Shown in pieces: positions 1 through 64,000 of a DNA stretch of 64,000 nucleotides. The stretch comes from an uncultured Ignavibacteria bacterium (GTDB taxonomy: Bacteria > Zixibacteria > MSB-5A5 > WJJR01 > JAJRUJ01). How positions within the stretch are numbered: position 1 is the first letter of the stretch; the number at the start of each line of letters is the position of its first letter. The notes under the pieces were generated by a model. That model was not told the origin of the DNA and searched no databases. It saw only the letters and a list, made by a program, of their open reading frames with translations. The DNA is taken from the NCBI GenBank assembly GCA_964461835.1, contig CAYWVO010000006.1, positions 13,998 through 77,997 on the forward strand, in the 5' to 3' direction. The position numbers and the translations under genes are program-made.

Positions 1-205
1 CGGTCGTGAGTTGCCGGTGACCCAGGACGATGTCCGGTTGCGACCGGCACGATCAGAGGTAACTCGCCTGGTGTGTGATGCGACGCGCTTCAAGTCCCTT
101 TGCGGATGGCGACCGCAGGTGTCTATCGCTGATGGTTTAAAACGCGCATATTCATTTTATCAAGCCCGACCACAACCACGTGGCAACCGTAGTTTTGTGG
201 TTTAA
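1..205 (+). CDS. Partial CDS: C-terminal end of an NAD-dependent sugar-nucleotide epimerase/dehydratase. The 5' end lies outside the window.
   Basis: The ORF runs to the window edge. Its C-terminus (…LGWRPQVSIADGLKRAY…) resembles the C-terminus of the neighbouring epimerase, which has the LGYKP…GLE pattern. Confidence 0.55.
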   Translation, partial: GRELPVTQDDVRLRPARSEVTRLVCDATRFKSLCGWRPQVSIADGLKRAYSFYQARPQPRGNRSFVV

Positions 206-295
206 ATGTCAGTTGGCTGCAGCGTACCGAAATGACTACCGATGACTAAGAAAAGGGACCGTCATGAGTGACAGCGGGCTACAGGTGGGGAGCGT

Positions 296-1249
296 ATGAG
301 ATATCTGATTACCGGCGGGGCAGGATTTATCGGATCGAATATCGTTGAGGTGCTGACCAGACGCGACGAATCAGTACGGGTGCTGGACAATTTTGCCACG
401 GGCCGGCGGGAGAACCTTGCGGAGTTCATCGATCACATTGAATTAATCGAGGGCGACATTCGGGACTTCTGGACTTGTTATGATGCAGTCGCCGACTGTG
501 ATTATGTGTTACATCAAGCAGCGCTACCTTCGGTGCAACGGTCCGTGGCCAATCCCCAAACCACCCACGCGATCAATTGTACCGGCACGCTCAATCTGCT
601 GGAAGCGGCGCGGCGACATCAGGTCAGCCGCTTTGTCTATGCCTCGTCATCCTCGGTGTACGGGGACACGCCGACGTTACCGAAAGTTGAGACGATGTCT
701 CCGCAACCGCTTTCGCCCTACGCCACCACGAAATTGGCCGGCGAGATGTATTGCCTGAATTATTGCGGTCTTTACGGACTGCCGACGGTCTGTCTTCGGT
801 ATTTCAATATCTTCGGCCCGCGTCAGGACCCGCAATCCGAATACGCGGCGGTGATTCCCAAATTCGTGACGGCCCTGCTGGCTGGCCAGGCGCCGACCGT
901 ATTTGGTGATGGTGAGCAATCGCGCGATTTCACCTACATCGATAATGCTGTCGATGCGAATCTGGCCGCCTGCACTGCACCCGGCGCTCCGGGAAAGGTG
1001 TTCAATATCGCTTGCGGGGGCCAATTCACCTTGAACCAACTCCTCGCCCAATTGCAGGAAATCATCGGTTCGTCAATCACCGCAGAGTATACCGAGCCGC
1101 GGCCCGGCGATATCAAACACTCCCTAGCTGATATCACCGCCGCCCAAGACGGTCTGGGCTATAAACCCGCTACCGGATTTCGGCGCGGACTGGAAATAAC
1201 AGTTGACTGGTGCCGGCAGACCGAAAGCCGGGTGGACGTACCACGGTGA
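296..1249 (+). CDS. NAD-dependent epimerase/dehydratase of the SDR family, UDP-sugar 4-epimerase-like
   Basis: Has the N-terminal Rossmann motif GGAGFIGS and the catalytic YxxxK motif (YATTKLAGE). Length 317 aa. Confidence 0.9.
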   Translation: MRYLITGGAGFIGSNIVEVLTRRDESVRVLDNFATGRRENLAEFIDHIELIEGDIRDFWTCYDAVADCDYVLHQAALPSVQRSVANPQTTHAINCTGTLNLLEAARRHQVSRFVYASSSSVYGDTPTLPKVETMSPQPLSPYATTKLAGEMYCLNYCGLYGLPTVCLRYFNIFGPRQDPQSEYAAVIPKFVTALLAGQAPTVFGDGEQSRDFTYIDNAVDANLAACTAPGAPGKVFNIACGGQFTLNQLLAQLQEIIGSSITAEYTEPRPGDIKHSLADITAAQDGLGYKPATGFRRGLEITVDWCRQTESRVDVPR

Positions 1250-1392
1250 ACACTGGAAATTTGACTGGCGAACATTCCTCCAACCATTTTGATTATCCCA
1301 CGGTAGAACCGAGATGGACACTGGCGGTACGCACGGTTGGTTCGTATACTATCGAAGTTTAACCGGGAAGCGGAGCAACGAGCGGTTTACTG

Positions 1393-2322
1393 ATGGCCAC
1401 CAACCTGCAAAAAAAATCAACCAGCGTTGCCGATGACACCACCACTCGATCCACATCTATCGGGGATCTCTTCCGGTGGTCTCCCGGTTGGTATCTTCTG
1501 GTAGTGCTCATTCTGGTTACCTACCTGCCGGTGATATACGACTTAGTCAAGGACTGGTGGCACGACGATAACTATTCCCATGGATTCTTAGTGCCGCTGG
1601 TGTCGGCCTATTTTCTCTGGCGTCGTCGGGACGAGTTGCGGACGACGACCTACCGGTACACCCCGGCCGGCTGGATCATGATCGCCTTCGCGCTGACCGT
1701 GTATATCACGGGAACAGCGGGCGCGGAGTATTTTACCACCCGGACGTCCCTGGTCTTTCTCATCTTTGGCTTAACCTGGACCTTCGGTGGGAAGAATGCG
1801 TTGAAGATTGCCTGGTTTCCGATCGCTTTTTTGTTGTTTATGATCCCGATACCGTATGTGATGTATTATTCGGCCACGTTTCCGCTGCAATTGCTGGCTT
1901 CAAAAGTTTCCAGCGCCGGTCTGGATGTCATTGGGGTCCCGCACGTGCGGCAGGGGAATATCATCCATCTGCCGGGCTACTCATTGGAGGTTGCCGAGGC
2001 GTGTTCGGGGATGCGGTCGCTGGTCTCGCTTTTGGCCTTGGGCGCGGCGTACGCCCGTCTCACCCAGCCCCGGCTGCGATGGCAGATTATTTTATTTCTC
2101 TCCACCGTGCCGATTGCGCTGGCGGCGAATGCCTTTCGAGTATGGATCACCGCGCTGGGTGCCTATGCCATCAGCCCGAAGATGGCTGAGGATTTTTTGC
2201 ATGAGTTTTCCGGCATTGTAGTATTCGTGGTGTCGTTTGTGTTTTTGTTTATTTTAGGAGGGATTTTTTACTGGTGGCAACGCCGAAAAAAACAGCCTTC
2301 GTCGCCGTCTGTGTCCTCGTAG
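1393..2322 (+). CDS. Exosortase, a PEP-CTERM sorting transpeptidase (XrtA-like)
   Basis: Polytopic membrane protein. Carries the conserved exosortase active-site segment LEVAEACSGMRS and an NAFR motif. Overlaps the downstream EpsI gene. Confidence 0.85.
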   Translation: MATNLQKKSTSVADDTTTRSTSIGDLFRWSPGWYLLVVLILVTYLPVIYDLVKDWWHDDNYSHGFLVPLVSAYFLWRRRDELRTTTYRYTPAGWIMIAFALTVYITGTAGAEYFTTRTSLVFLIFGLTWTFGGKNALKIAWFPIAFLLFMIPIPYVMYYSATFPLQLLASKVSSAGLDVIGVPHVRQGNIIHLPGYSLEVAEACSGMRSLVSLLALGAAYARLTQPRLRWQIILFLSTVPIALAANAFRVWITALGAYAISPKMAEDFLHEFSGIVVFVVSFVFLFILGGIFYWWQRRKKQPSSPSVSS

Positions 2323-2945
2323 TCCTGGCCGGGACGTTCAGTTATTTTTTGCGGTATTCACGGATTGAGCCTGACCGCGAACCGGATTTTGCCGAGATCC
2401 CCTACCGGCTCGGTGAATGGGTCGGGGAGGAACGCCGCTTTGAGGATTACGCCTACGAAGTGCTCGCGGCCGATACCACGACCTACCGCCTCTATCGGGA
2501 TACCACGGGACGGGAGATGTCGTTGTTCATCGCATATTTCTCCTCCCAGGAATACGGCGGCCAGATTCACTCACCCCGTCATTGTTTGCCCGGTGGCGGC
2601 TGGGCAATTCAGTCTCGCGAACCGCAGACGCTAGCGGTTCCCGGAGAGAACAATTACACAATCAACCGGATGAGGATTGCGCTGGGTGAGCATGCAGAAT
2701 ACATGTGGTATTGGTTTATGACGCGGGGCGGGGTCAATTCGTCCGAGTACGGTCTCAAGTGGGACCTGGTCATCAATTCGCTGCAACTGAAACCGACCGA
2801 CGCCGTGTTCATCCGGTTTAACACGCTGACTGAGGCAACGCCGGCCGAGGCCGAACGTTTGGGCGAAGCATTCGCGTTGGAATTGATCAAGCATCTTGAC
2901 CGCGCGCTGCCATTCGCCAATCGGAGTACGCCCCGTGATGGGTAA
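2274..2945 (+). CDS. EpsI family protein, an exosortase-associated periplasmic protein
   Basis: N-terminal TM/signal segment. Has the characteristic HSPRHCLPGGGW motif of the EpsI family. Lies immediately downstream of, and overlapping, the exosortase gene. Confidence 0.8.
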   Translation: MATPKKTAFVAVCVLVVLAGTFSYFLRYSRIEPDREPDFAEIPYRLGEWVGEERRFEDYAYEVLAADTTTYRLYRDTTGREMSLFIAYFSSQEYGGQIHSPRHCLPGGGWAIQSREPQTLAVPGENNYTINRMRIALGEHAEYMWYWFMTRGGVNSSEYGLKWDLVINSLQLKPTDAVFIRFNTLTEATPAEAERLGEAFALELIKHLDRALPFANRSTPRDG

Positions 2946-3810
2946 AGACCTGCTCACCGCCATTCGTCCCGCCCAGTGGGTAAAAAATAGTGTCGTGTTC
3001 GCGGCCGTCATCTTTGCGCGCGAATATCAGGATACCGAGAAACTCCTGCTGGCGAGTATCGCATTTGCGTGTTTCTGTTTGATTTCCTCCAGCGTTTATT
3101 TACTCAACGATGTGATCGATGCGCCCCGCGACGCCAAGCATCCCGTTAAGAAAAACCGGCCGATTGCCTCCGGCAGAGTTCCGCCGGGGCTGGCGTTGGG
3201 GGTGGCGATTGTGTTTGCCGCCGGTGGATTTATCACCGGCTATGTCCTGTTGCCGGACGTGTTTCTGTTGACGCTGCTGGGGTATGTTGTGTTGAATATC
3301 GGATATTCACTGAAACTTAAGCACGTGGTTATTCTGGATGTGATGTCGATTGCCGCGGGCTTTGTGTTGCGTGCGGTGGCGGGAGGATTGGCGGTGTCGG
3401 TGCCGATTTCCTCGTGGTTGCTCATCTGCACGACCTTGCTGGCGCTGTTTCTGGGGTTCGGCAAACGGCGGCATGAACTGGTGTTGCTGGGCAATCAAGC
3501 CGACGGACACCGGAATATCCTGACTGAGTACTCTCCGTACTTTTTGGATCAAATGATTGGTGTCGTGACGGCATCCACCGTGGTTGCCTACTGCTTTTAC
3601 ACCCTTTCTCCGGAGGTCCAGGAAAAATTAGGGTCGGACAAGTTGGTATTGACGGTACCGTTTGTACTCTACGGTGTTTTCCGCTACCTGTACTTGATTC
3701 ATCAAAGGCAGGTAGGCGGGAATCCGACCCGCGTAATGCTGACCGACCTGCCGATTCTGATCACCGTGGTGCTTTGGCTGATTTGTGTGTTGATTATTTT
3801 GGGTGCGTAA
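2938..3810 (+). CDS. UbiA-family prenyltransferase, decaprenyl-phosphate phosphoribosyltransferase-like
   Basis: Has the NDxxDxxxD motif (LLNDVIDAPRDAKH) and multiple TM helices. The MGKDLL start sits inside the longer ORF called at 2896. Confidence 0.8.
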   Translation: MGKDLLTAIRPAQWVKNSVVFAAVIFAREYQDTEKLLLASIAFACFCLISSSVYLLNDVIDAPRDAKHPVKKNRPIASGRVPPGLALGVAIVFAAGGFITGYVLLPDVFLLTLLGYVVLNIGYSLKLKHVVILDVMSIAAGFVLRAVAGGLAVSVPISSWLLICTTLLALFLGFGKRRHELVLLGNQADGHRNILTEYSPYFLDQMIGVVTASTVVAYCFYTLSPEVQEKLGSDKLVLTVPFVLYGVFRYLYLIHQRQVGGNPTRVMLTDLPILITVVLWLICVLIILGA

Positions 3811-3893
3811 TCAACTGGCCCTATCTGCACGAAAGTGCCCCAGGGTTTCCAGGAAACGATTGCATTCAGCGAAATTATCGTGCTCGTCATTGT

Positions 3894-3918
3894 GTGCGCG
3901 GCAGGTCTCCAACCTGCC
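3894..3918 (+). repeat. Family-A hairpin repeat, copy A1 (GTGCGCGGCAGG-loop-CCTGCC)
   Basis: gtgcgcggcaggtctccaacctgcc. Related copies are listed below. Confidence 0.8.
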
Positions 3919-3950
3919 GGCTCGACGGAAAGAAACAGAATCATCCTCTT

Positions 3951-3975
3951 GTGCGCGGCAGGTCTTTAACCTGCC
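3951..3975 (+). repeat. Family-A hairpin repeat, copy A2
   Basis: gtgcgcggcaggtctttaacctgcc, a tandem neighbour of A1. Confidence 0.8.
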
Positions 3976-4080
3976 CGTCTCATGGAATTAGCGGCATCAT
4001 CCCATAGTGCCACCCGCTTCCGATCCCCACGACAAGCATAAATTACCGACGTTTCGAGAATGACAGAACGGGATAGAACG

Positions 4081-4105
4081 GGCAGACGAGACGTCTGCCG
4101 CGCAC
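4081..4105 (-). repeat. Family-A hairpin repeat, copy A3 in inverted orientation
   Basis: ggcagacgagacgtctgccgcgcac. The stem sequence differs from A1/A2 but still pairs. Confidence 0.75.
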
Positions 4106-4299
4106 AAAACCTACCCTCCCGAGGCTGGGCCGGCGACGCTCATTGGCAGATGGCCCACCACGAAAGGAATTATGCAGCAATTCTCGTAATGGTGGGGGTA
4201 GAAAGATTATAGCTACAGGACAGCAGCTGCTATCCCATCACTCCCGGATTTCATCCCTGAAATCCTTCCGTGGTGGGCCGCCCATCATTAGGTAAACAA

Positions 4300-4536
4300 T
4301 CAGCCTTTGGTCGAGCCCGGCGGGAGCAATTGCTGGAGTGCATCAGGAAGTTTACCGGGGAAATCTCGGTTGGCGACACCCCGGGCCTTGCGATAGGAAT
4401 CATCATTGACCGCCACCGGTTGCGCCGAACCGGTGTGCCGGGCGATGATCCGCTCGACTTTGCCTTTGTCATTATCCCGCAGTGCGTCAGCGAGTTCCTG
4501 GAATACTGGGCCGGTCAGCGGGCCAGGTGGATGCAT
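4300..4536 (-). CDS. Hypothetical small protein of 78 aa
   Basis: An AAGGAGGG Shine-Dalgarno sits 4 nt upstream of the ATG. The ORF is embedded in a repeat-rich intergenic region. No recognisable domain. Confidence 0.3.
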   Translation of the reverse strand: MHPPGPLTGPVFQELADALRDNDKGKVERIIARHTGSAQPVAVNDDSYRKARGVANRDFPGKLPDALQQLLPPGSTKG

Positions 4537-4667
4537 AAACCCTCCTTAGGTTCGGTTTCGTTCTGATTGAGTCTACGTGTTGCTGCTACGGGGTGCAAGC
4601 GGAAAAGGCGGGGGGTCAATCACGAATGAAACACGCTCGAACACAAAAGCTGGCACACAGGCTGGCG

Positions 4668-4716
4668 TGGCCCTGATCTGAGGGTGAGCGGCTGCGAACC
4701 CGGAGATCAGGGTTTC
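4668..4716 (+). repeat. Family-E-like hairpin repeat, copy E3 (GGCCCTGATCT…AGATCAGGGTTTCC)
   Basis: An 8-bp inverted repeat with a 24-nt loop. Shares the GGCCCTGA / TCAGGGTTTC arms with E1 and E2. Confidence 0.6.
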
Positions 4717-4762
4717 CAGGAGCGACCGGATTTGGCACCAGAGGGCATCGCACCTAGAAACC

Positions 4763-4792
4763 CTGACGAACGTCAGGCCCACCCTCCCCCAA
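4763..4792 (-). repeat. Family-E hairpin repeat, copy E1 (revcomp of GGGTGGCCCTGACGTTCGTCAGGGTTTCT)
   Basis: Matches 58412-58443 in the opposite orientation. Has an 8-bp stem CCCTGACG / CGTCAGGG. Confidence 0.75.
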
Positions 4793-4830
4793 AATGGATC
4801 CCGGCTCAAGGCCGGGATGACACGTCGGGG
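4785..4830 (-). repeat. Family-C hairpin repeat, copy C1 (TGTCATCCCGGC-CTTGA-GCCGGGATCCATTTTGGGG)
   Basis: ccccaaaatggatcccggctcaaggccgggatgacacg. Lies downstream of the minus-strand qmoC-like gene. Confidence 0.85.
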
Positions 4831-4853
4831 TGAGTCGGTCTAATTGCCGCAGA

Positions 4854-4888
4854 ACGGGCAGACGTGCAGCCTGCCGGGCACAATTCGC
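4854..4888 (-). repeat. Family-A hairpin repeat, copy A4, degenerate
   Basis: The revcomp reads TGTGCCCGGCAGGCTGCACGTCTGCCCGTTC. Confidence 0.55.
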
Positions 4889-4906
4889 TATATACCAAAA
4901 CAACCC

Positions 4907-4945
4907 CAAACCAAGTCCCGCCAGGGCGGGAAAGTTTGGGGTTGC
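4907..4945 (+). repeat. Family-B repeat, copy B1 (hairpin CCCGCC-AGGG-CGGG followed by GGTTGCCACCC)
   Basis: caagtcccgccagggcgggaaagtttggggttgccaccc. Confidence 0.7.
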
Positions 4946-5006
4946 CACCCATGTTCCATAAAAAAGCCGGTGCACGAGGACGTACCCCGGCCACAGATCT
5001 CATTGT

Positions 5007-5039
5007 CCGGGCAGGCTAAAGGCCTGCCGCGCACACATC
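5007..5039 (-). repeat. Family-A hairpin repeat, copy A5, abutting the stop codon of the qmoC-like gene
   Basis: The revcomp reads ggatgtgtgcgcggcaggcctttagcctgcccgg. Confidence 0.8.
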
Positions 5040-6218
5040 CTACGCCGTGCGCATCTCCCGACCAACCTGCTTGGCGTGGACAATCGCCAGCGTGCGGTAA
5101 ATCATATGCGCAAACTTCGAGTAGGGCATATACCACAACAGGAAAAACACGAACACCAAATGCGCGAAATAGTTGGCATAGGCGACCATCGGCAGCCCGG
5201 TGTACCGCAATAGCCAGGAAAGCATCCCGGTCAGACCCGTTAAGAACATTATGTAGATAAACAAGTAATCGGCGTAGCCGTTGGCGCCGACTTCATCCTT
5301 GTTCTGCCAGCGACGGACGATCAACCAGGTGCTGCCCACCAGCAGGGCAATTCCGCTGAGCGCACCCAGGATTTTCACCGGGTGCGGCGGTTCGATTGGT
5401 ACCTGGAAAAACGAATCCAGCGTTTCAATCCCGAACCAGGTGTGGAGATAATGCGGCAAGAATACGAACAAGAGCACCAAGCCGGTGGTGATCATCGCTC
5501 CGATAAACCCAAAAAACAAAATCATGTGGGCCTTGGCGCGGGGTTTGTTGGTTGTGCATTTGTTGAACTTGGTGTGGGTGAAAATCTCCTTCATCGTCGC
5601 CACAAATGCGGGCACAAACCCCATATTTACCTGCCCGACATCCCGATTGAGCGCGTCCCAGAACCTCTTGAACGCAACCGCAGCGAAGATGAAGATCAGG
5701 ACGTTGCCGAATACAAAGAGTGCATCCACCGTGCTGTGCGGCATAAAAATATTGTAATCGATCGCCGCCTCCGTCATGAACAGATACTCCCCGTCCACCT
5801 GGGGCGCTGAGAGAACGATACTCCCCAAAATGATCAGAATCGGTACCAAAAAGAGCACCGGCAGCGCTTTCGGCGTGGCCAGCGCCTTCCCCATGAATTT
5901 AGGGAACGAATAGTTTTCATAGATATAGGTGCGGATCGCTGCAAGCACATCCCCCGGCCGCGCGCCCCGCGGGCAGTAGGTCGTGCAATCATTGCATTGA
6001 TGGCACAGCCAGACATCCGGGTCGGCGATCAGGCGGTCTTTCTGACCCCAGCCGGCCCAGAGCATCTCTTTGCGCGGGAACGGCCTGTCCTCCGGTGAGA
6101 GATTGCAGACGACCGAGCAGGTCGCACACTGGTAGCATTTTTTCAGTGTCTCGCCCCCATTGCGGCGGACACTGCGAATAAATTCTACATCGGGTTGAAT
6201 CGTTTGGACTTCCGCCAT
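5040..6218 (-). CDS. qmoC: Membrane-bound FeS/heme-b oxidoreductase, QmoC-like. It fuses an HdrC-like 2x[4Fe-4S] ferredoxin domain to an HdrE/NarI-like transmembrane domain.
   Basis: Has two CxxCxxCxxxCP motifs (CYQCATCSVVC…P and CHQCNDCTTYCP). These are followed by roughly 6 TM helices containing conserved His. Length 392 aa. A GAGGAGAG RBS precedes the start. The gene is divergent from sat-aprBA. Confidence 0.65.
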   Translation of the reverse strand: MAEVQTIQPDVEFIRSVRRNGGETLKKCYQCATCSVVCNLSPEDRPFPRKEMLWAGWGQKDRLIADPDVWLCHQCNDCTTYCPRGARPGDVLAAIRTYIYENYSFPKFMGKALATPKALPVLFLVPILIILGSIVLSAPQVDGEYLFMTEAAIDYNIFMPHSTVDALFVFGNVLIFIFAAVAFKRFWDALNRDVGQVNMGFVPAFVATMKEIFTHTKFNKCTTNKPRAKAHMILFFGFIGAMITTGLVLLFVFLPHYLHTWFGIETLDSFFQVPIEPPHPVKILGALSGIALLVGSTWLIVRRWQNKDEVGANGYADYLFIYIMFLTGLTGMLSWLLRYTGLPMVAYANYFAHLVFVFFLLWYMPYSKFAHMIYRTLAIVHAKQVGREMRTA

Positions 6219-6901
6219 TGGTCTCTCCTCGTTGTGTCCCGAAGACCAGTCGCTGTGTCGGTGGTGCCGTTTCGTCGTGCGTATTCTTCCCCGCCGACCT
6301 CTAGTAAAATTATAGACCGGAGCAGGAGTTCAGTCAACGATGATGTTAACAATTTCACAAATACCCCTCAATCATTGTCAACTCTCACGCCGTTATTGAT
6401 ACGGTTTTCAGCCCCCCCGTTTCTCACTTAACAAGATTACAACGGTGTACAGGAATGGAAATTGCTTAGTTATTCGCCGCGCAAATGTGAACCAGTTACT
6501 CATTGCCAAACAACGAGATATGCGTGCACATGAATTAAGCGGGCCCCTTGAGTGTGTTCCAAGAATGAGTTCGCTGTTAGATCAATGAATACCGTTCTCA
6601 ATAATAATTCATAACGTTATATTCAGCAGCAAGTTATAGTTAATGACCATTAAACGGATTGGGAAGACACTATCATTATGGCAAAACATGATGTTTTTGA
6701 CGAATAACTCTGACAATTCCTTGGGAAACATGACTATAATTAACTAAATTTCGGAACAAAAAAGGTCGAGTTTCAGTACAGAAAACAGGCATGAATCATG
6801 GGATTACCTAATCGCAAAAAGTGAGGATGTGGGGCCGGAATCAGTCGAGATAATAATTCCGGAATTTGTGAATATAATAACATGTTTTTGACATCTGCGC
6901 C

Positions 6902-6931
6902 TTGACACTACCCGCGCCGTTTCGTAGGTAT
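6902..6931 (+). promoter_or_regulatory. Putative sigma70-type promoter for sat-aprBA: TTGACA, a 17-bp spacer, then TAGGTAT
   Basis: TTGACActacccgcgccgtttcgTAGGTAT lies about 140 nt upstream of the sat ATG. A second TTGACA sits 14 nt further upstream. The region is AT-rich. Confidence 0.3.
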
Positions 6932-7070
6932 TTGCGGGCAGTTAAGGCAGTCGGGCTCAGGAAAGGAACCGGGCACTTCTAACAGCAAACAATCAGGATC
7001 GGGCACGATTGCAAGACGGATTACGACAAGAAATCATGGTGTTATCATTTAATCCCTCAAGGGAGTAGCA

Positions 7071-8297
7071 ATGCCAGCCTCAACACTCATCAGCCCCCAC
7101 GGGGCGGAAGAACTAAAGATTCTCCTGCTGGACGGGCAGGAACGCGACGCAGAATTGAAGCGCGCGGAAGGACTCCCCAAACTGGTGATGTCCTCGCGGG
7201 AAACCGGTGACCTCATTATGATGGGGATCGGCGGATTTACGCCGCTTGACGGTTTCATGGGTAAGGACGACTGGAAAGGTGTCTGCGCCGACATGAAAAT
7301 GGCCAACGGAACGTTTTGGCCGATTCCGATCACTCTCTCCCATGACGAAAAGGTCGACCCCGGGACGGAATTTTGCCTGGTCTCCGGTGAGACCAACGAA
7401 ATCATGGGCACGATGAAGGTGACCGACTGCTACGAGATCGACAAGGAATTCGAATGCAAAAATGTCTTCACCACTACCGACAGCGAACACCCGGGGGTGA
7501 AGATGGTGATGTCCCAGAAGAAATATAACTTGGGCGGACCGGTGAAAGTGGTTTCGGAAAGTTACTTCCCGAAAGAATTTCCGGATCTGTATCAACGTCC
7601 AGCCGAAAGCCGCAAGACCTTCGAGGAACGCGGCTGGAAGACAATTGCCGCGCTGCAATTGCGTAACCCGATGCACCGTTCGCATGAGTATCTGGCCAAG
7701 ATCGCGTTGGAAGTTTCTGACGGCATTTACATCCACCAGCTCGTGGGGAAATTGAAACCCGGTGATATTCCGGCGGAAGTCCGGGTCAAGTGCATTAACA
7801 CACTTGTGGAAAACTACTTTGTCAAAGAGCGGGTGCTCACCGGCGGGTACCCGCTGGATATGCGTTACGCCGGCCCGCGGGAAGGTCTTCTGCACGCCGT
7901 GTTCCGCCAGAACTTCGGCTGCTCCCACATGATCATCGGTCGCGATCATGCCGGGGTGGGCGATTACTATGGCCCGTTCGATGCCCAGAATATTTTCCAG
8001 GAGCTCTGGGATGGCGCCCTGCAATGCCAGATCCTGCCGATCGACTGGACTTTCTATTGCCACAAGTGCGACGGTATGGCCTCGATGAAGACCTGCCCGC
8101 ATGGCAAAGAAGATCGGTTGTTCCTCTCTGGTACGGCATTGCGCAAGGCACTCTCGGAAGGCGGCGAGGTACCGGACGAGTTCAGTCGGAAGGAAGTCCT
8201 GGCAATCCTGCGCGATTATTACGCGGGGCTCAAGGACGAGGACAGAGTTGAAGTCAAAATGCATAAGGCCGCCACGGGCGATTCGGGGAAAAAGTAA
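7071..8297 (+). CDS. sat: Sulfate adenylyltransferase (ATP sulfurylase)
   Basis: Has the [11 protein letters not shown] and GRDHAGVG motifs. Length 408 aa. An AGGGAG RBS precedes the start. Confidence 0.95.
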
Positions 8298-8328
8298 ATG
8301 AGGATATCAACATAAATGGAGGTAACGC

Positions 8329-8763
8329 ATGCCTAGCTTTGTGATTCCGGACAAATGTGACGGCTGTAAGGCGCTCGATAAAACCGCCTGTCAGTACATT
8401 TGCCCGAATGATCTGATGGTCCTGAATAAGGACATCATGAAGGCGTACAACTGGGAACCCGAGATGTGCTGGGAATGTTACAACTGCGTGAAGATTTGCC
8501 CGACCCAGGCCATTGAAGTTCGCGGGTATGCCGACTTTGTGCCGATGGGCGCAGCAGTCACCCCGATGCGGAGTTCCGACTCGATCATGTGGACGGTGAA
8601 GTTCCGCAACGGCACGTTGAAACGCTTCAAATTCCCAATCCGCACCACTCCGGAAGGCGCCGCAGTACCGGACGGCGGATATGGGGCCGGGACCGACGAT
8701 CTCGACAGCCCGCATCTGTTCACCGAACCGGCATCGGTCGAAACCGATTTCCAGGAGAAGTAG
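8329..8763 (+). CDS. aprB: Adenylylsulfate (APS) reductase beta subunit
   Basis: Has the N-terminal 2x[4Fe-4S] pattern CDGCK…CQYICP…CWECYNCVKICP and the characteristic C-terminal tail. Length 144 aa. Confidence 0.95.
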   Translation: MPSFVIPDKCDGCKALDKTACQYICPNDLMVLNKDIMKAYNWEPEMCWECYNCVKICPTQAIEVRGYADFVPMGAAVTPMRSSDSIMWTVKFRNGTLKRFKFPIRTTPEGAAVPDGGYGAGTDDLDSPHLFTEPASVETDFQEK

Positions 8764-8777
8764 GAGGTTGAACGAAC

Positions 8778-10661
8778 ATGGCGAATTTCGAAACTGTGGA
8801 AGTCTCAACCGACCTGCTGATTGTCGGTGGAGGCATGGCGGCCTGCGGTGCGGCGGTGGAAGCTGCGCACTGGGCCAAAAAGAACGACCTGAAGGTCGCG
8901 CTCGTCGACAAGGCGGCGATGGACCGTTCCGGTGCGGTCGCGATGGGTCTCTCGGCGATCAACCAGTACGTTGACCTGAAGTCCGGTAACAACACAGTCA
9001 AGGATTATGTGGATTATGTCCGCAACGACTTGATGGGTATCACCAGGGAAGACCTCGTGGCCAATATCGCCCGGCACGTCGATTCGACGGTGCACCTCTT
9101 TGAAAAATGGGGTCTGCCGATCTGGAAGGACGAGCAGGGCAATTATGTGCACGAAGGTCGCTGGCAGCTGATGATCAACGGCGAATCCTACAAAGTCGTC
9201 GTGGCGGAAGCGGCCAAGAACGCGCTTGGCACCGACAATATTTACGAGCGTGTCTTCATTGTCGGCCCGATCATGTGTGGTGACAAGTGCGGTGGCGCGG
9301 TCGGATTCTCGGTGCGCGAAAACAAGTTCTACGTCTTCAAGTCTCGGGCTACGCTGGTTGCCCTCGGCGGCGCGGTGCACGTATTCAAGCCGCGGTCGGC
9401 TGGTGAAGGTCTGGGGCGCGCCTGGTATCCGCCGTGGAACTCGGGTTCCTCGGCTTACTTCACCTTGAAGGCCGGCGCTGAGATGACCTGTCAGGAAGTC
9501 CGGTTTATCCCGGTCCGCTTTAAGGACGCGTACGGTCCGGTTGGGGCCTGGTTCCTCTTGTTTAAGTCCCGCGCGACCAATGCCAAGGGTGAAGCCTACA
9601 TGGAGACCCGCCGCCCCGAACTCGAAAACTGGGCGCCGTACGGGAAGGTGAAACCGATTCCGGCAAACCTGCGTAACTGGCTGGGTATGCTGGATATCAT
9701 GGAAGGTCTCGGCCCGATCTACATGCGGACCGAGGAAGCGATTAAGAAGATCGCCGACGAATCGCCCGACGAAAAGGCCTACAAGAAGAAAATGAAAGAA
9801 CTTGAGGCCGAGGCGTGGGAAGACTTCCTGGATATGACCATCTCCCAGGCGATTCTCTGGGCGGCTACCAACACCGCTCCGGAAGAGAAACCGTCCGAAA
9901 TCGCCGCCGCGGAACCGTACTTCATCGGCTCCCACTCCGGCGCCTCGGGTGCGTGGGTCTCTGGTCCGGAAGACTTGCAGAACGACAAGACCAAGAGCGA
10001 CTACTTCTGGGGTTACGTGAACATGGCTACCGTGCCGGGGATCTTCTGCGCGGGTGACGCCTCCGGCGCCTCCAGCCACAAGTTCTCCTCCGGTTCGCAC
10101 GCCGAAGGTCGTATCGCAGCAAAGGGCGCGATTCAGTACCTCGTGAAAGAAAATCCGTCCCTGACTTACGACGATGCGGCGATCGAGAAGATGAAAGAAG
10201 AAATCCTGAAGCCGCTCGACCTGTTTGAACAGCACAAGGCCAGCTCCAGTGATCCGGACATCAATCCGAATTACATGAAGCCGAAGATGTTCATGTTCCG
10301 CCTGCAGAAGATTATGGACGAATACGCGGGCGGCGTGACGGCGCAGTTCACCACCAGCCAGTCCAACCTGGAAAAGGCGCTGGAACTGCTCGCGTTCCTG
10401 AAAGAAGACTCCGAGCATCTCGCAGCGTCCGACCTGCACGAACTGATGCGCTGCTGGGAAAATGTTCACCGGATGTGGCAGGCCGAAGCGCACGTGCGCA
10501 CGATTATGTTCCGCGAGGAGACTCGCTGGCCGGGCTACTACTTCCGCTCTGACACCCCGAAGATCAATGAAGACTGGAGAGTCTTCGTCAACTGCAAAGT
10601 AGATCCGAGTTCCGGTGAGTGGGAAATGATCAAGCGCCCGATTCACACCATTTATGAATAA
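8778..10661 (+). CDS. aprA: Adenylylsulfate (APS) reductase alpha subunit, a flavoprotein
   Basis: Has the FAD-binding N-terminus LIVGGGMAACGAA. Length 627 aa. An AGGAGG RBS precedes the start. Lies immediately after aprB. Confidence 0.95.
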   Translation: MANFETVEVSTDLLIVGGGMAACGAAVEAAHWAKKNDLKVALVDKAAMDRSGAVAMGLSAINQYVDLKSGNNTVKDYVDYVRNDLMGITREDLVANIARHVDSTVHLFEKWGLPIWKDEQGNYVHEGRWQLMINGESYKVVVAEAAKNALGTDNIYERVFIVGPIMCGDKCGGAVGFSVRENKFYVFKSRATLVALGGAVHVFKPRSAGEGLGRAWYPPWNSGSSAYFTLKAGAEMTCQEVRFIPVRFKDAYGPVGAWFLLFKSRATNAKGEAYMETRRPELENWAPYGKVKPIPANLRNWLGMLDIMEGLGPIYMRTEEAIKKIADESPDEKAYKKKMKELEAEAWEDFLDMTISQAILWAATNTAPEEKPSEIAAAEPYFIGSHSGASGAWVSGPEDLQNDKTKSDYFWGYVNMATVPGIFCAGDASGASSHKFSSGSHAEGRIAAKGAIQYLVKENPSLTYDDAAIEKMKEEILKPLDLFEQHKASSSDPDINPNYMKPKMFMFRLQKIMDEYAGGVTAQFTTSQSNLEKALELLAFLKEDSEHLAASDLHELMRCWENVHRMWQAEAHVRTIMFREETRWPGYYFRSDTPKINEDWRVFVNCKVDPSSGEWEMIKRPIHTIYE

Positions 10662-10781
10662 TGGGTAATCGGAGCTGATCCGTTCCTGATTGTGTTTTGA
10701 CAGTCCCCCAGGCTCGTCCGGGCCTGGGGGACAAATTTTCCGATCCTCCCGGCGTACCAGCAGCGGAGGAGGATCGATGTG

Positions 10782-11063
10782 ATGACGACGATGACCGAAC
10801 TGAAGACTGAATGCTGCCCCTACTGTAATCAACCGATGAAGAAATGGTCGCCACCACCGGATTCCAGTTGGGGTGACCACTGGCAGTGGGTGTGCTTCAA
10901 CGACGAGTGTGAGTATTTTCGCAACGGGTGGAAGTGGATGAAAGACCGCTATAATGTCCGTGCCTCCTATCGCCATCGGAAACACCCGATTACCGGCGAA
11001 ACGGGTCCTCTGCCGGTGTGGTCGCTGACGGCGCTACGGGCAGATATCATCGACGAGGAGTAA
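10782..11063 (+). CDS. Small Cys-rich zinc-ribbon-like protein, hypothetical
   Basis: Has CCPYC … CFNDEC cysteine pairs. A GGAGGAGG RBS lies 9 nt upstream of the ATG. Co-oriented directly downstream of aprA. Confidence 0.5.
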   Translation: MTTMTELKTECCPYCNQPMKKWSPPPDSSWGDHWQWVCFNDECEYFRNGWKWMKDRYNVRASYRHRKHPITGETGPLPVWSLTALRADIIDEE

Positions 11064-11100
11064 CTGCTTGTCGTGAATTTCGGGGACGAGAGGTAATATC

Positions 11101-11931
11101 ATGCAGGAAGAAATGAACAAGCTTAAAGAGGATATTCTGAAGAATTACCCCCGATTGCAAAAGAAAGACGTCTTTCAGTTTGCCTGTCATAAAGGCGTGC
11201 CGTGCTTTAATGACTGTTGTAGTGATGTGAATATCTTTTTGACTCCGTATGATATTATCTGCCTGAAGAACCATCTGGGTATCACCTCCGGTGAATTCTT
11301 GGAGAAATACACGGTCTCCCCGTTTGGGAAGAAGCAGAAGTACCCGGTGCGGCTGCTGAAGATGACGGAAACCGAAGATAAAAAATGCCCATTTGTCACC
11401 GATGAAGGTTGTAGGGTTTATTCCGACCGCCCCTGGTCCTGCCGCATGTATCCACTCGGGTTAGCCTCACCCAAAGAGGGCTCACCGGAATCGGAGGACT
11501 TTTACTTTTTGATGAAAGAACAGGTCTGCAAAGGATTTGAAGAGAAGCAGGAGCAGACCATCGAGGAGTGGCTGGAGGATCAGGGGATCAACGCCTATGA
11601 TGAAATGGGGCGGTTGTACAAAGAGGTCACCCTGCATGAGTTCTTTGAAGAGGACAAGGAGCTGACTCCTCCGAAGATGGAGATGTTCCATCTGGTGTGC
11701 TATGATATTGATACGTTCCGTAAATTTGTCTTCGAAAGCTCGTTTTTAGGGAAATTTGAGGTCGACGACCAGACGCTGGCGAAAATGAAAGAGTCGGACG
11801 TTGAGCTTTTCAAGTTTGGCGTACTGTGGCTGAAATTCGCGTTGTTCGGCGAGAAAACCATGAAGGTGAAGGACGAAGTCCGTGCCGCCAAGGAGCGCGA
11901 AATCCGCAACCGCATGACCCCGCGGGGATAA
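11101..11931 (+). CDS. YkgJ/UPF0153 family protein with a putative Zn/Fe-chelating CxxCxxCC domain
   Basis: Has CHKGVPCFNDCC and, downstream, KKCPF…GCRVYSDRPWSCRMYP, the typical YkgJ family signature. Length 276 aa. Confidence 0.7.
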   Translation: MQEEMNKLKEDILKNYPRLQKKDVFQFACHKGVPCFNDCCSDVNIFLTPYDIICLKNHLGITSGEFLEKYTVSPFGKKQKYPVRLLKMTETEDKKCPFVTDEGCRVYSDRPWSCRMYPLGLASPKEGSPESEDFYFLMKEQVCKGFEEKQEQTIEEWLEDQGINAYDEMGRLYKEVTLHEFFEEDKELTPPKMEMFHLVCYDIDTFRKFVFESSFLGKFEVDDQTLAKMKESDVELFKFGVLWLKFALFGEKTMKVKDEVRAAKEREIRNRMTPRG

Positions 11932-12018
11932 CTTCAGCCGTTACTTCGATCGATAGTTCTTAAAGAAATCCGCCAAAGGGTGGACCGCCCGCCGTTAGTC
12001 TTATGAGGAAGTGCCAAG

Positions 12019-13455
12019 TTAGCCCGTTTCATCTGGTGTGTAATAGTTAGTTGGAAAGTGTTTCAAATTGTAAATTGCAAAATCATGGAGTAATATCTGC
12101 TTCCAGTTAATTGGGAATATTTTTAACGGTTGTAATCTATCCAGATATACTGGATCTATTCTAAGCATAGTTTCTCTTCCCCGAGCCCCCCCTATCAGGA
12201 GATTTATCCTCTCAATGCCGAATTCGGTTTCCAAGATTTCCTTGATCTTAGTTGCGAATTCGTCTGCCCCAGTGCTAAAACTCAGAGCAATCCTCAGATG
12301 TCCTGTGCCCCCTGTGCGATCTGTAGGACTAATTCGGCTCCGCACGTCTGCGTAACCTCTAACAAAACTCATTATAACATTCCTATCCACTGTATCAGCG
12401 ATCAGATCAGGGATAATTGGCACCACCCCGCGGCGAGTAATTTGCAAGGAGGATAAATAATCATTAACGGCACATAAGACTGCTGAAGATCCATTAAATC
12501 TAATCCTGATCTTATAATCATAATCAGATACTTTTTGCACCGACGCCCTGTCGCCGGAATCTATTCTATCGAAGTACTCATTTAGAGAATCGCGAATCCC
12601 ATTTACGTCTTTTCGGAAAGCCTTAGCCTGGTCCATTCGGAAGCTCGTAATTCCATCGGCGAGGATGATGCCTTCATTCTCAGTACCCCGGTTAAATACG
12701 CCTTTGTGGTAAATGATTTCTAATAACCTATCATGCACCAATGTCCCCCCGGCGGCTATAAGACCCAAAAGGTATGCTATGTCTGCATTGGGGATAACCT
12801 GCATTGCCTCTATAGCGGCCTGGAATAGACTGTCTAACTCGTTCCTATGAGTAGCCTGCAGTCGTTGAACAAGAGGCGTATCTCCTCCTTGCTCATTGAA
12901 GAACCGCTCATATTGTTCGATAATTGCATAATGGTTTTCGGGCTTAATGGCGCAGGGTGAAGCCCAGATGGCTTCCACCTCTTCTTTCGTACTTCTCAGT
13001 ACACGATCTCTTGAGACGCCTTCAAGGAAGACATTTGCTTCCAGATTATGGGTTATTCCAGAAACAGTCAAATTGGAAGAGCCGATTATAACTTTCAAGG
13101 CAGAAGACTTTCTGAATAAATATATCTTAGAGTGTAATAGTCTTTTGCACTTTTCGTTCACTACTTTCTCTGATCTGTAAAATACTCTGCATTGTGAATT
13201 ACCGGGGATGGTAGCCAATTCCTCGATGATTTGTGGTTCCGTGAAGAACCGCTCTATGTCGAACACAACACGAAGTCTTCCACCCCTTCGCAAAAAAGAA
13301 ACAATATCTTCCCTGAATAGTTCAAATGCATTATACCTGGCAAAAGCAACTAGGAAGAAAATATCATCTGCCCAACGGAGACAATCCCGAATCTGTGACT
13401 CTAATTGTTTTCTTTCGGTGGTCAGAAGGTAAGCTTCCATTTGTTCAACAATCAA
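12019..13455 (-). CDS. PLD-superfamily (HKD-like) nuclease, the putative restriction endonuclease of a Type II R-M pair. Its C-terminal roughly 280-aa domain is uncharacterised.
   Basis: Has the partial HKD signature LHSKIYLF…IIGSSNLT near residue 110. It overlaps the upstream methyltransferase gene by 4 bp. GC is low, about 40-45%. Confidence 0.65.
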   Translation of the reverse strand: MIVEQMEAYLLTTERKQLESQIRDCLRWADDIFFLVAFARYNAFELFREDIVSFLRRGGRLRVVFDIERFFTEPQIIEELATIPGNSQCRVFYRSEKVVNEKCKRLLHSKIYLFRKSSALKVIIGSSNLTVSGITHNLEANVFLEGVSRDRVLRSTKEEVEAIWASPCAIKPENHYAIIEQYERFFNEQGGDTPLVQRLQATHRNELDSLFQAAIEAMQVIPNADIAYLLGLIAAGGTLVHDRLLEIIYHKGVFNRGTENEGIILADGITSFRMDQAKAFRKDVNGIRDSLNEYFDRIDSGDRASVQKVSDYDYKIRIRFNGSSAVLCAVNDYLSSLQITRRGVVPIIPDLIADTVDRNVIMSFVRGYADVRSRISPTDRTGGTGHLRIALSFSTGADEFATKIKEILETEFGIERINLLIGGARGRETMLRIDPVYLDRLQPLKIFPINWKQILLHDFAIYNLKHFPTNYYTPDETG

Positions 13456-14282
13456 TCTCGTTTCCGAAAGATCAAGATGAATTCGTGGACTTTGTTAACC
13501 CTGAATACGCTTGGATACCCCAAAGGCCGCAAATTGTTGTATTCTTGCTTTCTATTCCAGATAATAATATCATCCAATGCAAACCCAATATCTGCCATCA
13601 TCGCCTGAATATCCATATGCAACGGATAACATTTATCCCCTTTTCGAATATCCATCACGATTACACAACAGTACCCATTTGGTTGGGTTGCACGATAGAC
13701 TAGTTCGAAGATTTCCCTAAGTTGTGCAAAGAAATCGGAGTAATCTGTTACGTTTCCAAGGTCACTCGGGGTGTTTCCGTAGTTTCTCCGGTTCTTTCCA
13801 TCAGCCGTACGTTTTTGATTGAGAATATCCCAATATGGCGGTGAGGTTATGGTTAACCTCACCGAATTGGGTTCGACATATTTCGCTAGATTTCTTGCGT
13901 CTGCACGTTTCATTTTCGCGAGAGCACTGTCAATGGTGTTGAATATATCCGTCTGTTGTAATCGTCTTTTGTATAAATCGATAAATGCCGGACTTAATTC
14001 AATTCCCAGACTGCGCCTATCTAATGCAGATGCTGCCAACAAAGTGGACCCGCTTCCGGCAAAAGGATCTAAAACCAGGTCGGATTCGTGGCTAAAAATC
14101 TCAATCAAACGGCTACACAGCATTGTGGGAAACATTGCAGGGTGATTGAGCTTCAACTCCTGCGGTGATTTTCTTATGTCATCCCAAACTGAAACGGAGT
14201 ACTTTAGCCAGGTCCTTCCATCCAACCCTATTGTGTTCTTTGTGGATAATCCCATCATGCAAACTCCTAAACCACTTGCCAT
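13452..14282 (-). CDS. DNA methyltransferase, N4-cytosine or N6-adenine, with gamma-type motif order
   Basis: Motif I/X is HPAMFP…VLDPFAGSGST. It is followed by SPPYWD (motif IV). Length 276 aa. GC is low. Confidence 0.85.
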   Translation of the reverse strand: MASGLGVCMMGLSTKNTIGLDGRTWLKYSVSVWDDIRKSPQELKLNHPAMFPTMLCSRLIEIFSHESDLVLDPFAGSGSTLLAASALDRRSLGIELSPAFIDLYKRRLQQTDIFNTIDSALAKMKRADARNLAKYVEPNSVRLTITSPPYWDILNQKRTADGKNRRNYGNTPSDLGNVTDYSDFFAQLREIFELVYRATQPNGYCCVIVMDIRKGDKCYPLHMDIQAMMADIGFALDDIIIWNRKQEYNNLRPLGYPSVFRVNKVHEFILIFRKRD

Positions 14283-14600
14283 GCTCAGCCGGACAAAAAT
14301 ACGTAAATAGGTGTGCGTTTGGAAATCATATTTTATCTTACTGGGGAAAAGAATTGCAACTGTCTCTCCTTATTGAGGTTAGGGGCCCGCAAATCTATTT
14401 CCGTAAATCGAGACTTTGGTTTGATCCACTGTAACTGATTACGTGGTTTCGACAAACGCAAAATTGGACCCGATTACTTCTCAGCATTCCTGGAGGGCGA
14501 GCCACCCGATTCTTTCACAAGAAGGTTGGTTCTCCCCAGAATTTCCCTGCGCCGGCGCCGGCCAACTCGTATGGTATTTGATATATGTGGGGGGTCACCG

Positions 14601-15059
14601 ATGAAAAATGATCTGACATATCGTGAAGTCCAGCCGGTTGAGTTTCCTAACCTGTTCAAACTATTGATCACCGAAGCACCGGAATTTGTCGAGACCGCCA
14701 TCCAAGTCCTCGATGCCGACGAAGAGCAATTTTATGAGATGTTCACGAACGAGGGCAAGGTCATCGCTATCGAATATCAGGGACGGCTTGCCGGATACTA
14801 CTGGATTGACGAAAACGGCGATACGTTCCATCTGCACGCGCTGGTGCTCAGACCGGAATTTCAAAACCGTGGTATCGGCAGTTATGTGATGAACGTGGTG
14901 GAAGACGCAACCGGCAAACATTTCAAGCGTATTGACGTTGGATTCAACGCCTCCAACCGTCGTGCCCGGGCATTTCTCGAACGGCACGGGTATCGCGTTG
15001 TCAAGGAAACACCCGACACGAATTATGTCTTCATGCAGAAGCCGCTGAACGAATCGTAG
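14601..15059 (+). CDS. GNAT family N-acetyltransferase
   Basis: Has the acetyl-CoA binding motif Q/RxxGxG/A (NRGIGSYVM). The ATG start sits inside the longer ORF called at 14526. Confidence 0.8.
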   Translation: MKNDLTYREVQPVEFPNLFKLLITEAPEFVETAIQVLDADEEQFYEMFTNEGKVIAIEYQGRLAGYYWIDENGDTFHLHALVLRPEFQNRGIGSYVMNVVEDATGKHFKRIDVGFNASNRRARAFLERHGYRVVKETPDTNYVFMQKPLNES

Positions 15060-15078
15060 ACACTGCAATTTAATTTGG

Positions 15079-15135
15079 AGGGTGGCAACCCCAAATGAAG
15101 CCGCCTCCGGCGGACCAAGTTTCGGTTGCAACCCG
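15079..15135 (-). repeat. Family-B repeat, copy B2 in inverted orientation (GGTTGCAACC…GTCCGCCGGAGGCGG…GGGTTGCCACCC)
   Basis: gggtggcaaccccaaatgaagccgcctccggcggaccaagtttcggttgcaacccg. Confidence 0.75.
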
Positions 15136-15212
15136 ATATCATCTACTGTGTCATAGAATACGATTTGCCTTTTACAGCTGATCGTTCCTGCCCCCTTGCT
15201 GCGCAAGGGTAA

Positions 15213-15248
15213 TGGGATCCCGGCTCAAGGCCGGGATGACACGTGGGG
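15213..15248 (-). repeat. Family-C hairpin repeat, copy C2
   Basis: gggatcccggctcaaggccgggatgacacgtgggg. Confidence 0.85.
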
Positions 15249-15342
15249 TAGCGGTACTAATTCTGCAGGATGGGCAGACCAGGAGAGGCAGTCACACAAA
15301 CCGCTTGTAAGGTAGTTCGGGTTCCGAAGAACGCAGAGCATT

Positions 15343-15426
15343 ACGAGAAACCCGACATTTGTAATCCGTTGTGGTAGTGTCGGGTTTCTCCGCGCGCTGA
15401 CGCGCACCTCGGAACGCCGACCTACT
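15343..15426 (+). repeat. Family-D repeat, copy D1 (TGTCGGGTTTCTCCGCGCGCTGACGCGCACCTCGGAAC). It includes a 13-bp inverted repeat GAGAAACCCGACA / TGTCGGGTTTCTC.
   Basis: A second copy lies at 21872-21923, with substitutions in the CGCGCG…CGCAC region. Confidence 0.75.
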
Positions 15427-15537
15427 GCAAATTCGACCCCATGACATTTGTCAACAGGCCCATCTGTCCGGGCCACGCTCGGTCTGCTAGCTCAGAGGTA
15501 AAGCCGGATCATACTGTTGCAATACGACATCAACCCC

Positions 15538-15583
15538 AAACTCGTTCCGCCGCAGGCGGACTAAATTTGAGGTTGCCACCCGC
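15538..15583 (+). repeat. Family-B repeat, copy B3
   Basis: gttccgccgcaggcggactaaatttgaggttgccaccc. Confidence 0.7.
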
Positions 15584-15599
15584 TGCTTGTGGCGGAACG

Positions 15600-15628
15600 G
15601 GCAGGTTCAAGACCTGCCGCGCACAAAA
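15600..15628 (-). repeat. Family-A hairpin repeat, copy A6, abutting the stop of the minus-strand lipoprotein gene
   Basis: ggcaggttcaagacctgccgcgcacaaaa. Confidence 0.8.
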
Positions 15629-16510
15629 TCACGGGCACTCGACGTCATTCTGGCTTTCATCCCAGCAGCGCCAGTTGTTGTCCCCGTAGAAATGCGGGTC
15701 CCTGATTCGACCATCTCCATCAATATGGTGCCACTCAATCTCGACCAGGTTCGCATTCGGCACGTTGTACAAGTTGTAGAACCGGTCGTATTCGTTGTCA
15801 GTGGTCGAGCCGTAGGAGATATAGCCGCCGTTGTTTGGGTTTTCCGGGATAACGTTGGTGTATTTCAAAGTCCCGGTATCGGCGGCGTCATCGTAGGTCC
15901 ATTCAATCGCCAAAAACGGCCTGGGGTCGGTTGGGGAGTGGTTCAAGTTCCAACTACCGGCTGATCGGTCCAGCTGACTGATACCGGTATACCATTCAAA
16001 ATCGGTGTACTCACTCTCCTTACTGATGGTCATGATCCAGAATACCTGATCACCGTCCACCCGACCATTCAACACTGCGCTGTGCTCCACGCCACCGGCG
16101 GTGAAGCTATACGCCCAGTTCCAGGAATTATCCTCCGGCTGCCACACCGGGTCCTGGCCGAATGCCGCTACAAACGAGGCAGCGGGGACGATCAGCGCCA
16201 GATTGAGGAGTGCATCCCAGATCCCGATCTGAAAAGCGGCACGAAACCAATAATCCTTGGTCTCTGATTGAGTTCTTTTGCCAAATAGCGGGCTAACCCC
16301 GTCGCCCCGATCGAAATCGTCAAAGTTCATGACGAATGACGATTGCGGCGGCAGGGGCGGTGCCTCTTCCGCTGGGCCGGTGGGATCATCGTCACTGCAC
16401 CCAACAAACAGCAGGGAAAACGCCATAAATGAGGCGAGGATCCCCAACCAACGATGCCGTCGCATATTTCTCATCTGGTTTCTCCTCTCAATGTATTGAT
16501 CCGTCTGCAT
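15629..16510 (-). CDS. Hypothetical secreted lipoprotein
   Basis: Has a signal peptide with the lipobox LLFVGCSDD. No recognisable domain. The true start is probably an internal Met (MRNMRRHRW…). Confidence 0.5.
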   Translation of the reverse strand: MQTDQYIERRNQMRNMRRHRWLGILASFMAFSLLFVGCSDDDPTGPAEEAPPLPPQSSFVMNFDDFDRGDGVSPLFGKRTQSETKDYWFRAAFQIGIWDALLNLALIVPAASFVAAFGQDPVWQPEDNSWNWAYSFTAGGVEHSAVLNGRVDGDQVFWIMTISKESEYTDFEWYTGISQLDRSAGSWNLNHSPTDPRPFLAIEWTYDDAADTGTLKYTNVIPENPNNGGYISYGSTTDNEYDRFYNLYNVPNANLVEIEWHHIDGDGRIRDPHFYGDNNWRCWDESQNDVECP

Positions 16511-16624
16511 TCTATACTATATGTATCGGAAATCAGTTTGCTGATTTTCAATACGTCAAGGATTCACTGGCATTTTCGCATCCCATGAGTATGTTCCGCC
16601 TGACGTAGATAGGAAGGGGTCGCC

Positions 16625-17128
16625 ATGGCAATACGCGACATACTGCAACTGGGAAATCCACGCCTGTACGAGACTGCCGAACCCGTTGCCCAGGGCGACC
16701 TTTCCGGCTTGACACCGGTGGTGACTGATCTGCAGGACACCATGATGGACTTCCGTCGGCGGTACGGGGCGGGACGGGCGATTGCCGCGCCGCAAATCGG
16801 GGTGCCAAAGCGGGTGATTTACCTGCATATTGACGAGCCTGTGGTGATTATCAATCCCGTACTCGATCAACAAAGTGACGAGATGATCGTAGTCTGGGAT
16901 GATTGTATGTCGTTCCGCGATTTGCTGGTGAAAGTGTACCGGCATCGGGCATGCCGGGTCGTATTCCGCGATCTGAAATGGCAGGAACACGAGCTCAGGT
17001 TGAAAGATGACTTGTCCGAACTACTGCAACATGAGTATGATCATCTGGACGGCATCCTGGCTGTATCGCGGGCGATCGATGACCGGTCCTTCGCCCTGCG
17101 CAGTCAGCGGGAGTTCTTGAAGGAGTAA
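16625..17128 (+). CDS. def: Peptide deformylase
   Basis: Has the GxGxAAxQ (GAGRAIAAPQIG) and HExxH (QHEYDHLDG) motifs. Confidence 0.9.
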   Translation: MAIRDILQLGNPRLYETAEPVAQGDLSGLTPVVTDLQDTMMDFRRRYGAGRAIAAPQIGVPKRVIYLHIDEPVVIINPVLDQQSDEMIVVWDDCMSFRDLLVKVYRHRACRVVFRDLKWQEHELRLKDDLSELLQHEYDHLDGILAVSRAIDDRSFALRSQREFLKE

Positions 17129-17132
17129 GTTC

Positions 17133-17558
17133 ATGAAGTTCTTTGATAAGATATTCAAGCGGACGGAGCGGCCGGGACGGCCGCGAGCCACCACGCAGGC
17201 AACCTGGGAAGAGGACGTGCTGACCAATCCGTTGCCGGTGGTGGTCGATTTCTGGGCCTCCTGGTGCACACCCTGCCAGGTGATGAGCGGTCTGGTGGAG
17301 GACCTCGGGCAGGAATACGCCGGGCGGGTTGATTTTTTCAAGCTGAATATCGATCAGGAATCGGACATCGCGGCGGATTTCGGTGTGTTGAGTATCCCCA
17401 CGCTTATCTTTTTTGCCAATAGTGAGCCGGTCGGGCGGATCAACGGACTGCTGCCGCTTGACGCCTTACGCCAGCAACTGGACGCGCTGATTGCCAAGGC
17501 GGCCAAAGATCGACCGGCAGCCGCGGACGATACGACCCGGGACGATACTGCGGATTGA
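17133..17558 (+). CDS. trx: Thioredoxin
   Basis: Has the WCxPC active site (WASWCTPCQ). Confidence 0.9.
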   Translation: MKFFDKIFKRTERPGRPRATTQATWEEDVLTNPLPVVVDFWASWCTPCQVMSGLVEDLGQEYAGRVDFFKLNIDQESDIAADFGVLSIPTLIFFANSEPVGRINGLLPLDALRQQLDALIAKAAKDRPAAADDTTRDDTAD

Positions 17559-17611
17559 CACACGCATCCGGACGCCGTATACTTATCCGGCCTTGGCGGT
17601 CATAAGTTGGT

Positions 17612-17685
17612 GCGCCCATAGCTCAATTGGACAGAGCGTCTGACTACGGATCAGAAGGTTGGGGGTTCGATTCCTCCTGGGCGTA
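17612..17685 (+). tRNA. tRNA-Arg, anticodon ACG
   Basis: Manual cloverleaf. Acceptor stem GCGCCCA / TGGGCGT, D-arm GCTC…GAGC, anticodon stem TCTGA / TCAGA with loop CTACGGA, and T-arm GGGGG-TTCGATT-CCTCC. No encoded CCA. Confidence 0.85.
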
Positions 17686-17788
17686 CTTTTGCCGCAACTG
17701 TTATCCTGTAAGTTGTAATTCCATAATCGGATTTGTTTGAATACCTTCGGGTAGGTAGGGGTACTGTCTGCAGGAGGAGGTGAACGAT

Positions 17789-18193
17789 ATGTCAGGAGCA
17801 GCCGGCGGCGGCATCGCGGCTGCCGTCGCAGCCAAGAAACGGCGAGAACGGGAGCAGGAGGAAGAACAGATGGCCGGATATACTCAAGAGGACTTAAAGG
17901 GCTGGGAGTTTAAATTTGTCCGCAGTTTCAGCGGCAAATTCGGCAATCCTCAGTTCCTGAAGAAAATATGCGCCGAGGAAAAAGAAGCCGGCTGGGAGTT
18001 GGTCGAAAAATTCGACGATAATCGCCTGCGCTTTAAACGACGGGTGGAGGAACGCGCCAACGACCAACAACGTCAGCGTGATCCCTACCGCAGCACCATT
18101 GGCCTTAGCGAGAACAGGATGGCACTGGTCATCCTGGGGATAGTATTGCTTATCGGGGGAGCGATATTTCTTCTCGCGATGGCCTTATCCTGA
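17789..18193 (+). CDS. Hypothetical protein with a C-terminal TM helix
   Basis: A GGAGGAGG RBS precedes the start. Charged, coiled N-terminal part followed by a C-terminal membrane anchor. Confidence 0.4.
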   Translation: MSGAAGGGIAAAVAAKKRREREQEEEQMAGYTQEDLKGWEFKFVRSFSGKFGNPQFLKKICAEEKEAGWELVEKFDDNRLRFKRRVEERANDQQRQRDPYRSTIGLSENRMALVILGIVLLIGGAIFLLAMALS

Positions 18194-18255
18194 GCAAGTA
18201 AATAATGGCAAGGCGCTACTACGCCTTGCCGATGTCCACAGTATATTTCTTTCAT

Positions 18256-18819
18256 TCAGCCCGCGAAATCCACCGGGCCGCCGAGTTTCAACGCGACTTT
18301 GGCGACATTAGCGCCATGATGGCGGGCGGCGATCAGCTTATCATCGCTCAAGCCGATCGGTTTCATTTGCTCGTCATGTGCGCGACCACACGGGCCCCAT
18401 TGTAATCCGGCCTTTTCATACCCCGGCGTATTTTTCGGTAGCGGAACCAAAATCAGGCCCAGCTCGGCGAAATTATTTAACATCGAAAGTTGTGCCAATT
18501 CTACTCCGCTGCCGCCATTACCAAACCCACTCCCGGAGGTGAACACCGCGCCCACTTTCCCAACCATTGTGTTCTTCATCCAGAGGCCGCTGCAGTGTTT
18601 GTCGATCAACTGCTTAATCCGCCAGTCCATCGAGCCCATATGCACCGGTGACCCGAATACGAGCGCATCGGCCGCGAGCATATCATCTGCCGTGGTCTCT
18701 TCGGCGGTTTTGAGGATCGCCTTGGCACCATCAACTGAGTTAACTCCCTCGGCAACGACTTCGGCCATTTTCTTAGTCGAGCCGTAGTCGGTCGCATAGA
18801 CGATCAGCACCTTTGCCAT
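18256..18819 (-). CDS. wrbA: WrbA-type NAD(P)H:quinone oxidoreductase, a multimeric flavodoxin
   Basis: Has the flavodoxin-like N-terminus KVLIVYATDYGSTKKMAE and an FMN-binding loop. Length 187 aa. Confidence 0.85.
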   Translation of the reverse strand: MAKVLIVYATDYGSTKKMAEVVAEGVNSVDGAKAILKTAEETTADDMLAADALVFGSPVHMGSMDWRIKQLIDKHCSGLWMKNTMVGKVGAVFTSGSGFGNGGSGVELAQLSMLNNFAELGLILVPLPKNTPGYEKAGLQWGPCGRAHDEQMKPIGLSDDKLIAARHHGANVAKVALKLGGPVDFAG

Positions 18820-19006
18820 CGAATACTCTCCTCCGTATCTATTCTCAATCTCCCGGTTGACAAGGATATACGGAGAATTGAGTAAAATTCGTGGTCACCC
18901 TGCAAAAACTCGATAAAAAAATACCCGGCCAGTAATCTTAACAAAGATCATTTTCCTGCCACATTGAAATTCTTACCTTACCCCCGAGTCGGATTATATA
19001 CGGGAG

Positions 19007-21826
19007 GTGTCTTACATGGTCACGAAGCTACGGTTCTCTATCGCGGTATTTTTTGCACTGATGGTAACTGGTGTTTGTCTCATATCGGCATCCGCACAAC
19101 ATTTGCCGGTCCAATACCACGGTGATTACGACATGGAATTTTTCTCCGCAGGAAAGTACTTACAGGATATTCCCACTCCGGAATCGATATTGGGATACAA
19201 AGTCGGCAGCCGCCCGGCCACCCACGCCGAGATTCGGTCCTACTTTCGTGCGCTCGCTGAAGCCAGCGACCGGGTGATTCTTCGCTCGCACGGAGTAACT
19301 TACGAGGGCCGTGAGTTGATTCATGCAATCATCACTGCACCTGCCAATCACACGGAATTGCGTCAAATAAAATCACGTAACCAGAAACTCGCCGATCCGT
19401 CCCTGGCCGCCCCGAATGAGGCGTCACGGATCACCCAGAGCAATCCGGTTGTTTTCTGGGCCGGGTATAATATTCACGGGGATGAACTTTCCGGTGCAGA
19501 CGCGGCCATGCAGGTGGCTTATCAACTGGCGGCGGGTACCGACACCATGACCCTGGCGATTCTGGATGATGTCGTGGCGATTATCGATCCGATGGAAAAT
19601 CCGGACGGCCGCGATCGCTTTCTGGCGATGATGCAAGTTTTGAATACCGCGGTTCCGACACCCGATGCACAGAGTTTACAACATCGGGGAGTCTGGCCCT
19701 ACGGCCGCAGTAACCATTACTGGTTCGATTTGAATCGCGACTGGTATGCACTCGTGCACCCCGAAACCCAGGGGCGGGTGGAGACCATTATCGACTGGAA
19801 CCCGCAGGTGATTGTTGACGCGCACGAAATGGGAGTCCACAGTAGCTTCTTGTTCTCGCCTCCGCGCGCGCCGTACCACCCGACCGTCACCGAAAACCGC
19901 AAGAAATGGTGGGACATTTTCGCGCGTGATCAGGGAGCGGCATTCGACGAGTATGGGTGGCGCTATTACTCGGGTGATTGGAACGAGGAATGGTTTCCCG
20001 GCTTTACCACCTCCTGGGGCGGATTGACCGGCGCCGTGGGGATTCTCTACGAACAGGCGCGGGTTGAAGGTAAGCTCTCGAAGCAACCGGATAAATATAC
20101 CCTGACCTACGGTGAAACAGTCCATCACCAGTTCGTCAGTTCAATTGCCAACCTGCGGACCGCCGCGTTTCATCGCGAACGACTGCTGCGCGACTTTCAT
20201 GCCGATAAGCTAGCTGCAACAAGGGCCCGACCGGGGGCATATCTGATCATCCCGGGCGACAATCCCGGCATCGTGAATACCCTGATTCGCACGATGCAAA
20301 CGCAGGGTATTCAGGTTATGCAAGCGAAACATTCTTTTGCAGCAACCGGGCGAAACTACTGGAACGCGTCCGAGACCAGCCGGCGGTTTCCCGAGAAAAC
20401 CATCGTGGTCACGAAGAACCAACCGATGGGGAACCTGGTGGAAACGATCCTCTCCTTCGATCATCGCCTGTCGGACAGCATTCTCGCCGAAGAGCGCAAA
20501 TCAATATTGCGTGGTGAGGGCGGCACGATGTATGAGATCACCGCCTGGTGTCCGTTGATGGGCTATGGGCTGACGGCGTACGATTTCGAGGGGAATCTAA
20601 GCGTGGCGCTCGAAGCCGCCGAACCAATCGATATCCCGGCGGGACGGCTGATCGGCGAGGATGCTTCCCAAGGCTATGCCATGCGTACGCTGGCCGATCA
20701 TGAAATTCGGGCATTGGTCGAGTTATTCCGCGAGGAGATTAACCTGCGGGCGGCGCGGAAACCGTTTTCTCTTGGCGATCAAAAGTTCCCTGCGGGGAGC
20801 GTTGTCATTTCACGCAAAGGCAACCCCGACAATCTCAATGATATTTTAAGGCCAATCGCCGAAACGACCGGGGCGAATTTTTATGCCGTACCCACGGGCC
20901 AGGCTACAACGGGCTACGATCTCGGCAGCGGAAAATACGACCTGCTCGCGCGTCCCCGGATCGCCATGGTTGCCACCAGCCCGGCGAGCTATACTACTGC
21001 CGGCGCCATCTGGCACATGCTGGACCAACGGTTGCAGATTGAACATTCGCTGCTGGATGCAACTCGTCTCGGGGATCTATCAAAGTACAATGTGCTTATT
21101 CTGCCGAGCAGTTGGCGTGGCCCCGGCGGATACCTCAGGACGTTTGGGGAAGGTGACATCAAGACCATCAAAGATTGGGTAGCGGACGGTGGTACGTTAA
21201 TTGCCACCGGCAGCGCGGCGGCATTCTGCGCCGACACCAGTGTGGGACTGTCACAGGTTCGGCAACGGCGTCAAGCGCTTAATATGTTGGACTCCTTCGA
21301 AAAAGCAGTGGCCGACGAGAAAGAGGCCAAATCTCCCATGGTTTCTGACATGGTGCTATGGAAGCGCCCGCCGGGGACTCGCCAATCGGAATCAGCTGCT
21401 CCATCGCCACCAGTCAATATGCAGGAACTCGCAGAGGAGGACAGCGACGCGCGACGGTTCCGACCGCACGGGACAATCGTGCGGGTGGATCTGGACACCG
21501 AGGAATGGCTGACCTTTGGTATGGAAGACAAAGTTCCGGCACTGATGAGTTCATCTTATGCCTTACTCTCGAAGCCACCAGTGCGCACCGTGGGACGATA
21601 TGGCGCTGAGCAAACAATTCGTCTGTCCGGTCTGCTCTGGCCGGAAGCTCGGGAACGGTGGGCGGAGACTGCATATCTCACCCGTGAATCTCGCGGCAAG
21701 GGACAAGTGATTTTGATTGCGGAACGGCCGGTTTTTCGCGGCTATTTTCACGGCACCGAACGGTTATTGATCAACGCTATTCTCTTTGGACCGGGATTGG
21801 GATCACGCGAGGCGCTGCCCTGGTAA
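19007..21826 (+). CDS. Secreted M14-family zinc carboxypeptidase with a large C-terminal extension
   Basis: Has a signal peptide and the M14 Zn-binding HGDE motif (NIHGDELSG), with the downstream His (DAHEMG) also present. Length 939 aa. Confidence 0.85.
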   Translation: MSYMVTKLRFSIAVFFALMVTGVCLISASAQHLPVQYHGDYDMEFFSAGKYLQDIPTPESILGYKVGSRPATHAEIRSYFRALAEASDRVILRSHGVTYEGRELIHAIITAPANHTELRQIKSRNQKLADPSLAAPNEASRITQSNPVVFWAGYNIHGDELSGADAAMQVAYQLAAGTDTMTLAILDDVVAIIDPMENPDGRDRFLAMMQVLNTAVPTPDAQSLQHRGVWPYGRSNHYWFDLNRDWYALVHPETQGRVETIIDWNPQVIVDAHEMGVHSSFLFSPPRAPYHPTVTENRKKWWDIFARDQGAAFDEYGWRYYSGDWNEEWFPGFTTSWGGLTGAVGILYEQARVEGKLSKQPDKYTLTYGETVHHQFVSSIANLRTAAFHRERLLRDFHADKLAATRARPGAYLIIPGDNPGIVNTLIRTMQTQGIQVMQAKHSFAATGRNYWNASETSRRFPEKTIVVTKNQPMGNLVETILSFDHRLSDSILAEERKSILRGEGGTMYEITAWCPLMGYGLTAYDFEGNLSVALEAAEPIDIPAGRLIGEDASQGYAMRTLADHEIRALVELFREEINLRAARKPFSLGDQKFPAGSVVISRKGNPDNLNDILRPIAETTGANFYAVPTGQATTGYDLGSGKYDLLARPRIAMVATSPASYTTAGAIWHMLDQRLQIEHSLLDATRLGDLSKYNVLILPSSWRGPGGYLRTFGEGDIKTIKDWVADGGTLIATGSAAAFCADTSVGLSQVRQRRQALNMLDSFEKAVADEKEAKSPMVSDMVLWKRPPGTRQSESAAPSPPVNMQELAEEDSDARRFRPHGTIVRVDLDTEEWLTFGMEDKVPALMSSSYALLSKPPVRTVGRYGAEQTIRLSGLLWPEARERWAETAYLTRESRGKGQVILIAERPVFRGYFHGTERLLINAILFGPGLGSREALPW

Positions 21827-21871
21827 CGAGTCGGTATAACGGCTCTTGGCGCACAGGGAGCAGCCGTACCG

Positions 21872-21923
21872 GGTAGGATGATGTCGGGTTTCTCCGCGCG
21901 TTGACACGCACGTCGGAACCCGG
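21872..21923 (+). repeat. Family-D repeat, copy D2
   Basis: atgtcgggtttctccgcgcgttgacacgcacgtcggaacccggcctaca. Confidence 0.75.
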
Positions 21924-22083
21924 CCTACATCACAAGCTTGCGGGACGGTGTCGAGACGCCTGCCGCGCATAAAATAGACCGGGTCGTGGTGTAAGTCGGC
22001 ACGCTTTTTTATCCTTACCAAACGGGATATATTTTGCTATATCTTTTTTGGGCGGGGTAACGGTCGGAGCGGAGCCTAATAGT

Positions 22084-22961
22084 ATGCAGGACTTTCTTGC
22101 CCAACTCGATGAATTCGCCACAGTGAAACTCTTCGAGATTAACCAGATGCCCATCACCGTTTCCTCAGTCGTGATGTTCCTGGTGATGCTGGGAGCGTTT
22201 TATATTTTCTCCAAGTTGATTATCCGTAATATCCTGCGTCGGGTCCTCCCCCGCTTCGACATCGAACCCGGAACGCAATTTAATTCCGCCGGATCACGCA
22301 TTATGCCATCATGATCACCGGAACGATTATCTCGTTCCGGTTTGTCGGGATTGATCTGAGCGGCCTGGCAGTGATCTTTGGGTTGTTGTCGGTGGGTATT
22401 GGGTTTGGGCTGCAAAATGTGACCTCGAATTTTGTAGCCGGATTGATTCTCTTGTTCGAGCGGCCAATCAGTGTCGGTGATCGCATCACGGTGGGCAATG
22501 AAGAGGGCGACGTGACTGCAATCAATATGCGTTCGACATCGATTCGCACACTGAGCAATATCACTGTGATAATTCCGAATTCAGAGTTTGTCTCGGCGCA
22601 TGTGGTCAACTGGTCGCACGGGGACCCCAAAGTCCGGCTGGAAATTCCGGTCGGCGTCTCCTATAGCTCAGATTTGGACACCGTGATCAAAGCCCTGGAA
22701 GAAGTGGCTTCCGAACATCCTGAAGTTCTCAAGGCACCCAAATCGGACGTGCTGTTGCGGAAATTCGGAGATTCATCCTGGAATATGGAACTACGGGCCT
22801 GGATTTCCGATCCCAAGCGTCACCCGGTGATCACCTCGGAACTCAATTGCGCGATCGTACGCAAATTCCGCAAGTACGGTGTCGAGATTCCGTTCCCGCA
22901 GCGCGATCTGCATGTGCGCTCGCCGTTGCCGGTACCGCTGTCATCGTCGCCGGAAAATTGA
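22084..22961 (+). pseudogene. MscS-family mechanosensitive channel interrupted by a frameshift near 22279-22286
   Basis: ORF 22048-22314 encodes TM1 and the linker. ORF 22311-22961 continues in a different frame with the GIGFGLQN pore helix and cytoplasmic domain. The frames can be joined by a 1-nt indel in the caatttaatt run. Confidence 0.6.
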
Positions 22962-24449
22962 GACCAGTAGATCACGTTCTCCCTCGCTCCACATCCCGAA
23001 ATATATCGTCAAAAATGAAGGAATACTGCTGACGCACGCACCAATAATCAGTGGAACCCAGCCGGTAATGACGATCGTATGCATTATCCACCAGGCGAGT
23101 GCGGTCGAGGGTACTGCCGCCAGTGCGCTGATTGAGAGCAGGCGAAAATAATGCCGCATCTCCAGTCCGGCGTGGCGTTTGAACAACAGCGGCAAGTACA
23201 AGCCATTACGCGCCACCAGACAGATTGCCGACGCTGCGGCGATTCCCAACAACCCCCAACCCAGGGAGACCACGAACATCACGGACAATACCGGATTGAT
23301 TAATCCGATATATAACGCCGAGAGCGAGCTTTCCCGGATCTTGCCCAGGCCGGTCAGGACAGCGATTCCGCCATAGGCACATACCGTGATGGCCAGCGGA
23401 AACGCCAGAAACTGCAAAATAGTGGCCGCGGTTCGTTGTCCGGGCCCGACCCAAACAATGATCAGCGGTTCGGCCAAGGCGAACAAGAGGCCGGCAATTA
23501 ACCAGGCGAACGGCATGATGACGATATTGGTCCGTTGGAGCAGGCGGGCAATTTCGGACGGATTCTCCTCCGCCTGCAAGGCCGTCACCCGAGGGGTCAG
23601 GACCGTGGTCATGGCGGAGACAATCGCCCGCAAAAGAAACAACCACCGTGCGCCGCAATAGTAGATCGTAACCATGGCCGATCCCAACAGCCACCCGGCA
23701 ACGAGAATATCGGCCTGGTTGAGAATGATCAGCCCTACTCCCGCCAGCATGTATTCAGTGGCGAAGACGGTAATTGGTCGCATTGTACTGGAGCGGAACC
23801 ACTTTGGAGAAAATGAGAGTTCCGGCGCGAGTAGTCGTTGATGAACGATGCCGGCCGCGAGGCGAGCCGCTGCCGCGATCAGCATGCCATACCCGATCCA
23901 GCGCAGTGCCGGGGCGAAGATTTCGGAGAGGCCGATGATAATCGCCAGTCGCAAGAGACCGGCGCCCATCATCGTGCCGTATTCCCAGTCGAAGCGCTCA
24001 TGGGCAAAATAGCCAATCGCAAACGCCCCACGGATGATTTCCAGGCTGACCGCGCCGCCAAACAGCAGCGTTAGCAAGCGCGCCTGGATCAGATTTTCAC
24101 CCGAAAACGGATAGAACGCCGGCGCCAGCCACCACAAAAATGCGGTCACCGCCAGACTGAGCACGCCCAGAACTGCCAAGACTAGACTGCCGGCGCCATA
24201 ATGCTGCGTGGCTTCGGCCGGATTCCGACCGCGCATTGCGGCGGTTACAAACCGTCCCACCGATGCCTGCACCGCCGTGGGGATGATGGTAAACAACACA
24301 AATAACGACGTCAGCCACGGCACGATCCCATAGGCCTCAGCGCCGAGCCGCTCGACAAAGTACCACACAACGACCAGGGCGATGAGTCCATCCAGCGCCA
24401 GATTAGCCAGCTTCACCAGCGCGTTGATCGATAACCGTTGTGTTTTCAC
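22941..24449 (-). CDS. Polysaccharide biosynthesis / oligosaccharide flippase family membrane protein (MOP superfamily, Wzx-like)
   Basis: Length 502 aa with roughly 14 predicted TM helices. The hydrophobicity pattern is typical of a PST-family flippase. Confidence 0.6.
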   Translation of the reverse strand: MKTQRLSINALVKLANLALDGLIALVVVWYFVERLGAEAYGIVPWLTSLFVLFTIIPTAVQASVGRFVTAAMRGRNPAEATQHYGAGSLVLAVLGVLSLAVTAFLWWLAPAFYPFSGENLIQARLLTLLFGGAVSLEIIRGAFAIGYFAHERFDWEYGTMMGAGLLRLAIIIGLSEIFAPALRWIGYGMLIAAAARLAAGIVHQRLLAPELSFSPKWFRSSTMRPITVFATEYMLAGVGLIILNQADILVAGWLLGSAMVTIYYCGARWLFLLRAIVSAMTTVLTPRVTALQAEENPSEIARLLQRTNIVIMPFAWLIAGLLFALAEPLIIVWVGPGQRTAATILQFLAFPLAITVCAYGGIAVLTGLGKIRESSLSALYIGLINPVLSVMFVVSLGWGLLGIAAASAICLVARNGLYLPLLFKRHAGLEMRHYFRLLSISALAAVPSTALAWWIMHTIVITGWVPLIIGACVSSIPSFLTIYFGMWSEGERDLLVSIFRRR

Positions 24450-24566
24450 CGTTCTCCCTTTACCAGTGGTATAAATGGTACAATGGTTATCTCAACAGAA
24501 CAATCGCCGTTTTGCAGTGGTTTTTTCGGAAAGGACTATTTTACTTCCACGAAGAAGGAGTCCCGG

Positions 24567-26042
24567 ATGATTCGAACTATGATCATCGTAGTACTGGTTG
24601 TGGTGGTTATGACGGCTGCCACGCCGGCGCTTGCCCAGCCGTTCCCGGCTGATACCATCCACGCGCGGATTATCTGGACTTCCGACCGCGCTGTGTACAT
24701 CAACGCCGGGGCGGAGCAGGGAGTGGAAATCGGCTGGCGATTCAGGCTTGGTGATACCGCGTATTCCGATATGGTTTTCGGCGAGCAGATCACGGACGTG
24801 TATCCCGAAATCAGTTCCGGCTTGGCGGACTCATTGTTGCGCAATATTCTCGCCCGACCGGACTGGTATCCACCGGTAGTGATCTATCCTGACACGGCCC
24901 GCATACCACATATTCCGCACCTGCGGGTAGGAATAGTGACTGATGATCCGGCGCCGTCAACCATGATCGAAATCTGTGAAAACCCGCTGTTGGCCTCGTT
25001 ATTTCATCCGGAGATTCGACAAACTGAATTGGGCTGGTCAGTCGACAACCGACTTGACCCGGCGGTACGCGATGTCGATACGTTGATGCCGCCGGATACC
25101 ACCTGCTGGTCATCCCGCTGGATTCAACATGACGGGATGACCTGGATCCGGAATGAGCAGGTGCCCACCACCTCCCTGGACCGCTGGCGCATTGATACGA
25201 TCCAGCATGTGCATTATCGCACGCACGACGATCAGGCTGTCGGACTCGAACTGGGCGAGGCCGACCTGGCGCTGTTATCAATCAGTGACCTGCTGCGCGC
25301 CGGCTTTCCACCCGATCAGTATCGTCTACAACGCACAACCCAGAAAGCGCTGGTCGTTTTCGGGGTACATCAACGCAAAAAACATCTGCAAAACAACCGG
25401 CTGACCACGGCGGTGTCATATTTAATCAGCAAAGAAGACGTCGTCGAGGTGTTGCTGGCCGGGCAGGGAGCACCCCGTGACGATCTTTTGGGATTCACGC
25501 AGTTTGCCGGTGCATCCCCCTACCCGTATAATCCGCAACAGGGCTATGAACTGCTGCGCAAAGTAAAAGTACGGGATCCGCTGTGGTTCGCGGTCGATTC
25601 CCGCATTGACCGAGGGATGATTGTTGCCCGGCATGTTGCAGAGAAATTGAATCTTTCCGGCATCGAGACGAAAATTGTCGAAATATCACCTGACCGGTGG
25701 TATGATCCCGCTACGCTGGACTCCCTGGATGCTTTTTTGTACTGGTTGGATATCGATGCGGAGGATCCGGGGAAATCGCTGATCCACTTACTAGAGTCCC
25801 CGTTCGGACAGGAAGTACTCGCATCCCGGGAGACCGTATTTGATGATTTACGCGAAAAGCCGCCTGCCGGTGATTCACTGGCAGTGGCGGCATATTATGG
25901 CACCCTGGAATTCAAACTGCTGACTGAGCCCTATCTCTGCCCACTGTATCAACCGATACGGTCGATCGCGGTAGCCCGCGATCTGCCGGATATTCGATTG
26001 ACCCCGTATGGGGAAATCGATATCGTTCCCCAGAGCCGTTAA
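24567..26042 (+). CDS. Periplasmic solute-binding protein, SBP family-5-like
   Basis: Has a signal peptide after a GAAGAAGGAG RBS. The C-terminal region resembles SBP_bac_5. Its stop abuts the sensor kinase start. Confidence 0.55.
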   Translation: MIRTMIIVVLVVVVMTAATPALAQPFPADTIHARIIWTSDRAVYINAGAEQGVEIGWRFRLGDTAYSDMVFGEQITDVYPEISSGLADSLLRNILARPDWYPPVVIYPDTARIPHIPHLRVGIVTDDPAPSTMIEICENPLLASLFHPEIRQTELGWSVDNRLDPAVRDVDTLMPPDTTCWSSRWIQHDGMTWIRNEQVPTTSLDRWRIDTIQHVHYRTHDDQAVGLELGEADLALLSISDLLRAGFPPDQYRLQRTTQKALVVFGVHQRKKHLQNNRLTTAVSYLISKEDVVEVLLAGQGAPRDDLLGFTQFAGASPYPYNPQQGYELLRKVKVRDPLWFAVDSRIDRGMIVARHVAEKLNLSGIETKIVEISPDRWYDPATLDSLDAFLYWLDIDAEDPGKSLIHLLESPFGQEVLASRETVFDDLREKPPAGDSLAVAAYYGTLEFKLLTEPYLCPLYQPIRSIAVARDLPDIRLTPYGEIDIVPQSR

Positions 26043-27809
26043 TTGCTTAATAAAGGCAGGCCCGTGAAATCTAAAATCTTTCTTGCGTTTATTATCGTGG
26101 CGGTGATACCGGCGGCGATTACCATTTTTGCGGCGAATATGTTCGCCAGCCGTGAGCTGGAGGAGATTTTCCGTCACGACGCCCGCACCGGTATCGCGCG
26201 GGTGGATGCCAACATTGTTGCTGACCTGAAGGCGGTCGCCGAAGCGGCCCGAGAGGAATCGATGGACACCCGCTGGCGGCGGTTGTTTCTGCGACGGCGT
26301 CAATTGGGATCAGTGTTTCGCGCACAATTAATCAATGAGTTAACCGTACAAACCAAGCAAGGCGGCTGGGAATTTTCGGCGATTATTGATACCGCCGGTG
26401 AAGTATTGGCGCGTGGGGATCGACCCTCCTCATTCGGCGACACCTTGGACTACCGCACCGCGTTCGGCACCTACGAGGTGAACAAGCCGATGGGGAGCGC
26501 AGTCATGCCCCAACTGCCGGTATGGGGTACCGGCGGTCTTTTGGGTATCTCACCGATCCGGCATGAAGATCGCATCCTTGGGTACTTGCTGGTGGGCAGA
26601 CCGTTCACCGCTGAGCATCTGCGGGAGTGGGTCGGTGGCTGGGCGATTTCCTCGATGATTGTCGGTGAGGGAAAAATCCTCAACTTAACCGAAGGAATCC
26701 CTGAGGAATCGATACCCCGAGAGGTCTATACCGAACTTTACACCGGCCCACCGGTCTCATCAATGCATTTGGATGATAGACGTTACCTGATTGGGCGCAA
26801 GCAATTGACCCGGCCGGGTTCTGGTAAGCCGGAACTCATGATCCTGTTGTTTTTTGATTCCACACCAGTTGATGCCGCAATTGACAAGTTGCTTTATTCT
26901 ATGTTGGCCACCGGCGGCGTGGGATTGATTCTGGCGATTATTTTTGCCGCATGGGTCGCCCGGCTGTTAACCAAGCCGCTGGATGATATCATTTTCGCCT
27001 CGCAACGAATCTCCGCCGGCGATTGGGACGCTGATGTAATCAGTTTTTCCACCGGGGAAGCTGGCCGGATGGCGGATGCATTCAATAAGATGATCCGTGA
27101 CCTGCGCACCACTCGCGACCGTTTGGTGTATACCGAACGGTTAGCCGCCTGGCGCGACGCGGCACGCAAAGTTGCGCATGAAGTAAAAAACCCGCTGTCA
27201 CCGATTCAAATCGCTGCAGAGGATTTGCGCTCCGCCTACCAAGGAGATGATCCGAAATTTCAGCAAACCCTGACCGAGGCAACGAAGACAATTTTGGATG
27301 AAGTCAGTGCCATCCGGCGGTTCGTCGATGAGTTTGCCGCGTTTGCACGTACCCCGAAACCGACGTTCGAGCACATTGACTCCGCCGAGTTGCTGCGCGA
27401 GACCGGTGCGGCGTTTCCCGAAGCAAGCAAAGAAAGACAACTCGTGATCGACACCTCGCAGCAAATCGGCTTCATCGGAGACACCGAACTGTTGCGGCGG
27501 GCGCTGGTCAACCTGGTCAAAAACGGCTTGGAGGCCGGTGGCCCGAAGACCAGGGTGTCGGTGATGGATGTCGACGAGGACGACTGGTTGGAATTTATTG
27601 TCGATGATACCGGACCCGGAATCTCTGACGAGATGAAAGATCAACTCTTCACCCCGTACGCAACCGACAAATCCGCTGGTACCGGACTGGGGTTGGTCAT
27701 TGTCCAGGGGATTGTCGCCGATCACGGTGGCACAGTGAGTGTCCGCGAGAGTCCCGAGGGGGGTGCGCGGTTTGTGGTTCGGTTGCCCAAAGACCCCCGA
27801 AGCGAGTAA
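26043..27809 (+). CDS. Sensor histidine kinase with periplasmic sensing domain, HAMP and HisKA/HATPase (NtrB-like)
   Basis: Has two TM segments flanking a roughly 270-aa periplasmic domain. The H-box is HEVKNPLSPI. A C-terminal ATPase domain is present. Confidence 0.9.
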   Translation: MLNKGRPVKSKIFLAFIIVAVIPAAITIFAANMFASRELEEIFRHDARTGIARVDANIVADLKAVAEAAREESMDTRWRRLFLRRRQLGSVFRAQLINELTVQTKQGGWEFSAIIDTAGEVLARGDRPSSFGDTLDYRTAFGTYEVNKPMGSAVMPQLPVWGTGGLLGISPIRHEDRILGYLLVGRPFTAEHLREWVGGWAISSMIVGEGKILNLTEGIPEESIPREVYTELYTGPPVSSMHLDDRRYLIGRKQLTRPGSGKPELMILLFFDSTPVDAAIDKLLYSMLATGGVGLILAIIFAAWVARLLTKPLDDIIFASQRISAGDWDADVISFSTGEAGRMADAFNKMIRDLRTTRDRLVYTERLAAWRDAARKVAHEVKNPLSPIQIAAEDLRSAYQGDDPKFQQTLTEATKTILDEVSAIRRFVDEFAAFARTPKPTFEHIDSAELLRETGAAFPEASKERQLVIDTSQQIGFIGDTELLRRALVNLVKNGLEAGGPKTRVSVMDVDEDDWLEFIVDDTGPGISDEMKDQLFTPYATDKSAGTGLGLVIVQGIVADHGGTVSVRESPEGGARFVVRLPKDPRSE

Positions 27810-27818
27810 TCTAAGCCA

Positions 27819-37009: not shown

Positions 37010-37891
37010 TTACCTATATCGTGCGTGATTTCGTTTTCCGGACTGCGGTATTTCCGAAAGAAAATCCAGCGCAAATTTTTTCCACCCGGCAGGTCCTTCC
37101 TGGGGAATGCGTTCCAGGTTCGCCACGAGCAGATCTTCCCAGTGCCCGCCGCTCTTTTGCACCAGAACCGGGCGGTCAACGGAGGCCAGAAATGGCGCGT
37201 CGTTCTGACTGCTCCCGATGCCGATCACCTGCACGTGGGGATTTTCCCGCACGTACTGACCAATCAAAAAGGACACCGCAGCCCCTTTATCGTGCGCGCC
37301 GGTGACCATCTCATAACGAACCCCCTCGAACAACCGCAATCGATGTTCCTTCAGCGAATCGCGCAGCCGTTGACGGGTATGAAAATCGTGGCGGTCCAGT
37401 AAGATTTCACTATACGCCCGCGCTTTTGCCCGGTCGGCGACTCCGCGATCAAGTCCGGTCTCGGCGGCGATTTCCTCCGCCGTTAAATCGCCAAAGCCGG
37501 TTAACGATATGCCGGTATCATGCGCCACTTCTGCGAGAGAGTCTTTAATACGGGCGTAGGAGACGCCGAACTCCTTTTTTGTACAAGCTCCATTGTCCTG
37601 CATCTGGTCGATCGGCTCGCGAAAATATTTCCGGGGAATGAAGACCGCGGCGCCGTCCTCGACAATGTACGGATGCCGATTATCGACCTGAGAGCGATAC
37701 CACTCGACTTCGGCGCTCGTTCTTCCGGAACAAAAAATCAACGGGATGTCGGCGTCTTCCAGTGCTGCGATTGCCACCTGCGTCTCCACCAGTGAATTGT
37801 TGCGCGCATCCAGCAGGGTACCGTCCAGACTGGTAATGATGATATGGTCAGTTTTCTTCATCGGTGTACCCCGCTGATGCCGCACCGTCAT
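37010..37891 (-). CDS. HAD-IIB family hydrolase, mannosyl/glucosyl-3-phosphoglycerate phosphatase-like
   Basis: Has HAD motif I ITSLDGTLLD. The true start may be the internal Met (MKKTDHII, at 37861). Confidence 0.7.
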   Translation of the reverse strand: MTVRHQRGTPMKKTDHIIITSLDGTLLDARNNSLVETQVAIAALEDADIPLIFCSGRTSAEVEWYRSQVDNRHPYIVEDGAAVFIPRKYFREPIDQMQDNGACTKKEFGVSYARIKDSLAEVAHDTGISLTGFGDLTAEEIAAETGLDRGVADRAKARAYSEILLDRHDFHTRQRLRDSLKEHRLRLFEGVRYEMVTGAHDKGAAVSFLIGQYVRENPHVQVIGIGSSQNDAPFLASVDRPVLVQKSGGHWEDLLVANLERIPQEGPAGWKKFALDFLSEIPQSGKRNHARYR

Positions 37892-37898
37892 CTCACCG

Positions 37899-38543
37899 CT
37901 ATCGCAGGTGCGTAATCGCGTCGTTCGGGTTATCGTTGTTATCGGCCTGGGCGGTTTCCAAAATCAATGGCGCATCCGACCGGCGCACCTCCATCAAATC
38001 GGCAATGCGTTTCAGAGAAAGCGCAATCGTGGCCTGTTCCAGCTCCGGTAATTGTTGCAGCGCAGCCGCCAAGCTGTCCTGCAAGGGCGACGGCGCGTTT
38101 TTCACCAGTTGCTCCCCCTGCTCCGTCAAGGTTACATTTACCTGCCGGCGATCATTGTCGTCGCGGGTGCGCTGGATGAAATCCTTCTTTTCCAGCCGAT
38201 CCAGAATCCCGACCACCGTACTCGGACTCAAATGCACGTGCTCAGCGATCTGGGTGGCAGTGATCGAGCCGGTATCGCGAATTGCCAGCAAACACACCAG
38301 CTGCGGCGCGGTTATCTGCAACGTGAGCTGCAACTTGTGGGAGTGGAGGTCGACCGCTCGCGTGATTTGACGCAATGCCTGCAAGATTTGCAGGTCGTAG
38401 CGGATCTGTGGCGTGGCTCGGGGAAGCGAACCTGGGGTGATTTCCTGATCACTTAATTCGCTGAGCCTGAGTTTTCCCTCTTGAGAATCCCCGCTAACTT
38501 GTTCTTCACGTTTAACTTTCTTCGATTTCGTCTTCCCGGCCAT
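37899..38543 (-). CDS. MarR family transcriptional regulator with a Lys-rich N-terminal extension
   Basis: Has a winged-helix segment TQIAEHVHLSPSTVVGILDRLEKKDFIQR…DRRQV. Confidence 0.85.
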   Translation of the reverse strand: MAGKTKSKKVKREEQVSGDSQEGKLRLSELSDQEITPGSLPRATPQIRYDLQILQALRQITRAVDLHSHKLQLTLQITAPQLVCLLAIRDTGSITATQIAEHVHLSPSTVVGILDRLEKKDFIQRTRDDNDRRQVNVTLTEQGEQLVKNAPSPLQDSLAAALQQLPELEQATIALSLKRIADLMEVRRSDAPLILETAQADNNDNPNDAITHLR

Positions 38544-38663
38544 CTCGCGTTCTCCAGACTAAATCTTGTATTTGGTTAGTATACGAATGATTTGCATGCA
38601 AATGATTGCCGTAATAAGTAAATTTTCGTCGTTGTGGTATCAATTTACCAGTCGCGCGGGTGG

Positions 38664-39020
38664 CTATGACTGGAAATACTGCGCGGCTTCTTCTTTGAAC
38701 AGCACCCAGAGGGTATAGATGCCGAGGATGGTGCCAAAAGGAATATTGAGGAGATTGATAAATCCCAGAATTAAGACCAAATACCGCGCCCAGGATTGAC
38801 GTTTGAGCAGTCCCCAGCCACCAATAATGCCCGGCAACGATACAATTAGGGCAAAGATTGCGATACTGGTGGCGACAATGGCGGTGACCGCCATCGCTTC
38901 CGGGTCACCGGAGATCAATCCCGCACCCCCGACAGTAAACAGTACGATCAATCCGCCCAGAATGCCGAGCACACTAAGAATGATGTAAATGATCCCCAAC
39001 ATCTTTACATGTTGTTCCAT
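38664..39020 (-). CDS. Hypothetical small membrane protein
   Basis: An AAGGAGGA RBS precedes MEQHVKMLGI. Has 4 predicted TM helices. Confidence 0.4.
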   Translation of the reverse strand: MEQHVKMLGIIYIILSVLGILGGLIVLFTVGGAGLISGDPEAMAVTAIVATSIAIFALIVSLPGIIGGWGLLKRQSWARYLVLILGFINLLNIPFGTILGIYTLWVLFKEEAAQYFQS

Positions 39021-39132
39021 GAAGTCATCCTCCTTGAGGCCAAGGGATGCTGTTGAGTTTCTCTTCCGGACCGTTTGGCGGGCCGCGCCCGGAACCAGAC
39101 CCACTGCGCAGCCGGAATCCTTTTGGCGATTC

Positions 39133-39510
39133 TCACACGCGCGTCTGTTTCTTAAACACCACCGACAGCAGCAACACTACCCCGGCCAAGATCAACAGGA
39201 CCGGAATAAAGGGCACATCCGATTCGGCCAGGTGCCAGATACCGCCGGCAATAAACGCCAGCCCGACCAATCCCCAGAACCATTCCACCTCCGCCCGATA
39301 AAACAGGCGAATAGCCTGTTCGCCGACAAAGAGGATGCCAACTCCAATAAGGCCAGTCGGCCAACCGACCTGCAACAGAAAGGCGATACCGACCCAGATG
39401 AATAACAACCCCCAGCCGACCGTATCGATGCGGCTGGAAAGTTCCCGTCTCTTTTCAATCTCAGCATCCGCGGTAGTGTTCTCAGCCGGATGTTCTTTTC
39501 CCATCTCCAT
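39133..39510 (-). CDS. Hypothetical small membrane protein
   Basis: A GGAGG RBS precedes an internal ATG. Has 3-4 TM helices. Confidence 0.4.
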   Translation of the reverse strand: MEMGKEHPAENTTADAEIEKRRELSSRIDTVGWGLLFIWVGIAFLLQVGWPTGLIGVGILFVGEQAIRLFYRAEVEWFWGLVGLAFIAGGIWHLAESDVPFIPVLLILAGVVLLLSVVFKKQTRV

Positions 39511-39613
39511 GGCACCTCCAATGTACAACGATCGACGTAAATATTCGCACCTTGCTCCTTAGATGCAATAAAAAGTAGCTTAATCTCTGGGAGATAATAA
39601 AGGCTATCACCGC

Positions 39614-40822
39614 TTGAAGGAGAATTGCGTTCTCCAAGCGGTATTTGGTATCCTTAAGGTGATGAGTGCTGCCATCGACACCTATCGTGGCTTTGAGCAG
39701 GGGCCAATCCGTCCGCCCAGTGAGGCCCGCAGCCTGTTTATTCGCCTCACTCGCAACTGCCCCTGGAATAAATGCACCTTTTGTCCGGTCTATAAAGGAT
39801 CAGACTTTTCGATTCGCCCGGTCGACCATGTGAAGCGCGATATCGACGAAGTCTACCGGCATATCGAGTATCTGCAAGAAGTGTATGATACCGGAATTGC
39901 GCCCGATCACCGGTTCCTCAATGACTACTCCGCCGATTTCGATCTGCCACAGATGATGGCGTTACAAGCGGCATACCACTGGTTGATCTCCGGGGGGATG
40001 CGGTCGGTGTTCTTGCAGGATGCCAACTCACTCATTGTCAAAGCTACTGACCTGGTGGAAATCCTCACGCATCTCCGGCAACGGTTTCCGCAGATTACGC
40101 GAGTGACGTCTTACGCGCGCGCCCAAACCGTAGCGCATCGTTCGTTCGATGACCTGCAAGCAATTGCCGAGGCCGGCCTTAATCGCGTGCATATCGGGTT
40201 GGAATCCGGATCGGATGCCGTGCTCAAACGCACCAAAAAGGGTGTGACCAAAGAACAGCATATTCGAGCCGGCCAGAAAATAGTCGCCGCAGGGATGGAA
40301 CTTTCGGAGTACGTCATGCCGGGCTTAGGGGGGCAAGAATTATCTACCGAGCACGCCCGCGAGACTGCCGAGGCACTCAATGAGATCAACCCACATTTTA
40401 TCCGTCTTCGTACGCTGGCCCTGCCGCGGGGGATTCCGCTCAGGGAAGACTTACAGGAGGGGAGTTTTCATCCCTGCAATGATCGGGAAATCACCGCAGA
40501 ACTCATCTCCTTAATTGAACAGCTCGACGGCATCACCAGCGTGATCACAAGCGACCATGTGCTCAATTTATTTGAAGATTTGGCGGGTCAACTACCGGAT
40601 GACAAACCGAAGATGCTGGACATATTACGCTCCTTCCTAGAACTCGAGCCCAAGCGGCAGCAGCTCTATCAGGTTGGTCGGCGGATGGGGTTCTTCCGCG
40701 GATTAGCGGATATGCAACAGCCCGGACGACTGGCGCGTGCCCGTCGGGCATACGACCAGCTGCGGGTCAGCGAAAATACGGTTGATGATGTGATTCGTGA
40801 ATTAATGATGCGGTTTGTATAG
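39614..40822 (+). CDS. Radical SAM superfamily protein
   Basis: Has the CxxxCxxC motif CPWNKCTFC. The true start may be an internal Met (MSAAIDTY). Confidence 0.75.
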   Translation: MKENCVLQAVFGILKVMSAAIDTYRGFEQGPIRPPSEARSLFIRLTRNCPWNKCTFCPVYKGSDFSIRPVDHVKRDIDEVYRHIEYLQEVYDTGIAPDHRFLNDYSADFDLPQMMALQAAYHWLISGGMRSVFLQDANSLIVKATDLVEILTHLRQRFPQITRVTSYARAQTVAHRSFDDLQAIAEAGLNRVHIGLESGSDAVLKRTKKGVTKEQHIRAGQKIVAAGMELSEYVMPGLGGQELSTEHARETAEALNEINPHFIRLRTLALPRGIPLREDLQEGSFHPCNDREITAELISLIEQLDGITSVITSDHVLNLFEDLAGQLPDDKPKMLDILRSFLELEPKRQQLYQVGRRMGFFRGLADMQQPGRLARARRAYDQLRVSENTVDDVIRELMMRFV

Positions 40823-40847
40823 CACCCAATTGGCTGCCGGCTTAATT

Positions 40848-42047
40848 CTATCCCTGCGGAGATTTCATGCGCTGTAACCGCGAGTCCATGGCACGGGCGC
40901 GCGTTGACCAGAAGAATTTATCGATGTGACGGCGAACTGGTGCGGCGGTGGCATAGAGATTTTCACCGGTCCCTACCTGATCGGTAAGATCGCGCAGGCG
41001 TTGTGCCAGTGCGCCGACTGAACCGTCGTAGAGATACATTTGGCAGTCGTTTACACAGAGGTGCTGCAAAAGCTCGGGGTATACGAGCCGCTCGGGCAAT
41101 AGTGGATATGCACCGGCAGCGATGGCTTCCAGGGTGGTGATCCCGAAAAACTCATGCTTCGCGGTGGAGACAAACACGTCCGCCTCCCGCAGAATTTCGC
41201 GGTATCGCTCGCGGGATTTCACGTATCCCCAGGCGCGGATATTCTCGGCATAGTATTCCCGTGCCCAGGAAAAAACCTCCGGTTGCCGGTCGTACTGTTG
41301 ACCGAGTACGTCAATGGTAAACGGGATCTCTGGCTCTTTCAGCAACTGCAGAGCGTTGAAGAAATCCTCCGGATTTTTATCGTGCTCCCACCGCGCGGCC
41401 CAGACCAGGCGGATTGGTCCCGGTTTTCGGGGTGGACGGTCTGAAAACCGGGGAATGCCGGGATATTGGGTTCTTGTGGGGATTTTTCCCACCCGCTCAA
41501 TTGGGATTTTTGGGGCGGGCATGCGTTTCAGGAATTGCTCAGCGGCGGTACGAAACACACGACGATGATAATCGGAGTTAAACCACACCTCGTGAGCTGA
41601 CAGATAAGAAACAATATTGGTAAAACCGAAGTGGTAATCGCGCTCACGTTCCTCACGCACCGGGTACGTCAATTGGTTCTCATGAAAGTATAACACGGTG
41701 GGGAGACGACGGATGCGCTCATCCACCTGCCCTTTGAATTCCAGGAGATTTAACATATCGGTACAAACCACGACATCCCAAGGTGGTGCAGTGCCGGAAT
41801 ATTCAGCCAAAAGATCATCGACCTGTTCGGCAAAGGTAATTGCCGCATGCCGCATCCGCCATTTCCAATGAGTGGCCGGTAGGGTCCACAAGGTCCATTC
41901 ATGATCGCTGTGGGAGATCCAGCCATCAAGAAATGCCCGATGACTCCCGCCGTAAAATGGTTCTAAAGCCAGGATATGTATGCTCAGCACCCGTCTTCCG
42001 TGAAATGGTAATATACCAAAAAGGACCGGCCCTTTGCTATGGGGCAA
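40848..42047 (-). CDS. Glycosyltransferase family 1 protein with an N-terminal DUF3524 domain (GTDC1-like)
   Basis: The N-terminus ILALEPFYGGSH is DUF3524-like. A C-terminal GT1 fold is present. Confidence 0.65.
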   Translation of the reverse strand: MPHSKGPVLFGILPFHGRRVLSIHILALEPFYGGSHRAFLDGWISHSDHEWTLWTLPATHWKWRMRHAAITFAEQVDDLLAEYSGTAPPWDVVVCTDMLNLLEFKGQVDERIRRLPTVLYFHENQLTYPVREERERDYHFGFTNIVSYLSAHEVWFNSDYHRRVFRTAAEQFLKRMPAPKIPIERVGKIPTRTQYPGIPRFSDRPPRKPGPIRLVWAARWEHDKNPEDFFNALQLLKEPEIPFTIDVLGQQYDRQPEVFSWAREYYAENIRAWGYVKSRERYREILREADVFVSTAKHEFFGITTLEAIAAGAYPLLPERLVYPELLQHLCVNDCQMYLYDGSVGALAQRLRDLTDQVGTGENLYATAAPVRRHIDKFFWSTRARAMDSRLQRMKSPQG

Positions 42048-42089
42048 AGGGCCAGCGGGGTGTTACGAAGCGGAATCTCTTATCAGCCG

Positions 42090-42695
42090 TCAGCGCCGAA
42101 ACCAATCCAGACGACGTAGTTCCGGCACGCGGTCGGCTAAATCTTCGGCGACTTCTTCTAAGTCTTCAGACATATCCTCGATTACTTCCGCGCGGTCCTC
42201 CAATTTCTCGGCTTCCCGTTCCAGTTTTTCGGCCTCGCGTTCGATATCGCGCTCAAATTCTTCCTCGGTATAATCGGTGAGCAGCATGCGGACGGTCCCC
42301 CCGATGGCGCCGATGCCGATACCGGCGCCGGCGATGCCAATCACCGCAGCCTCGGCCCCAATTACAATCGCCTCATCGACCATCTCCATCGTACCGTGAT
42401 AAAACTCTTCAATCAGTTCGTCGGCTTCATCGTCGGTTCGGACGTGACGACCGTTAATGTAGAGCGCATAATCCTCAGTGATCACGATTTCGCCGCGTCC
42501 GTGATGGGGCCGAATAATCAATGTCTGGTCCTTGTCCAATTCAATTTCCCAATCGTCAAACACGCAGAGGTGATCGTCATCGTGATAATAGTAGTCGCTG
42601 CATTTTTTGTCGTAACGATAATCGGCGGCAAACACAGTGCCGACGAATGTCAGGCATAACGCCAGGGGCAGGGTGACACGAAAGGCCGAACGCAT
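42090..42695 (-). CDS. Hypothetical secreted/membrane protein with a Gly-zipper and an acidic coiled-coil tail
   Basis: Has a signal peptide. Contains GIAGAGIGIGAIGG followed by a Glu-rich repeat EREAEKLEREAEKLE. Confidence 0.45.
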   Translation of the reverse strand: MRSAFRVTLPLALCLTFVGTVFAADYRYDKKCSDYYYHDDDHLCVFDDWEIELDKDQTLIIRPHHGRGEIVITEDYALYINGRHVRTDDEADELIEEFYHGTMEMVDEAIVIGAEAAVIGIAGAGIGIGAIGGTVRMLLTDYTEEEFERDIEREAEKLEREAEKLEDRAEVIEDMSEDLEEVAEDLADRVPELRRLDWFRR

Positions 42696-42893
42696 GAGTC
42701 ATATCTCCCAGTTTTTTTTCTCGTACTCCAGCATACGGAATAACTGCCGGCAGGTTTCGTCCAGACTGCAAATAATTACACCCGGATAACTCCTTTGCGC
42801 GACAGGGGGTGAGCAGAAAAGCAGGTGCATTCTCCGTAGATGTGGGAGGTGTAATGCCAAGTGGAATGTCGGACTACACCAACTTGGAGCGTG

Positions 42894-44948
42894 TTAGACG
42901 GGGGTGGAGGCGGTATCGCGGTTTTGTTCGTCCATCAGCCGACAGCCTTCGAGCAGAATGGTCTCATTGGGCATTTTACAATTGGTGGCGGGTGGGGAGT
43001 CGATCGGATGCAACGTGAATGATCCGGTATCCCAGGTCAGGATATCATACACAGCTTTTTCACCCTGGAAATCATTCGTCTGGGCGAATTTGATGTTCCC
43101 CTGCCACAGTGCAACCATGCCCTTCCGGTTGCCACTTTGCAGTTCAATGCGGACACTCCGGCCGCTGGCGGCGAGCACCTGAACCATATCGACAAAGCTC
43201 AACTGTTGCAATGAGCCGGCGACCGTTGCCTCCTTACCAGCAGATTTTTCGCTGCGGGTGACGGCGCGTTTGAGCTTGGCGATCGCCACGCCGGAGTCCC
43301 ACTGGCCGCTCCAGACATCCTCGAATCCCGCCTCGAGCGCGGCGCGCTCCAAAGCGGTATCCGCTTCATCCAGGATCAGAAAACTGACTAATTCAATGTT
43401 ACTGCTTTTGAGCCAGTCGAGCCACTCCAGGGCACCCTCGGCCGCCCAAATCACCGCGTCCGGGGTACGGCGATCAACCTGGCGCCGCGCCTCTGTTGCG
43501 CCCTTGGATTGCACGACCCGCCAGCCCTCGTTCTCCAGTTGCATCACCAGGTGGCCCCACTCGACCGGATGATCGGCCACCATCAGCACCTCGAGCGGCC
43601 CCGGCGGCAGACACCCATCCAACACTTCCTCCTGTACCACCCGCAGCATGGCTTCCACGACCGCAGGGTCGAAACGCTGGCCGGCCTCGCTGCGCAACCA
43701 TTCGGTGAGTTTGCTCAGGGACTCAATAGAATTGACCGGTTGCTCTTCCGCCGCCTGTAAAAACGCCCGGGTAACGGCGTACACTTTCGCGGCGAGCGAA
43801 TATTCGGCGCCCGATTCGCCCGGTTTGGTGCCGGTTTGATTAAACGGCGTCATCGATGAGCGATAGATTTCAACGACCGGATACGGGCACCGCGGCATCT
43901 CGGGGGATTCCTCTGAAAAAGACAGTCCAGGGATATCATCCGCCAGAATGGGGGTCAATTCACAGGCAACCATCAACGAATCGATTTCAAACTGCGTCAT
44001 CGGCAAAATTCGTGCGGCCGCGAGCGCATAGCGGGAGAGACGGCGGTCGCGATACCCCTCGGCAAACCGCTGGCTGACAAACTCTGCGAGATGAATATAC
44101 CCGTCACGCAACCGCTCATAGGAGAGTGGCGACCGCAACAGTGAGGTGGTCCAGGATGGTCGGGGTATCGCCTGGAGTTGGGGGAACTCCGCGCGCAGCG
44201 CCGGCATCGCGTTCGGTTGGGAGGCCGCCTGGTCGTTGTCGTAGATCAAATAGTCCCAGCTACCTTCAGGAATATTGACTCCGTCCCAGTTGACTACGCG
44301 ACAATGTTCCGCCTCCAGCAGTGATTTCAAGAGTTTGGCAATAAATGGTTGAGAAAGCCAGAGCAGGACGCCGGTAGTTGTTCGATCACCGGATTCCGCT
44401 CTCACACTGTCGTCATCCTGATCGATGAAGCCGAATGTGAAATGTAAACCGAGTGTTTGACCAAGCTTGTTGGGTTTTGGCGAAGACTTGGCCAGCGACG
44501 GTGTCTCTTTCTGAAGTTTATAACGTTGCCAAACCCGCCTGAAGGATACTTCTGGGATAACGGTGACGACCAGTGACTTAATTTTCCCCTGGAAGCGAAT
44601 TTCGTCCTGCAAGGCGACGTTGGTCGGATCTGTCACCGCCACTTCCAGCTGCCGTTTTTCCTCATCGTAGGCGAGGGGAAGCACACCCCGTTGACGCAGC
44701 CAATGTTCGGGAAACAGATTCAGGGCCGATTCTTCCAGGATTGCGGTCTCCGGATCCCACTTGGGAATGTTGTATTGTTCGGCCAACGCCTCGGCCAGTT
44801 GGGTCTCCGAAAGAAAGCCCAGTCTCACCAACACCGACCCCAACCGCCCGCCGGTCTCGTCCTGTTCTTTGAGCGCCTGGACCAGTTGTTGCTCCGTCAC
44901 CCAGCCATTGCGGAGAATGATTTCATCGAGCCGTGTCTTTGAGGTCAT
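42894..44948 (-). CDS. Regulatory protein with an N-terminal MshEN (T2SSE_N-like) domain and a C-terminal DUF4388 domain
   Basis: The N-terminus LDEIILRNGWVTEQQLVQALKEQ…LGSVLVRLGFLSETQLAEALAEQY is MshEN-like. The C-terminus LSFVDMVQVLAASGRS…GEKAVYDILTWDTGSFT is DUF4388-like. It overlaps pilT by 4 bp. Confidence 0.7.
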   Translation of the reverse strand: MTSKTRLDEIILRNGWVTEQQLVQALKEQDETGGRLGSVLVRLGFLSETQLAEALAEQYNIPKWDPETAILEESALNLFPEHWLRQRGVLPLAYDEEKRQLEVAVTDPTNVALQDEIRFQGKIKSLVVTVIPEVSFRRVWQRYKLQKETPSLAKSSPKPNKLGQTLGLHFTFGFIDQDDDSVRAESGDRTTTGVLLWLSQPFIAKLLKSLLEAEHCRVVNWDGVNIPEGSWDYLIYDNDQAASQPNAMPALRAEFPQLQAIPRPSWTTSLLRSPLSYERLRDGYIHLAEFVSQRFAEGYRDRRLSRYALAAARILPMTQFEIDSLMVACELTPILADDIPGLSFSEESPEMPRCPYPVVEIYRSSMTPFNQTGTKPGESGAEYSLAAKVYAVTRAFLQAAEEQPVNSIESLSKLTEWLRSEAGQRFDPAVVEAMLRVVQEEVLDGCLPPGPLEVLMVADHPVEWGHLVMQLENEGWRVVQSKGATEARRQVDRRTPDAVIWAAEGALEWLDWLKSSNIELVSFLILDEADTALERAALEAGFEDVWSGQWDSGVAIAKLKRAVTRSEKSAGKEATVAGSLQQLSFVDMVQVLAASGRSVRIELQSGNRKGMVALWQGNIKFAQTNDFQGEKAVYDILTWDTGSFTLHPIDSPPATNCKMPNETILLEGCRLMDEQNRDTASTPV

Positions 44949-46024
44949 GAGACCGCCTCCGGGGATGATTGCTTGGTCGTGCTTCCCAGCTCCGACTGTT
45001 CAATACCCAGTGCTACGGCAGCCTCCGGATTAACCACGCCGGCTTCGATCAGTTGCGCGAGATGTTGACTCATTCGCTGCATGCCGGCTTTGCGGCCGGT
45101 CTGGATCGTAGTGTTCAACTGGTGAGTCTTGTTCTCTCGGATCATATTGGCAATTGCAGAGTTATTAATCATGATTTCCAGCGCCGCAATCCGGCCGTTG
45201 CCGTCCGCGCGACGGACCAATTGCTGCGAGATAATTCCGTTCATCGATTCGGAGAGCATGACCCGAATCTGGGTCTGCTGGTCAATCGGGAAGGCATCGA
45301 TCAACCGCGTCACCGTTTGTGCTGCGCTCTTGGTGTGCAGTGTGCCGAACACACTCAATCCCAATTCAGCGGCCGTGAGTGCCAGATGAATCGTCTCGAG
45401 ATCGCGCATCTCGCCCACCATAATCACATCCGGGTCCTCGCGTAGCGCGGCACGCAGCGCGGAGGCGAAACTTTTCGTGTGAATGCCCACCTGCCGTTGC
45501 GTAATCACACACTGTTTGTTCTCATGAACGAATTCCAGCGGGTCTTCCAGGGTAACAATGTGCTTGCTGAAATGTTCGTTGAGATGGTTGACCATCGCCG
45601 CCAGGGTAGTGGTCTTGCCGGAATTGGTCGGCCCGGTGACCAGCACCAATCCCCGCTGACTTTCGGCCAGCTTGGCGATAATCGGCGGGAATTCCAGTTG
45701 CTCCAGTGTTGGCGGCTCTTCGGGGATGATGCGGAACACTCCGCCGGGGCCGCGGTGATCGCGGAAGAGATTAACGCGAAACCGGGCAAAGCCGGGAGAG
45801 GTGTACGAGGTATCCAGATCACCGGTTTCCTCAAAGAGTTTAATTTGGTCGTCCTCCAGGATTTCATAGAGCAACAATTCGATATCGTTGCGGGAAAGCG
45901 GTTGTTCGTTAGCCGGTACCAGATCGCTGTAGATCCGGTACGTCACCGGTGCGCCGGTCATTAAATGGGTATCCGATGCGTCCAGCTCTTTCATATGAGC
46001 GAGAATATCATCGATCTGAGGCAT
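44945..46024 (-). CDS. pilT: Type IV pilus retraction ATPase PilT
   Basis: Has Walker A GPTNSGKTTT plus the Asp box, His box and the PilT-specific C-terminus. Length 359 aa. Confidence 0.9.
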   Translation of the reverse strand: MPQIDDILAHMKELDASDTHLMTGAPVTYRIYSDLVPANEQPLSRNDIELLLYEILEDDQIKLFEETGDLDTSYTSPGFARFRVNLFRDHRGPGGVFRIIPEEPPTLEQLEFPPIIAKLAESQRGLVLVTGPTNSGKTTTLAAMVNHLNEHFSKHIVTLEDPLEFVHENKQCVITQRQVGIHTKSFASALRAALREDPDVIMVGEMRDLETIHLALTAAELGLSVFGTLHTKSAAQTVTRLIDAFPIDQQTQIRVMLSESMNGIISQQLVRRADGNGRIAALEIMINNSAIANMIRENKTHQLNTTIQTGRKAGMQRMSQHLAQLIEAGVVNPEAAVALGIEQSELGSTTKQSSPEAVS

Positions 46025-46259
46025 ACCAACTCCTGTTGCCGGATACGGCGTTGTATTAGTGTCTTCGGCTGCTTGGCAAGCCAGTTGAGTCAGAGGCTAA
46101 TGGGAAAGACCATAACCGGCCGCATTTAGGTCAGTTGGATTGCCACTTGGGACCTTTTTTACACCGTACCCTTACCGACCCACCCGACGCTTTGCGTGCA
46201 TCACGCCCGCTTTGCTCTGGGTGGGGTACCCAAATCCTCTACGCTGTTAGGCTTGTTCT

Positions 46260-46283
46260 CACAGCTTTGAGGTTGCCACCCGA
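46260..46283 (+). repeat. Family-B partial copy B6 (GAGGTTGCCACCC)
   Basis: ctttgaggttgccacccgaacagg. Confidence 0.5.
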
Positions 46284-46292
46284 ACAGGAAAC

Positions 46293-48359
46293 TCAGTTTC
46301 CCTTCTCATCCCCGCCTTCCAGCGGGTACTCCAGCTCATACGGTGGCGGATCACCACCGGGGCCTTGCAGATAATGGTCCATCCAGCGTTTTACCCGCAG
46401 TGCAGTGTCGTACCGCGATGAGGCTTTGCTGCTGCCGTGTCCCTCTCCCGGATAAAACACCAGCCGTACCGGCGCCTGGCCGGTGGTTTTCAAGTACCGA
46501 TACAGTTCCATCGATTGACTGGGGTGGACACGCGTGTCATTCTTGCCATGCAAAATCAACAGCGGGGTGTTTGCTTGTTGGGCGTAGTAAATGGGGCTGC
46601 GTTCCAGGTACCACTGCCAGTTTTCCCAGGGCCAGATGCGGGCGTGCACCAGATACATCTCGTTGGGGATATCCGTGGTGCCGAACTTGGAGATTAAATC
46701 AGACACGCCGACCCGCATCACACTGGCGGCAAAGTATTCGGTCAGAGCGGTAGCCGCCCAGGCCGACGCATACCCGCCGTATGAACCGCCGGTGATCCCG
46801 ACTTTATCACGGTCGACCAGACCCATATCGACCAGTGGGTCAATGGCATCGACGATATCGTTAAATTCTCCGCCAGCGTAATCGTTCTGACCCATTTTGG
46901 AAAACTCAACACCCCGGCCGGTGCTGCCGCGGTAATTGGGAATGAACATTGCATAGCCGTTGGCGGCCAACACCTGCGCCTGACGGGTGTAGGTGGTTTT
47001 CCACTCATTGCGTTCGTGCGATTCCGGGCCGCCATGAATATACATGATCAGGGGGTACCGCCGACCGGGTTGTTCATCCAGCGGATGGATTAAAATTCCC
47101 TGAAGTTCGAGACCGTCGCGCGCCTGATAGGTGAACACTTCCTGCTTGGCCAGGCGACGCGTGTCCAATTGCGGATTCACCTCGGTAAGGCGGACCACCT
47201 GCTTGGCGCCCGGTTTCCGGTAGTGGACTTCCCAGGGATATTGCGGCGTGCTGCCATCAAACGCCATACTCTCACCGTCATCGGCGACCGACAGCCCGTA
47301 CAGTACCGGTCCGCCGGGAGGTATGAGCTGTTTTTTCTCTCGTGATTTAATATCAATCTCATTCAGTGTCGTATATACACCCTCATCAGCAAGATAAATG
47401 ATCGTCTTGTTGTCTTTGAATGCGCATTCGCGGACATGGCCCATAAAATCGGGCGTGAGATTTTCCAGCGAGCCTTCGGCGACAGTTCCGACTAGCAAGC
47501 GGCCTTCTTTGGGATCGTTCAAATCAATCCCACGGGTCATTGCCACGTGCTTACCGTTCGGGCTGACCGCGATTCGGCCGAGTTTGGCGTCGTGATCGAA
47601 GGTGGTCACAATTTCACCGGAGGCGATATTAACCACATACACATTCCGCGCCATGTAGCGGTCGTCGATCAGTGGCGTGGGGGCCAGCGCCAGCACCAGA
47701 TGTTCACCATCGGGACTGAAGTGCAGCTCGGACGCCGAACCGTCGAGTTCAATTTTCCGGGGGTCCGTGTCGGAGTCCCAGGGATTGGCCACGAAGACCT
47801 CGACTGGGAAGATATCTTCCTCGTACACTTCCTGTTTGAATCCCTTCTCACGAGCGTCTTTGCTTTCTTTGGATCGTTGGGCCGAGGCAAGGAATGCAAT
47901 CCGTTGCCCGTCCGGGCTCCACTGATATTCTTTGATGCTGGTGTTGTGTTCGAGAAGTTTGCGTGATTCGCCGCCGTCGATGGGGATAACATACAGGGAT
48001 CGGTGCTGATCCTCGTCCCGTTTGGCCAGGTACGAGATATGCTGCCCGTCCGGCGTCCAATCAATTGCCCTGACAGAAACCTTGCCGGTCACGAACGGTC
48101 GTGAGTTTCCATCAATATCGCAGACATGCAAATCGGACCACCCGGGAGCGTTTTCATCCTCAAATGGCGTGCGCGGTACATACAGGCGGTAGGCAATGTA
48201 ATGACCATCGGGTGAAATCACGGCGTTGTACACGTATTTCATCGTGACCACGTCTTCGATCGTAAATACCGAGTCTGTATCCTGAGCAGGCGATACGGCC
48301 AAGAGAAATGCTAGCAAAATAACGCTGCTAAATGCAGCGGTGCGGATTCTGACAAACAT
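46293..48359 (-). CDS. Secreted S9-family serine peptidase (beta-propeller plus alpha/beta hydrolase; acylaminoacyl-peptidase-like)
   Basis: A signal peptide follows a GGGAGG RBS. Has the nucleophile elbow GGSYGGYA and C-terminal Asp/His. Confidence 0.85.
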   Translation of the reverse strand: MFVRIRTAAFSSVILLAFLLAVSPAQDTDSVFTIEDVVTMKYVYNAVISPDGHYIAYRLYVPRTPFEDENAPGWSDLHVCDIDGNSRPFVTGKVSVRAIDWTPDGQHISYLAKRDEDQHRSLYVIPIDGGESRKLLEHNTSIKEYQWSPDGQRIAFLASAQRSKESKDAREKGFKQEVYEEDIFPVEVFVANPWDSDTDPRKIELDGSASELHFSPDGEHLVLALAPTPLIDDRYMARNVYVVNIASGEIVTTFDHDAKLGRIAVSPNGKHVAMTRGIDLNDPKEGRLLVGTVAEGSLENLTPDFMGHVRECAFKDNKTIIYLADEGVYTTLNEIDIKSREKKQLIPPGGPVLYGLSVADDGESMAFDGSTPQYPWEVHYRKPGAKQVVRLTEVNPQLDTRRLAKQEVFTYQARDGLELQGILIHPLDEQPGRRYPLIMYIHGGPESHERNEWKTTYTRQAQVLAANGYAMFIPNYRGSTGRGVEFSKMGQNDYAGGEFNDIVDAIDPLVDMGLVDRDKVGITGGSYGGYASAWAATALTEYFAASVMRVGVSDLISKFGTTDIPNEMYLVHARIWPWENWQWYLERSPIYYAQQANTPLLILHGKNDTRVHPSQSMELYRYLKTTGQAPVRLVFYPGEGHGSSKASSRYDTALRVKRWMDHYLQGPGGDPPPYELEYPLEGGDEKGN

Positions 48360-48663
48360 CGTATCCTCCCCGAAGTTTCCGGCATGATTGTCACCCGGCA
48401 ATGAGACTATTTCAATATCCTGAACGCGCAAGATACCGAATTCGAACCGGAAATTCCAATGCCGGGAGCAGTTGGGTGACAATACTTAGGAAGAGTGTTG
48501 AAAAAAAGCGGTAATGTCAGATTTGTGGTAGGTCGGTGTTCCGAGTCCGGGCCGCCGTGGCGGACCAAACGAGAAACCCGAAACCAACCCAACGATTTAC
48601 AAATGTCGGGTTTTTCGGTATGCTGCGCATTCCTCGGAACCCGACCTATGAAAGGCTGGTATC

Positions 48664-49008
48664 TCAACGGTCTTTGCGGGCAAGGTAATTGTAAGGGTCA
48701 AAATACGAGTGCCAGAGTGTATCCGATGATCCAAACAGGTTCTCACCATAAAAATAATCGACCACCACCTCCCGCAGCCGGGCAAACTCTTTAAGGCGGG
48801 AATAAGTGGTCTGCGCATCCAGGCTCAGGTGCAGAAGTTCCAGCGCGCGTTCCACTGCCGCTTGTGCGTGCTCTCGTTTCCCTTTGCGGCGCCAGGTGAG
48901 GGCACGGATGACGTCATTGCCGATGTTGGCCATCTGTTCAGCGATTGACAATTGTCGCCAGCGCTCCAGCGTCAGCCGCTGGTGGTAACGATTTATCGGC
49001 TGATCCAC
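48664..49008 (-). CDS. Hypothetical protein of 114 aa, possibly HEPN-like (Rx4-6H-like RRKGKREH)
   Basis: Overlaps the upstream small ORF by 16 bp. The family assignment is speculative. Confidence 0.35.
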   Translation of the reverse strand: MDQPINRYHQRLTLERWRQLSIAEQMANIGNDVIRALTWRRKGKREHAQAAVERALELLHLSLDAQTTYSRLKEFARLREVVVDYFYGENLFGSSDTLWHSYFDPYNYLARKDR

Positions 49009-49334
49009 TGTTCGGTCACCGCAACAATTCGCTCTTGTGTTTGTTCATCCTCCACAAAACGGCTCACGTTTCCTTGTGAAGGTCTGATATTGATCAGTGA
49101 ATCAAATTCGAGGAAATCGTCACCGGTTTCATCGGGATAGAAATTGATTCCCCAGAGGTTCTTTTGAGCGGAACCGTCCTCCAGCAACAATGATTCCAAA
49201 TCGGCATGCATCTCGGCATCAAGCGCAATAAGTTCCCGGTCCACGTCCACGACGGCCTTAACCATCGTGCCGAAGGAATTTCGCGCTATCCGCTGCAAAT
49301 CCGCGATGGTAATCGGCGATTTTATCACCTGCAT
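48993..49334 (-). CDS. Hypothetical protein of 113 aa
   Basis: First gene of a two-gene overlapping pair. No recognisable domain. Confidence 0.35.
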   Translation of the reverse strand: MQVIKSPITIADLQRIARNSFGTMVKAVVDVDRELIALDAEMHADLESLLLEDGSAQKNLWGINFYPDETGDDFLEFDSLINIRPSQGNVSRFVEDEQTQERIVAVTEQWISR

Positions 49335-49517
49335 GTTTTTCCCTGGTCTTTAGATATACGGCTTTACCCGACGTCACCGGTGAGAAGATAATAGTATTCG
49401 ATCAACCGGGCAAGCAGGCGCACAGGTAACATTGCGGGCCTATACAGCCCTGCCGGGTGCGTATACTCATGATGTCGACAAGACCGACTGCATCGGGTTG
49501 ATACAAGGATTCCGGCA

Positions 49518-51476
49518 ATGGCTGAAAATTTTCAATTTGGCGGAGAGATCGTCTGGCGGCCTTCGGCGGAGGATATCAGCCACAGTAACCTGTCTGCCTT
49601 TATGAAACGGCACGGGATTGGCTCATTCGCAGAATTGATGCACCGCTCCACCGACGATATCGCCTGGTTTACCGAGGCAGTGCTCGAATTTCTCAATATC
49701 CGTTTCGACCAGCCCTACTCGCAGGTCGTCGACCTTTCGCGGGGCGTGCAGTTTCCCCGTTGGTGTGTGGATGGTAAGATGAATATCGCCGCTAACTGTG
49801 TTAACAAATGGGCGGCAGAGCCGGACACCCGAAAACGCCCGGCGGTTCTCTGGGAGGGTGAAGATGGCACTGTACGATCGCTTACGTATAAGGAATTATC
49901 TCAAGAGGTTAACCGCTGCGCCAATGCCCTGCGGACACTCGGATTCGGCAAAGGAGAGGTGATCGGGCTGTGTATGCCGATGACCCCTGAGATTGTGATT
50001 GCCCTTCTCGCTGTCGCCAAAATCGGCGCGATCATTCTGCCGTTGTTTTCCGGTTTCGGCGCCCAGGCAATTGTGACCCGGCTTGCCGACGCCGAGGCGT
50101 CCGGGTTATTCACCGCCGATGGATTTTTCCGTCGCGGCAGACCGATCAACCTGAAACATATCGCTGACGATGCACTCAGCAAAGTGCCGACGGTCAGGCA
50201 GGTCATTGTGCTCAAGCACGCCAATCTGGACGTTCCGCTGCTGGAGGGGCGCGATCATTGGTGGCATGACCTTATCCCACCTCAGTCTGCGGAAGCCACC
50301 TGCGAACCAACTGCCGCGGAAGACCCGGTGATGTTGATTTATACCTCCGGCACCACCGGCAAACCCAAAGGTACCGTGCACACACATTGTGGATTTCCGG
50401 TAAAAGCCGCTCAGGATATGGCTTTCGGTACGGATATTCATCCCGGGGATATAATCTACTGGATGACTGACATGGGCTGGATGATGGGGCCCTGGCTGGT
50501 GTTTGGCTCGACGCTGCTTGGAGCCGCGTGTTTTCTCTACGATGGTGCCCCGGATTACCCGACGGCGGATCGTCTTTGGCGGATGGTAGAAACACATCAC
50601 ATCAACATAGTCGGTCTCGCCCCAACCTTCGTCCGGTTACTGATCCGCCACGGGGAGGAGTTGATCGCCGGGCATGATCTGTCGTCTTTGCGAGCGTTTG
50701 CCTCGACCAGTGAACCGTGGGACCCGGAATCATGGCTGTGGTTGTTCGAGAAGGTCGGCCAGCGCAAACGGCCGATTATCAACTATTCCGGGGGAACGGA
50801 AATCAGTGGCGGGATTGTGATGGGTAATCCGCTGCTGCCGTTGAAGCCGGCGGCGTTTTCCGCACCCTGTCCGGGGATTGCCGCTGATGTAGTCGATGAA
50901 GAGGCTAAATCGGTCCGCAACGAAGTGGGGGAGCTGGTGATCAAAAAACCGTGGATCGGGATGACCCGCAGTTTCTGGCGGGATGACCAGCGGTATCTCA
51001 ACACCTACTGGAGCCGCTGGGAAAATGTCTGGGTGCATGTCGACTGGGCGGCGGTTGATGAGGATAACTTGTGGTATATCCTCGGGCGTTCGGATGATAC
51101 GATCAAAGTTGCCGGTAAACGAGTCGGCCCCGCAGAGGTGGAGGCGATCCTGGTTTCGCATGACGCGGTCACTGAAGCCGCGGTGATTGGCATCCCGCAC
51201 ACGATGAAAGGCAGCGAGGTGGTCGGCTTTTGCGTGCTTAAGCCTGAGATCAAATCTAACAATCACCTGGCCACCGAATTGCAGACCCGGGTGGCGCAGC
51301 AGATGGGACATCCACTGCGCCCCGCCAAAATCGAATTTGTGCAGGATCTGCCCAAGACCCGCAATTTGAAAATCATGCGCCGGATAATCCGCAGCGCCTA
51401 TCTGGGCGAATCTGTCGGCGACATTTCCAGTCTGGTCAACCCGGAGGCGGTGGAGGAGATTGGGGGGCTGCGATAG
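49518..51476 (+). CDS. AMP-forming acyl-CoA synthetase (acetyl-/acetoacetyl-CoA synthetase family)
   Basis: Has the AMP-binding motif YTSGTTGKPKG. Length 652 aa. The N-terminus resembles acetoacetyl-CoA synthetases. Confidence 0.9.
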   Translation: MAENFQFGGEIVWRPSAEDISHSNLSAFMKRHGIGSFAELMHRSTDDIAWFTEAVLEFLNIRFDQPYSQVVDLSRGVQFPRWCVDGKMNIAANCVNKWAAEPDTRKRPAVLWEGEDGTVRSLTYKELSQEVNRCANALRTLGFGKGEVIGLCMPMTPEIVIALLAVAKIGAIILPLFSGFGAQAIVTRLADAEASGLFTADGFFRRGRPINLKHIADDALSKVPTVRQVIVLKHANLDVPLLEGRDHWWHDLIPPQSAEATCEPTAAEDPVMLIYTSGTTGKPKGTVHTHCGFPVKAAQDMAFGTDIHPGDIIYWMTDMGWMMGPWLVFGSTLLGAACFLYDGAPDYPTADRLWRMVETHHINIVGLAPTFVRLLIRHGEELIAGHDLSSLRAFASTSEPWDPESWLWLFEKVGQRKRPIINYSGGTEISGGIVMGNPLLPLKPAAFSAPCPGIAADVVDEEAKSVRNEVGELVIKKPWIGMTRSFWRDDQRYLNTYWSRWENVWVHVDWAAVDEDNLWYILGRSDDTIKVAGKRVGPAEVEAILVSHDAVTEAAVIGIPHTMKGSEVVGFCVLKPEIKSNNHLATELQTRVAQQMGHPLRPAKIEFVQDLPKTRNLKIMRRIIRSAYLGESVGDISSLVNPEAVEEIGGLR

Positions 51477-51564
51477 GACAAGTAATTTTGCTTCCAGGAG
51501 AAAAATGATATGGTTATGCTACCAGAAATGAGTATATAATTTTGAAGAATTGCCGGGGACTCAA

Positions 51565-52347
51565 ATGGCGCAGGTATCAAAAATAGAATGGACCGAATGC
51601 ACATGGAATCCGGTGACCGGGTGCGATAAAGTCAGCGCTGGATGTAAATATTGCTATGCAGAGGTTATGGCGCGACGCCTTAAAGCAATGGGGAACCCCC
51701 GATACCTCAATGGCTTCAACATTACGATTCACTGGGAAGTCTTAAACCAGCCGAAGCGATGGCGAAAACCCCGAATTATCTTTGTCAATTCAATGAGTGA
51801 CCTGTTTCATGAAGATGTCCCGCGGGATTTTATTCAAGCCGCCTTCGCGGTTATGAATGATTGCCCACAACACACCTTTCAAGTACTAACCAAGAGACCT
51901 CAAAGAGCCGCAGAGCTGGCGCCAGATTTGCCTTGGTCAAACAATATCTGGCTCGGCACCAGCGTTGAGAATCAACAGACCATACATAGAATACATCAAC
52001 TTCGCCGTATTCCTGCGCATATTCGCTTCCTTTCACTGGAACCGTTATTGGGTCGGATCAATCGCGTGCCATTACAGGGGATTCATTGGGTGATTGTGGG
52101 GGGAGAATCCGGCCCGCAGTCCCGGCCGATGGATCCCGAGTGGGTCAGAGTAATCCGTGATCGATGCTTACGTTATTCCGTGCCGTTCTTCTTCAAGCAG
52201 TGGGGTGGAAAGAACAAGAAGAAAGCGGGCCGGGAACTCGATGGAGAGTTTTGGGATCAGATCCCCGGTAACGGTAATGGGAATTCGGGGGATGTTGTAA
52301 ATGGGCGACAAACTTCCCACAACCTGGGAAACTCCGGAGCATACTAA
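51565..52347 (+). CDS. Phage Gp37/Gp68 family protein (DUF5131, three-Cys-motif)
   Basis: Has the N-terminal [27 protein letters not shown] signature. GC is low. The called ORF begins at a TTG at 51550. Confidence 0.8.
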
Positions 52348-53431
52348 AGCAAAACATCGGATAATTGCGACCTATCTCAAAGCCTGGATTCCAATTTTGT
52401 CCTATCAATTGAGGAATTACGGTATTCCGGGTAATGAACCGGTTATTGTCGATGGCTTCGCTGGACCAGGAATATATGCTGACGGGGTTGAAGGGAGCCC
52501 CATAATCGCCCTCAGAACCGCAGCAAGTTACGATCCACCGATACCAGTTCCTATTCGATTCATCTTCATCGAAAGAGACGAAAATCGGCATGAGTCTCTT
52601 GTTAATTCAATCGAAGATTTGAAATCAGAATATCCTGGATTGGAAATGAGCTGTAACATATTGCCCCCGATATGCGGAGAGTGTGACATCGAAATAAGAT
52701 CCGCAATTGATGTTTGTTTTGGGAAGGATGTGGCCGAGGTAGGGCCGGCGTTTTTCCTGTTAGATCAGTTCGGGTACTCACACGTGCCCATGGAATTGGT
52801 GTCTCTCATTATGAGTCATAAAATGTGCGAGGTTTTGACATTGGTAAATTGGAACGGCATGCAGAGATTCTTGGATCAAGAAAGAATCCGTCCCGCAATA
52901 AACGCCACATATGGTGATGAAGAATGGCATGTGGTGTTCGACCTTTCTCGCGATATGCGCGCCGCCTATATGCTGGAAGAATATGAGAAAGCCCTGTATA
53001 GAAACGCCGGCATAGAGTATGTGCTGCATTTTACCATGTGTGATCGGGGAAACAGGCCGATTTATTGGCTCTTTTTTGGGACGAATCACATCGAGGGACT
53101 GCGGGCCATGAAGAAGGCCCTTATTGACGAAGCCCCAAATGGCGACTATCGGTTCTCTGACAAATATGACTCTGGCAATTTGCCTCTACTTTCTGATTAT
53201 GATTACAATATTGATGCAAGCCATCTCCTGGCTCATTTCCGAGGACAGACAGTACAAACATCCGAGGTGGAAAAATTCGTTCTTCTCAAAACCCCTCATC
53301 GCCTCTTCAGGAAAGCTCTACGGGAGTTGTTGCGATCTGAAGAGCTGATCATAATCGAGTCTCCCAGTAATTACCGGCCTGGCACCTTCCGGAAAGATGA
53401 CCTGAAAAATATAGTCATTCGATTTAATTAG
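52301..53431 (+). CDS. Three-Cys-motif partner protein TcmP-like
   Basis: It sits immediately downstream of, and overlapping, the DUF5131 gene. The N-terminus W..P..HT.AKH.II..YL is consistent with the TcmP family. Length 376 aa. Confidence 0.7.
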
Positions 53432-53646
53432 TATCCCAATTGATGCCCTGGTGATCCCAACGCGTGCGGTGGATTTAGATTGCGGTGCCTGGAAACCACG
53501 CACCCTACGTTTCCTATTGGCAGGTGAGGAGGTCCGCCAACCACAAACAGTGTTAGCTCCCAAGAGCTGACCACCACGAACAAATACGAAGTCAACACCA
53601 CGTCCCTTGCTTGCTAACGGAACTCGGCGGCTCCAGCCGATAACGC

Positions 53647-54564
53647 CTACGGCTTCCCAAAATCTCGCGGCAGCAGGGTCACCGGCTCGGTACCGCCCGC
53701 GATTTCCCGTTGAGCCCGCCGCAAATCCGCAATTACCTCATCGGCTCGCTGGTACCGCAGCGCCGGGTCCTTTTCAAAACATTTGGAGAGAATATGCCGG
53801 ATACCCAGCGGAATGCCGCCGCGATACTGCTCCGGCGGTACCGGGGGCTCCTTCGCAATTTTCCGGGCGATATCCAGAGAACCGGTGCCGGGAAACGGCC
53901 GCTGGCGGGTGATCAATTCATAGAAAAGTGAACCCAGCGAGAATAGATCGGATCGTTGATCGATATCCTCGCCGCGTACCTGTTCTGGTGACATGAAGGA
54001 AACGGTCCCCAAGGTAGAACCGTCCTCAATGAGCTCTTCGTCCGTATCCCCCTTCGCCAAACCGAAATCGAGGATTTTTGCCCGACCGTCCGGCGTCACG
54101 ATGACATTAGATGGTTTGATATCCCGGTGAACGATTCCGGCTTGATGTGCGGCGGCGAGGCCGGAAGCAATCTGAGTCATGACTTCAATCGCACGCTCAA
54201 AGGACATCACCCCATGTTGGATCATCTTCGTGAGTGATTCGCCCTCCACTAGTTCCATGGCAATAAACAGTTGTGCCTGGTGGACACCGACTTCATAGAC
54301 CGTGACAATATTGGGATGATTGAGGGACGCAGTGGCGAAGGCTTCCCGTTTCAGCCGCTCCTGTCCTCCCCGGTCCGCCGCGTGCCGCGGTGAGAGGACT
54401 TTGAGGGCTACTTTTCGCCGCAGGGTGATATCCCGGGCCAGAAAGACCTCCCCCATTCCGCCGGCGCCAATTTTTGTCTGGACCGTGAAATGAGAAACCT
54501 GTGCCCCCTCGCTAATGGGGATGAATCGTTGTGGTTTGTTGTTGTGGCTGAGTTTTTTGGCCAC
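53647..54564 (-). CDS. Eukaryotic-like Ser/Thr protein kinase (kinase domain only)
   Basis: Has the catalytic loop HRDIKPSN, the DFG motif (DFGLAK), the VAIK-like lysine (KVALKVL) and the activation segment GTVSFMSPE. Confidence 0.9.
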   Translation of the reverse strand: MAKKLSHNNKPQRFIPISEGAQVSHFTVQTKIGAGGMGEVFLARDITLRRKVALKVLSPRHAADRGGQERLKREAFATASLNHPNIVTVYEVGVHQAQLFIAMELVEGESLTKMIQHGVMSFERAIEVMTQIASGLAAAHQAGIVHRDIKPSNVIVTPDGRAKILDFGLAKGDTDEELIEDGSTLGTVSFMSPEQVRGEDIDQRSDLFSLGSLFYELITRQRPFPGTGSLDIARKIAKEPPVPPEQYRGGIPLGIRHILSKCFEKDPALRYQRADEVIADLRRAQREIAGGTEPVTLLPRDFGKP

Positions 54565-54737
54565 GGGTCATCCGCCGGATTTCGTTTTCGCTCAAACGCC
54601 TATGGTAGAACCAGGTAGTGGACCGGGCAAGATGAAAATACCTCCCCTCAAAATACGCTCTCGGGGGGCGCAGCAGGCGGTTTGGATTCTCCGTATCTCC
54701 TGAGTATAATACGGGCTTAGGAGCGGGAGGTCACGCA

Positions 54738-55703
54738 ATGGGCGATACAACCGACATCCCCCTGCGGGTCGGGGTCAGCACCTGCCTGCTGGGAGAGCGG
54801 GTACGCCACGACGGTGGGCATAAACTCGACCGCTTCGTGACCAATATCCTGGCTGACTACTTTTCGTTCTATCCGGTCTGTCCGGAGGTCGAAGTCGGTA
54901 TGCCGACCCCGCGTGAGGCAGTCCGTCTGGTGGGAAAGCCGGATAATCCCCGCCTGGTCGGCCGCAGGACCGGCACCGAATGGACCGATCAGATGCGCAA
55001 GTACACCGCACGGCGAGTAGGCGAGCTGGAAAAACAACGTTTGAGCGGGTATATCTTCCAGAAAGGGTCCCCCAGTTGCGGGATCGAACGGGTCAAAGTC
55101 TATACCGCGGGTGGTCACCCGGGGGCGACGGGCGCCGGGATGTTTGCCCGGGCGGTCATGGAGCGCTACCCCCTGCTGCCGGTCGAGGACGAGGGACGGC
55201 TCAACGATAACCGGCTGCGGGAGAACTTTATCGAGCGGGTCTTTGCCTATCACCGGTTACAATCACACGTCCTGCGTGGACGATTCAGCCGACAGGTAGT
55301 TGTGGATTTTCACACGAGACACAAATTCCTGATCATGGCGCACAGTCAGAAACATTACCGCGAGCTGGGCAAGCTGGTGGCGGCGATTGCCGATTACCAA
55401 CCGGCCGAGTTCCGCGATTTGTATGCCACCCGGTTTATGGAGGCGATGGCAATCAAAGCGAATCCCAAAAAGCATACCAATGTACTCCTGCATATGGTCG
55501 GGCATTTTAAGAAATCGATCACCGGCGAGGATAAGCAGTATATCCTCGGCGTGATCGAAGACTACCGCAATCAATTGGTGCCGCTGGTCGTACCATTAAC
55601 ATTGTTGAAGCATTATGTGAGCAAGTATGATACTGCGTATATCGCCGACCAGTACTATCTCAATCCCCACCCTAAAGAGCTTATGTTGCGAAACCATGTA
55701 TAG
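54738..55703 (+). CDS. DUF523 (TudS-like) plus DUF1722 protein, YbgA family
   Basis: The N-terminal VGVSTCLLGE…YPVCPEV Cys pattern is typical of DUF523. A C-terminal DUF1722-like helical region is present. Confidence 0.7.
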   Translation: MGDTTDIPLRVGVSTCLLGERVRHDGGHKLDRFVTNILADYFSFYPVCPEVEVGMPTPREAVRLVGKPDNPRLVGRRTGTEWTDQMRKYTARRVGELEKQRLSGYIFQKGSPSCGIERVKVYTAGGHPGATGAGMFARAVMERYPLLPVEDEGRLNDNRLRENFIERVFAYHRLQSHVLRGRFSRQVVVDFHTRHKFLIMAHSQKHYRELGKLVAAIADYQPAEFRDLYATRFMEAMAIKANPKKHTNVLLHMVGHFKKSITGEDKQYILGVIEDYRNQLVPLVVPLTLLKHYVSKYDTAYIADQYYLNPHPKELMLRNHV

Positions 55704-55753
55704 ACAGCCGGGCAAAACCTAACGCGAAACTGCGTGAAAAGAGGACAATACCC

Positions 55754-64000: not shown

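Follow-up and report, generated by a model that had tools for sequence, protein, structure and literature searches.

What are the short repeats that fill positions 3811-5039 of the 64,000-nucleotide stretch of DNA analysed here (the window), and how did they come to lie there? A preliminary description, made from the sequence alone, had presented this tract as an intergenic mosaic of several families of hairpin repeats with a BIME-like organisation, and had suspected a transposase of the RAYT/IS200 TnpA type behind them. The tract belongs to a Zixibacteria-like genome, where it separates the 3′ ends of two convergent genes, and is a genuine cluster of several short hairpin-repeat families of the REP/BIME kind.

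Organisation of the tract and recurrence of its repeats

A schematic summary of the features is given in Table 1. Hairpin repeats were indeed present at each of the places previously assigned to A1, A2, A3, the E-like unit, E1, C1, A4, B1 and A5, and to this extent the tract is a repeat cluster; it is not, however, purely intergenic. It probably houses a small gene on the minus strand: the open reading frame at 4300-4536 has a ribosome-binding site rated as strong, and its predicted product has a homologue of 74 aa (43% identity, E 5.8e-12) and also matches repeat units within long proteins. None of the small open reading frames of the tract, this one included, matched Pfam. The other non-repeat element is the hairpin at 4961-4993, which is likely, judged from its predicted fold, to be the intrinsic terminator of the qmoC-like gene; it was picked up by RNA folding and not by a simple terminator scan. 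The 128-nt inverted repeat at 4152-4279 (fold z-score -2.7) resembles a REPIN-type doublet. A hairpin called by eye at 3985-4015 is weak.

The same families had been said to recur in at least seven other regions, of which six were actually listed. All six (15060-15630, 21870-21975, 31380-32030, 46260, 58210-58680 and 62490-62610) were recovered, together with a site at 48528-48647 that had been missed. The repeat-rich region at 31175-32256 sits between divergent genes, which is atypical of REPs.

Table 1. Repeat units and other features of the tract at 3811-5039 and of the repeat sites elsewhere in the window
Feature	Positions	Strand	Remarks
A1, family A REP	3891-3923	+	head GTGCGCG, hairpin GGCAGGT/ACCTGCC
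A2, family A REP	3948-3980	+	
A3, family A REP	4078-4110	-	tail-to-tail with A2, ~100 nt apart
Long inverted repeat, 128 nt	4152-4279		20-nt arms GGCCCACCACGAAAGGAATT / AAATCCTTCCGTGGTGGGCC, 90% complementary; inner hairpin
78-aa gene, predicted	4300-4536	-	AAGGAGGG ribosome-binding site 6 nt upstream of ATG; non-repeat
E-like unit	4667-4721	+	GTGG head, enlarged loop, GTGGCCCTGATC...GATCAGGGTTTC; tail-to-tail with E1
E1	4757-4784	-	GGGTGG-headed hairpin, minus-strand GGGTGGGCCTGACGTTCGTCAGGGTTTC
C1, CGTC-type REP	4795-4822	-	TGTC, ATCCCGGC, cttga, GCCGGGAT, CCA
A4, family A REP	4855-4887	-	head GTGCCCG; 5′ member of minus-strand A-C-E composite
B1	4901-4950	-	double hairpin, GGGTGGCAACC head; z -4.1
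Terminator-like hairpin	4961-4993	-	GC-rich, followed by UUUUUU in RNA fold; outside repeat families
A5, family A REP	5006-5037	-	begins ~6 nt past qmoC-like stop codon, ahead of terminator-like hairpin
A(degenerate)-to-C composite, second copy	15214-15305	-	spacer resembles that at 4795-4887
D, GTAG-headed long hairpin, REPIN-like	15313-15425		GTAGGTCGGCGTTCCGAG arm; z -4.4
A then B	15533-15628	-	A 15597-15628 abuts stop codon of gene 15629-16510; B 15533-15581
D-type + family A REP	21872-21975		D 21872-21935; A 21944-21975 (-); downstream of M14 peptidase gene
B/F/A/C cluster	31429-31793	+	B 31429-31480, 31645-31700; F 31503-31550, 31575-31630; degenerate A 31716-31755; C 31766-31793
F hairpin + B fragment	46176-46281		F 46176-46230; B fragment 46263-46281 (-)
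D, GTAG-headed long hairpin	48528-48647		absent from the preliminary list
A-C-E composite	58278-58445	+	A at 58278, C 58336-58363, E 58415-58445
A-to-C composite	58483-58567	+	C with CGTC head, ATTCCGGC stem
A-to-C composite	62493-62602	+	variant A; C = TGTC, ACCCCAGC, gcag, GCTGGGGT, CCA

Short GC-rich similarities are easily over-read, a danger the preliminary description had itself raised. Shuffle controls showed that this is not the case for families A, B and D. The 12-nt head of family A, allowing one mismatch at most, occurs 9 times in the window versus 0.52 times expected, and none of 100 shuffles reached 9; the B head gave 9 matches (1.5 expected) and the D head 2 (0.08 expected). When non-coding DNA, taken as 11.7% of the window, was used as query in blastn-short searches, all 36 non-self matches fell in non-coding DNA and none in coding DNA. 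Both the repeats and their restriction to non-coding DNA are thus directly observed, as are the hairpin folds of the units, whose z-scores for the most part range from about -2.4 to -4.4. Some units called by eye, namely F and the degenerate copies of A, are weak. The repeats match no known RNA family: a single tRNA reached the Rfam threshold in the whole window, and over 3700-5150 the matches were sub-threshold and at chance level.

Family A, a probable RAYT-type REP

Family A conforms to the pattern GTGCGCGGCAG-N9-CTGCCCG and is represented in the 64 kb by nine clear and about four degenerate copies, all of them non-coding. It forms a 10-bp hairpin with one bulged C (fold z-scores of about -3 to -4). 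When 47 copies, drawn from the window and from related contigs, were aligned, 97.2% of the cells paired, a value that dropped to 33-42% when the pairing partners were slid; these copies were selected in part by the pattern, and the unbiased portion of this evidence consists of the distal stem and of the copies outside the search pattern. Compensatory changes, a direct sign of covariation, were found at six of the ten pairs, including the basal one (C:G 38, G:C 8). The head is GTGC in the copies of the window and GTGG in a sister subtype present on related contigs, and its fourth base appears, in the 47-copy alignment, to pair with the tail. REPs of the GTAG superfamily carry the canonical unpaired 5′ tetranucleotide GT[AG]G, to which the GTGC head is close without being identical.

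In the window the A copies lie mostly head-first in the transcript of the upstream gene, and A5 and the copy at 15597 begin 5-6 nt past stop codons. Orientation bias was rejected as a general feature of the family, the overall count with related contigs being 11 sense versus 10 antisense copies by crude gene calls.

Scanning a genome collection with GTGCGCGGCAG-N9-CTGCC, a pattern whose 16 fixed bases are too loose, returned 119 matches, mostly lone chance matches in GC-rich genomes; about 10 were genuine, and these were in Zixibacteria and 'Ignavibacteriales' MAGs. A scan of metagenomes yielded genuine hairpins for about 30 of 120 matches. With its short unpaired 5′ head (GTG) and its bulged imperfect hairpin, family A behaves, as far as its sequence tells, as a classical RAYT-type REP, the link to a RAYT being provided by the related genomes described below.

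RAYT genes are flanked by A-type hairpins in related contigs

In agreement with the preliminary description, the window holds no RAYT, as a profile for the Y1/RAYT class, derived from 98 RAYTs, found nothing at E<=1. Contig L228, on the other hand, has an A-type REP followed by a 173-aa open reading frame and three tandem inverted A-type REPs. The product scored 100.6 bits against the NCBIfam equivalog REP_Tyr_transpos (cut-off 80), also matched Pfam Y1_Tnp, and is similar to E. coli RayT (E 2e-7). It has about 100 homologues of 43-72% identity, some of them labelled Zixibacteria by NCBI. On each of four further contigs (L247, L249, L251 and L259) the RAYT is likewise flanked by inverted A-like hairpins, so that this linkage was observed directly in five related contigs, several of which are labelled Zixibacteria. 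The REP head and basal stem remain the same across RAYTs that are just 43-72% identical; one head and one basal stem have thus been kept despite this divergence. The core of the earlier proposal, BIME-like clusters of small mobile hairpin elements with a RAYT/IS200-type TnpA as the candidate enzyme, is supported.

Four candidates for the RAYT of the source genome itself, P0161, P0216, P0172 and P0138, proved to originate from other samples. A second, more distant RAYT clade has no CGTC-type repeats at its flanks, which are arrays of a different GTGG-headed REP.

Families B, D, E and F

Families B, E and F have GGGTGG heads, and family D is a long hairpin headed by GTAG. The GTAGGTCGGNGTTCCGAG arms of D are found at 15408-15425 on the minus strand and at 48528-48545 on the plus strand, and the third copy is at 21872-21935. 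D consists of two inverted REPs, each GTAG-ended, that fold into one long hairpin (z -4.4), which is the arrangement defining a REPIN. Reading of the flanks revealed no target-site duplications at the ends of the three D copies. D and B, E and F are read as further REP or REPIN-like families.

Family C and its coupling to family A

In all six copies of family C the stem measures 8 bp and opens with A, and the loop is 4-5 nt long; the head is TGTC in five and CGTC in one, the tail CCA in five and CCC in one, and the second stem position is C, not T, in three. On these grounds family C fits the published sequence criteria of CGTC-tagged REPs (PMC3733652), which are an end motif CGTC, with TGTC and CCTC admitted as variants, a stem of 8-9 bp whose first pairs are A-T, a 4-5 nt loop and a short tail CCA. 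CGTC units are mainly found as head-to-head dimers, an arrangement that is typical without being defining, and have no known transposase (Di Nocera et al. 2013, PMC3733652). All six C copies in the window, in contrast, are singletons, placed head-to-tail 13-85 nt 3′ of a copy of A in the same orientation.

The order 'C then E' at 58335-58443 and 'E then C' at 4763-4830 had been taken as a sign that the units combine differently each time. Alignment revealed a single A-C-E composite that lies on opposite strands at the two places (E1 is 96.6% identical to 58415-58443 over 29 nt by blastn-short), and the two orders are therefore not evidence of free recombination of modules.

Since all C copies follow A head-to-tail, the spacer between them is partly conserved in three copies, and the A-then-C arrangement occurs twice in contig L040, from a second genome, A-spacer-C may be a single mobile composite in which a CGTC-tagged REP is carried along or processed jointly with a RAYT-type REP lying on the same strand. 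We regard this possibility as unlikely. In the contigs examined, no RAYT was flanked by an A-C composite. Were it one mobile composite, its two hairpins would be comparable to those at the left and right ends of an IS200/IS605 mini-element, and it would provide the first link between CGTC REPs and a transposase. The constant coupling of C to A gives a tangible starting point for asking how CGTC-tagged REPs spread (PMC3733652).

Conservation among assemblies and relatives

Zixibacteria and neighbouring candidate phyla, KSB1 among them, provide the best named homologues of the M14 peptidase encoded in the window. The same organism is represented by three other short-read assemblies, each independent (L001, L002 and L122), that are identical to the window across A5 and B1, and this identical sequence from independent assemblies stems from two sequencing runs. 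They stop inside C1 and inside a D unit, as is expected of multicopy repeats. No presence/absence polymorphism of repeat units was seen between the window and L001 or L002. Repeats of this kind break short-read assemblies of such genomes, which bears on the quality of metagenome-assembled genomes.

The M14 gene of the window is followed by a D and an A unit. In none of three relatives with about 63-66% protein identity (L123-L125) were A or D units found downstream of the orthologous gene; two of them have a CGTC-type REP there instead, ~40 nt (L124) and ~300 nt (L125) past the stop codon, a difference that speaks for turnover of the repeats. Families A, B, D and E were altogether absent from the ~50 kb examined of these relatives. 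The same repeat families are present in other genomes and metagenomes.

Comparison with known systems

The system is a new example of the known REP/RAYT class with BIME-like clustering, from a poorly studied phylum. With the REP/REPIN-RAYT systems (E. coli RayT, group 2; Pseudomonas, group 3) it shares imperfect palindromes of small size that follow a conserved 5′ head, here unpaired over GTG, are confined to non-coding DNA and occur as singlets, inverted doublets and clusters, as well as, here in related genomes, a Y1/HUH transposase gene flanked by inverted copies. It differs from them in its Zixibacteria-like host and in the GTGC or GTGG head followed by a bulged stem.

Like E. coli BIMEs, the tract combines more than one REP subtype in clusters between genes. 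The alternating orientation typical of BIMEs is only partial here (A2/A3; the E-like unit with E1), and the resemblance is one of organisation: the sequences are unrelated, more families are mixed (A, B, C, D, E and F), and neither E. coli REP sequences nor defined BIME linker motifs were found in the repeats of the window. E. coli BIMEs contain pairs of Y and Z REPs, and the heterodimers of two A subtypes (CGC...CG and GGC...CC) on the related contigs L223 and L232 resemble such pairs. Calling the modular organisation 'unusual' was an overstatement, as mixed REP clusters in mosaic regions are known both from E. coli BIMEs and from Neisseria, where CGTC-1 and dRS3 form mixed clusters in mosaic intergenic regions much as family C does here (PMC3733652).

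Family C shares with CGTC-tagged REPs the TGTC/CGTC head, the 8-bp stem starting from A, the loop of 4-5 nt and the CCA tail, but its copies are singletons placed head-to-tail after a RAYT-type A REP and form no dimers (PMC3733652). P. putida and P. fluorescens are reported to carry 'hundreds of these bizarre structures', each a degenerate GTAG REP fused to an unrelated stem-loop (PMC3733652). In these Pseudomonas composites, as may be the case here, a RAYT-type REP is propagated as one unit with a different stem-loop; the partner here, in contrast, is a CGTC-type REP. The fixed A-to-C coupling is the sole feature of the system that might be new.

Work on REPIN-RAYT systems has concentrated on Pseudomonas and enterobacteria (PMC5581495), and a full-text literature search for 'Zixibacteria' together with 'repetitive extragenic' returned no paper. 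The present results add an uncultured lineage, the Zixibacteria and relatives, to the range of well-evidenced REP/RAYT systems that show BIME-like clustering.

Proposed origin and spread of the repeats

We consider the tract to be a multi-family REP cluster in BIME-like arrangement, with family A of RAYT type, spread by a transposase encoded elsewhere in the genome; by analogy with known systems and from the sequences, we give this a probability of roughly 0.78. A rival view, in which short palindromes rich in GC have been over-read or the binning and assembly of a metagenome produced an artefact, could appeal to the origin of the sequence from a metagenome-assembled genome and to the weakness of F, the 3985-4015 hairpin and degenerate A, all of them called by eye. 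It is practically negligible as an explanation, as chance is excluded by the shuffle controls, the matches are restricted to non-coding DNA, two sequencing runs and independent assemblies gave identical sequence, and the same families are found in other genomes and metagenomes; for families A-E it is refuted.

Another possibility is that the hairpins are mainly elements selected by the host, for example protein-binding sites, terminators or stabilisers of 3′ UTRs, which recombination or gene conversion, and no transposase, would have maintained and multiplied. The start of A5 and of the copy at 15597 just past stop codons, the position of A5 past the stop codon but ahead of the terminator-like hairpin, the mostly head-first copies in the window and the conserved, covarying structure would all suit such a role. 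We nevertheless regard it as unlikely, because the orientation bias is lost once the related contigs are counted (by crude gene calls), many copies lie past a terminator-like hairpin or between divergent genes, and RAYT genes flanked by A-type hairpins in five contigs are unexpected of purely host elements. A role for the host is compatible with secondary use of transposed copies. Less probable still is an identity as MITEs, which derive by deletion from DDE-type insertion sequences and move through terminal inverted repeats with target-site duplications. In size the long inverted repeats of the D units (~110 nt) and of the 4152-4279 element would suit MITEs, and assemblies break at D units, but on reading the three D copies show no target-site duplications and end in GTAG/CTAC, a REP tag, units of A, C and E each consist of one small hairpin of just 27-33 nt, and family A is tied, in related contigs, to a Y1 transposase and not to a DDE enzyme.

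If the repeats are indeed REPs spread by a RAYT, as we infer for transposition in this genome, a HUH/Y1 transposase with a single gene copy elsewhere in the genome would bind the folded hairpin on single-stranded DNA, as E. coli RAYT and IS200/IS605 TnpA do. By the same analogy it would cut beside the conserved head and re-join the ends, placing copies into non-coding DNA without target-site duplications, and repeated insertion beside existing copies could build the mosaic. Families D, B, E and F would probably be served by the same RAYT as A or by paralogous RAYTs, and C may travel as the 3′ half of the A-spacer-C composite, by a mechanism at which we can but guess. Any effect at the RNA level is likewise conjectural: copies in 3′ UTRs, among them A5 with the stop codon on one side and the terminator-like hairpin on the other, would probably form RNA hairpins that protect or punctuate transcripts.

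Organization of the tract

The repeat-packed spacer at positions 3811-5039 (the tract; see Table) is flanked by convergent UbiA-family and qmoC-like genes and hence lies 3′ of both. Direct reading and a repeat finder placed hairpin units where the preliminary description had reported them, and these units fold as hairpins with energies well below those of shuffled controls. Family A has the layout GTGCGCGGCAGG, 7 bases, CCTGCC(C)G. RNA folding gave, in the qmoC transcript, the order stop codon, A5, GC-rich hairpin and UUUUUU. This indicates that A5 is within the 3′ untranslated region and that the remaining units are past the likely terminator. The same families were confirmed at the other window sites claimed for them, and an additional site (48528-48647) was found. 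The orders "C then E" and "E then C", which had been taken for shuffling, are however the same arrangement on opposite strands: the minus strand of 4745-4895 aligned with 58268-58455, both reading A, C, TTTTG and a GGGTGG-headed E.

Features of the tract, the sulfur-metabolism cluster and the RAYT-bearing contigs
Feature	Position	Strand	Basis or remark
UbiA-family gene	2896-3810	+	Pfam
Family A, five tract copies	starts 3891, 3948	+	direct reading, repeat finder
	starts 4078, 4855, 5006	-	direct reading, repeat finder
Long inverted repeat, 128 nt	4152-4279		direct reading, repeat finder
E-like unit	4667-4721	+	faces E1; direct reading, repeat finder
E1	4757-4784	-	direct reading, repeat finder
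C1	4795-4822	-	direct reading, repeat finder
B1	4901-4950	-	direct reading, repeat finder
qmoC-like iron-sulfur membrane protein gene	5040-6218	-	Pfam
APS reductase beta-like gene	8329-8763		family from same-species contig L001
627-aa ORF	8778-10661		sulfur-metabolism cluster
RAYT and tRNA-synt_2 neighbours	L247 7659-10528; L254 1207-3684; L256 1095-3590
GTGGCGTCGGATGTTACCATCCGACGC-type REP arrays	L254 990-1200, 1790-1860; L257 2827-2981, 3570-3681

The tract had been regarded as intergenic. This holds in part: besides repeat units it contains an ORF at 4300-4536 (-) encoding 78 aa, preceded by a strong AAGGAGGG ribosome-binding site. Among 1.8 billion representative proteins searched, a homologue of 74 aa was found (identity 43%, E 5.8e-12); there was no Pfam match. 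The product is in addition similar to individual repeat units within long repeat proteins (600-2000 aa).

Enrichment, placement and turnover of the repeats

The repeat signal exceeds chance. The 12-mer head of family A (at most one mismatch) was observed 9 times against 0.52 expected, a number reached in none of 100 shuffles; the B head was observed 9 times against 1.5 expected, and the D arm twice against 0.08. When 7.5 kb of putative non-coding DNA was used to query the entire window, the 36 matches other than self-matches were all inside the same non-coding 11.7%, with none in coding sequence. Together, the shuffle counts and the restriction of matches to non-coding DNA show that the repeats of families A to E are real and not over-read GC-rich similarity.

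The same search gave no repeat matches in the 850-nt divergent spacer 6219-7070. This spacer belongs to a sulfur-metabolism cluster (5040-10661; family assignments taken from L001) in which the qmoC-like gene (-) is divergent from an ATP sulfurylase gene (7071-8297). The 1.08-kb spacer 31175-32256, crowded with B, F, A and C units, also separates divergent genes, encoding a PEP-CTERM protein (-) and a DUF1028 protein (+); this is an atypical location for repetitive extragenic palindromes (REPs), and an unannotated small gene there is possible.

Logan short-read assemblies of the same organism (SRR7048218 and SRR7048220) were identical to the window across A5 and B1. These independent assemblies (contigs L001, L002 and L122) end exactly inside the C unit (~4795) and the D unit (~21911), the usual sign of multicopy repeats; repeats of these families break up MAG assemblies.

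The D unit lies, together with an A copy, downstream of an M14 peptidase gene (939 aa, 19007-21826) whose best named homologues belong to Zixibacteria and to candidate phyla close to it, e.g. KSB1. In two of three relatives (63-66% protein identity) a CGTC-type unit is present instead, ~40 nt (L124) or ~300 nt (L125) 3′ of the gene, and neither A nor D was seen there in any of the three. These observations show repeat turnover at the orthologous M14 site.

Family A is conserved as a hairpin

A genome-collection scan with a loose pattern gave mostly chance matches but included complete A hairpins from MAGs with Zixibacteria and Ignavibacteriales labels; a tighter metagenome scan added ~30 copies. 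Variation lies in the distal stem, whose three pairs covary (ACG/CGT, GCA/TGC, GTA/TAC, ATT/AAT and others), against a constant head and basal stem. In an alignment of 47 copies 97.2% of cells pair, falling to 33-42% when partners were slid by 1-3 columns; since part of the sequence was set by the search patterns, the unbiased portion is the distal stem together with those copies that the patterns did not retrieve. Compensatory changes occur at 6 of the 10 stem pairs, including the basal pair (C:G 38, G:C 8).

Related contigs did not bear out the impression that A copies tend to be head-first in the upstream transcript. Two contigs carry inverted back-to-back pairs in which one A subtype, GTGCGC...CG, is joined to the other, GTGGGC...CC (L223 4241-4304; L232 5940-6002), heterodimers reminiscent of the Y/Z REP pairs in E. 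coli BIMEs (mosaic REP clusters). In the unrelated GC-rich genomes of Streptacidiphilus, Azorhizobium, Thiobacillus and Nitrospira longer palindromes with the ending ...CTGCCGCGCAC were hit on both strands by the pattern (L025 7481-7511, L028 2210-2240, L035 7044-7074, L110 6452-6482), which may be unrelated palindromic repeats. Around the match, four metagenome contigs (L160, L177, L222, L227) are nearly identical over 47 nt, with one base differing (GAGATTGGATGTGCGCGGCAGCGTGAAATGCTGCCCGTCTCTTGCCG); this is probably a different conserved element or a gene segment.

Families B to F and an A-C composite

Family C has a CGTC or TGTC terminus and a stem of 8 bp, the first base of which is A, closed by a loop of 4-5 nt and followed by a CCA tail. 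It fits on every point the published description of CGTC-tagged REPs, which have no known transposase and which in Neisseria share mosaic intergenic regions with repeats of other kinds (PMC3733652). Family D is a long hairpin with both arms ending in the canonical GTAG tag; no target-site duplications were visible by reading at its ends, which fits mobilisation of the Y1 rather than the DDE type. Families B, E and F have in common a GGGTGG head beside the stem. Rfam gave no matching family.

Each of the window's six C copies follows an A copy of the same orientation, at a distance of 13-85 nt on its 3′ side; three have a recognisable common spacer, and the A-then-C order occurs twice more in L040, a contig of another MAG. 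The constant order and shared spacer indicate that A-spacer-C behaves as a unit of ~100 nt. Pseudomonas composites join a degenerate GTAG REP to an unrelated stem-loop (PMC3733652); here, in contrast, the partner is a CGTC REP, a combination not mentioned in that paper. L040 has its own mosaic (3160-3810), in which A and C lie together with a long hairpin headed by GTAGGTCGGG (3672-3725) and with a hairpin family of the form GTCATTGCGAG...GCAATC, present several times.

In related genomes family A is linked to a REP-associated tyrosine transposase

An E. coli RayT screen of all fetched DNA found a 173-aa ORF on the related contig L228, directly between a single A copy on one side and, on the other, three tandem A copies in inverted orientation. 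It scored 100.6 bits against the NCBIfam equivalog "REP-associated tyrosine transposase" (RAYT; cut-off 80) and also matched Pfam Y1_Tnp. About 100 homologues (43-72% identity) were found, several labelled Zixibacteria, and inverted A-like hairpins flank the RAYT gene in all four homologue contigs fetched (L247, L249, L251, L259). A profile from 98 of these RAYT proteins found none in the window, in agreement with the preliminary description. Four look-ups aimed at the RAYT of the window's own organism yielded only proteins of other samples.

The hairpins are conserved with covariation and confined to non-coding DNA, and related genomes link family A with a clade of RAYTs. We conclude that the repeats are genuine, well-populated REP-type clusters in a Zixibacteria-like genome, ordered like BIMEs as had been proposed. 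By analogy with E. coli RayT and IS200/IS605 (work summarised in PMC3733652 and PMC5581495), a RAYT would recognise the folded REP on single-stranded DNA, cut beside the head and re-join it; new copies would build up beside older ones, and some would later serve as RNA hairpins in 3′ untranslated regions. The A-C composite raises the possibility that the RAYT system carries CGTC REPs along.

On L228 the three tandem 53-nt units (600-745), each with an A-type REP of the GTGGGC subtype, sit between the RAYT gene and an apparent tRNA gene (-, ~828-900; called by eye). In two RAYT clades the RAYT gene adjoins a class II aminoacyl-tRNA synthetase gene (Pfam tRNA-synt_2; Table). This adjacency may be conserved synteny which, if true, would fit single-copy, vertically inherited RAYTs. 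In a more distant RAYT clade, whose proteins have 28-38% identity to that of L228, the flanking arrays consist of another REP with a GTGG or GTGC head (Table).

Follow-up and report, generated by a model that had tools for sequence, protein, structure and literature searches.

What are the repeated hairpins that fill the DNA behind a QmoC-like gene: intrinsic terminators, elements of the 3′ untranslated region (3′-UTR), or insertions of repetitive DNA? The span in question (4785-5039) lies within the 503-nt gap (4537-5039) that follows the QmoC-like gene 5040..6218 on the minus strand of the window, by which we mean the whole 64,000-nt stretch of DNA that was analysed. A preliminary description had taken the orientation of these repeats, said to follow that of the upstream gene, as the signature of a terminator or 3′-UTR element. 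We conclude that the region is probably a mosaic cluster of REP (repetitive extragenic palindromic) elements, of the class represented by the BIMEs of E. coli and the NIMEs of Neisseria, that its repeats are not terminators, and that the orientation rule is mostly a counting artefact.

The locus behind the QmoC-like gene

The product of 5040..6218 carries Fer4 and NarI-like domains and its homologues are QmoC proteins, which bear the names GN15, Zixibacteria or Latescibacteria; a T9SS sorting domain is also present in the window, and it is on these names and this domain that the host's resemblance to an FCB-group candidate lineage is based. Along the minus strand, the TAG stop codon of this gene is followed by a family A hairpin, a terminator, a family D hairpin, a second copy of family A, family C, family B and finally unique DNA:

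5010..5035, minus strand: family A REP-like hairpin, TGTGCGCG GCAGGC CTTTA GCCTGCC; starts 4 nt past the QmoC-like TAG stop, with its stem 11 nt past
4992->4965, minus strand: canonical intrinsic terminator of the QmoC-like gene, GGCCGGGGUACGUCCUCGUGCACCGGC then UUUUUUAU; U6, dG -18.1 kcal/mol; outside all repeat families
4901..4950, minus strand: family D long hairpin, GGGTGGCAACCCCAAAC...GTTTGGGGTTG, then TTTTGG
4857..4882, minus strand: family A copy, its hybrid stem containing a single minus-strand G-U pair; first unit of an A->C->B composite
4787..4822, minus strand: family C, a CGTC-type REP, TGTC ATCCCGGC CTTGA GCCGGGAT CCA, then TTTTGGGG
4756..4784, minus strand: family B hairpin GGGTGGGCCTGACGTTCGTCAGGGTTTCT, directly 3′ of C

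About 220 nt of unique DNA separate family B from the Shine-Dalgarno site and ATG (4536) of a 78-aa orphan ORF (4300..4536, minus strand). The Shine-Dalgarno site is strong (AAGGAGG), the coding score is 0.079 per codon versus 0.194 +/- 0.05 for the genes of the window, and a database search matched only the ORF itself on its own contig, with no other homologue. The ORF may be spurious, or it may be a young gene within the inserted repeat region, its DNA being absent from the closest relative.

Structure and distribution of the repeat families

The repeats are multi-copy elements that lie behind genes, carry compensatory changes in their hairpins and originated by insertion. The family A pattern TGTGCGCGGCAG-N9-CTGCC, searched with up to 3 mismatches, has 10 matches in the window against 0.28 expected by chance, and the family C 26-mer GTCAYCCCGGCCTTGAGCCGGGRTCC has 5 against 0.00 expected. 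A search by structure brought the C copies to six with the one at 62577-62602, whose stem covaries throughout; shuffled windows yield about 0.35 such hairpins each. In family A, whose hairpin has a 7-bp stem and a loop of 5 nt, 22 copies drawn from the window and metagenome contigs together are 98% paired, and 2 of the pairs show compensatory changes. Outside the QmoC-like locus, the copies are as follows:

3893..3918, plus strand: family A copy, 82 nt past a UbiA-family gene; convergent gap
3950..4106, both strands: inverted dimer of family A, with A(+) at 3950-3975 and the stem variant A*(-) at 4081-4106; tagged ends outward
15214..15300, minus strand: composite of degenerate A 15300->15265, C 15240->15214 and hairpin F 15209->15193; convergent gap
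15600..15625, minus strand: family A copy, starting 3 nt past the TGA stop of 15629..16510(-), with its stem 10 nt past
21945..21970, minus strand: degenerate family A copy, the sole anti-transcription copy in a tandem (+,+) gap
31725..31801, plus strand: composite A->C in the 1082-nt divergent gap 31175-32256
58277..58443, plus strand: composite A 58277-58302 -> C 58337-58363 -> B 58415-58443, after a Lon-like gene
58482..58567, plus strand: another A->C composite, with A at 58482-58507 and C at 58541-58567; a single plus-strand G-U pair in the C stem, no T-run in the C tail
62499..62624, plus strand: degenerate A (62499-62520), then a stem variant of C, ACCCCAGC GCAG GCTGGGGT (62577-62602), and hairpin F CCCTTGCGAAGCAAGGG, in one composite that follows a 1255-aa gene

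All six window copies of C have A, or an A-like hairpin, 16-56 nt upstream on the same strand, and a single longer unit has clearly been copied in the composites 4890->4780 and 15305->15200. Beside C, family A forms a further REP family, which in this genome usually stands head-to-tail before C in a composite of about 95 nt. A metagenome scan for family A returned 33 stretches with about 15 true copies, mostly symmetric dimers; in these unrelated metagenome contigs family A takes the form of inverted A/A* heterodimers with stems GGCAGGY/RCCTGCC and GGCAGAC/GTCTGCC, the same pair as at 3950(+)/4081(-) in the window. No Rfam family matched any of the repeats, at the gathering threshold or at an E-value threshold of 1, and a search for more copies via spurious ORFs reading across the composite gave no candidates.

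The gaps that hold A and C are also occupied by families B, D, E (a long hairpin with a GTAG/CTAC tag) and F (a small hairpin). In the divergent gap 31175-32256, the plus strand carries units D, D, A and C, and some 140 nt further downstream the minus strand carries a degenerate C, F and A facing them (31943-32040), an arrangement that looks like an inverted dimer of whole composites. Family E, GTCGGGTT...GAACCCGAC, ends in CTAC (GTAG on the other strand) and is found in inverted pairs, at 15313-15415, 48571-48648 and 21871-21935 and at L159:3472-3518; its tag indicates that a REP family of the GTAG type coexists with the CGTC type. The sequence GGGTAGGATG is present in two exact copies (21871-21880 and 58245-58254; about 0.1 expected by chance), 38-45 nt past stop codons at the starts of repeat clusters, and a variant, GCGTAGGATG, lies at 5036-5045, its TAG doubling as the QmoC-like stop codon. 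GGGTAGGATG may represent a tag of the GTAG type or a target for insertion; GTAGGATG motifs lie close to three cluster starts. Logan short-read contigs of the same organism end within repeats, at window positions 3975, 4796, 31776, 48619 and 58441, an assembly effect expected of high-copy repeats.

Family C as a CGTC-tagged REP

REPs of the CGTC-tagged superfamily carry a CGTC or TGTC tag (a CCTC variant is also found), an 8-9 bp stem whose first two positions are A/T, a 4-5 nt loop and a CCA tail, and have no dedicated transposase; they are multi-copy, lie between tandem or convergent ORFs near 3′ ends, and occur mainly as inverted dimers, head-to-tail dimers being negligible (Di Nocera, De Gregorio & Rocco 2013, BMC Genomics 14:522; PMC3733652). 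Five window copies of family C have the tag TGTC and the one at 58541 has CGTC. The stems (ATCCCGGC/GCCGGGAT, ACCCCGGC/GCCGGGGT, ATTCCGGC/GTCGGAAT and ACCCCAGC/GCTGGGGT) are of 8 bp with loops CTTGA or GCAG; their first pair is A-T in all copies and their second T-A in 4/6 and C-G in 2/6. The tail is CCA in five of the six copies and CCC at 15214, and the copies are distributed over three tandem gaps, one convergent gap and one divergent gap. The tendency to inverted dimers, which is not a strict criterion, is not seen in the window beyond one loose pair, 31767(+)/~31975(-), the other five C copies being singlets behind A. Judged by sequence and location, family C can be placed in the CGTC-tagged REP superfamily. 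It differs from the published members in standing as a singlet head-to-tail behind a different hairpin (A), in the extended tail of this lineage's subfamily (CCATTTTGGGG), and in its host, which resembles an FCB-group candidate lineage rather than a proteobacterium.

The exact 26-mer of family C was also found in at least 120 stretches of species-representative genomes (Sphingomonas, Devosia, Rhizobium, Ramlibacter and Polaromonas, with single records of Bacteroidota, Binatia and Paceibacterota). Among the matches listed, the foreign 26-mers usually form inverted pairs 50-110 nt apart, always in the order +,-; by our own gene caller, 51 of these listed matches fall in convergent gaps and 64 in tandem gaps, but only 5 in divergent gaps. 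No gene family enriched or shared beside C was found when sought in the 120 foreign loci listed. The identical 26-mer spans Alpha-, Beta-, Gamma- and Deltaproteobacteria, Bacteroidota, Binatia and Paceibacterota among the matches listed.

The window repeats resemble the REPs and BIMEs of E. coli in that short hairpins rich in GC are assembled into mosaic clusters within transcribed intergenic DNA on the 3′ side of genes. However, the sequences are unrelated: E. coli REPs have a GTAG tag, alternating orientation within BIMEs and a cognate RAYT, whereas each cluster here keeps to one direction and the window showed no RAYT. In Neisseria, NIMEs contain RS units of 50-150 bp. The NIME arrays of dRS3 (CGTC-1 according to Di Nocera et al.) are similar in that hairpins of the CGTC type are set with other units in larger intergenic mosaics, but the partner units in the window are hairpins A, B, D and F rather than RS units, and no role in phage integration is indicated.

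Do the hairpins terminate transcription?

Family C had been described as an intrinsic-terminator-like module, its hairpin being followed by a short U-run. The run exists at four copies (TCCATTTTGGGG exact at three and CCATTTTCCCC at a fourth) and is missing from two (15214 and 58541). For an intrinsic terminator we required a U-rich tract of at least five T in eight nucleotides, starting 0-2 nt after the stem. The tail of family C, CCAUUUUG (CCAUUUUGGGG), has four T in eight and its U-run begins 3 nt past the stem, CCA preceding the four U and leaving none in the three stem-proximal positions; the designation as a terminator-like module is not supported. Family A has no U-run in either orientation, and a terminator scan of the window called no copy of A or C. 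What the repeats have in common with intrinsic terminators is a stable GC-rich hairpin downstream of genes (dG -14.6 to -16.7 kcal/mol for C and about -15 kcal/mol for A), past the stop codon and with some U; where C differs is in the want of a stem-adjacent U tract. Hairpin energies are alike in both orientations (sense and antisense -14.6 and -16.7 kcal/mol for C, -15.3 and -14.9 kcal/mol for A). Among the matches listed, two of 149 foreign C copies have a terminator-grade tract (at least 5 T in 8), and 23% have at least 4 T.

Credible terminators, in which T accounts for 5-7 of the 8 nt past the stem, were identified in the window at 4992->4965, 18230->18207, 30421-30442 (bidirectional) and 63741->63714. 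The first of these, from which the C copy lies about 140 nt downstream on the minus strand, was missed by a simple scan because of one unpaired base in its stem, and had been overlooked in the preliminary description as well. An extra C-type copy just upstream of the window (L159:3365-3390), 38 nt past an ABC-transporter gene, has the tail CCATTTTTATG and does reach five T in eight. Given this copy, and CCATTTT in five of the seven C-type copies of this lineage (four of the six in the window), family C may exert a weak pausing or termination effect, although this is not the simplest reading. On a practical level, the repeats should be annotated as REP/BIME-like elements and not as terminators, and 4992->4965 as a genuine terminator.

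A possible role as 3′-UTR hairpins

Of the two readings offered for the repeats, terminator or 3′-UTR element, the former lacks support while the latter fits the data, the copies lying behind genes and their stems showing compensatory changes. It is also correct that two copies of A adjoin stop codons, starting 4 nt after that of 5040..6218 and 3 nt after that of 15629..16510, both on the minus strand. The REPs of E. coli act as barriers to 3′ exonucleases rather than as terminators. According to the work cited in PMC12306157, a gene in E. coli is translated less when such a copy lies no more than 15 nt past its stop codon. In the window only two A copies lie within that distance, 5010-5035 (stem at 11 nt) and 15600-15625 (stem at 10 nt). 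The predicted RNA fold of 4740-5045 is -154 kcal/mol (z -5.6) in the sense and -122 kcal/mol (z -3.2) in the antisense direction, a gain that is due to G/U-rich flanks. By analogy with E. coli, a role of the repeats as 3′-UTR hairpins is plausible.

Orientation relative to transcription

An element was scored as co-directional when the gene behind it lies on the element's own strand. Counted in this way, five of six C and nine of 11 A copies are co-directional, as originally reported (10/12 for A with the degenerate copy 15265-15300 added), but these tallies are mostly the product of gap type and of A-C linkage. In a convergent gap either orientation scores as co-directional, and in a divergent gap none can. 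Convergent gaps contain about one third of the copies scored as "co-directional", so that six hits are true by construction (A at 3893, 3950, 4081 and 15600, also 15265, and C at 15214); the gap 15060-15628 is convergent because 14526..15059(+) is a real GNAT gene. In the same way, 30473..31174(-) is a real PEP-CTERM gene, which makes the gap 31175-32256 divergent and the supposed exceptions at 31380-31810 false by construction. The preliminary suggestion was that these exceptions may mark unannotated transcripts. An unannotated plus-strand gene upstream of them was rejected, the candidate 30560..31225(+) being the shadow of the minus-strand PEP-CTERM gene and no credible small ORF being present. 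Furthermore, A and C are not independent, since C always has A 16-56 nt upstream and A 3950(+)/4081(-) is an inverted dimer. The apparent orientation rule thus derives mostly from convergent-gap copies and linked pairs of A and C.

The informative cases are the tandem gaps, in which co-directionality holds for 13 elements out of 14 (A 5/6, C 4/4, B 2/2, D 2/2). Collapsed into about 8 independent units, 7/8 are co-directional (p=0.035); taken by gap, four are co-directional and one is not (5 gaps, one-sided p=0.19). Should ORF 4300..4536 not be a gene, the gap 4537-5039 no longer qualifies as tandem and the informative units fall to 4/5. The claimed bias towards the orientation of the upstream gene therefore survives in the tandem gaps, in a small sample, as a residual polarity that is suggestive and under-powered. 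In the tandem gaps of the 120 foreign loci, generic CGTC hairpins show no polarity (51 co-directional, 59 anti), and a strand test of G-U versus A-C wobbles in the CGTC hairpins of these loci had 10 informative cases in tandem gaps, divided 4 to 6, which are too few. Within any one cluster of the window the units share one polarity, whereas classical BIMEs alternate. More generally, orientation statistics for intergenic repeats must drop convergent and divergent gaps and collapse linked units.

Origin and mobility

In the closest available relative, whose QmoC is 79% identical, the gap after qmoC is 73 nt, and none of the repeats was found when sought in 21 kb of that genome. The absence of the repeats from this relative identifies the cluster as a lineage-specific insertion. 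GTAG-class REPs are handled in single-stranded form by RAYT enzymes, relatives of the IS200/IS605 transposases, which target the lagging-strand template (PMC6006769). Neither A nor C has a GTAG tag at the 5′ end of its palindrome, as RAYT-mobilised REPs and REPINs do, GTAG/CTAC being confined to family E, and the window genes scanned yielded neither a Y1_Tnp nor any other transposase domain. With no mobilising enzyme found, mobility of the repeats is an inference only. Cumulative GC skew climbs overall across the window with no sustained reversal, while family A has 6 copies on the plus and 6 on the minus strand, switching with the local gene strand within 1-2 kb. A polarity linked to replication is rejected because both orientations alternate where the GC skew never durably reverses.

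Competing explanations

If the region is a mosaic REP cluster, its elements would have spread as selfish or semi-domesticated hairpin DNA and would persist where they do least harm, downstream of coding regions. Transcribed copies would add stable hairpins to the 3′-UTR, and the two A copies 3-4 nt past stop codons might hinder the ribosome at termination or shield the 3′ end, as shown for E. coli REPs, with termination at the QmoC-like locus left to the separate canonical terminator. Two features are mildly unusual for such a cluster, namely the head-to-tail A->C composites and a host resembling an FCB-group candidate lineage. A view of the repeats as neutral junk does not predict that 13/14 elements run with transcription, which is more uniform than the alternation of BIMEs. 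Alternatively, the polarity is real and the composites are directional RNA modules of the 3′-UTR, kept or inserted only where the transcript is the G/U-rich version, and serving as 3′ exonuclease blocks, modulators of ribosome release or processing sites. In favour of such modules are the co-directional majority in tandem gaps (13/14 elements, 7/8 collapsed units), the single polarity of each cluster, the advantage of about 32 kcal/mol in the folding of the sense over the antisense RNA, two stem wobbles (4857 and 58541) that are G-U on the sense strand, and two A copies that begin 3-4 nt past stop codons. We nevertheless regard this as possible but rather unlikely: the informative gaps number only 5 (4 to 1, p=0.19; 4/5 units if ORF 4300..4536 is no gene), the loop-closing pair at 58277 favours the antisense strand, foreign CGTC hairpins are without polarity (51 to 59) and their wobbles too few, copies are also present in the divergent gap 31175-32256, and the units D, second A, C and B behind the QmoC-like gene lie downstream of a strong terminator.

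The preliminary reading, in which the C hairpin and its short U-run form an intrinsic terminator module spread by repetition, can draw on a GC-rich stem of about -15 kcal/mol, on CCATTTT past the stem in 4/6 window copies and on the copy at L159:3365, whose tail CCATTTTTATG passes the simple 5-of-8 rule. It is very improbable in view of the four T in eight with C, C and A next to the stem and no scan call, the two copies with no T-run (15214 and 58541), the two of 149 listed foreign copies with at least 5 T, the canonical U6 terminator that precedes C behind the QmoC-like gene, the C copy in a divergent gap and the want of a U-run in family A. That orientation was set by replication, through single-strand transposition of the IS200/RAYT type into the lagging-strand template, with gene-strand bias mimicking a link to transcription, has a precedent in the processing of GTAG REPs by RAYT enzymes (PMC6006769). 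We find it scarcely credible here, as no Y1 transposase was found among the window genes scanned and the GC skew has no sustained reversal, yet family A is divided 6 plus to 6 minus. A more novel possibility is a transcription-polarised REP system, in which CGTC REPs have been recruited into head-to-tail A->C->B/F mosaics and acquire their polarity either by insertion into the displaced non-template strand or by selection for G/U-rich sense RNA, unlike the orientation-symmetric inverted dimers known so far; we consider it quite improbable. Were the residual polarity to hold genome-wide, a transcription-linked step in the spread or retention of REPs would be implied, and a true polarity would bear on how CGTC REPs, which have no known mobilising enzyme, are mobilised. 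For the present, a mosaic REP cluster with a plausible 3′-UTR role remains our preferred account.

Neighbouring genes

Three observations concern the genes around the clusters. An MscS-type channel appears to be split into two ORFs with a 4-nt overlap (22048..22314 and 22311..22961, plus strand), which could reflect a frameshift, an assembly error or genuine coupling. A low-GC island at 12019-14282 on the minus strand (0.42 versus about 0.55) encodes a restriction endonuclease of the PLD family (NgoFVII-like) and an N6/N4 DNA methylase, and is probably an acquired restriction-modification system, given its composition and these two genes. The QmoC-like gene itself belongs to a dissimilatory sulfur cluster (5040-11931), where it is divergent from sat-aprB-aprA, followed by genes for an Ogr/Delta-like zinc-finger protein and a CxxCxxCC protein, and this order is kept in a relative (L158).

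Follow-up and report, generated by a model that had tools for sequence, protein, structure and literature searches.

A conserved zinc-ribbon/YkgJ gene pair follows the APS reductase genes at a Zixibacterial sulfate-activation locus with a stand-alone qmoC

The path by which APS reductase (AprBA) exchanges electrons with the quinone pool has yet to be settled. When purified, QmoABC and AprBA associate but showed no electron transfer in vitro, and a third partner has been proposed (Ramos 2012; PMC3333476). In the closest described system, two conserved hypothetical genes, of which no analysis was given, come after sat-aprBA; a lone qmoC occurs at the same locus, and qmoA and qmoB are neighbours elsewhere on the chromosome (Thiel 2019; PMC6338057). 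Loci with apr, qmo and dsr genes in Acidobacteria have also been drawn with “syntenic genes 1-4 of unknown function” (Hausmann et al. 2018; PMC6018796). Our search for literature on genes between or downstream of aprA, or on YkgJ/CxxCxxCC proteins in connection with apr genes, found only the Thiel 2019 study.

We analyzed a 64-kb stretch of DNA (the window) in which qmoC (5040..6218, minus strand) is separated by an 852-bp intergenic control region (6219..7070) from sat, aprB, aprA, a zinc-ribbon gene (znr) and a ykgJ-like gene, all on the plus strand. Every gene lies where a preliminary description of the DNA had placed it between 5040 and 11931. The sulfate adenylyltransferase encoded by sat (7071..8297) matches PF14306 (PUA_2) and PF01747 and scores 495 bits against the subfamily model NF003166. 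The APS reductase beta subunit gene aprB (8329..8763) is identified by the equivalog TIGR02060 (209 bits against a cutoff of 136) and by PF12139, and the alpha subunit gene aprA (8778..10661) by the equivalog TIGR02061 (886 bits against 642); the nearest solved structure to AprA is that of Archaeoglobus fulgidus (1JNR, chain 1JNR_A; 781 bits). All three proteins are above the NCBIfam cutoffs, and their adjacent genes on one strand form a dissimilatory Sat-AprBA module. The closest homologs of the YkgJ protein are 58-89% identical to it and every named one comes from Zixibacteriota, as does the top-matching genome locus (L008). The six-gene unit is also kept in the complete genomes CP070824.1 and OY760907.1. 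At this locus, a Zixibacterium encodes its dissimilatory sulfate activation and APS reduction. No Pfam family was matched by the small ORFs that separate ubiA from qmoC (3811-5039) or by the ORF at 6195-6431, and an Rfam scan of 4500-12500 gave no credible match. ABC transporter and peptidase genes occupy the 10 kb upstream of the window (L091), and the DNA immediately downstream of ykgJ is a low-GC restriction-modification island.

The only Qmo-like gene at the locus had been described as a QmoC-type fusion of an HdrC-like and a heme-b domain, and it encodes a true QmoC. The NCBIfam equivalog NF038018 covers residues 9-381 of 392 at 424 bits (cutoff 300), which identifies the full-length product as QmoC and not as some other HdrE/NarI fusion. 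The gene is divergent in its orientation, as was stated, but its sequence is canonical from end to end. It combines an HdrC-like domain for two [4Fe-4S] clusters, which matches solved HdrC chains, with a di-heme-b membrane domain; both four-cysteine motifs (eight Fe-S cysteines) and four histidines are invariant in our alignment of QmoC sequences (A8). A divergent qmoC adjoins sat-apr in at least 21 species-level genome loci.

The control region shared by qmoC and sat, first put at about 850 bp, shares blocks of conserved sequence with eight related loci (alignment A5). It contains a sigma-70-like qmoC promoter (TTGACT-17-TATAAT; 6337..6309, minus strand; 11/12 matches). Adjoining this promoter is an operator-like inverted repeat, TTGTGAA-N5-TnACA (core TGTGA-N6-TnACA; 6344..6360, minus strand), which is found at the same place in relatives. 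A second copy lies upstream of sat (6866..6882, plus strand), and relatives have one or two copies (TTGTGAAAAAAGTyACAT). The repeat has exactly two exact matches in the 64 kb, both in the qmoC-sat intergenic region. The Rex operator, an 18-bp palindrome found in promoters of energy-metabolism genes, reads TTGTGAAW4TTCACAA (PMC2883068). The left half of the repeats is identical to it and the right halves, TTAACAT and ATAACAT, agree at 5/7 and 4/7 positions, respectively; the core is equally compatible with CRP-type sites. From these sites, qmoC is apparently co-regulated with sat-apr.

Neither QmoA nor QmoB is encoded together with qmoC and aprBA at this locus, as had been reported from the sequence. 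Pfam scans of 28 large ORFs detected no qmoA, qmoB or hdrA, and six-frame tblastn with Zixibacterial QmoA, QmoB and DsrA/B/C/D/L/M/K/N queries gave no match at E<=0.01 in the 74 kb made up of the window and the 10 kb upstream. In Zixibacteria that share the local layout, qmoAB head a separate qmoAB-dsrABDNLC-dsrMK operon. This operon is about 20 kb from the apr cluster on one 46.6-kb contig (L088 and L041) and 1.6 kb downstream of ykgJ in a close relative (L089/L090), and in the complete genome CP070813.1 qmoAB-dsr is present with no apr genes within 10 kb. QmoB is widespread in Zixibacteriota. The complete genomes with exactly the same layout, CP070824.1 and OY760907.1, are not among the best 120 QmoB matches, which reach down only to 61% identity, so these genomes may still have QmoB. 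The preliminary description had left two options, qmoAB elsewhere or a different route of electron transfer; the former is the likelier because same-layout relatives keep qmoAB at the head of the dsr operon. By analogy with them, the qmoAB genes of this genome very probably lie elsewhere, beside dsr genes, and their absence from the locus is unremarkable in itself.

The two genes after aprA are of wider interest. Among related genome loci collected with a 10-sequence alignment, znr is directly upstream of ykgJ in 78/78, and aprA is upstream of the pair on the same strand in 62 of 64. When loci were chosen by AprA instead, linkage was found in 55/59 and 44/45, the latter counting YkgJ after aprA. 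Between znr and ykgJ the median gap is 31 nt, and in two loci (L002 and L006) they are called as overlapping genes. Hundreds of stretches from species-level genomes have the pair immediately after aprA; its carriers include Zixibacteria, Ignavibacteria/Kryptoniota, Gemmatimonadota, Phycisphaerae, Omnitrophota and many lineages of soil and sediment, and from soil and peat metagenomes we recovered many contigs with the order aprBA-znr-ykgJ-qmoABC. This order, in one operon, is the commonest across lineages; in most of them the pair stands between aprA and qmoA, and in layouts B, C and D, in which the qmo genes have moved, it stays beside aprBA. Judged by gene order, znr-ykgJ is a conserved companion of APS reductase across many uncultured phyla. 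The conservation beside aprA that the preliminary description had proposed checking in relatives is thus present. To our knowledge, the pair is absent from classical apr-qmo operons as the literature describes them (e.g., Desulfovibrio), and APS reduction therefore cannot depend on it universally. The pair lacks an assigned role, as had been claimed of the YkgJ family in sulfur metabolism: NCBIfam has no model for it, the literature speaks of conserved hypothetical genes, and current annotation labels are “hypothetical” and “YkgJ family cysteine cluster protein”.

The znr ORF spans 10779-11063 and had been given as a 94-aa zinc-ribbon protein with a strong ribosome-binding site. The zinc ribbon and the site (GGAGGAGG at 10766-10773) were confirmed, but the likeliest true start is the ATG at 10782, which makes the product (10782..11063, plus strand) 93 aa long and identical to a database protein (P0121). 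Its four cysteines follow a zinc-ribbon pattern, CPxC...CFNDxC, ahead of a conserved ASYRHR...GPLPVWS tail. The ykgJ-like gene (11101..11931, plus strand) encodes a cysteine-rich protein of 276 aa, which has a PF03692 domain at its N terminus and a helical domain at its C terminus. The PF03692 (CxxCxxCC) assignment of the preliminary description stands at 40.7 bits against a cutoff of 23, but the actual motif is Cx5Cx3CC, and four further conserved cysteines bring the total to eight. The protein is 52-72% identical across phyla, and its predicted fold is confident, with no solved relative. In FliB, a flagellin lysine methyltransferase, a CX4CX3CC motif binds an oxygen-sensitive [4Fe-4S] cluster (PMC8598068), and YkgJ probably binds Fe-S as well. 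The pair is strongly conserved and probably encodes metal-binding proteins. We rejected an HdrB-like YkgJ (CCG, PF02754, non-cubane [4Fe-4S]) on the basis of no CCG Pfam match and no HdrB-like fold match. Among the homologs that we looked at, there were no fusions of YkgJ with QmoA or Znr; one protein (P0355) joins a radical-SAM/SPASM protein to a distant YkgJ-like domain, and another (P0011) has the appearance of a frameshift read-through.

Between aprA and znr, a GC-rich 13-bp hairpin is followed by AAAUUUU (10703..10732, plus strand). RNA of this intergenic stretch has a folding energy of -59.8 kcal/mol (z = -5.0), and an equivalent hairpin of other sequence follows aprA in four related loci (L008, L003, L002 and L012). 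The structure looks like an attenuator or partial terminator. Such a strong hairpin and U-run after aprA suggest that output of the pair is below that of AprBA, which would fit an assembly factor as well as a subunit.

We propose a model in which the qmo genes are split between two sites and znr-ykgJ forms an accessory redox module of this AprBA clade, a view that we hold with evenly balanced confidence. Sat would make APS, AprBA would interconvert APS and sulfite, and QmoC, from its divergent gene behind a control region with two Rex/CRP-like operators, would connect the menaquinone pool with the cytoplasm. As in related Zixibacteria, the genes for QmoA and QmoB would lie elsewhere and open a qmoAB-dsrABDNLC-dsrMK operon, with the restriction-modification island downstream of ykgJ apparently sitting where the close relative (L089/L090) has that operon. 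Znr and YkgJ would be a dedicated accessory pair of this AprBA clade and no substitute for QmoAB. They would most likely form a small cytoplasmic heterodimer: the Cx5Cx3CC motif of YkgJ would hold a [4Fe-4S] cluster and its other four cysteines a second metal site, and the zinc ribbon would serve YkgJ as an adaptor. As an auxiliary redox module, this heterodimer would act either on AprBA or together with it. Such a redox role is our tentative preference over one in maturation. A narrower version, which we rate as unlikely, makes Znr/YkgJ a redox-active subunit pair of the APS reductase-Qmo machinery, with electrons entering or leaving at AprB or QmoA; the pair would then be a candidate third partner of the menaquinol-to-APS step and, in genomes such as this, might directly connect QmoC with AprBA.

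It is rather doubtful that the pair is instead an AprBA maturation or assembly factor (e.g., for Fe-S or FAD insertion or complex assembly) that works in catalytic amounts outside steady-state electron transfer. The conserved terminator-like hairpin, with expression of the pair probably below that of aprBA, is in keeping with such a factor, but the commonest layout has qmoABC downstream of the same hairpin, so that low expression cannot tell a subunit from a chaperone. The pair remains with aprBA in layouts B, C and D, and FliB, the one characterised PF03692 protein, is an enzyme that modifies another protein; against this, the cross-phylum identity of YkgJ is roughly at the level of QmoA/QmoB (scored against different queries), and classical AprBA enzymes mature without these genes.

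The preliminary description had also raised a different electron-transfer route that might involve the YkgJ-family protein. In the form weighed here, the pair would replace QmoAB: the organism would lack QmoAB, and AprBA would receive electrons from QmoC via the YkgJ and zinc-ribbon proteins. The 74 kb without qmoA or qmoB, a qmoC that is kept and apparently co-regulated with sat-apr, and the probable Fe-S binding of YkgJ would suit this route. It is nevertheless very unlikely: the position of the pair between aprA and qmoABC in most lineages implies that it adds to Qmo and does not replace it, same-layout Zixibacteria have qmoAB with their dsr genes, and QmoB is common in the phylum. It is also highly improbable that Znr is an Ogr/Delta-like transcription factor and that the pair regulates sulfur genes. 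Many Znr homologs carry precomputed PF04606 (Ogr_Delta) matches, but Znr itself has a weak similarity of 20.9 bits, below the gathering score of 26.3. Such activators are not typically coupled so tightly, and often with overlap, to a cysteine-rich protein, and the conserved operators look like Rex/CRP sites, the targets of other protein families.

Its strong conservation and its place right after aprA make the pair a specific and testable candidate in the electron exchange between APS reductase and the quinone pool. In the soil, peat, sediment and aquifer metagenomes sampled, its carriers seem to be the dominant part of the uncultured diversity of this AprBA clade, and the pair could mark the clade in annotation pipelines.

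Relative to the canonical aprBA-qmoABC systems of Desulfovibrio, Chlorobaculum and Archaeoglobus, the locus has the same Sat, AprB, AprA and QmoC families, and the same chemistry and quinone link are expected; it differs in the two extra conserved genes after aprA and in the split of the qmo genes. QmoAB-HdrBC/HdrD of Gram-positive sulfate reducers and some sulfur oxidisers, and AprM, are likewise lineage-specific companions of AprBA. Unlike the former, this operon has no HdrB/CCG protein and QmoC is retained; no AprM-like anchor lies beside aprBA, since all genes in 5040-11931 belong to other families and QmoC is the sole membrane protein. FliB, the only characterised PF03692-related protein, resembles YkgJ by description in its N-terminal CXnCX3CC motif and eight conserved cysteines, whereas its SAM-dependent action is on flagellin and its C-terminal part, gene context and taxa are unrelated. 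The acidobacterial apr-qmo-dsr loci are alike in being drawn with conserved genes of unknown function within sulfur gene clusters. The closest likeness is to the system of Thiel 2019, which shares sat-aprBA, two further genes, a lone qmoC and, with the Zixibacterial relatives, qmoAB at another site. A contig (L073) labelled “Bacteroidetes/Chlorobi group bacterium ChocPot_Mid”, apparently the Chocolate Pots MAG of that study, carries znr-ykgJ-qmoC, and the two hypothetical genes reported there are therefore very likely this pair. In that system qmoC is downstream, whereas here it is upstream and divergent, and in Zixibacteria qmoAB head the dsr operon.

On the forward strand, sat (7071-8297), aprB (8329-8763) and aprA (8778-10661) are followed by znr, which encodes a 93-aa zinc-ribbon protein most likely starting at the ATG at 10782, eight bases 3′ of GGAGGAGG, and by a ykgJ-like gene (11101-11931) for a 276-aa cysteine-rich protein. 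The sat product scored above the cutoff of an NCBIfam subfamily model, and AprB and AprA above their NCBIfam equivalog cutoffs, with AprA reaching 781 bits to the solved A. fulgidus structure 1JNR. Znr is identical to a database protein, and the YkgJ-like protein matches Pfam PF03692 (40.7 bits against a cutoff of 23). ORF mapping and profile searches bore out every gene named in the preliminary description. Its term "divergent" for qmoC (5040-6218, reverse strand) holds for orientation and not for sequence: the product is a full-length match to the NCBIfam qmoC equivalog (424 bits, cutoff 300) and keeps two four-Cys [4Fe-4S] motifs and four invariant His, which fit two b-hemes. The N-terminal part of QmoC matches solved HdrC chains.

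A search of one genome per species with a YkgJ-like alignment gave 592 confirmed stretches, the best 80 of which were mapped by tblastn. Among these 80 loci, znr lies immediately 5′ of ykgJ in all 78 with enough sequence, and in 62 of 64 aprA lies upstream of the pair in the same orientation. Of the two exceptions, one has aprBA-sat adjoining the pair but divergent; in the other, from one Zixibacterium (L026, 368-9571), six tandem paralogues of ~460 aa, all with a C-terminal T9SS Por_Secre_tail sorting domain, part the pair from aprBA, and qmoAB lie 5 kb downstream. Conversely, when 80 metagenome loci were picked solely by 77-88% AprA identity, those with enough downstream sequence carried znr in 55 of 59 cases and ykgJ in 44 of 45. 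The neighbourhood of the pair beside aprA is kept in relatives. A tandem duplicate of the ykgJ-like gene was also observed 3′ of aprBA-znr in another relative (L051, 3164-3946 and 4098-4904), its first copy being 53% identical to the window protein.

The placement of the qmo genes varies among these loci. The order aprBA-znr-ykgJ-qmoABC is the commonest in metagenomes and also occurs in Gemmatimonadota, Omnitrophota, Abyssobacteria and Phycisphaerae; qmoAB-sat-aprBA-znr-ykgJ-qmoC is found in Kryptoniota, Bacteroidetes and Ignavibacteria; further loci have qmoCAB-sat-aprBA-znr-ykgJ, and the window has qmoC(-)/sat-aprB-aprA-znr-ykgJ. The pair stays with aprBA whatever the placement of qmo, and is usually part of the same operon as qmoABC. 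It therefore adds to the Apr-Qmo system and does not replace QmoAB, contrary to the earlier idea that it might stand in for them.

That the locus lacks qmoAB, as first described, agrees with both Pfam scans and six-frame tblastn: no HdrA-, QmoA- or QmoB-like protein occurs among 28 large ORFs scanned, Zixibacterial QmoA, QmoB and ten Dsr queries had no match at E<=0.01 in the window and the 10 kb upstream, and qmoAB are absent from this region. The local absence could be read as a QmoAB-independent route in the source genome, which we consider highly improbable given the distribution of qmoAB in relatives. The six-gene window-type unit occurs in two complete Zixibacterial genomes (CP070824.1 and OY760907.1) and in 21 of the best 80 genome loci. 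One such unit (L041) shares a 46.6-kb contig with L088, where qmoA-qmoB-dsrA-dsrB-dsrD-dsrN-dsrL-dsrC-x-dsrM-dsrK lies ~20 kb from the apr unit; in a close relative (L089/L090) a qmoAB-dsr operon starts 1.6 kb downstream of ykgJ; and the complete genome CP070813.1 has a qmoAB-dsr operon lacking any apr gene in the 10 kb around it. QmoB is common across Zixibacteriota, and Zixibacteria are listed with a full Dsr-pathway set (Diao et al., 2023). Most likely the source genome has its qmoAB at another place, and very probably they are kept there together with dsr genes. In itself, the locus has an arrangement that is already known, here in an FCB-group bacterium that reduces sulfate or oxidises sulfur.

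Of 2537 database relatives of the YkgJ-like protein, the best 120 show 58-89% identity, and every named one among these 120 belongs to Candidatus Zixiibacteriota, as does the best genome locus. The T9SS sorting tails and exosortase genes of the window suit an FCB-group bacterium. The stretches 33442-34962 and 58678-62445 encode large secreted proteins (peptidase C25, beta-helix, T9SS sorting domains), and 1393-2945 an exosortase EpsH/EpsI pair; these are typical FCB-group surface apparatus with no relation to the sulfur locus.

The 852-bp qmoC-sat intergenic region holds two copies of an inverted repeat, TTGTGAA-N5-TnACA (6344-6360, reverse strand; 6866-6882, forward strand). No other exact match occurs in the 64 kb, and eight relatives have the copies conserved at corresponding positions. 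A strong promoter-like site for qmoC abuts one copy. The repeat core is the one shared by Rex operators and CRP-type sites (PMC2883068). This suggests joint control of qmoC and sat-apr, of a redox or cAMP type. A GC-rich 13-bp hairpin with a U-run (10703-10732), 40 nt after aprA, has equivalents of different sequence at the same position in four relatives (L008, L003, L002 and L012), and suggests that expression of all genes 3′ of aprBA is attenuated. A second stem (10741-10776) pairs with GGAGGAGG, the znr ribosome-binding site. The median znr-ykgJ gap is 31 nt and the gene calls overlap in some genomes, suggesting coupled translation.

Directly 3′ of ykgJ, a low-GC segment (~42%; 12019-14282, reverse strand) carries two genes, one for a PLD-family nuclease and one for an N6/N4 DNA methyltransferase, and looks like a restriction-modification island. 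At this site L002 and L003 carry dsrM2K2-like genes, and L089/L090, starting 1.6 kb from ykgJ, the qmoAB-dsr operon. In the relatives L002 (10859-13397), L003 (11878-14423), L009, L051 and L056, which have the layout of the window, DsrM-like and DsrK-like genes follow ykgJ; the former is NarI-type (~310 aa) and the latter has Fer4_8 and CCG domains (537 aa). They represent a second DsrMK-type module joined to the apr cluster, which is absent from the window. On the other flank, the 1.2 kb between a UbiA-family gene and the qmoC end (3811-5039) contains no Pfam-family ORF or tRNA, and no Rfam match from 4500 on; in relatives this place is taken by TauE, DVU0150-family or carbonic-anhydrase-like genes.

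The pair is the lasting result of this analysis; the predicted fold of its YkgJ-like member has no relative among solved structures. The conserved Cys of Znr number exactly four (CPxC...CFNDxC), and its aromatic-rich tail is conserved as well; its predicted model (pLDDT 88.5) gave no informative fold match, and its Ogr/Delta Pfam score is under threshold. The 276-aa YkgJ-like architecture, including the helical C-terminal half, is kept throughout 176 clusters (50% identity, E<=1e-30). A distant full-length YkgJ-like domain (34% identity) was also observed at the C-terminus of a 690-aa radical-SAM/SPASM-type protein (P0355; CNYGCNHC), which raises the possibility that radical-SAM maturases are partners of the wider family.

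The pair is tightly conserved, probably binds metal, and is a putative accessory within a very large clade of AprBA. Ramos et al. (2012; PMC3333476) saw QmoABC and AprBA bind but pass no electrons, and proposed a third partner. A redox partner is a tentative candidate role, somewhat short of an even chance; an assembly factor appears unlikely, and a regulatory role very doubtful. We found no tie in the literature of YkgJ/CxxCxxCC/UPF0153/PF03692 to sulfur metabolism. Acidobacterial clusters have been drawn with "syntenic genes 1-4 of unknown function" (Hausmann et al., 2018; PMC6018796), and one of our loci (L073) appears to be on a contig of the Chocolate Pots MAG of Thiel et al. (2019; PMC6338057). 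Across 80 aligned sequences, with identities as low as 29%, C29, C35, C39, C40, C104 and C114 of the YkgJ-like protein are invariant, and C96 and C143 are kept in at least 90% of sequences. FliB, the only characterised PF03692-related protein, likewise has eight conserved Cys and carries an oxygen-sensitive [4Fe-4S] cluster on CX4CX3CC (PMC8598068).

What the first reader, a model, noticed from the sequence alone, without database searches (positions are those of the whole stretch)
11940..14530. Low-GC Type II R-M island. The PLD-family nuclease has an uncharacterised roughly 280-aa C-terminal domain.
The segment is about 40-45% GC against about 58% in the host, so it is probably horizontally acquired. 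The methyltransferase is gamma-type with SPPY (motif IV), suggesting N4-cytosine. It overlaps a 478-aa protein by 4 bp. That protein has an N-terminal PLD/HKD-like nuclease motif (LHSKIYLF…GSSNLT) and a variant eighth position (R rather than D). This is the BfiI/NgoFVII-style architecture of a PLD catalytic domain plus a separate DNA-recognition domain. The C-terminal two-thirds has no motif I can recognise and may be a new DNA-binding or specificity module.
Basis: partly seen in the sequence, partly recalled or inferred. Interest (0 to 1): 0.5.

Follow-up and report, generated by a model that had tools for sequence, protein, structure and literature searches.

The report
Restriction nuclease borrowing a homing-endonuclease fold
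This is a small, horizontally acquired restriction-modification gene pair whose cutting enzyme joins a BfiI-type phospholipase-D nuclease to a catalytically dead LAGLIDADG homing-endonuclease fold that most likely reads the DNA, a design built in the laboratory but one I could not find described in nature.

Summary
Two co-directional minus-strand genes (MTase 13452..14282, nuclease 12019..13455) form the lowest-GC stretch of the window (42.8% against a 54% mean).

- **MTase:** it has the PF01555 N6/N4 fold with an invariant SPPY. It is a circular permutant of the beta class, not a classical gamma enzyme.
- **Catalytic positions:** both LAGLIDADG helices are recognisable (YLLGLIAAGG, FVRGYADVRSR). 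Their catalytic positions are G/N/S and R/K in all 41 members aligned, so the domain is dead as a nuclease.
- **Distribution:** the family is rare (68 clusters in 1.84 billion proteins) and found only in uncultured lineages. It always lies directly downstream of the same MTase, and no third gene is conserved.

Best reading: a BfiI-like, two-gene Type II R-M system in which a domesticated LAGLIDADG scaffold replaces the B3-like recognition domain. This is a new variant of a known kind. The recognition site and the DNA binding itself remain untested.

The parts
13452..14282 (-). DNA methyltransferase gene. The maximal ORF is 276 aa; the likely start is ATG 14258/14255 (267-268 aa). It is a circularly permuted beta-class N6/N4 MTase with motif I DPFAGSGST (14043..14069) upstream of motif IV SPPY (13833..13844).
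   Evidence: Pfam PF01555 3.9e-35 in two stretches. PDB 2zie 1.2e-31 in two swapped pieces. 52-66% identical partners in all 13 related loci that have upstream DNA, with 82 of 267 columns invariant including TSPPYW.
12019..13455 (-). Nuclease gene. It is 478 aa from TTG 13455, or 473 aa from ATG 13440 as in public gene calls.
   Evidence: Full-length AF2 model has pLDDT 85.6 and pTM 0.86.
12946..13455 (-). N-terminal single-HKD PLD nuclease domain (aa 1-170). The catalytic motif H108-x-K110...G125-S-S-N128...N137-x-E139 lies at about 13039..13134.
12793..12945 (-). Helical linker (aa 171-221), including a 26-residue helix (aa 194-219) that joins the two domains.
   Evidence: AF2 secondary structure.
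12022..12792 (-). C-terminal double-motif LAGLIDADG-like domain (aa 222-478). [quoted passage not shown]
12745..12774 (-). Degenerate LAGLIDADG motif 1, YLLGLIAAGG (aa 228-237). The catalytic position is G236.
   Evidence: The helix spans 224-236 in the model. This position is G/N/S/A/H/R and never D/E in 41 members.
12334..12366 (-). Degenerate LAGLIDADG motif 2, FVRGYADVRSR (aa 364-374). The catalytic position is R372.
   Evidence: The helix spans 358-372 in the model. This position is R/K in 40 of 41 members and never D/E.
14283..14525 (-). Upstream intergenic region (44% GC) with one promoter-like site (TTGCAA-18-TAAAAT, 14359..14330). This is the presumed operon promoter region.
   Evidence: The count of such sites is no higher than in shuffled sequence, so this is only a candidate.

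Best explanation
This is a two-gene Type II restriction-modification cassette acquired by horizontal transfer. The small MTase (probably N4-cytosine) marks host DNA.

The nuclease works like BfiI. Two N-terminal single-HKD PLD domains dimerise to form one active site, which cuts DNA without metal ions through a phospho-histidine intermediate. Sequence specificity comes from the C-terminal domain.

That domain is not the B3-like domain of BfiI/NgoAVII. It is a domesticated, monomeric double-motif LAGLIDADG homing-endonuclease scaffold. It has lost both metal-binding acids and so can only bind DNA, not cut it.

Shown: the gene pair and its strict linkage, the PLD fold with intact catalytic residues, the LAGLIDADG fold, the loss of catalytic acids, rarity, and foreign composition. 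Inferred: dimerisation, metal independence, DNA reading by the LAGLIDADG saddle, blocking of cleavage by methylation, and the methylated base.
For: - **Linkage:** the MTase lies directly upstream and co-directional in all 13 related loci that have upstream DNA. The genomic contexts are unrelated and span at least 9 lineages, and no third gene is conserved.
- **C-domain fold:** it matches only LAGLIDADG enzymes and WhiA by two independent methods, with weak sequence support from LAGLIDADG_3 in 14 of 50 members.
- **Dead catalytic positions:** the model's helices end exactly at the motif positions (236 and 372) where canonical enzymes carry the catalytic Asp/Glu. No member has an acid there. T. 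maritima WhiA, the known dead LAGLIDADG, likewise has Arg and Gly at these positions (PMC3384342).
- **Charge:** the C-domain is on average strongly basic across the family (+9.3, against -4 for the PLD domain). Arginines are invariant or nearly so in or next to its beta strands: R432 in all 41 members, and R388, R425 and R427 in the 11 closest.
- **By elimination:** PLD cores such as Nuc are non-specific, and BfiI/NgoAVII obtain specificity from their C-terminal domain (PMC4267654).
- **R-M behaviour:** the MTases (52-66% identity) are more conserved than the nucleases (30-48%). Two loci have a frameshifted nuclease beside an intact MTase.
Against: - There is no experiment and no DNA-bound model, so DNA binding by the LAGLIDADG-like domain is inferred.
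- For WhiA, the review argues that the dead LAGLIDADG domain may have given up DNA binding (PMC3384342).
- The window's own C-domain has a net charge of -1, unlike the family mean of +9.
- LAGLIDADG scaffolds normally read 14-22 bp asymmetric sites. A single 267-aa MTase suggests a short and probably symmetric site, and how the two fit together is unclear.
- The recognition sequence could not be inferred.
- The two halves of the domain are not detectably similar by profile comparison, so the pseudo-dimer claim rests on the predicted structure.
- REBASE could not be searched.
Confidence: 0.7

Rival explanations
1. The dead LAGLIDADG-like domain does not read DNA. It serves as a protein-protein, oligomerisation or regulatory module, as proposed for WhiA. 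Specificity would then come from elsewhere, for example a complex with the MTase.
For: The review of WhiA argues that its LAGLIDADG domain may have surrendered DNA binding (PMC3384342). The window protein's C-domain has a net charge of -1.
Against: No other candidate DNA-binding domain exists in either protein. The family-wide C-domain charge is +9.3, and arginines are conserved in or near the beta strands. All characterised PLD REases carry their recognition domain at this same position. WhiA has a separate HTH domain, which is absent here.
Confidence: 0.12
2. The cassette is a homing-type selfish element rather than a defence system. The LAGLIDADG scaffold keeps a long (14-22 bp) target, the PLD domain supplies cleavage, and the MTase protects the occupied locus.
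For: The fold derives from homing endonucleases. The family has a sporadic, HGT-like distribution with low GC in every host. Recombinase or integrase genes lie nearby in L004-L006.
Against: No sequences flanking the cassette are conserved between loci apart from one closely related pair. There is no intron or intein context. A constitutive partner MTase is the hallmark of R-M systems, not of homing. All insertion contexts differ.
Confidence: 0.1
3. The nuclease depends on modification (Type IV/IIM-like), and the adjacent MTase has another role.
For: The best structural match of the PLD domain is SauUSI, a Type IV enzyme. PADLOC gives weak mREase_IV hits. One distant long protein (P0067) joins the same C-domain to the modified-base readers MrcB_N and EVE.
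Against: Strict, abutting or overlapping co-directional linkage with one highly conserved MTase in every locus would be suicidal for a methyl-dependent enzyme of the same specificity. No helicase or ATPase domain is present.
Confidence: 0.05
4. The LAGLIDADG-like domain is still an active nuclease with a non-canonical active site, so the protein has two nuclease activities.
For: D370 (invariant in the 11 closest members, near-invariant family-wide), D379 and E428 (both variable outside the close subgroup) lie in or near the second motif.
Against: Both canonical metal-binding positions are non-acidic in all 41 members. One is a conserved Arg/Lys, which would repel a metal ion. WhiA has the same substitutions and does not cut DNA (PMC3384342).
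Confidence: 0.03

Closest known systems
BfiI (Type IIS, PDB 2c1l) and its relative BmrI
   Different: BfiI's recognition domain is B3-like (EcoRII-N fold); here it is a LAGLIDADG fold of about 255 aa. To my recollection the BfiI system uses two MTases for an asymmetric site, whereas here there is one small MTase.
R.NgoAVII / R.CglI (Pfam RE_NgoFVII, PDB 4rct)
   Different: NgoAVII/CglI have a B3-like C-domain and need a DEAD-family ATPase N-protein encoded as a third gene (PMC4267653/4). No third gene is conserved here.
Monomeric double-motif LAGLIDADG homing endonucleases (PI-PfuI, I-Tsp061I, I-DmoI, PI-SceI)
   Different: Both catalytic acids are missing. The protein is not intron- or intein-encoded. 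It is fused to a different nuclease, and sequence identity is only 12-19%.
WhiA/DUF199
   Different: WhiA is a transcription factor with a C-terminal HTH and no nuclease domain, and it is universal in Gram-positive bacteria. This family is rare, mobile and fused to a PLD nuclease.
Engineered chimeras: inactive I-SceI-FokI (PMC2685105), inactive I-SceI-PvuII (PMC3258161), BmrI PLD domain-C.BclI (PMC2094064)
   Same: They follow the same design principle: a dead LAGLIDADG scaffold as the binding module, or a PLD domain as the cleavage module, joined by a linker.
   Different: Those are laboratory constructs, whereas this is a natural, conserved family with a cognate MTase. The specific PLD plus LAGLIDADG combination did not appear among the engineered constructs I found.

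Membership tests
PLD-superfamily nucleases (Nuc/BfiI type) | PLD fold | tested here: met
PLD-superfamily nucleases (Nuc/BfiI type) | Single HxK...GSxN motif with catalytic His and Lys | tested here: met
   H108, K110, G125-S-S-N128 and N137-x-E139 are present. The H and K are invariant and the other positions nearly so in 41 family members.
PLD-superfamily nucleases (Nuc/BfiI type) | Homodimer forming one active site, with metal-independent cleavage through a covalent intermediate | not testable with these tools
   This is inferred from BfiI/NgoAVII (PMC4267654). No dimer model or biochemistry was possible.
BfiI / NgoFVII-type restriction endonucleases | C-terminal B3-like (EcoRII-N-like) DNA-binding domain | tested here: not met
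NgoAVII/CglI ATP-dependent systems | Third gene for a DEAD-family ATPase (N/H protein) | tested here: not met
   No gene other than the MTase is conserved across 14 loci.
Type II restriction-modification system | Adjacent cognate MTase and nuclease genes | tested here: met
   The MTase is directly upstream in all 13 loci that have upstream DNA, and the genes abut or overlap in 7 loci.
Type II restriction-modification system | The nuclease and MTase recognise the same sequence, and methylation blocks cleavage | not testable with these tools
   No methylome or biochemistry is available. K-mer avoidance was inconclusive.
LAGLIDADG homing endonucleases | [quoted passage not shown] | tested here: met
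   This rests on a predicted structure only. Sequence similarity between the two halves is not detectable.
LAGLIDADG homing endonucleases | Acidic metal-binding residue at the C-terminal end of each LAGLIDADG helix | tested here: not met
   The positions are G236 and R372. No D/E occurs at either position in 41 members.
LAGLIDADG homing endonucleases | Encoded in an intron or intein, or as a free-standing homing gene | tested here: not met
   It is the C-terminal domain of a PLD protein in an MTase operon.
Beta-class N6/N4 DNA methyltransferases (PF01555) | Homology to the family | tested here: met
   PF01555 3.9e-35. TTHA0409 (2zie) 1.2e-31.
Beta-class N6/N4 DNA methyltransferases (PF01555) | Motif order IV-VIII, then TRD, then X-I-III | tested here: not met
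   The order is X-I...IV-VIII. The two halves align to TTHA0409 in swapped order, which shows circular permutation. Collinear relatives at about 30% identity exist on plasmids.
N4-cytosine methyltransferases | SPPY/SPPF motif IV and m4C product | tested here: inconclusive
   SPPY is invariant in 15 partner MTases, and N4C MTases 8s9n/8s9m are the second-best PDB hits. The product base was not determined.

The most novel reading that the evidence does not exclude
The dead LAGLIDADG saddle still reads a long (10 bp or more) asymmetric sequence. The family would then be natural rare-cutting, metal-independent Type IIS-like enzymes, nature's version of the I-SceI-FokI chimeras. The small MTase would protect them by methylating a short sub-site inside the long target. 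Their specificity could be reprogrammed using existing meganuclease engineering knowledge.
Probability: 0.2. Interest if true: 0.8.

Novelty: new variant of a known kind. Interest (0 to 1): 0.55.

Why it matters
- **Restriction-enzyme folds:** the catalytic folds known in restriction enzymes overlap with the homing-endonuclease HNH, GIY-YIG and PD-(D/E)XK families. The LAGLIDADG fold is absent from the 2008 classification of Type II enzymes (PMC2441816) and from the 2012 review's list of restriction relatives (PMC3384342).
- **Second domestication of LAGLIDADG:** this family would be an independent case after WhiA. It would also be the first in which the scaffold is kept as the targeting module of another nuclease.
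- **Modularity of PLD nucleases:** it shows that the BfiI-type PLD core is a swappable cleavage module in nature. The Salipiger plasmid partner has the same core with yet another C-terminus.
- **Practical value:** the family offers a small, possibly metal-independent nuclease with a well-understood, engineerable binding scaffold.
- **Limits:** the system itself is otherwise an ordinary two-gene R-M cassette, and nothing here is yet tested at the bench.

Tried and rejected
- **Pfam on the C-domain alone at E<=10:** no hit.
- **PDB sequence search with the single protein and with an 11-sequence profile:** only chance-level hits for the C-domain.
- **Profile-profile comparison of the two halves of the C-domain**, to prove the internal duplication and the motif register: not significant (probability 1%, out of register).
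- **Recognition-site inference from palindrome avoidance in 173 kb of host flanks:** only generic CTAG and GGCC depletion, so uninformative.
- **Terminal repeats or shared insertion sequences around the cassettes:** none in the window, and none shared between loci except one closely related pair.
- **PADLOC on the long proteins that carry the same C-domain:** no hits.
- **AFDB fold search:** the library was unavailable.
- **Plasmid and phage collections:** no full-length family member, only PLD-domain matches.
- **Cluster look-up for an organism name:** none on record.
- **Promoter and terminator scans:** counts no higher than in shuffled sequence.
- **Literature searches** for LAGLIDADG together with PLD, HKD, NgoFVII or restriction: no report of this architecture. 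The library lacks most subscription journals, and REBASE could not be queried.
Full report
**What is in the sequence**

On the minus strand lie a 276-aa ORF (13452..14282) and a 478-aa ORF (12019..13455). Together they are 42.8% GC against a window mean of 54%. This is the lowest-GC 2264-bp stretch anywhere in the 64 kb. GC3 is 0.42-0.44, against 0.60-0.76 in the flanking genes (aprA, peptide deformylase, thioredoxin, the GNAT gene and the CxxCxxCC-domain gene).

Two details need correcting:
- The 4-bp TTGA overlap depends on a TTG start. Public gene calls of the identical protein (P0001, 473 aa) use ATG 13440, which leaves an 11-nt gap.
- The MTase probably starts at ATG 14258/14255, 5 nt after a GGAG.

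No flanking repeats, tRNA-type landmarks or conserved ends mark the insertion.

**The methyltransferase**

It belongs to the N6/N4 family PF01555 (3.9e-35), but Pfam matches it in two pieces. Against the solved beta-class enzyme TTHA0409 (2zie, 1.2e-31), query residues 19-100 align to chain residues 200-278, and query 114-236 align to chain 23-139. It is therefore a circular permutant of the beta class, with motif X-I ahead of IV-VIII.

Permuted derivatives of beta-class MTases have been described before (Bujnicki 2002, from my own recollection; not retrieved here). Collinear relatives at about 30% identity occur on plasmids, annotated only as 'DNA methyltransferase'.

SPPY is invariant in 15 partner MTases, and the next-best solved relatives are N4-cytosine MTases. 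m4C is a fair guess but unproven.

**The nuclease N-terminus**

Residues ~17-165 match PLDc_2 (8.4e-9) and RE_NgoFVII (8.6e-6), both above Pfam's thresholds. They also match SauUSI and BfiI by sequence.

In 41 diverse members the catalytic H and K are invariant and the G-S-x-N and N-x-E positions nearly so. The HKD Asp is absent in all of them, as it is in BfiI, so the 'variant eighth position' is a subfamily trait.

**The C-terminal domain**

It has no Pfam hit at E<=10 and no PDB sequence hit even with a profile. By eye it contains YLLGLIAAGG and FVRGYADVRSR, which resemble LAGLIDADG motifs, and I tested that idea.

- An AF2 model of aa 186-478, built from an 11-sequence alignment, is confident (pLDDT 85.2, pTM 0.83). 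[quoted passage not shown]
- Foldseek, an independent method, lists 44 LAGLIDADG structures first, with probability 1.00 for the top 42 and 0.82-0.84 for two I-OnuI variants.
- At the sequence level, 14 of 50 family members hit Pfam LAGLIDADG_3 (best 6.4e-5) and one hits Hom_end.

The two motif helices end at residues 236 and 372 in the model, the positions where active enzymes carry the metal-binding Asp/Glu. In 41 members the first position is G/N/S/A/H/R and the second is R/K in 40 (S in one). Neither is ever acidic.

T. maritima WhiA, the known domesticated LAGLIDADG protein, likewise has Arg and Gly at these positions and does not cut DNA (PMC3384342). The domain is therefore a dead LAGLIDADG scaffold.

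**Family and context**

The family is rare. There are 12 hits among 5.8 billion clustered proteins, 68 clusters at 50% identity among 1.84 billion proteins, and 15 loci among 185,579 species genomes. All 15 are MAGs of uncultured lineages: Deferrimicrobium, Marinimicrobia, Ignavibacteria, Scalindua, Zixibacteria, LCP-89, Calditrichaceae, Pirellulales and Stahlbacteria. There are no full-length members in the plasmid or phage collections.

In every locus with upstream DNA (13 of 13), the permuted MTase lies directly upstream on the same strand, often abutting or overlapping the nuclease gene. The surrounding genes all differ and no third gene is conserved. This excludes an NgoAVII/CglI-type ATPase partner (PMC4267653).

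The cassette has lower GC than both flanks in every host with adequate flanking sequence. The MTases are far more conserved (52-66% identity, 82 of 267 columns invariant) than the nucleases (30-48%). This suggests one shared or very similar specificity. Two loci carry a frameshifted nuclease next to an intact MTase, a decay pattern typical of R-M systems.

**Mechanism**

By analogy with BfiI and R.NgoAVII, the PLD domains would dimerise into a single active site and the C-terminal domains would bind specific DNA as monomers (PMC4267654). I therefore infer a homodimer with one PLD active site flanked by two LAGLIDADG-like recognition domains, and cleavage blocked by the partner MTase.

Support for DNA reading by the C-domain is indirect:
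- It is the only candidate domain.
- Across the family it is strongly basic (+9.3, against -4 for the PLD domain).
- R432 is invariant in all 41 members, and R388, R425 and R427 are invariant in the 11 closest. All lie in or beside the beta strands.

The caveats are these:
- The window's own C-domain has a net charge of -1.
- WhiA's dead LAGLIDADG domain may not bind DNA at all.
- A scaffold that normally reads 14-22 bp sits oddly with a single small MTase.
- The site could not be deduced.

**Comparison with what is known**

The system works like BfiI but fails the B3-domain criterion of the BfiI/NgoFVII family. It has the fold of LAGLIDADG homing endonucleases but fails the catalytic-residue and genetic-context criteria. 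It resembles WhiA as a domesticated dead scaffold but has no HTH and a different function.

The 2008 classification of Type II REases lists only BfiI and NgoAVII subfamilies in the PLD superfamily and never mentions LAGLIDADG (PMC2441816). My literature searches found no natural PLD-LAGLIDADG fusion.

The design does exist as laboratory constructs: inactive I-SceI fused to FokI or PvuII, and the BmrI PLD domain fused to C.BclI (PMC2685105, PMC3258161, PMC2094064). A Salipiger plasmid pairs a distant relative of the permuted MTase module with a PLD protein that shares only the nuclease core and has an unrelated C-terminus. This supports domain swapping on a common PLD core.

**Verdict**

The 'unknown' domain is resolved as a catalytically dead LAGLIDADG fold. 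This is a new variant of a known kind (PLD-type Type II R-M) with a recognition module not previously linked to restriction enzymes in the literature I could search.

It is of moderate interest to specialists in restriction enzymes, homing endonucleases and nuclease engineering.

Noticed in passing
window 51550..53431 (+): This second low-GC patch (0.46-0.48) carries an overlapping gene pair. One is a 265-aa three-Cys-motif/radical-SAM-mobile-pair-like protein (TIGR04471, 2.1e-24, below cutoff). The other is a 376-aa TcmP 'three-Cys-motif partner protein' (TIGR04474, 2.1e-53, above cutoff). It is probably another horizontally acquired two-gene module of unknown function.
   Followed up: partly
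window 6219..7070: This is an ORF-free spacer of about 850 bp with low GC (~0.47). It lies between a polytopic membrane protein with N-terminal Cys clusters (5040..6218, -), which I take to be QmoC-like, and a probable sulfate adenylyltransferase gene (7071..8297, +). A probable aprA lies at 8778..10661. All three names are my reading of the translations, not tool hits. If they are right, the host has dissimilatory sulfur metabolism. The content of the spacer was not examined.
   Followed up: no
L019 about 6790-6810; L020 about 3290-3310: The nuclease gene is split between two reading frames while the upstream MTase is intact. These are either decaying R genes that leave orphan MTases or MAG assembly errors in A-rich runs.
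   Followed up: partly
P0067 (1735 aa), P0069, P0070, P0072, P0077 (about 1050-1240 aa), P0073 (905 aa): The same LAGLIDADG-like C-domain sits at the C-terminus of much longer proteins (E 5.8e-8 to 3e-4). P0067 also has two MrcB_N stretches and EVE domains, which read modified bases. P0070 has a weak LAGLIDADG_3 hit within the homologous region. The N-terminal ~800 aa of the others match nothing in Pfam or PADLOC. The module may be reused in other nucleic-acid conflict systems.
   Followed up: partly
L014 4141-4869: One host (a Zixibacteria MAG) carries an additional MTase-like gene in the normal beta motif order, just upstream of the permuted MTase-nuclease cassette.
   Followed up: no
L024 (Salipiger profundus plasmid pTPRO3) 1390-5022: An 832-aa fusion MTase (Eco57I/N6_Mtase gamma module plus a permuted PF01555 module) is followed by a 371-aa PLD protein. 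Its C-terminal ~220 aa match nothing in Pfam and are unrelated to the LAGLIDADG-like domain. This may be another uncharacterised recognition module on the same nuclease core.
   Followed up: partly
window plus 12 host flanks (173 kb): CTAG (O/E 0.20) and GGCC (O/E 0.68) are depleted in all 13 hosts that carry the cassette. Both tetramers are commonly avoided in bacteria generally, so this is not evidence for the recognition site.
   Followed up: partly
window 59000..60500: This is a third dip in GC (0.47-0.48) within the window. It was not examined.
   Followed up: no

Follow-up and report, generated by a model that had tools for sequence, protein, structure and literature searches.

What kind of element lies behind the short inverted repeat in the 15060-15630 intergenic gap, and does it act as a structured RNA or as a protein-binding site, the two options left by an earlier sequence-only reading of this DNA? 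The question was followed through the window (the whole 64-kb stretch of DNA analysed) and into other genomes. The repeat, called the D unit here, is very probably a GTAG-tagged repetitive extragenic palindrome (REP).

D units in the window

The arms of the inverted repeat, GAGAAACCCGACA and TGTCGGGTTTCTC, are perfect over 13 bp as first reported; they lie at 15345-15357 and 15378-15390 with a spacing of 20 nt, not at 15343-15355 and 15380-15392 with 24 nt. By chance, ~0.05 perfect 13-mer inverted repeats with arms within ~50 nt of each other are expected per 64 kb (64000 x ~50 x 4^-13), so the inverted repeat alone is borderline and it is the family evidence that takes it beyond chance. The arms are the inner part of two whole units of ~46 nt, which had gone unnoted, as had a second full doublet at 48528-48649.

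In doublet 1, the left arm (15312-15357, minus strand) was located with a fuzzy pattern and with a hidden Markov model (HMM) built from non-window units (E = 5.5e-08). On the plus strand it reads GTAGtTCGGGTTCCGA-hairpin AGAACGCAGAGCATTAC-GAGAAACCCGACA, with GTAG at the outer (5') end. After a 20-nt spacer between both inverted units (15358-15377), the right arm (15378-15425, plus strand, HMM E = 3.5e-10) is laid out as TGTCGGGTTTCTC-hairpin CGCGCGCTGACGCGCACC-TCGGAACgCCGACCTAC, with GTAG outermost on the minus strand. The doublet is placed between convergent genes.

Doublet 2 was first seen as inverted repeat I1 (78 nt at 82%). One unit (48528-48581, minus strand, repeat search I1, HMM E = 2.4e-07) reads tTTCGGGTTTCTC-hairpin GTTTGGTCCGCCACGGCGGCCCGGAC-TCGGAACaCCGACCTAC on the minus strand and is followed by a 22-nt spacer (48582-48603). 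The other (48604-48649, plus strand, HMM E = 1.1e-08) reads TGTCGGGTTTTTC-hairpin GGTATGCTGCGCATTCC-TCGGAACCCGACCTAt on the plus strand, its tag decayed to ATAG on the opposite strand. The doublet sits between two minus-strand ORFs, 48664-49008 and 46293-48482 (S9 peptidase). An ORF for a DUF5674 protein was seen at 48993-49334.

The near-identical copy previously placed at 21872-21923 is real, and its true extent is 21882-21928 (plus strand, repeat family D8, HMM E = 9.8e-08). It was 92% identical to the right arm of doublet 1 (21882-21919 against 15378-15415), the internal sequences quoted for the two copies (CGCGCGCTGACGCGCAC and CGCGCGTTGACACGCAC) were correct, and its apical stem is weakened by a single G-to-A change. 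This unit lies 56 nt past the stop of an M14 peptidase-like ORF (19007-21826), upstream of an MscS-like gene (Pfam).

The HMM, built only from the units of other genomes, recovered exactly five D units in the window (E from 3.5e-10 to 2.4e-7; next match E = 2.5), a multi-copy load of 5 units per 64 kb. Their common core is TGTCGGGTTTCTC-hairpin-TCGGAAC(N)CCGACCTAC, and all three D sites are intergenic, between Pfam-supported ORFs. The doublets 15312-15425 and 48528-48649 are REPINs (REP doublets forming a hairpin), and 21882-21928 is a singlet.

Anatomy and folding

D units are about 46-55 nt long and, from the tagged end, are organised as follows: 5'-GTAG-G-TCGGGTTCC-GA-(variable self-complementary hairpin)-GA-GAAACCCGAC-A. 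The foot is a conserved stem of 10 bp (GTCGGGTTTC/GGAACCCGAC) with one T·G mismatch and, in some units, a bulged base; above it come a small internal loop and an apical stem-loop that is free to vary. The unit end CCGACCTAC is GTAGGTCGG on the other strand, i.e. the GTAG tag. Conservation of the core was partly dictated by the search pattern; the outermost G of GTAG, which was absent from that pattern, is 97-98% conserved, and the tag was also intact in copies reached independently via protein homology, at both ends of 4/4 transposase loci.

The folding check proposed earlier gave a stable fold common to the D units. Across the collected set, a minimum free energy structure with at least 14 bp was obtained for 153/185. 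As single-stranded DNA (ssDNA), doublet 1 (15310-15427) folds at -29.6 kcal/mol (z = -4.4 against shuffles) and doublet 2 has z = -4.9; lone window units show a modest gain over shuffles (z from +0.3 to -3.1). The apical hairpin is highly variable (171 distinct inserts among 185 units) and its pairing is maintained by covariation: among 173 distinct units, mirror positions form Watson-Crick pairs in 52-81% of cases, whereas shuffles give 27-35% (47% at most), and all four pair types were found at each position.

Distribution across genomes

That the D unit might recur outside the window had been raised as a check, and the unit does so widely. An exact-pattern contig scan found D units, among the matches listed, in more than 114 stretches from ~55 metagenome-assembled genomes (MAGs), mostly Zixibacteria, including at least 11 separate 8-kb chunks of one 3.98-Mb chromosome (OY969724.1). 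Altogether 185 units were gathered, a pattern-biased sample in which 127/185 are singlets. Pairs have a preferred orientation: 29 doublets are GTAG-outward, 5 GTAG-inward and 2 tandem. Doublet spacers fall mainly into two groups, 8 nt and 19-23 nt, the latter being the commonest class of the 29 GTAG-outward doublets. The units are mostly extragenic: 27% of them fall under stop-to-stop ORFs of at least 150 aa, whereas positions drawn at random from these loci do so in 84% of cases. D units possibly also occur in a MAG whose label places it in a different phylum (Deferrimicrobium).

Three copies on OY969724.1, at 0.59, 1.26 and 1.60 Mb, are near-identical over ~125 nt (three variable columns) with unrelated flanks; these doublets sit inside a larger palindromic element. 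Together with the tandem identical doublets of one other locus (L021), they support recent doublet copying.

The flanking transposase

In 4/4 independent loci (L115/L116, L117, L118 on CP070813.1, and L119/L120), a gene for a 159-aa protein lies between two D units in inverted orientation, their GTAG tags on the outside: GTAGGTCGGGTTCCGA..GAGAAACCCGACA lies on the upstream side and TGTCGGGTTTCTC..TCGGAACCCGACCTAC directly past the stop. The four proteins are different and are 52-54% identical to the homolog P0023. A partial locus, L032, has the downstream D unit only. On CP070813.1, both a D-flanked gene (L118) and, 0.38 Mb off, a dispersed D unit (L078) are present.

The flanked proteins fall in Pfam Y1_Tnp (PF01797, 'Transposase IS200 like') and score 109-113 bits on the NCBIfam model for REP-associated tyrosine transposases (RAYTs), NF047646 REP_Tyr_transpos (cut-off 80); on the IS200 model they reach 20-23 bits or have no listed match (cut-off 55). 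P0023 aligns to E. coli TnpArep (PDB 4ER8) with E = 2.9e-16, with conservation of the HUH histidines (HxH), Y115, N119 and H123, residues whose roles are known from the structure paper (PMC3479197). The first tblastn probe, an E. coli RayT sequence, served as a lead only, and the conclusions rest on the Pfam, NCBIfam and PDB matches. The RAYT of locus L084 was rejected as a D-associated gene and left out of the D count because it is flanked by another palindrome, GTCGCCCACGGCTTGCCGTGGGA.

D units and the RAYT that they flank are in the defining REP/RAYT ("REPtron") arrangement. Of the two roles first suggested, protein binding is supported by the REP architecture and by the homologous units that flank RAYT genes in 4/4 loci; the D hairpin would be recognised by the RAYT, by analogy with known REPs. 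No RAYT gene was detected in the 64-kb window by tblastn with five RAYT homologs (best E = 0.12), and the cognate enzyme is accordingly assumed to be encoded in the window's own genome.

Neighbouring palindromes

The other repeats named earlier in the 15060-15630 gap were all found: two B units, one C and one A. The A unit (CGGGCAGGTTCAAGACCTGCCGCGCACAAAA, 15598-15633, plus strand) belongs to a second REP family, with a GTGC/GTGG tag on the opposite strand, and A-like units flank a different RAYT paralog (L102-type) in loci L102, L121, L122 and L123. The A-like unit reported beside the D singlet was also recovered, as a degenerate unit at 21944-21979 (plus strand, repeat family D1, 69% to the reference copy). 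The C unit (GGATCCCGGCTCAAGGCCGGGATGACA, 15214-15240, plus strand) combines a stem of 8 bp and a loop of 5 nt with a tag, (C/T)GTC, that is read on the opposite strand; judged by eye, it fits the CGTC-tagged REP class, whose features have been described (PMC3733652). The B units are the palindromes CCCCAAA..CCGCC-loop-GGCGG..TTTCGG (15090-15125) and CCCCAAA..CCGCC-gca-GGCGG..TTTGAGG (15535-15571).

The whole gap is a mosaic of palindrome families A, B, C and D that resembles bacterial interspersed mosaic elements (BIMEs). Palindromes of types A, B, C, D and E are packed in the gaps 3880-4115, 4756-5043, 15060-15630, 31450-31810 and 58268-58574. D and A each have a RAYT partner, giving at least two REP-RAYT pairs.

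Comparison with known systems

The closest known system is that of the GTAG REPs and RAYT/TnpArep (E. coli REP/BIME and YafM/TnpArep, PDB 4ER8; Nunvar 2010; Ton-Hoang 2012; Messing 2012, PMC3479197). Like the E. coli REP, the D unit carries GTAG on the 5' side of an imperfect palindrome whose stem has a conserved mismatch or bulge, is extragenic and multi-copy, and brackets a small HUH/Y1 gene as inverted copies; the opening GTAGG(A/T)CGG is shared with the crystallised E. coli REP GTAGGACGGATAAGG. It differs in its host, an uncultured Zixibacteria-like lineage (FCB group) and not a member of the Proteobacteria, and from classic REPs of 20-40 nt in its two-tiered layout of 46-55 nt, in which the foot is conserved and the apical hairpin varies greatly.

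The REPINs of Pseudomonas fluorescens and others are a related system (Bertels & Rainey 2011, PMC3116915; RAYT groups 2 and 3, PMC5581495). As in REPINs, two inverted REPs with a short spacer form one long hairpin in a preferred orientation (29:5:2 for D), singlets occur beside doublets, compensatory changes keep the hairpin, and there is an association with RAYTs. Set against REPINs, the D core (a near-invariant foot and GTAG) is common to ~55 species-level MAGs whose RAYTs are only ~50% identical.

Several palindromic unit types crowd the same intergenic gaps, as in BIMEs, but the types of the window come from different families (at least two with separate RAYT paralogs), unlike those of E. 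coli BIMEs, in which defined linker motifs connect Y/Z REP variants. With the ends of IS200/IS605 elements and with PATEs/MITEs, the D system would share a Y1 HUH enzyme, a subterminal imperfect ssDNA hairpin and a tetranucleotide guide.

Alternative explanations

A non-coding or cis-regulatory RNA is one alternative: a transcript of the ~115-nt doublet could form a three-way junction, or that of a single unit a hairpin. As RNA, the doublets are indeed much more stable than shuffles (-56.2 kcal/mol and z = -5.7 for doublet 1; -58.9 kcal/mol and z = -4.8 for doublet 2), the apical hairpin varies in a compensatory manner, and REPs that follow a gene are commonly transcribed along with it (PMC3733652); transcribed from one strand but not the other, the T·G of the foot would give a G·U pair. 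Against an RNA, G·T pairing in the variable stem adds just 1-4% to Watson-Crick pairing. Both units of a doublet are on opposite strands, and D units show no orientation bias relative to the flanking genes (28:33, crude gene calls). The coexistence of singlets and doublets is ill-suited to a single RNA architecture, and the family flanks a transposase gene. Rfam searches returned only a tRNA-Arg (17612-17685) for the whole window at the gathering threshold and only weak chance matches (e.g. P9 and L31 leader), none for D, for 15000-15700 at E <= 10; no tRNA or tmRNA was predicted near the D element. The structured-RNA half of the earlier proposal is on these grounds very improbable. It is likewise highly unlikely that the D units are MITEs or PATEs whose origin and movement go back to an ordinary IS transposase (IS200/IS605 or another) and not to a domesticated RAYT. 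Many database copies of the flanked gene are labelled plain 'transposase' and the Pfam family carries the IS200 name, but the protein passes the RAYT equivalog model and fails the IS200 model (113 vs 20 bits; cut-offs 80 and 55). Unlike IS200/IS605 elements, the gene has ends that are inverted copies of the same GTAG palindrome instead of distinct left-end and right-end hairpins, and no tnpB beside it, its neighbours being unrelated housekeeping genes. Short gene-less units are also vastly in excess of gene-bearing copies: among the 114 pattern-selected loci listed, this type of RAYT was present only in L032.

A primary role taken on for the host (attenuating or terminating transcription, stabilising mRNA 3' ends, or binding nucleoid proteins or gyrase) would be compatible with REP identity, and such functions are documented for enterobacterial REPs (PMC3733652, PMC3479197). 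Doublet 1 lies between convergent genes, and gaps with D units are somewhat richer in convergent genes (21/79 vs 92/494) and poorer in divergent ones (11/79 vs 96/494); these counts are rough, since the crude gene caller that produced them got the GNAT gene wrong. Given that D hairpins are followed by no T-run and have no strand bias, we consider such a primary role unlikely. A terminator scan of 14900-15800 gave a single site, which falls in a B unit; none lies over the D units, and shuffled sequence gives as many. The attC, retron msr/msd and CRISPR candidates were dropped, since nothing matches the R''/R' core, the surroundings encode neither a reverse transcriptase nor an integrase, and the spacing is not regular.

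Proposed mechanism

For the D unit as a GTAG-tagged REP, a mechanism can be proposed by analogy with E. coli TnpArep/REP and the REPINs of P. fluorescens. The unit would fold when the DNA is single-stranded, e.g. at the replication fork, and the cognate RAYT would bind the hairpin foot and the 5' GTAG, where it would cleave and rejoin the strand. This 159-aa HUH/Y1 enzyme probably has one or a few genes elsewhere in the genome, each set between two D units, and its activity may copy REP doublets into new extragenic sites; the D copies of the window would then be non-autonomous passengers. GTAG-dependent binding and cleavage of ssDNA REPs are established for E. coli TnpArep, and in the 4ER8 complex the protein touches the stem bottom and GTAG (PMC3479197). 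The conserved foot and GTAG of the D unit and its variable apex match this contact pattern. For the D units themselves, we infer binding, cleavage and mobility from these parallels, and we take it that the genome of the window also encodes the RAYT.

There is a small chance that the D family is more than a routine REP. The near-invariant foot and GTAG, and an apex that is hypervariable yet strictly Watson-Crick-compensated even within one genome, could reflect (a) a templated, RAYT-linked regeneration of the palindrome in place of slow mutation and selection, hairpin processing being the step at which one arm would be copied from the other, or (b) an ancient, phylum-wide and vertically inherited REPIN-RAYT partnership put to use by the host.

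Significance

GTAG REPs have been reported for Proteobacteria, Cyanobacteria, Chloroflexi and the PVC group (PMC3733652). A literature search found no paper linking Zixibacteria to REPs or RAYTs, and the range of REPIN-RAYT systems is thereby extended into the FCB group. When the D core was searched for in the literature, a 10-mer was matched only in unrelated primers and a 13-mer and a 16-mer had no match.

One conspicuous group of intergenic repeats of an uncultured phylum is explained as REPs and REPINs with identifiable cognate RAYTs. This is a known kind of mobile DNA, ordinary and junk-like, and no new biological principle is involved. The combination of a conserved foot, presumably contacted by the enzyme, and a free apex may be useful for studies of RAYT recognition and of REPIN population dynamics. 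For annotation practice, D units should be masked, and neither sRNAs nor small ORFs should be called there; the units also explain the fragmentation of assemblies at such sites. As a separate observation on the window, its Lon-like ORF has 80.6% amino-acid identity to CP070813.1.

D units in the window

The D unit is a repetitive extragenic palindrome (REP) tagged with GTAG, D doublets are REPINs (inverted REP doublets), and the gene-bearing D copies in related genomes are REPtrons, in which inverted REPs bracket the gene for a REP-associated tyrosine transposase (RAYT). The basic unit was derived by aligning three window sites, followed by 132 copies in other genomes that matched the pattern exactly. 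It spans ~46-55 nt and reads TGTCGGGTTTCTC-[variable insert]-TCGGAAC(N)CCGACCTAC: its foot is formed by pairing of GTCGGGTTTC with GGAACCCGAC (one T·G), one third of the units carry a bulged base, and the insert is a small hairpin in its own right. The opposite strand reads GTAG-G-TCGG..., i.e. GTAG followed by an imperfect palindrome.

An HMM built from non-window units only matched exactly five D units in the window (E 3.5e-10 to 2.4e-7; next match E = 2.5). The full form, found at 15312-15425 and 48528-48649, comprises two inverted units, 20-22 nt apart, whose GTAG tags face outwards. The 13-nt perfect inverted repeat described by the sequence-only reading is real and represents the inner half-feet of the two units in the first doublet; its arms lie at 15345-15357 and 15378-15390, 20 nt apart, each shifted by 2 nt from the positions originally assigned. 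The second D copy claimed by that reading was also present (21882-21919, 92% identical to 15378-15415), with the full unit at 21882-21928 instead of 21872-21923, and the A-like unit placed beside it is a degenerate copy (21944-21979) located 3' of the D unit. A whole-window repeat search revealed a third, overlooked D site, as a 78-nt inverted match (82%) between 15313-15390 and 48571-48648. The gap 15060-15628 is bordered by a GNAT acetyltransferase gene (14526-15059, + strand, Pfam PF00583) and a convergent 293-aa ORF (15629-16510, - strand); a DNA methyltransferase (13452-14282, - strand, PF01555 N6_N4_Mtase) is encoded just upstream of the GNAT gene.

Distribution and copying of the D unit

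A pattern scan over contigs (one genome per species) returned at least 114 stretches matching D. Among the matches listed, nearly all were from Candidatus Zixiibacteriota MAGs (a few were labelled Ignavibacteriales, FCB group or Deferrimicrobium), and at least 11 separate 8-kb chunks belonged to the single chromosome OY969724.1. A fuzzy search collected 185 D units, a sample biased by the search pattern, with 127 singlets; paired units formed 29 GTAG-outward doublets, mostly spaced by 8 nt or 19-23 nt, plus 5 GTAG-inward and 2 tandem pairs. D units avoid coding sequence: stop-to-stop ORFs of 150 aa or more covered 27% of them, compared with 84% of positions drawn at random from the same loci.

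The OY969724.1 copies at 0.59, 1.26 and 1.60 Mb are near-identical over ~125 nt (three variable columns) and their flanks are unrelated, which indicates recent copying. A larger palindrome of this chromosome, TGTTGAAAAACCA[doublet]TTCTTGCACCATCCGTGCACTTTTTCAACA (stretches L011, 4850-5000; L013, 3390-3540; L084, 610-760), encloses a D doublet of the 8-nt spacer subtype and is in turn bordered by short hairpins or repeats that differ between copies; a differently labelled MAG contains a near-identical version of this element (L080, CAZVNK010000180.1). Typical D doublets were also seen on four contigs (L027, L041, L074, L104) of DATMWY01, which carries the non-Zixibacteria label Candidatus Deferrimicrobium sp.; either the REP-RAYT system has spread horizontally or the contigs were misbinned or mislabelled.

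RAYT genes flanked by D units

A tblastn search with an E. coli RayT sequence served as a lead only: in stretch L032, a Y1-transposase-like ORF stops 12 nt ahead of a D unit. Its protein had 1778 homologs at E <= 1e-5, typically of 159 aa with PF01797, many from Zixibacteria. Four different homologs were examined in context (L115, L117, L118, L119) and all four genes were bracketed by D units, with GTAGGTCGGGTTCCGA-[hairpin]-GAGAAACCCGACA upstream and TGTCGGGTTTCTC-[hairpin]-TCGGAACCCGACCTAC directly 3' of the stop codon (4/4 loci each). Chromosome CP070813.1 holds both a D-flanked RAYT (L118) and a dispersed D unit (L078). Against the NCBIfam model NF047646 "REP-associated tyrosine transposase" the D-flanked proteins scored 109-113 bits, above its cut-off of 80; against the IS200 model they scored at most 23 bits, below its cut-off of 55.

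The 159-aa D-type RAYT P0023 matched E. coli TnpArep (PDB 4ER8, E = 2.9e-16), and the alignment paired the HUH histidines along with counterparts of Y115, N119 and H123 (residue roles as given in PMC3479197). TnpArep makes contact at the base of the REP stem and at its 5' GTAG (PMC3479197): these are exactly the conserved parts of D, whereas the D apex varies. By homology, the D unit would likely fold in single-stranded DNA, the RAYT would likely bind the foot and GTAG, and cleavage and rejoining by the RAYT would be the likely route by which D doublets spread. Transcripts of neighbouring genes may be affected as a side effect.

No RAYT gene was found in the 64-kb window by tblastn. The window probably derives from a Zixibacteria-like genome. 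Its Lon-like ORF (55754-58207) is 80.6% identical to its counterpart in the Zixibacteria chromosome CP070813.1, in which Lon is followed ~1.3 kb downstream by the D-flanked RAYT; just downstream of Lon in the window (58210-58600) there is only an A/C/E repeat cluster, without RAYT. In L115 (364-1086), the public gene call P0001 (240 aa) extends too far at its N-terminus and takes in the whole D unit upstream (GTAGGTCGG at 542, GAGAAACCCG at 583); the true start is probably near 607, giving 159 aa.

REPs and REPINs are familiar elements, as are their RAYTs (PMC3116915, PMC5581495, PMC3479197, PMC3733652), and GTAG REPs have been reported for Proteobacteria, Cyanobacteria, Chloroflexi and the PVC group (PMC3733652). 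The literature search found neither a paper tying REPs, REPINs or RAYTs to Zixibacteria nor one with the D core sequence. Mildly unusual are the long two-tier unit with its hypervariable compensated apex, and a core common to many species despite RAYTs that are only ~50% identical.

Palindrome conservation in DNA or RNA

The sequence-only reading had considered a structured RNA and proposed folding. D doublets did fold better than shuffles by a wide margin as RNA (-56.2 kcal/mol with z = -5.7, and -58.9 kcal/mol with z = -4.8), and as single-stranded DNA the z-scores were -4.4 and -4.9; single units surpassed shuffles only modestly as single-stranded DNA (z from +0.3 to -3.1). The inserts are hypervariable (171 distinct in 185 units), and across 173 distinct units their mirror positions were Watson-Crick in 52-81%, versus 27-35% in shuffles (maximum 47%), with all four pair types at each mirror position and G·T contributing 1-4% only. 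D orientation relative to the flanking genes in tandem gaps was 28:33 (crude gene calls), Rfam returned nothing over D (window at gathering threshold; 15000-15700 at E <= 10), and no terminator-like T-run followed the D hairpins in a scan of 14900-15800. The compensated palindrome with scarce G·T, the balanced orientation and the lack of Rfam matches and T-runs thus favour a palindrome maintained at the DNA level over a strand-specific RNA.

Other repeat families

A second REP family is formed by the A units, GGCAGG-N7-CCTGCC-GCGCACAA, of which the window has ~10 copies in both orientations (3880-4115, 4855-5043, 15598-15633, 21944-21979, 31716-31750, 58268-58302, 58473-58507). A-like units flank a RAYT paralog of the L102 type in 4/4 loci (L102, L121, L122, L123); this paralog (NF047646, 100 bits) is ~33% identical to the D-type RAYT, and some database entries of its type are already auto-annotated "REP element-mobilizing transposase RayT". 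A third paralog (L084, 3702-4214, - strand; NF047646, 93 bits) is bordered by a different palindrome, inverted GTCGCCCACGGCTTGCCGTGGGA (flanks 3650-3700 and 4215-4260), and a D unit lies only ~70 nt beyond one such flank; several REP-RAYT pairs thus coexist in one genome.

The C unit is GGATCCCGGCTCAAGGCCGGGATGACA (4795-4821, 15214-15240, 31767-31793, 58336-58362, 58538-58566); its 8-bp stem closes a 5-nt loop, and the opposite strand carries a (C/T)GTC tag. Judged by eye, it agrees with the class of REPs with a CGTC tag described by Di Nocera et al. (PMC3733652), whose members (dRS3/RPE-like) reportedly have no dedicated transposase. B units are CCCCAAA..CCGCC-loop-GGCGG..TTTGGGG palindromes (4917-4940, 15090-15125, 15535-15571, 31453-31478, 32057-32083); the B, C and A copies named by the earlier reading for the region 15060-15630 were all recovered at the positions listed here. 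The E unit, AGAAACCCTGACGAACGTCAGGGC, is palindromic (4756-4779, 58420-58443). Several window gaps resemble enterobacterial BIMEs in their piled-up palindromic units, and B and E always occur within the same repeat-rich gaps.

Follow-up and report, generated by a model that had tools for sequence, protein, structure and literature searches.

What is the function of a low-GC two-gene cassette that lies between ordinary cellular genes and encodes a DUF5131 protein together with TcmP, the three-Cys-motif partner protein? In the stretch of DNA analyzed here (64,000 nucleotides, hereafter the window), both genes are intact, reside on the plus strand and overlap, in the following arrangement:

51477-51564, plus strand: AT-rich intergenic spacer (35% GC) upstream of the cassette, containing TATATAAT at 51533-51540
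51565-52347, plus strand: gene for the DUF5131 / Gp37-Gp68 family protein (260 aa, ATG start), a predicted radical SAM enzyme with spore-photoproduct-lyase-like fold
52301-52347, plus strand: 47-nt overlap of the 3' end of the DUF5131 gene with the 5' end of the TcmP gene, from the ORF coordinates
52301-53431, plus strand: gene for TcmP (376 aa), with a class I SAM-methyltransferase fold and a C-terminal winged helix
53432-53646, no strand: non-coding stretch (215 bp, 55% GC) between TcmP and a convergent Ser/Thr kinase gene

The two-gene cassette is real and horizontally acquired, and it pairs a methyltransferase-like DNA-binding partner with a DNA-repair-like radical SAM enzyme. It is of a known but uncharacterized kind that already figures among the candidate anti-phage systems and whose task is most likely the base modification of nucleic acids. 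We see about an even chance (probability around 0.5) that the cassette constitutes a self-contained, mobile module of two SAM-dependent enzymes that modifies bases, probably on DNA, and is used in genetic conflict.

The GC content of the cassette amounts to 47.0% (50.3% for DUF5131 and 45.8% for TcmP), with GC3 values of 55% and 48% for the two genes and of 66% for the neighboring acs gene. The dip corresponds to a z value of -2.4, and only one region of the window (11.0-13.4 kb) lies lower. A preliminary description of this DNA had set the cassette against a context of 58% GC; its foreign composition is borne out, but the window mean is 54.0% and the immediate flanks alone reach 55-58%. These flanks, acs and the Ser/Thr kinase gene, are ordinary housekeeping genes. 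DUF5131 and TcmP are absent beside all 80 acs relatives retrieved from metagenome contigs with the acs protein as the query (63-69% identity); as these relatives share no synteny with the window, they do not demonstrate a pre-insertion (empty) site. Neither att-like direct repeats nor inverted repeats, a tRNA or an integrase were detected around the cassette. The earlier proposal of a horizontally acquired module is upheld by the foreign GC content, the absence of the pair beside the acs relatives and its patchy occurrence in numerous bacterial and archaeal phyla.

The overlap of the two genes suggests that DUF5131 and TcmP are expressed from an operon or in a translationally coupled manner; in relatives, the distance between the genes mostly ranges from -19 to +140 nt. 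The upstream spacer had been called promoter-like on account of TATATAAT, which had been placed at 51526-51533, seven positions upstream of its true location. A sigma-70 scan found no match in the spacer (51477-51564), and the octamer is not accompanied by an acceptable -35 partner. Because it occurs twice in the window with 0.67 occurrences expected, and 16 of 100 shuffled sequences also reach two, we do not take the octamer, judged by its sequence, as evidence of a promoter. The 215 bp behind the cassette agree with the roughly 200 bp of non-coding DNA reported before, and a terminator scan detected no terminator-like site directly 3' of the TcmP stop codon; the counts of both the promoter and the terminator scans were at or below the expectation from shuffled sequences. 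That scans yielded no recognizable promoter or terminator, and that the cassette stands alone between housekeeping genes, would suit inert or decaying cargo of horizontal origin that currently serves no function in this genome. We consider this explanation barely credible, as both open reading frames are full-length, every invariant family residue is intact and DUF5131 shares 75% identity with the closest of its relatives.

DUF5131 matches PF07505 with an E value of 1.5e-101 (339.4 bits compared to a gathering cut-off of 28.9 bits), the alignment extending over ORF residues 10-239 and profile positions 2-243 (of 243). It also matches the NCBIfam model named 'radical SAM mobile pair protein A' (E 2.1e-24). 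The eponymous motif of the pair is located as follows:

51622-51654, plus strand: codons of the three-Cys motif, C20-x6-C27-x2-C30, predicted [4Fe-4S] ligands that are invariant in 64 homologues

A fourth cysteine, C201, is likewise invariant in the 64 sequences. The peptide quoted in the preliminary description corresponds to residues 9-32, and the 'C' of its 'WTEC' portion is not conserved. We infer that C20, C27 and C30 bind a [4Fe-4S] cluster and that DUF5131 cleaves SAM. The predicted structure is a partial TIM-barrel radical SAM fold that most closely matches spore photoproduct lyase (SPL), and RadicalSAM.org lists DUF5131 as a subgroup in megacluster 5-2, beside SPL in 5-3 (PMC9477430). 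The top structural match, SplB (PDB 4fhc), shares only 11% identity with DUF5131 and comprises 340 aa with a Cx3Cx2C motif, whereas the 260-aa DUF5131 protein has Cx6Cx2C and needs a methyltransferase-like partner. The canonical CxxxCxxC motif is not present in DUF5131, and PF04055 was not matched at E <= 0.01. Variant spacings of the cluster cysteines are known from other bona fide members of the radical SAM superfamily; in Che9c gp68 the three cysteines are spaced as Cx9Cx2C. When the DUF5131 profile was compared by hhalign with a PF04055 partner of TcmP, the similarity was weak (probability 27%), the Cys motifs aligning with a three-residue insertion relative to CxxxCxxC, and no alignment was found with an SPL-like partner. 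DUF5131 of the window does not match PF20903, the spore photoproduct lyase family; it is SPL-like in fold yet not a member of that family. Sequence searches of the PDB with DUF5131 and TcmP, as single sequences and as family profiles, returned nothing meaningful.

TcmP matches TIGR04474 with an E value of 2.1e-53 (181.9 bits, NCBIfam cut-off 53 bits), and its N-terminus aligns with those of homologues from residue 1. The window pair exceeds both family cut-offs, its genes are adjacent and the three-Cys motif is present; it does not differ from the named TIGR04474/PF07505 pair and, by its sequence, is a member of that family. Three elements of TcmP bear on its function:

52451-52471, plus strand: motif I, D51-G-F-A-G-P-G57, the SAM-binding glycine loop as predicted from sequence
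52763-52777, plus strand: motif IV, D155-Q-F-G-Y159, counterpart of the amino-methyltransferase (D/N)PP(Y/F) motif and of DPFG in Trm1
53198-53428, plus strand: C-terminal winged-helix (GMT-like wHTH) domain, approximately residues 300-376, from PF22560 and the structural model

Across 83 sequences, G52, F53, A54 and G55 of motif I and D155 and G158 of motif IV are invariant, while D51, P56, G57 and F157 are conserved in at least 90%. The acidic residue E91 ends strand 2, the position of motif II, and motif IV is situated at the end of the model strand formed by residues 150-156; its equivalent in RlmJ reads IDPPYE, and Trm1 carries DPFG. A Rossmann-like fold, motif I, an acidic motif II and a motif IV of the D/N-x-x-Y/F type, the hallmarks of class I amino-methyltransferases, are thereby all found in TcmP. 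PF22560 is weak in the window protein (E 0.08) and significant in the homologues P0101 (8.6e-12) and P0002 (6.6e-7); in the model, the winged helix exhibits an H-E-H-H-E-E pattern with high pLDDT. Both predicted folds of the cassette are hence enzymatic and their active-site motifs conserved, the outcome for which the preliminary description had proposed structure prediction as a check. Neither of the two findings it had named as speaking against its reading, a uniform distribution in core genomes without defense association or the lack of an enzymatic fold and active site, was made.

Structurally, TcmP is best matched by the RNA methyltransferases RlmJ, Trm1, Trm5a, TYW2 and TYW4, the closest being RlmJ (23S rRNA m6A2030 methyltransferase) and Trm1 (tRNA m2,2G26). 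TcmP resembles these two enzymes in fold, and the relationship is not significant by sequence. Comparison of the TcmP profile with E. coli RlmJ by hhalign gave a probability of 4% over 21 columns, in which only motif I was aligned ('LDTHAGAG' in RlmJ), and no methyltransferase was found when the TcmP family profile was compared with the PDB. By inspection only, five RlmJ motifs (N-terminal H..KH, D.xAG.G.Y, GSP.IA, E and D..Y) occur in common order in TcmP.

Among 80 genome loci drawn from a wide range of bacterial and archaeal phyla, a radical SAM gene adjoins TcmP in 77, and a partner is located beside TcmP in 13 of 14 viral contigs. The earlier claim of a conserved pair with TcmP as the obligate partner is thus supported, the pairing being near-obligate. 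This association distinguishes TcmP from RlmJ and Trm1, as do a helical insert, the C-terminal wHTH domain and its mobility. The partner is DUF5131 in 62 of the 80 loci, an SPL-like PF20903 gene in nine and another PF04055 gene in six. Since these genes interchange beside TcmP, the constant property of the partner is radical SAM chemistry. The two proteins are also fused (P0057, 616 aa), and they co-evolve (Mantel r 0.47, p 0.001), DUF5131 being the slower partner with a mean pairwise identity of 52.6% compared to 38.8% for TcmP. The TcmP family comprises 6,189 clusters (50% identity, E <= 1e-10). A plasmid-borne trait was considered and rejected, as TcmP occurs in only 19 of 72,556 plasmid records, and so was a conserved third component: the largest clusters of non-partner neighbors in the 80 loci are serine recombinases (four loci) and SNF2 helicases (three loci). 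Neighboring families are highly heterogeneous, and a nuclease was not found as a conserved neighbor among these loci.

In the module that we favor, TcmP, with its RlmJ/Trm1-like amino-methyltransferase fold and its winged helix, would bind the polymer, select the target base, flip it and probably N-methylate it. DUF5131, SPL-like and equipped with the Cx6Cx2C cluster site, would act in complex with TcmP, and its 5'-deoxyadenosyl radical could abstract a hydrogen atom from that base or from its new methyl group, giving rise to a further-modified base. What the module acts on, which of the two reactions comes first and what phenotype results are inferences on our part. A methyltransferase followed by a radical SAM enzyme has a precedent in wybutosine synthesis, in which Trm5 and then TYW1 act on tRNA. 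For the second step on DNA, a working precedent is provided by gp53 of phage M6, an SPL-like radical SAM isomerase of thymidine hypermodification that remodels a substituent on the base within DNA (PMC8989533). The partners of the two enzymes differ: a 5-hmdU kinase, an amino-acid transferase and a PLP enzyme for gp53, a methyltransferase-fold protein for DUF5131.

That the closest structural relatives of TcmP act on RNA, not DNA, speaks against the module, as do the kinship to RlmJ that is not significant by sequence and a DUF5131 protein without CxxxCxxC and PF04055 match. It might be argued that the pair serves accessory rRNA or tRNA modification, TcmP methylating an RNA base in the manner of RlmJ or Trm1 and DUF5131 elaborating it, with a role in translation or in host or phage tRNA modification instead of DNA transactions. 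The RNA methyltransferases among the structural matches, the housekeeping flanks in the window and the Trm5-TYW1 precedent would all be accommodated. We nevertheless hold this to be improbable, because the distribution is patchy as upon horizontal gene transfer, the GC content is low, pairs elsewhere reside in defense-rich neighborhoods and a prophage lysogeny module, the nearest functional relatives of DUF5131 act on DNA and TcmP carries a wHTH domain.

A slim chance remains for a mobile DNA-repair module, in which DUF5131 would reverse a specific lesion by radical chemistry and TcmP would be no methyltransferase but the subunit that recognizes the lesion and flips the base. SPL is the top structural match of DUF5131, and the invariant C201 could serve as hydrogen-atom donor, as a conserved cysteine does in SPL. 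In phages, moreover, DUF5131 genes without TcmP are found in replication/recombination modules together with genes for RecT, RusA and exonuclease. On the other hand, the SAM-binding and catalytic methyltransferase motifs of TcmP are near-invariant, TcmP diverges more rapidly than DUF5131, an unusual trait in a repair factor, PF20903 is not matched, and the pair occurs in defense-enriched neighborhoods and in a prophage immunity module.

In PADLOC, TcmP matches the model PDC-M30A (9.8e-38) and DUF5131 matches PDC-M30B (1.9e-112) and PDC-M41B (7.6e-117). Adjacent, co-oriented genes of the window thus match both PDC-M30 components, A being TcmP-like and B being DUF5131; the difference from PDC-M30 and PDC-M41 is that the window copy lies outside any defense island, flanked within the window by housekeeping genes. 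PDC candidates were nominated through 'guilt-by-embedding' and are non-validated (PMC10855318). A literature search for DUF5131, TcmP, PF07505, PDC-M30/M41 and the TIGR accessions retrieved annotation-level mentions only and no functional or experimental study. The pair is therefore functionally unassigned, as had been stated, and qualifies as uncharacterized, although as a candidate system it is not new, PADLOC already listing PDC-M30/M41. Genes within three positions on either side of TcmP pairs match 151 and 123 PADLOC families (E <= 1e-10) and those of an equal-sized acs control three; redundancy among the models inflates the counts, and the control stems from loci of a different collection. 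Among the families beside the pairs are type I R-M, Azaca, DarTG, Hma and MADS. The suspected defense association accordingly holds for pairs elsewhere, whose surroundings are far richer in defense matches than those of acs, and not for the window copy. In the Gordonia phages Easley and Bosnia, TcmP is situated within the lysogeny module directly downstream of the immunity repressor, a slot that holds defense genes in phage CarolAnn (PMC6426606); the pair corresponds to gp38/gp39 in Easley and to gp44/gp45 in Bosnia. P. aeruginosa PA14 carries a copy as well. In S. meliloti, one putative unit is listed as comprising both TcmP (SMa2243) and hna, a validated defense gene (PMC12445080).

The defense-rich neighbors, the PADLOC candidates, the Gordonia repressor slot and the S. 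meliloti hna unit speak for a conflict role. Against it stand the ordinary cellular genes that flank the cassette in the window and the absence of a nuclease or other effector from the cassette; phage exclusion by modification alone lacks an explanation. Phage exclusion, or marking by host or prophage, is the form of conflict that we tentatively put forward, conceding that it is somewhat less probable than not. Protection of the carrier's DNA from restriction appears unlikely. With Type II restriction-modification systems the cassette shares mobility, low GC content and a methyltransferase-fold protein with amino-methyltransferase motifs, but it consists of two genes only and is devoid of a cognate nuclease. 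A viperin-like defense, in which DUF5131 would, upon infection, turn a free nucleotide into an analogue that terminates chains or is toxic, with TcmP as a sensor, a regulator or a second tailoring enzyme, has little probability: the PADLOC scan returned PDC-M30B and PDC-M41B for DUF5131 and no model of prokaryotic viperins (pVip), TcmP resembles polymer-acting enzymes and carries a wHTH domain, and the partners that replace DUF5131 are SPL-like, not viperin-like.

The idea that the pair is phage-derived finds support in the presence of DUF5131 in 179 phage genomes and not in TcmP, which is mostly cellular and was found by tblastn in five phage records only. In eight of 15 phages that carry a solo DUF5131, a gene annotated as DNA methylase or methyltransferase is located no more than five genes away, a proximity figure that has no control; this points to a link between DUF5131 and methylation. 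A more speculative and rather doubtful extension is that the pair writes an undescribed DNA base modification. TcmP would N-methylate the flipped base, and DUF5131 would then activate the methyl C-H bond without oxygen, leading to an adduct that is bulkier or cross-linked; in lytic phages, solo DUF5131 proteins would do the same on methyl groups set by neighboring DNA methylases of the C5 or other types. For cells and prophages, the mark could serve self/non-self discrimination or block the replication of invaders. If true, this would represent a nuclease-free, radical-based immune or epigenetic mechanism across Bacteria and Archaea.

TcmP proteins make up a large, functionally unassigned family that reaches across numerous phyla of both Bacteria and Archaea and nearly always has a radical SAM enzyme as its partner. 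Should the pair perform a new nucleic-acid modification, radical SAM chemistry acting on bases of DNA would gain a second case besides phage M6 gp53, and the abundance of solo DUF5131 genes in early regions of phages could find its explanation; should it be a defense system, it would be one without a recognizable nuclease or toxin. The window contributes just one more, rather isolated, copy. The folds and invariant residues offer targets for mutagenesis, namely C20/C27/C30 and C201 in DUF5131 and D51-G57, E91 and D155 in TcmP. Comparisons of the TcmP profile with Che9c gp68 and with the gp63 methylase of phage Bakery by hhalign indicated that these proteins are unrelated to TcmP; by inspection of its DLFCGAGG motif, Bakery gp63 looks like a C5-cytosine methylase.

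The overlapping gene pair at 51477-53460 of the window is a new, divergent member of a family that is already catalogued, as are its pairing and its candidate-defence status (TIGR04474, PF07505, PADLOC PDC-M30/M41). Both genes are encoded on the plus strand and share 47 nt:

51565-52347, plus strand: DUF5131 gene, product of 260 aa
52301-53431, plus strand: gene for TcmP, the three-Cys-motif partner protein, 376 aa

The start codon of the DUF5131 gene is most plausibly ATG 51565 (TTG 51550 in a mechanical ORF list). Since the alignment of TcmP with its homologues begins at residue 1, the overlap arises from the unconserved, low-confidence C-terminal tail of DUF5131. The cassette has a GC content of 47.0%, lower than the window average of 54.0% (z = -2.4), and GC3 amounts to 55% for DUF5131, 48% for TcmP and 66% for the acetyl-CoA-synthetase-like gene (acs) upstream. 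The host context of about 58% GC put forward in the preliminary description applies to the immediate flanks but not to the window. The TATATAAT octamer, by then taken as part of a promoter-like spacer, is located at 51533-51540, 7 nt away from its earlier placement, lacks a -35 partner and is statistically not unusual. The non-coding stretch downstream of the cassette, put at about 200 bp, measures 215 bp.

The cassette is a solitary insertion. Upstream, it is accompanied by an S9 peptidase, a small DUF5674 pair and acs, downstream by a Ser/Thr kinase, a DUF1722 protein, a LonC-type protease and a T9SS-tailed surface protein. Mobile-element or defence genes are not present within ~12 kb, the flanks contain no repeats, and tRNA and integrase genes are absent nearby. 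Relatives of acs lack the cassette, but no empty site could be demonstrated. Two small overlapping minus-strand genes just upstream of acs (48664-49334), situated within a 48-52% GC dip and encoding a 114-aa protein without Pfam match and a 113-aa DUF5674 protein, could form another small accessory two-gene module.

DUF5131 matches Pfam PF07505 (formerly 'phage Gp37/Gp68', E 1.5e-101), PHROG 2045 and the PADLOC models PDC-M41B and PDC-M30B. Cysteines C20, C27 and C30 (Cx6Cx2C) as well as C201 are all invariant; the Cx9Cx2C spacing in Che9c gp68 indicates that the first loop of the motif is variable. Upon profile comparison, the motif pairs with the CxxxCxxC of a genuine radical SAM (PF04055) protein with a three-residue insertion, and there is a match to NCBIfam 'radical SAM mobile pair protein A' (E 2.1e-24), under the equivalog cut-off. 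A profile search yielded no match to PF04055 or to PF20903, the profile for spore photoproduct lyase (SPL). On the basis of these profile and motif results and the fold of the AlphaFold model (pLDDT 82.7, 64 homologues as input), DUF5131 is regarded here as a divergent subgroup of radical SAM proteins with an SPL-like fold, and membership in the SPL family is not accepted. RadicalSAM.org assigns DUF5131 to megacluster 5-2, with SPL beside it in 5-3 (PMC9477430).

TcmP was modelled with pLDDT 91.1 and pTM 0.89. Its near-invariant positions are D51-G-F-A-G-P-G57 (motif I), E91 closing strand 2 and D155-x-F-G-Y (motif IV), furthermore an N-terminal helix with H14-T-x-A-K18-H19 and G65-S-P. The same five elements occur in the same order in E. 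coli RlmJ (HADVLKH, LDTHAGAGRY, GSPLIA, TELH, IDPPYE). A relationship in sequence finds no support from profile methods: hhalign gives a probability of 4%, and a PDB profile search with TcmP retrieved no methyltransferase. The kinship to RlmJ is therefore a structural one, complemented by inspection of the motifs. The last ~75 residues form a winged helix, for which the Pfam GMT-wHTH match is weak in the window protein (E 0.08) and significant in homologues (8.6e-12, 6.6e-7). Variability concentrates at residues 101-150 and 185-235 and in this wHTH. The family comprises 10,202 clusters at 50% identity (E <= 1e-3), or 6,189 at E <= 1e-10.

One constant part of the system is a protein of methyltransferase fold that has a domain of DNA-binding type and in which the SAM and amino-methyltransferase motifs are intact. 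The other is a tightly coupled radical SAM enzyme, the nearest functional relatives of which work on DNA bases: SPL and, as the precedent for modification, phage M6 gp53 (PMC8989533). The most economical mechanism would modify a flipped nucleic-acid base in two SAM-dependent steps; SPL-like repair and viperin-like nucleotide chemistry remain as rivals. The nucleic acid modified is probably DNA, with RNA modification as the remaining rival. Trm5 and TYW1 follow a methylate-then-radical logic, and by analogy the order of the base-modifying reactions may be the same.

Scanning a single genome per species yielded at least 501 relatives of TcmP, the best 80 of which were analyzed. Their loci stem from Planctomycetota, Myxococcota, Acidobacteriota, Nitrospirota, Chloroflexota, Alphaproteobacteria, Actinomycetota, Patescibacteria and Bacillota and also from several archaeal lineages. 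According to a six-frame HMM scan, DUF5131 adjoins TcmP in 62/80, mostly upstream and co-oriented with gaps of -19 to +140 nt, in some cases convergent or divergent. Among the other 18 loci, the partner is an SPL-like PF20903/PF04055 gene bearing GCPLDCSYCY in nine and a different PF04055 gene bearing GCTHGCPFCY in six; one locus is truncated by a contig end and in two a partner was undetectable. Both partner types are present in three thaumarchaeal loci (L043, Nitrosopumilus; L044, Nitrosarchaeum; L054, Nitrososphaerales; ~9000-12200), with a divergent DUF5131 on one flank of TcmP and an SPL-like radical SAM gene on the other. A partner was present in 13 of 14 IMG/VR contigs with TcmP, three of which bear two tandem SPL-like genes. 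Such tandem genes, found in locus L028 and viral contigs L175-L177, are possibly NCBIfam 'radical SAM mobile pair A/B'. A DUF5131-TcmP fusion of 616 aa is known, and the two proteins co-evolve (Mantel r 0.47, p 0.001, 58 pairs). In 95% of comparisons it is DUF5131 that is better conserved (mean identity 52.6% vs 38.8% for TcmP); identity to the nearest relative is 75% for the window DUF5131 and only 43% for the window TcmP.

The 292 genes located at most three genes from TcmP pairs matched 142 and 144 different Pfam families, without a conserved third component. They include housekeeping genes (PGK, TIM, MurJ, DNA polymerase III alpha) as well as type I R-M subunits, serine recombinases, rve integrases, XRE/IrrE regulators, DarT, DUF499 and HerA. 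In PADLOC (E <= 1e-10), these neighbours of TcmP pairs matched 151 and 123 defence families, compared with 3 for 146 neighbours of housekeeping acs on metagenome contigs; redundant models inflate these counts and the control was drawn from another collection, but the contrast is still large. Among the families matched next to TcmP pairs are complete-looking type I R-M, Azaca ZacABC, DarG, HmaBC, MADS and PDC-S05. PDC systems are unvalidated 'guilt-by-embedding' candidates, and PDC-M30 is predicted in 32/100 P. aeruginosa strains (PMC10855318). In S. meliloti, TcmP SMa2243 has been placed together with hna, a validated defence gene (PMC12445080).

Plasmids seldom carry TcmP (19/72,556 records). 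Among phages, tblastn detected it in only five records, which belong to three Gordonia phages; a PHROG search gave no match. DUF5131 occurs in 179/50,697 phage records. In phage Easley, TcmP (gp39, annotated 'methyltransferase') begins 4 nt past the immunity repressor gene, in the same orientation. The convergent gp38 is DUF5131 (58% identity to the window protein), followed by a metalloprotease, an HTH protein and then the integrase. Gordonia phage Bosnia has the same layout, and its divergent TcmP, gp45 (hhalign probability 99.6%), was missed by tblastn, so that phage TcmP is under-counted. The slot co-expressed with the repressor also houses CarolAnn 43/44 and lambda rexAB (PMC6426606). Bosnia furthermore carries a phosphoribosyl transferase and a DprA-like gene next to the integrase (L085, 303-1960), within the lysogeny region that also contains DUF5131/TcmP. 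These two genes may constitute another accessory or defence pair encoded by the prophage. In the fifteen other phages examined, DUF5131 is longer, solo and part of the early replication/recombination module. A gene annotated as DNA methylase or methyltransferase is at most five genes away in 8/15 (Bakery, Che9c, RcapNL, Squirty, EnalisNailo, Jung, Savbucketdawg, Atu_ph08) and none is in view in the other seven, an uncontrolled count that is only suggestive. In two mycobacteriophages, an ASCH-domain gene directly follows solo DUF5131 with a 4-nt end overlap (Che9c, L084, 5065-5490; Bipper, L086, 3921-4382).

Mobility, defence-rich neighbourhoods, the position in a prophage immunity module and the fast evolution of TcmP point to a role of the pair in genetic conflict. 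Whatever goes further than the folds, motifs and genomic context is inferred. The present analysis adds fold-level assignments for both proteins, the observation that each of three radical SAM clades can supply the TcmP partner, the placement within a prophage immunity module and a controlled, though rough, defence-neighbourhood contrast. The DUF5131/TcmP pair is a good experimental target; for specialists the finding is unsurprising.

Further features were observed elsewhere in the window:

12019-13455, minus strand: ORF weakly matching BfiI-type restriction endonuclease 2c1l (5.5e-5) and a helicase N-terminus (7clg, 1.4e-5)
13452-14282, minus strand: ORF matching solved beta-class N4-C/N6-A DNA methyltransferases (2zie, E 1.4e-31)
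39614-40822, plus strand: second radical SAM gene (PF04055)
40848-42047, minus strand: glycosyltransferase adjoining the latter
58678-62445, plus strand: 1255-aa surface protein bearing Por_Secre_tail, a type IX secretion sorting domain

Judged by these matches, the first two adjoining ORFs look like a type II R-M pair. They lie in the stretch with the lowest GC content of the window (11000-14300, 42-46%), which looks like a second module of horizontal origin, ~38 kb away from the cassette. The sorting domain of the surface protein suggests a host from the FCB group, which comprises Bacteroidota and allied phyla. The glycosyltransferase contains a QTMAN_N domain (tRNA-queuosine mannosyltransferase N-terminal) and shows a weaker 'GT4-conflict' match too.
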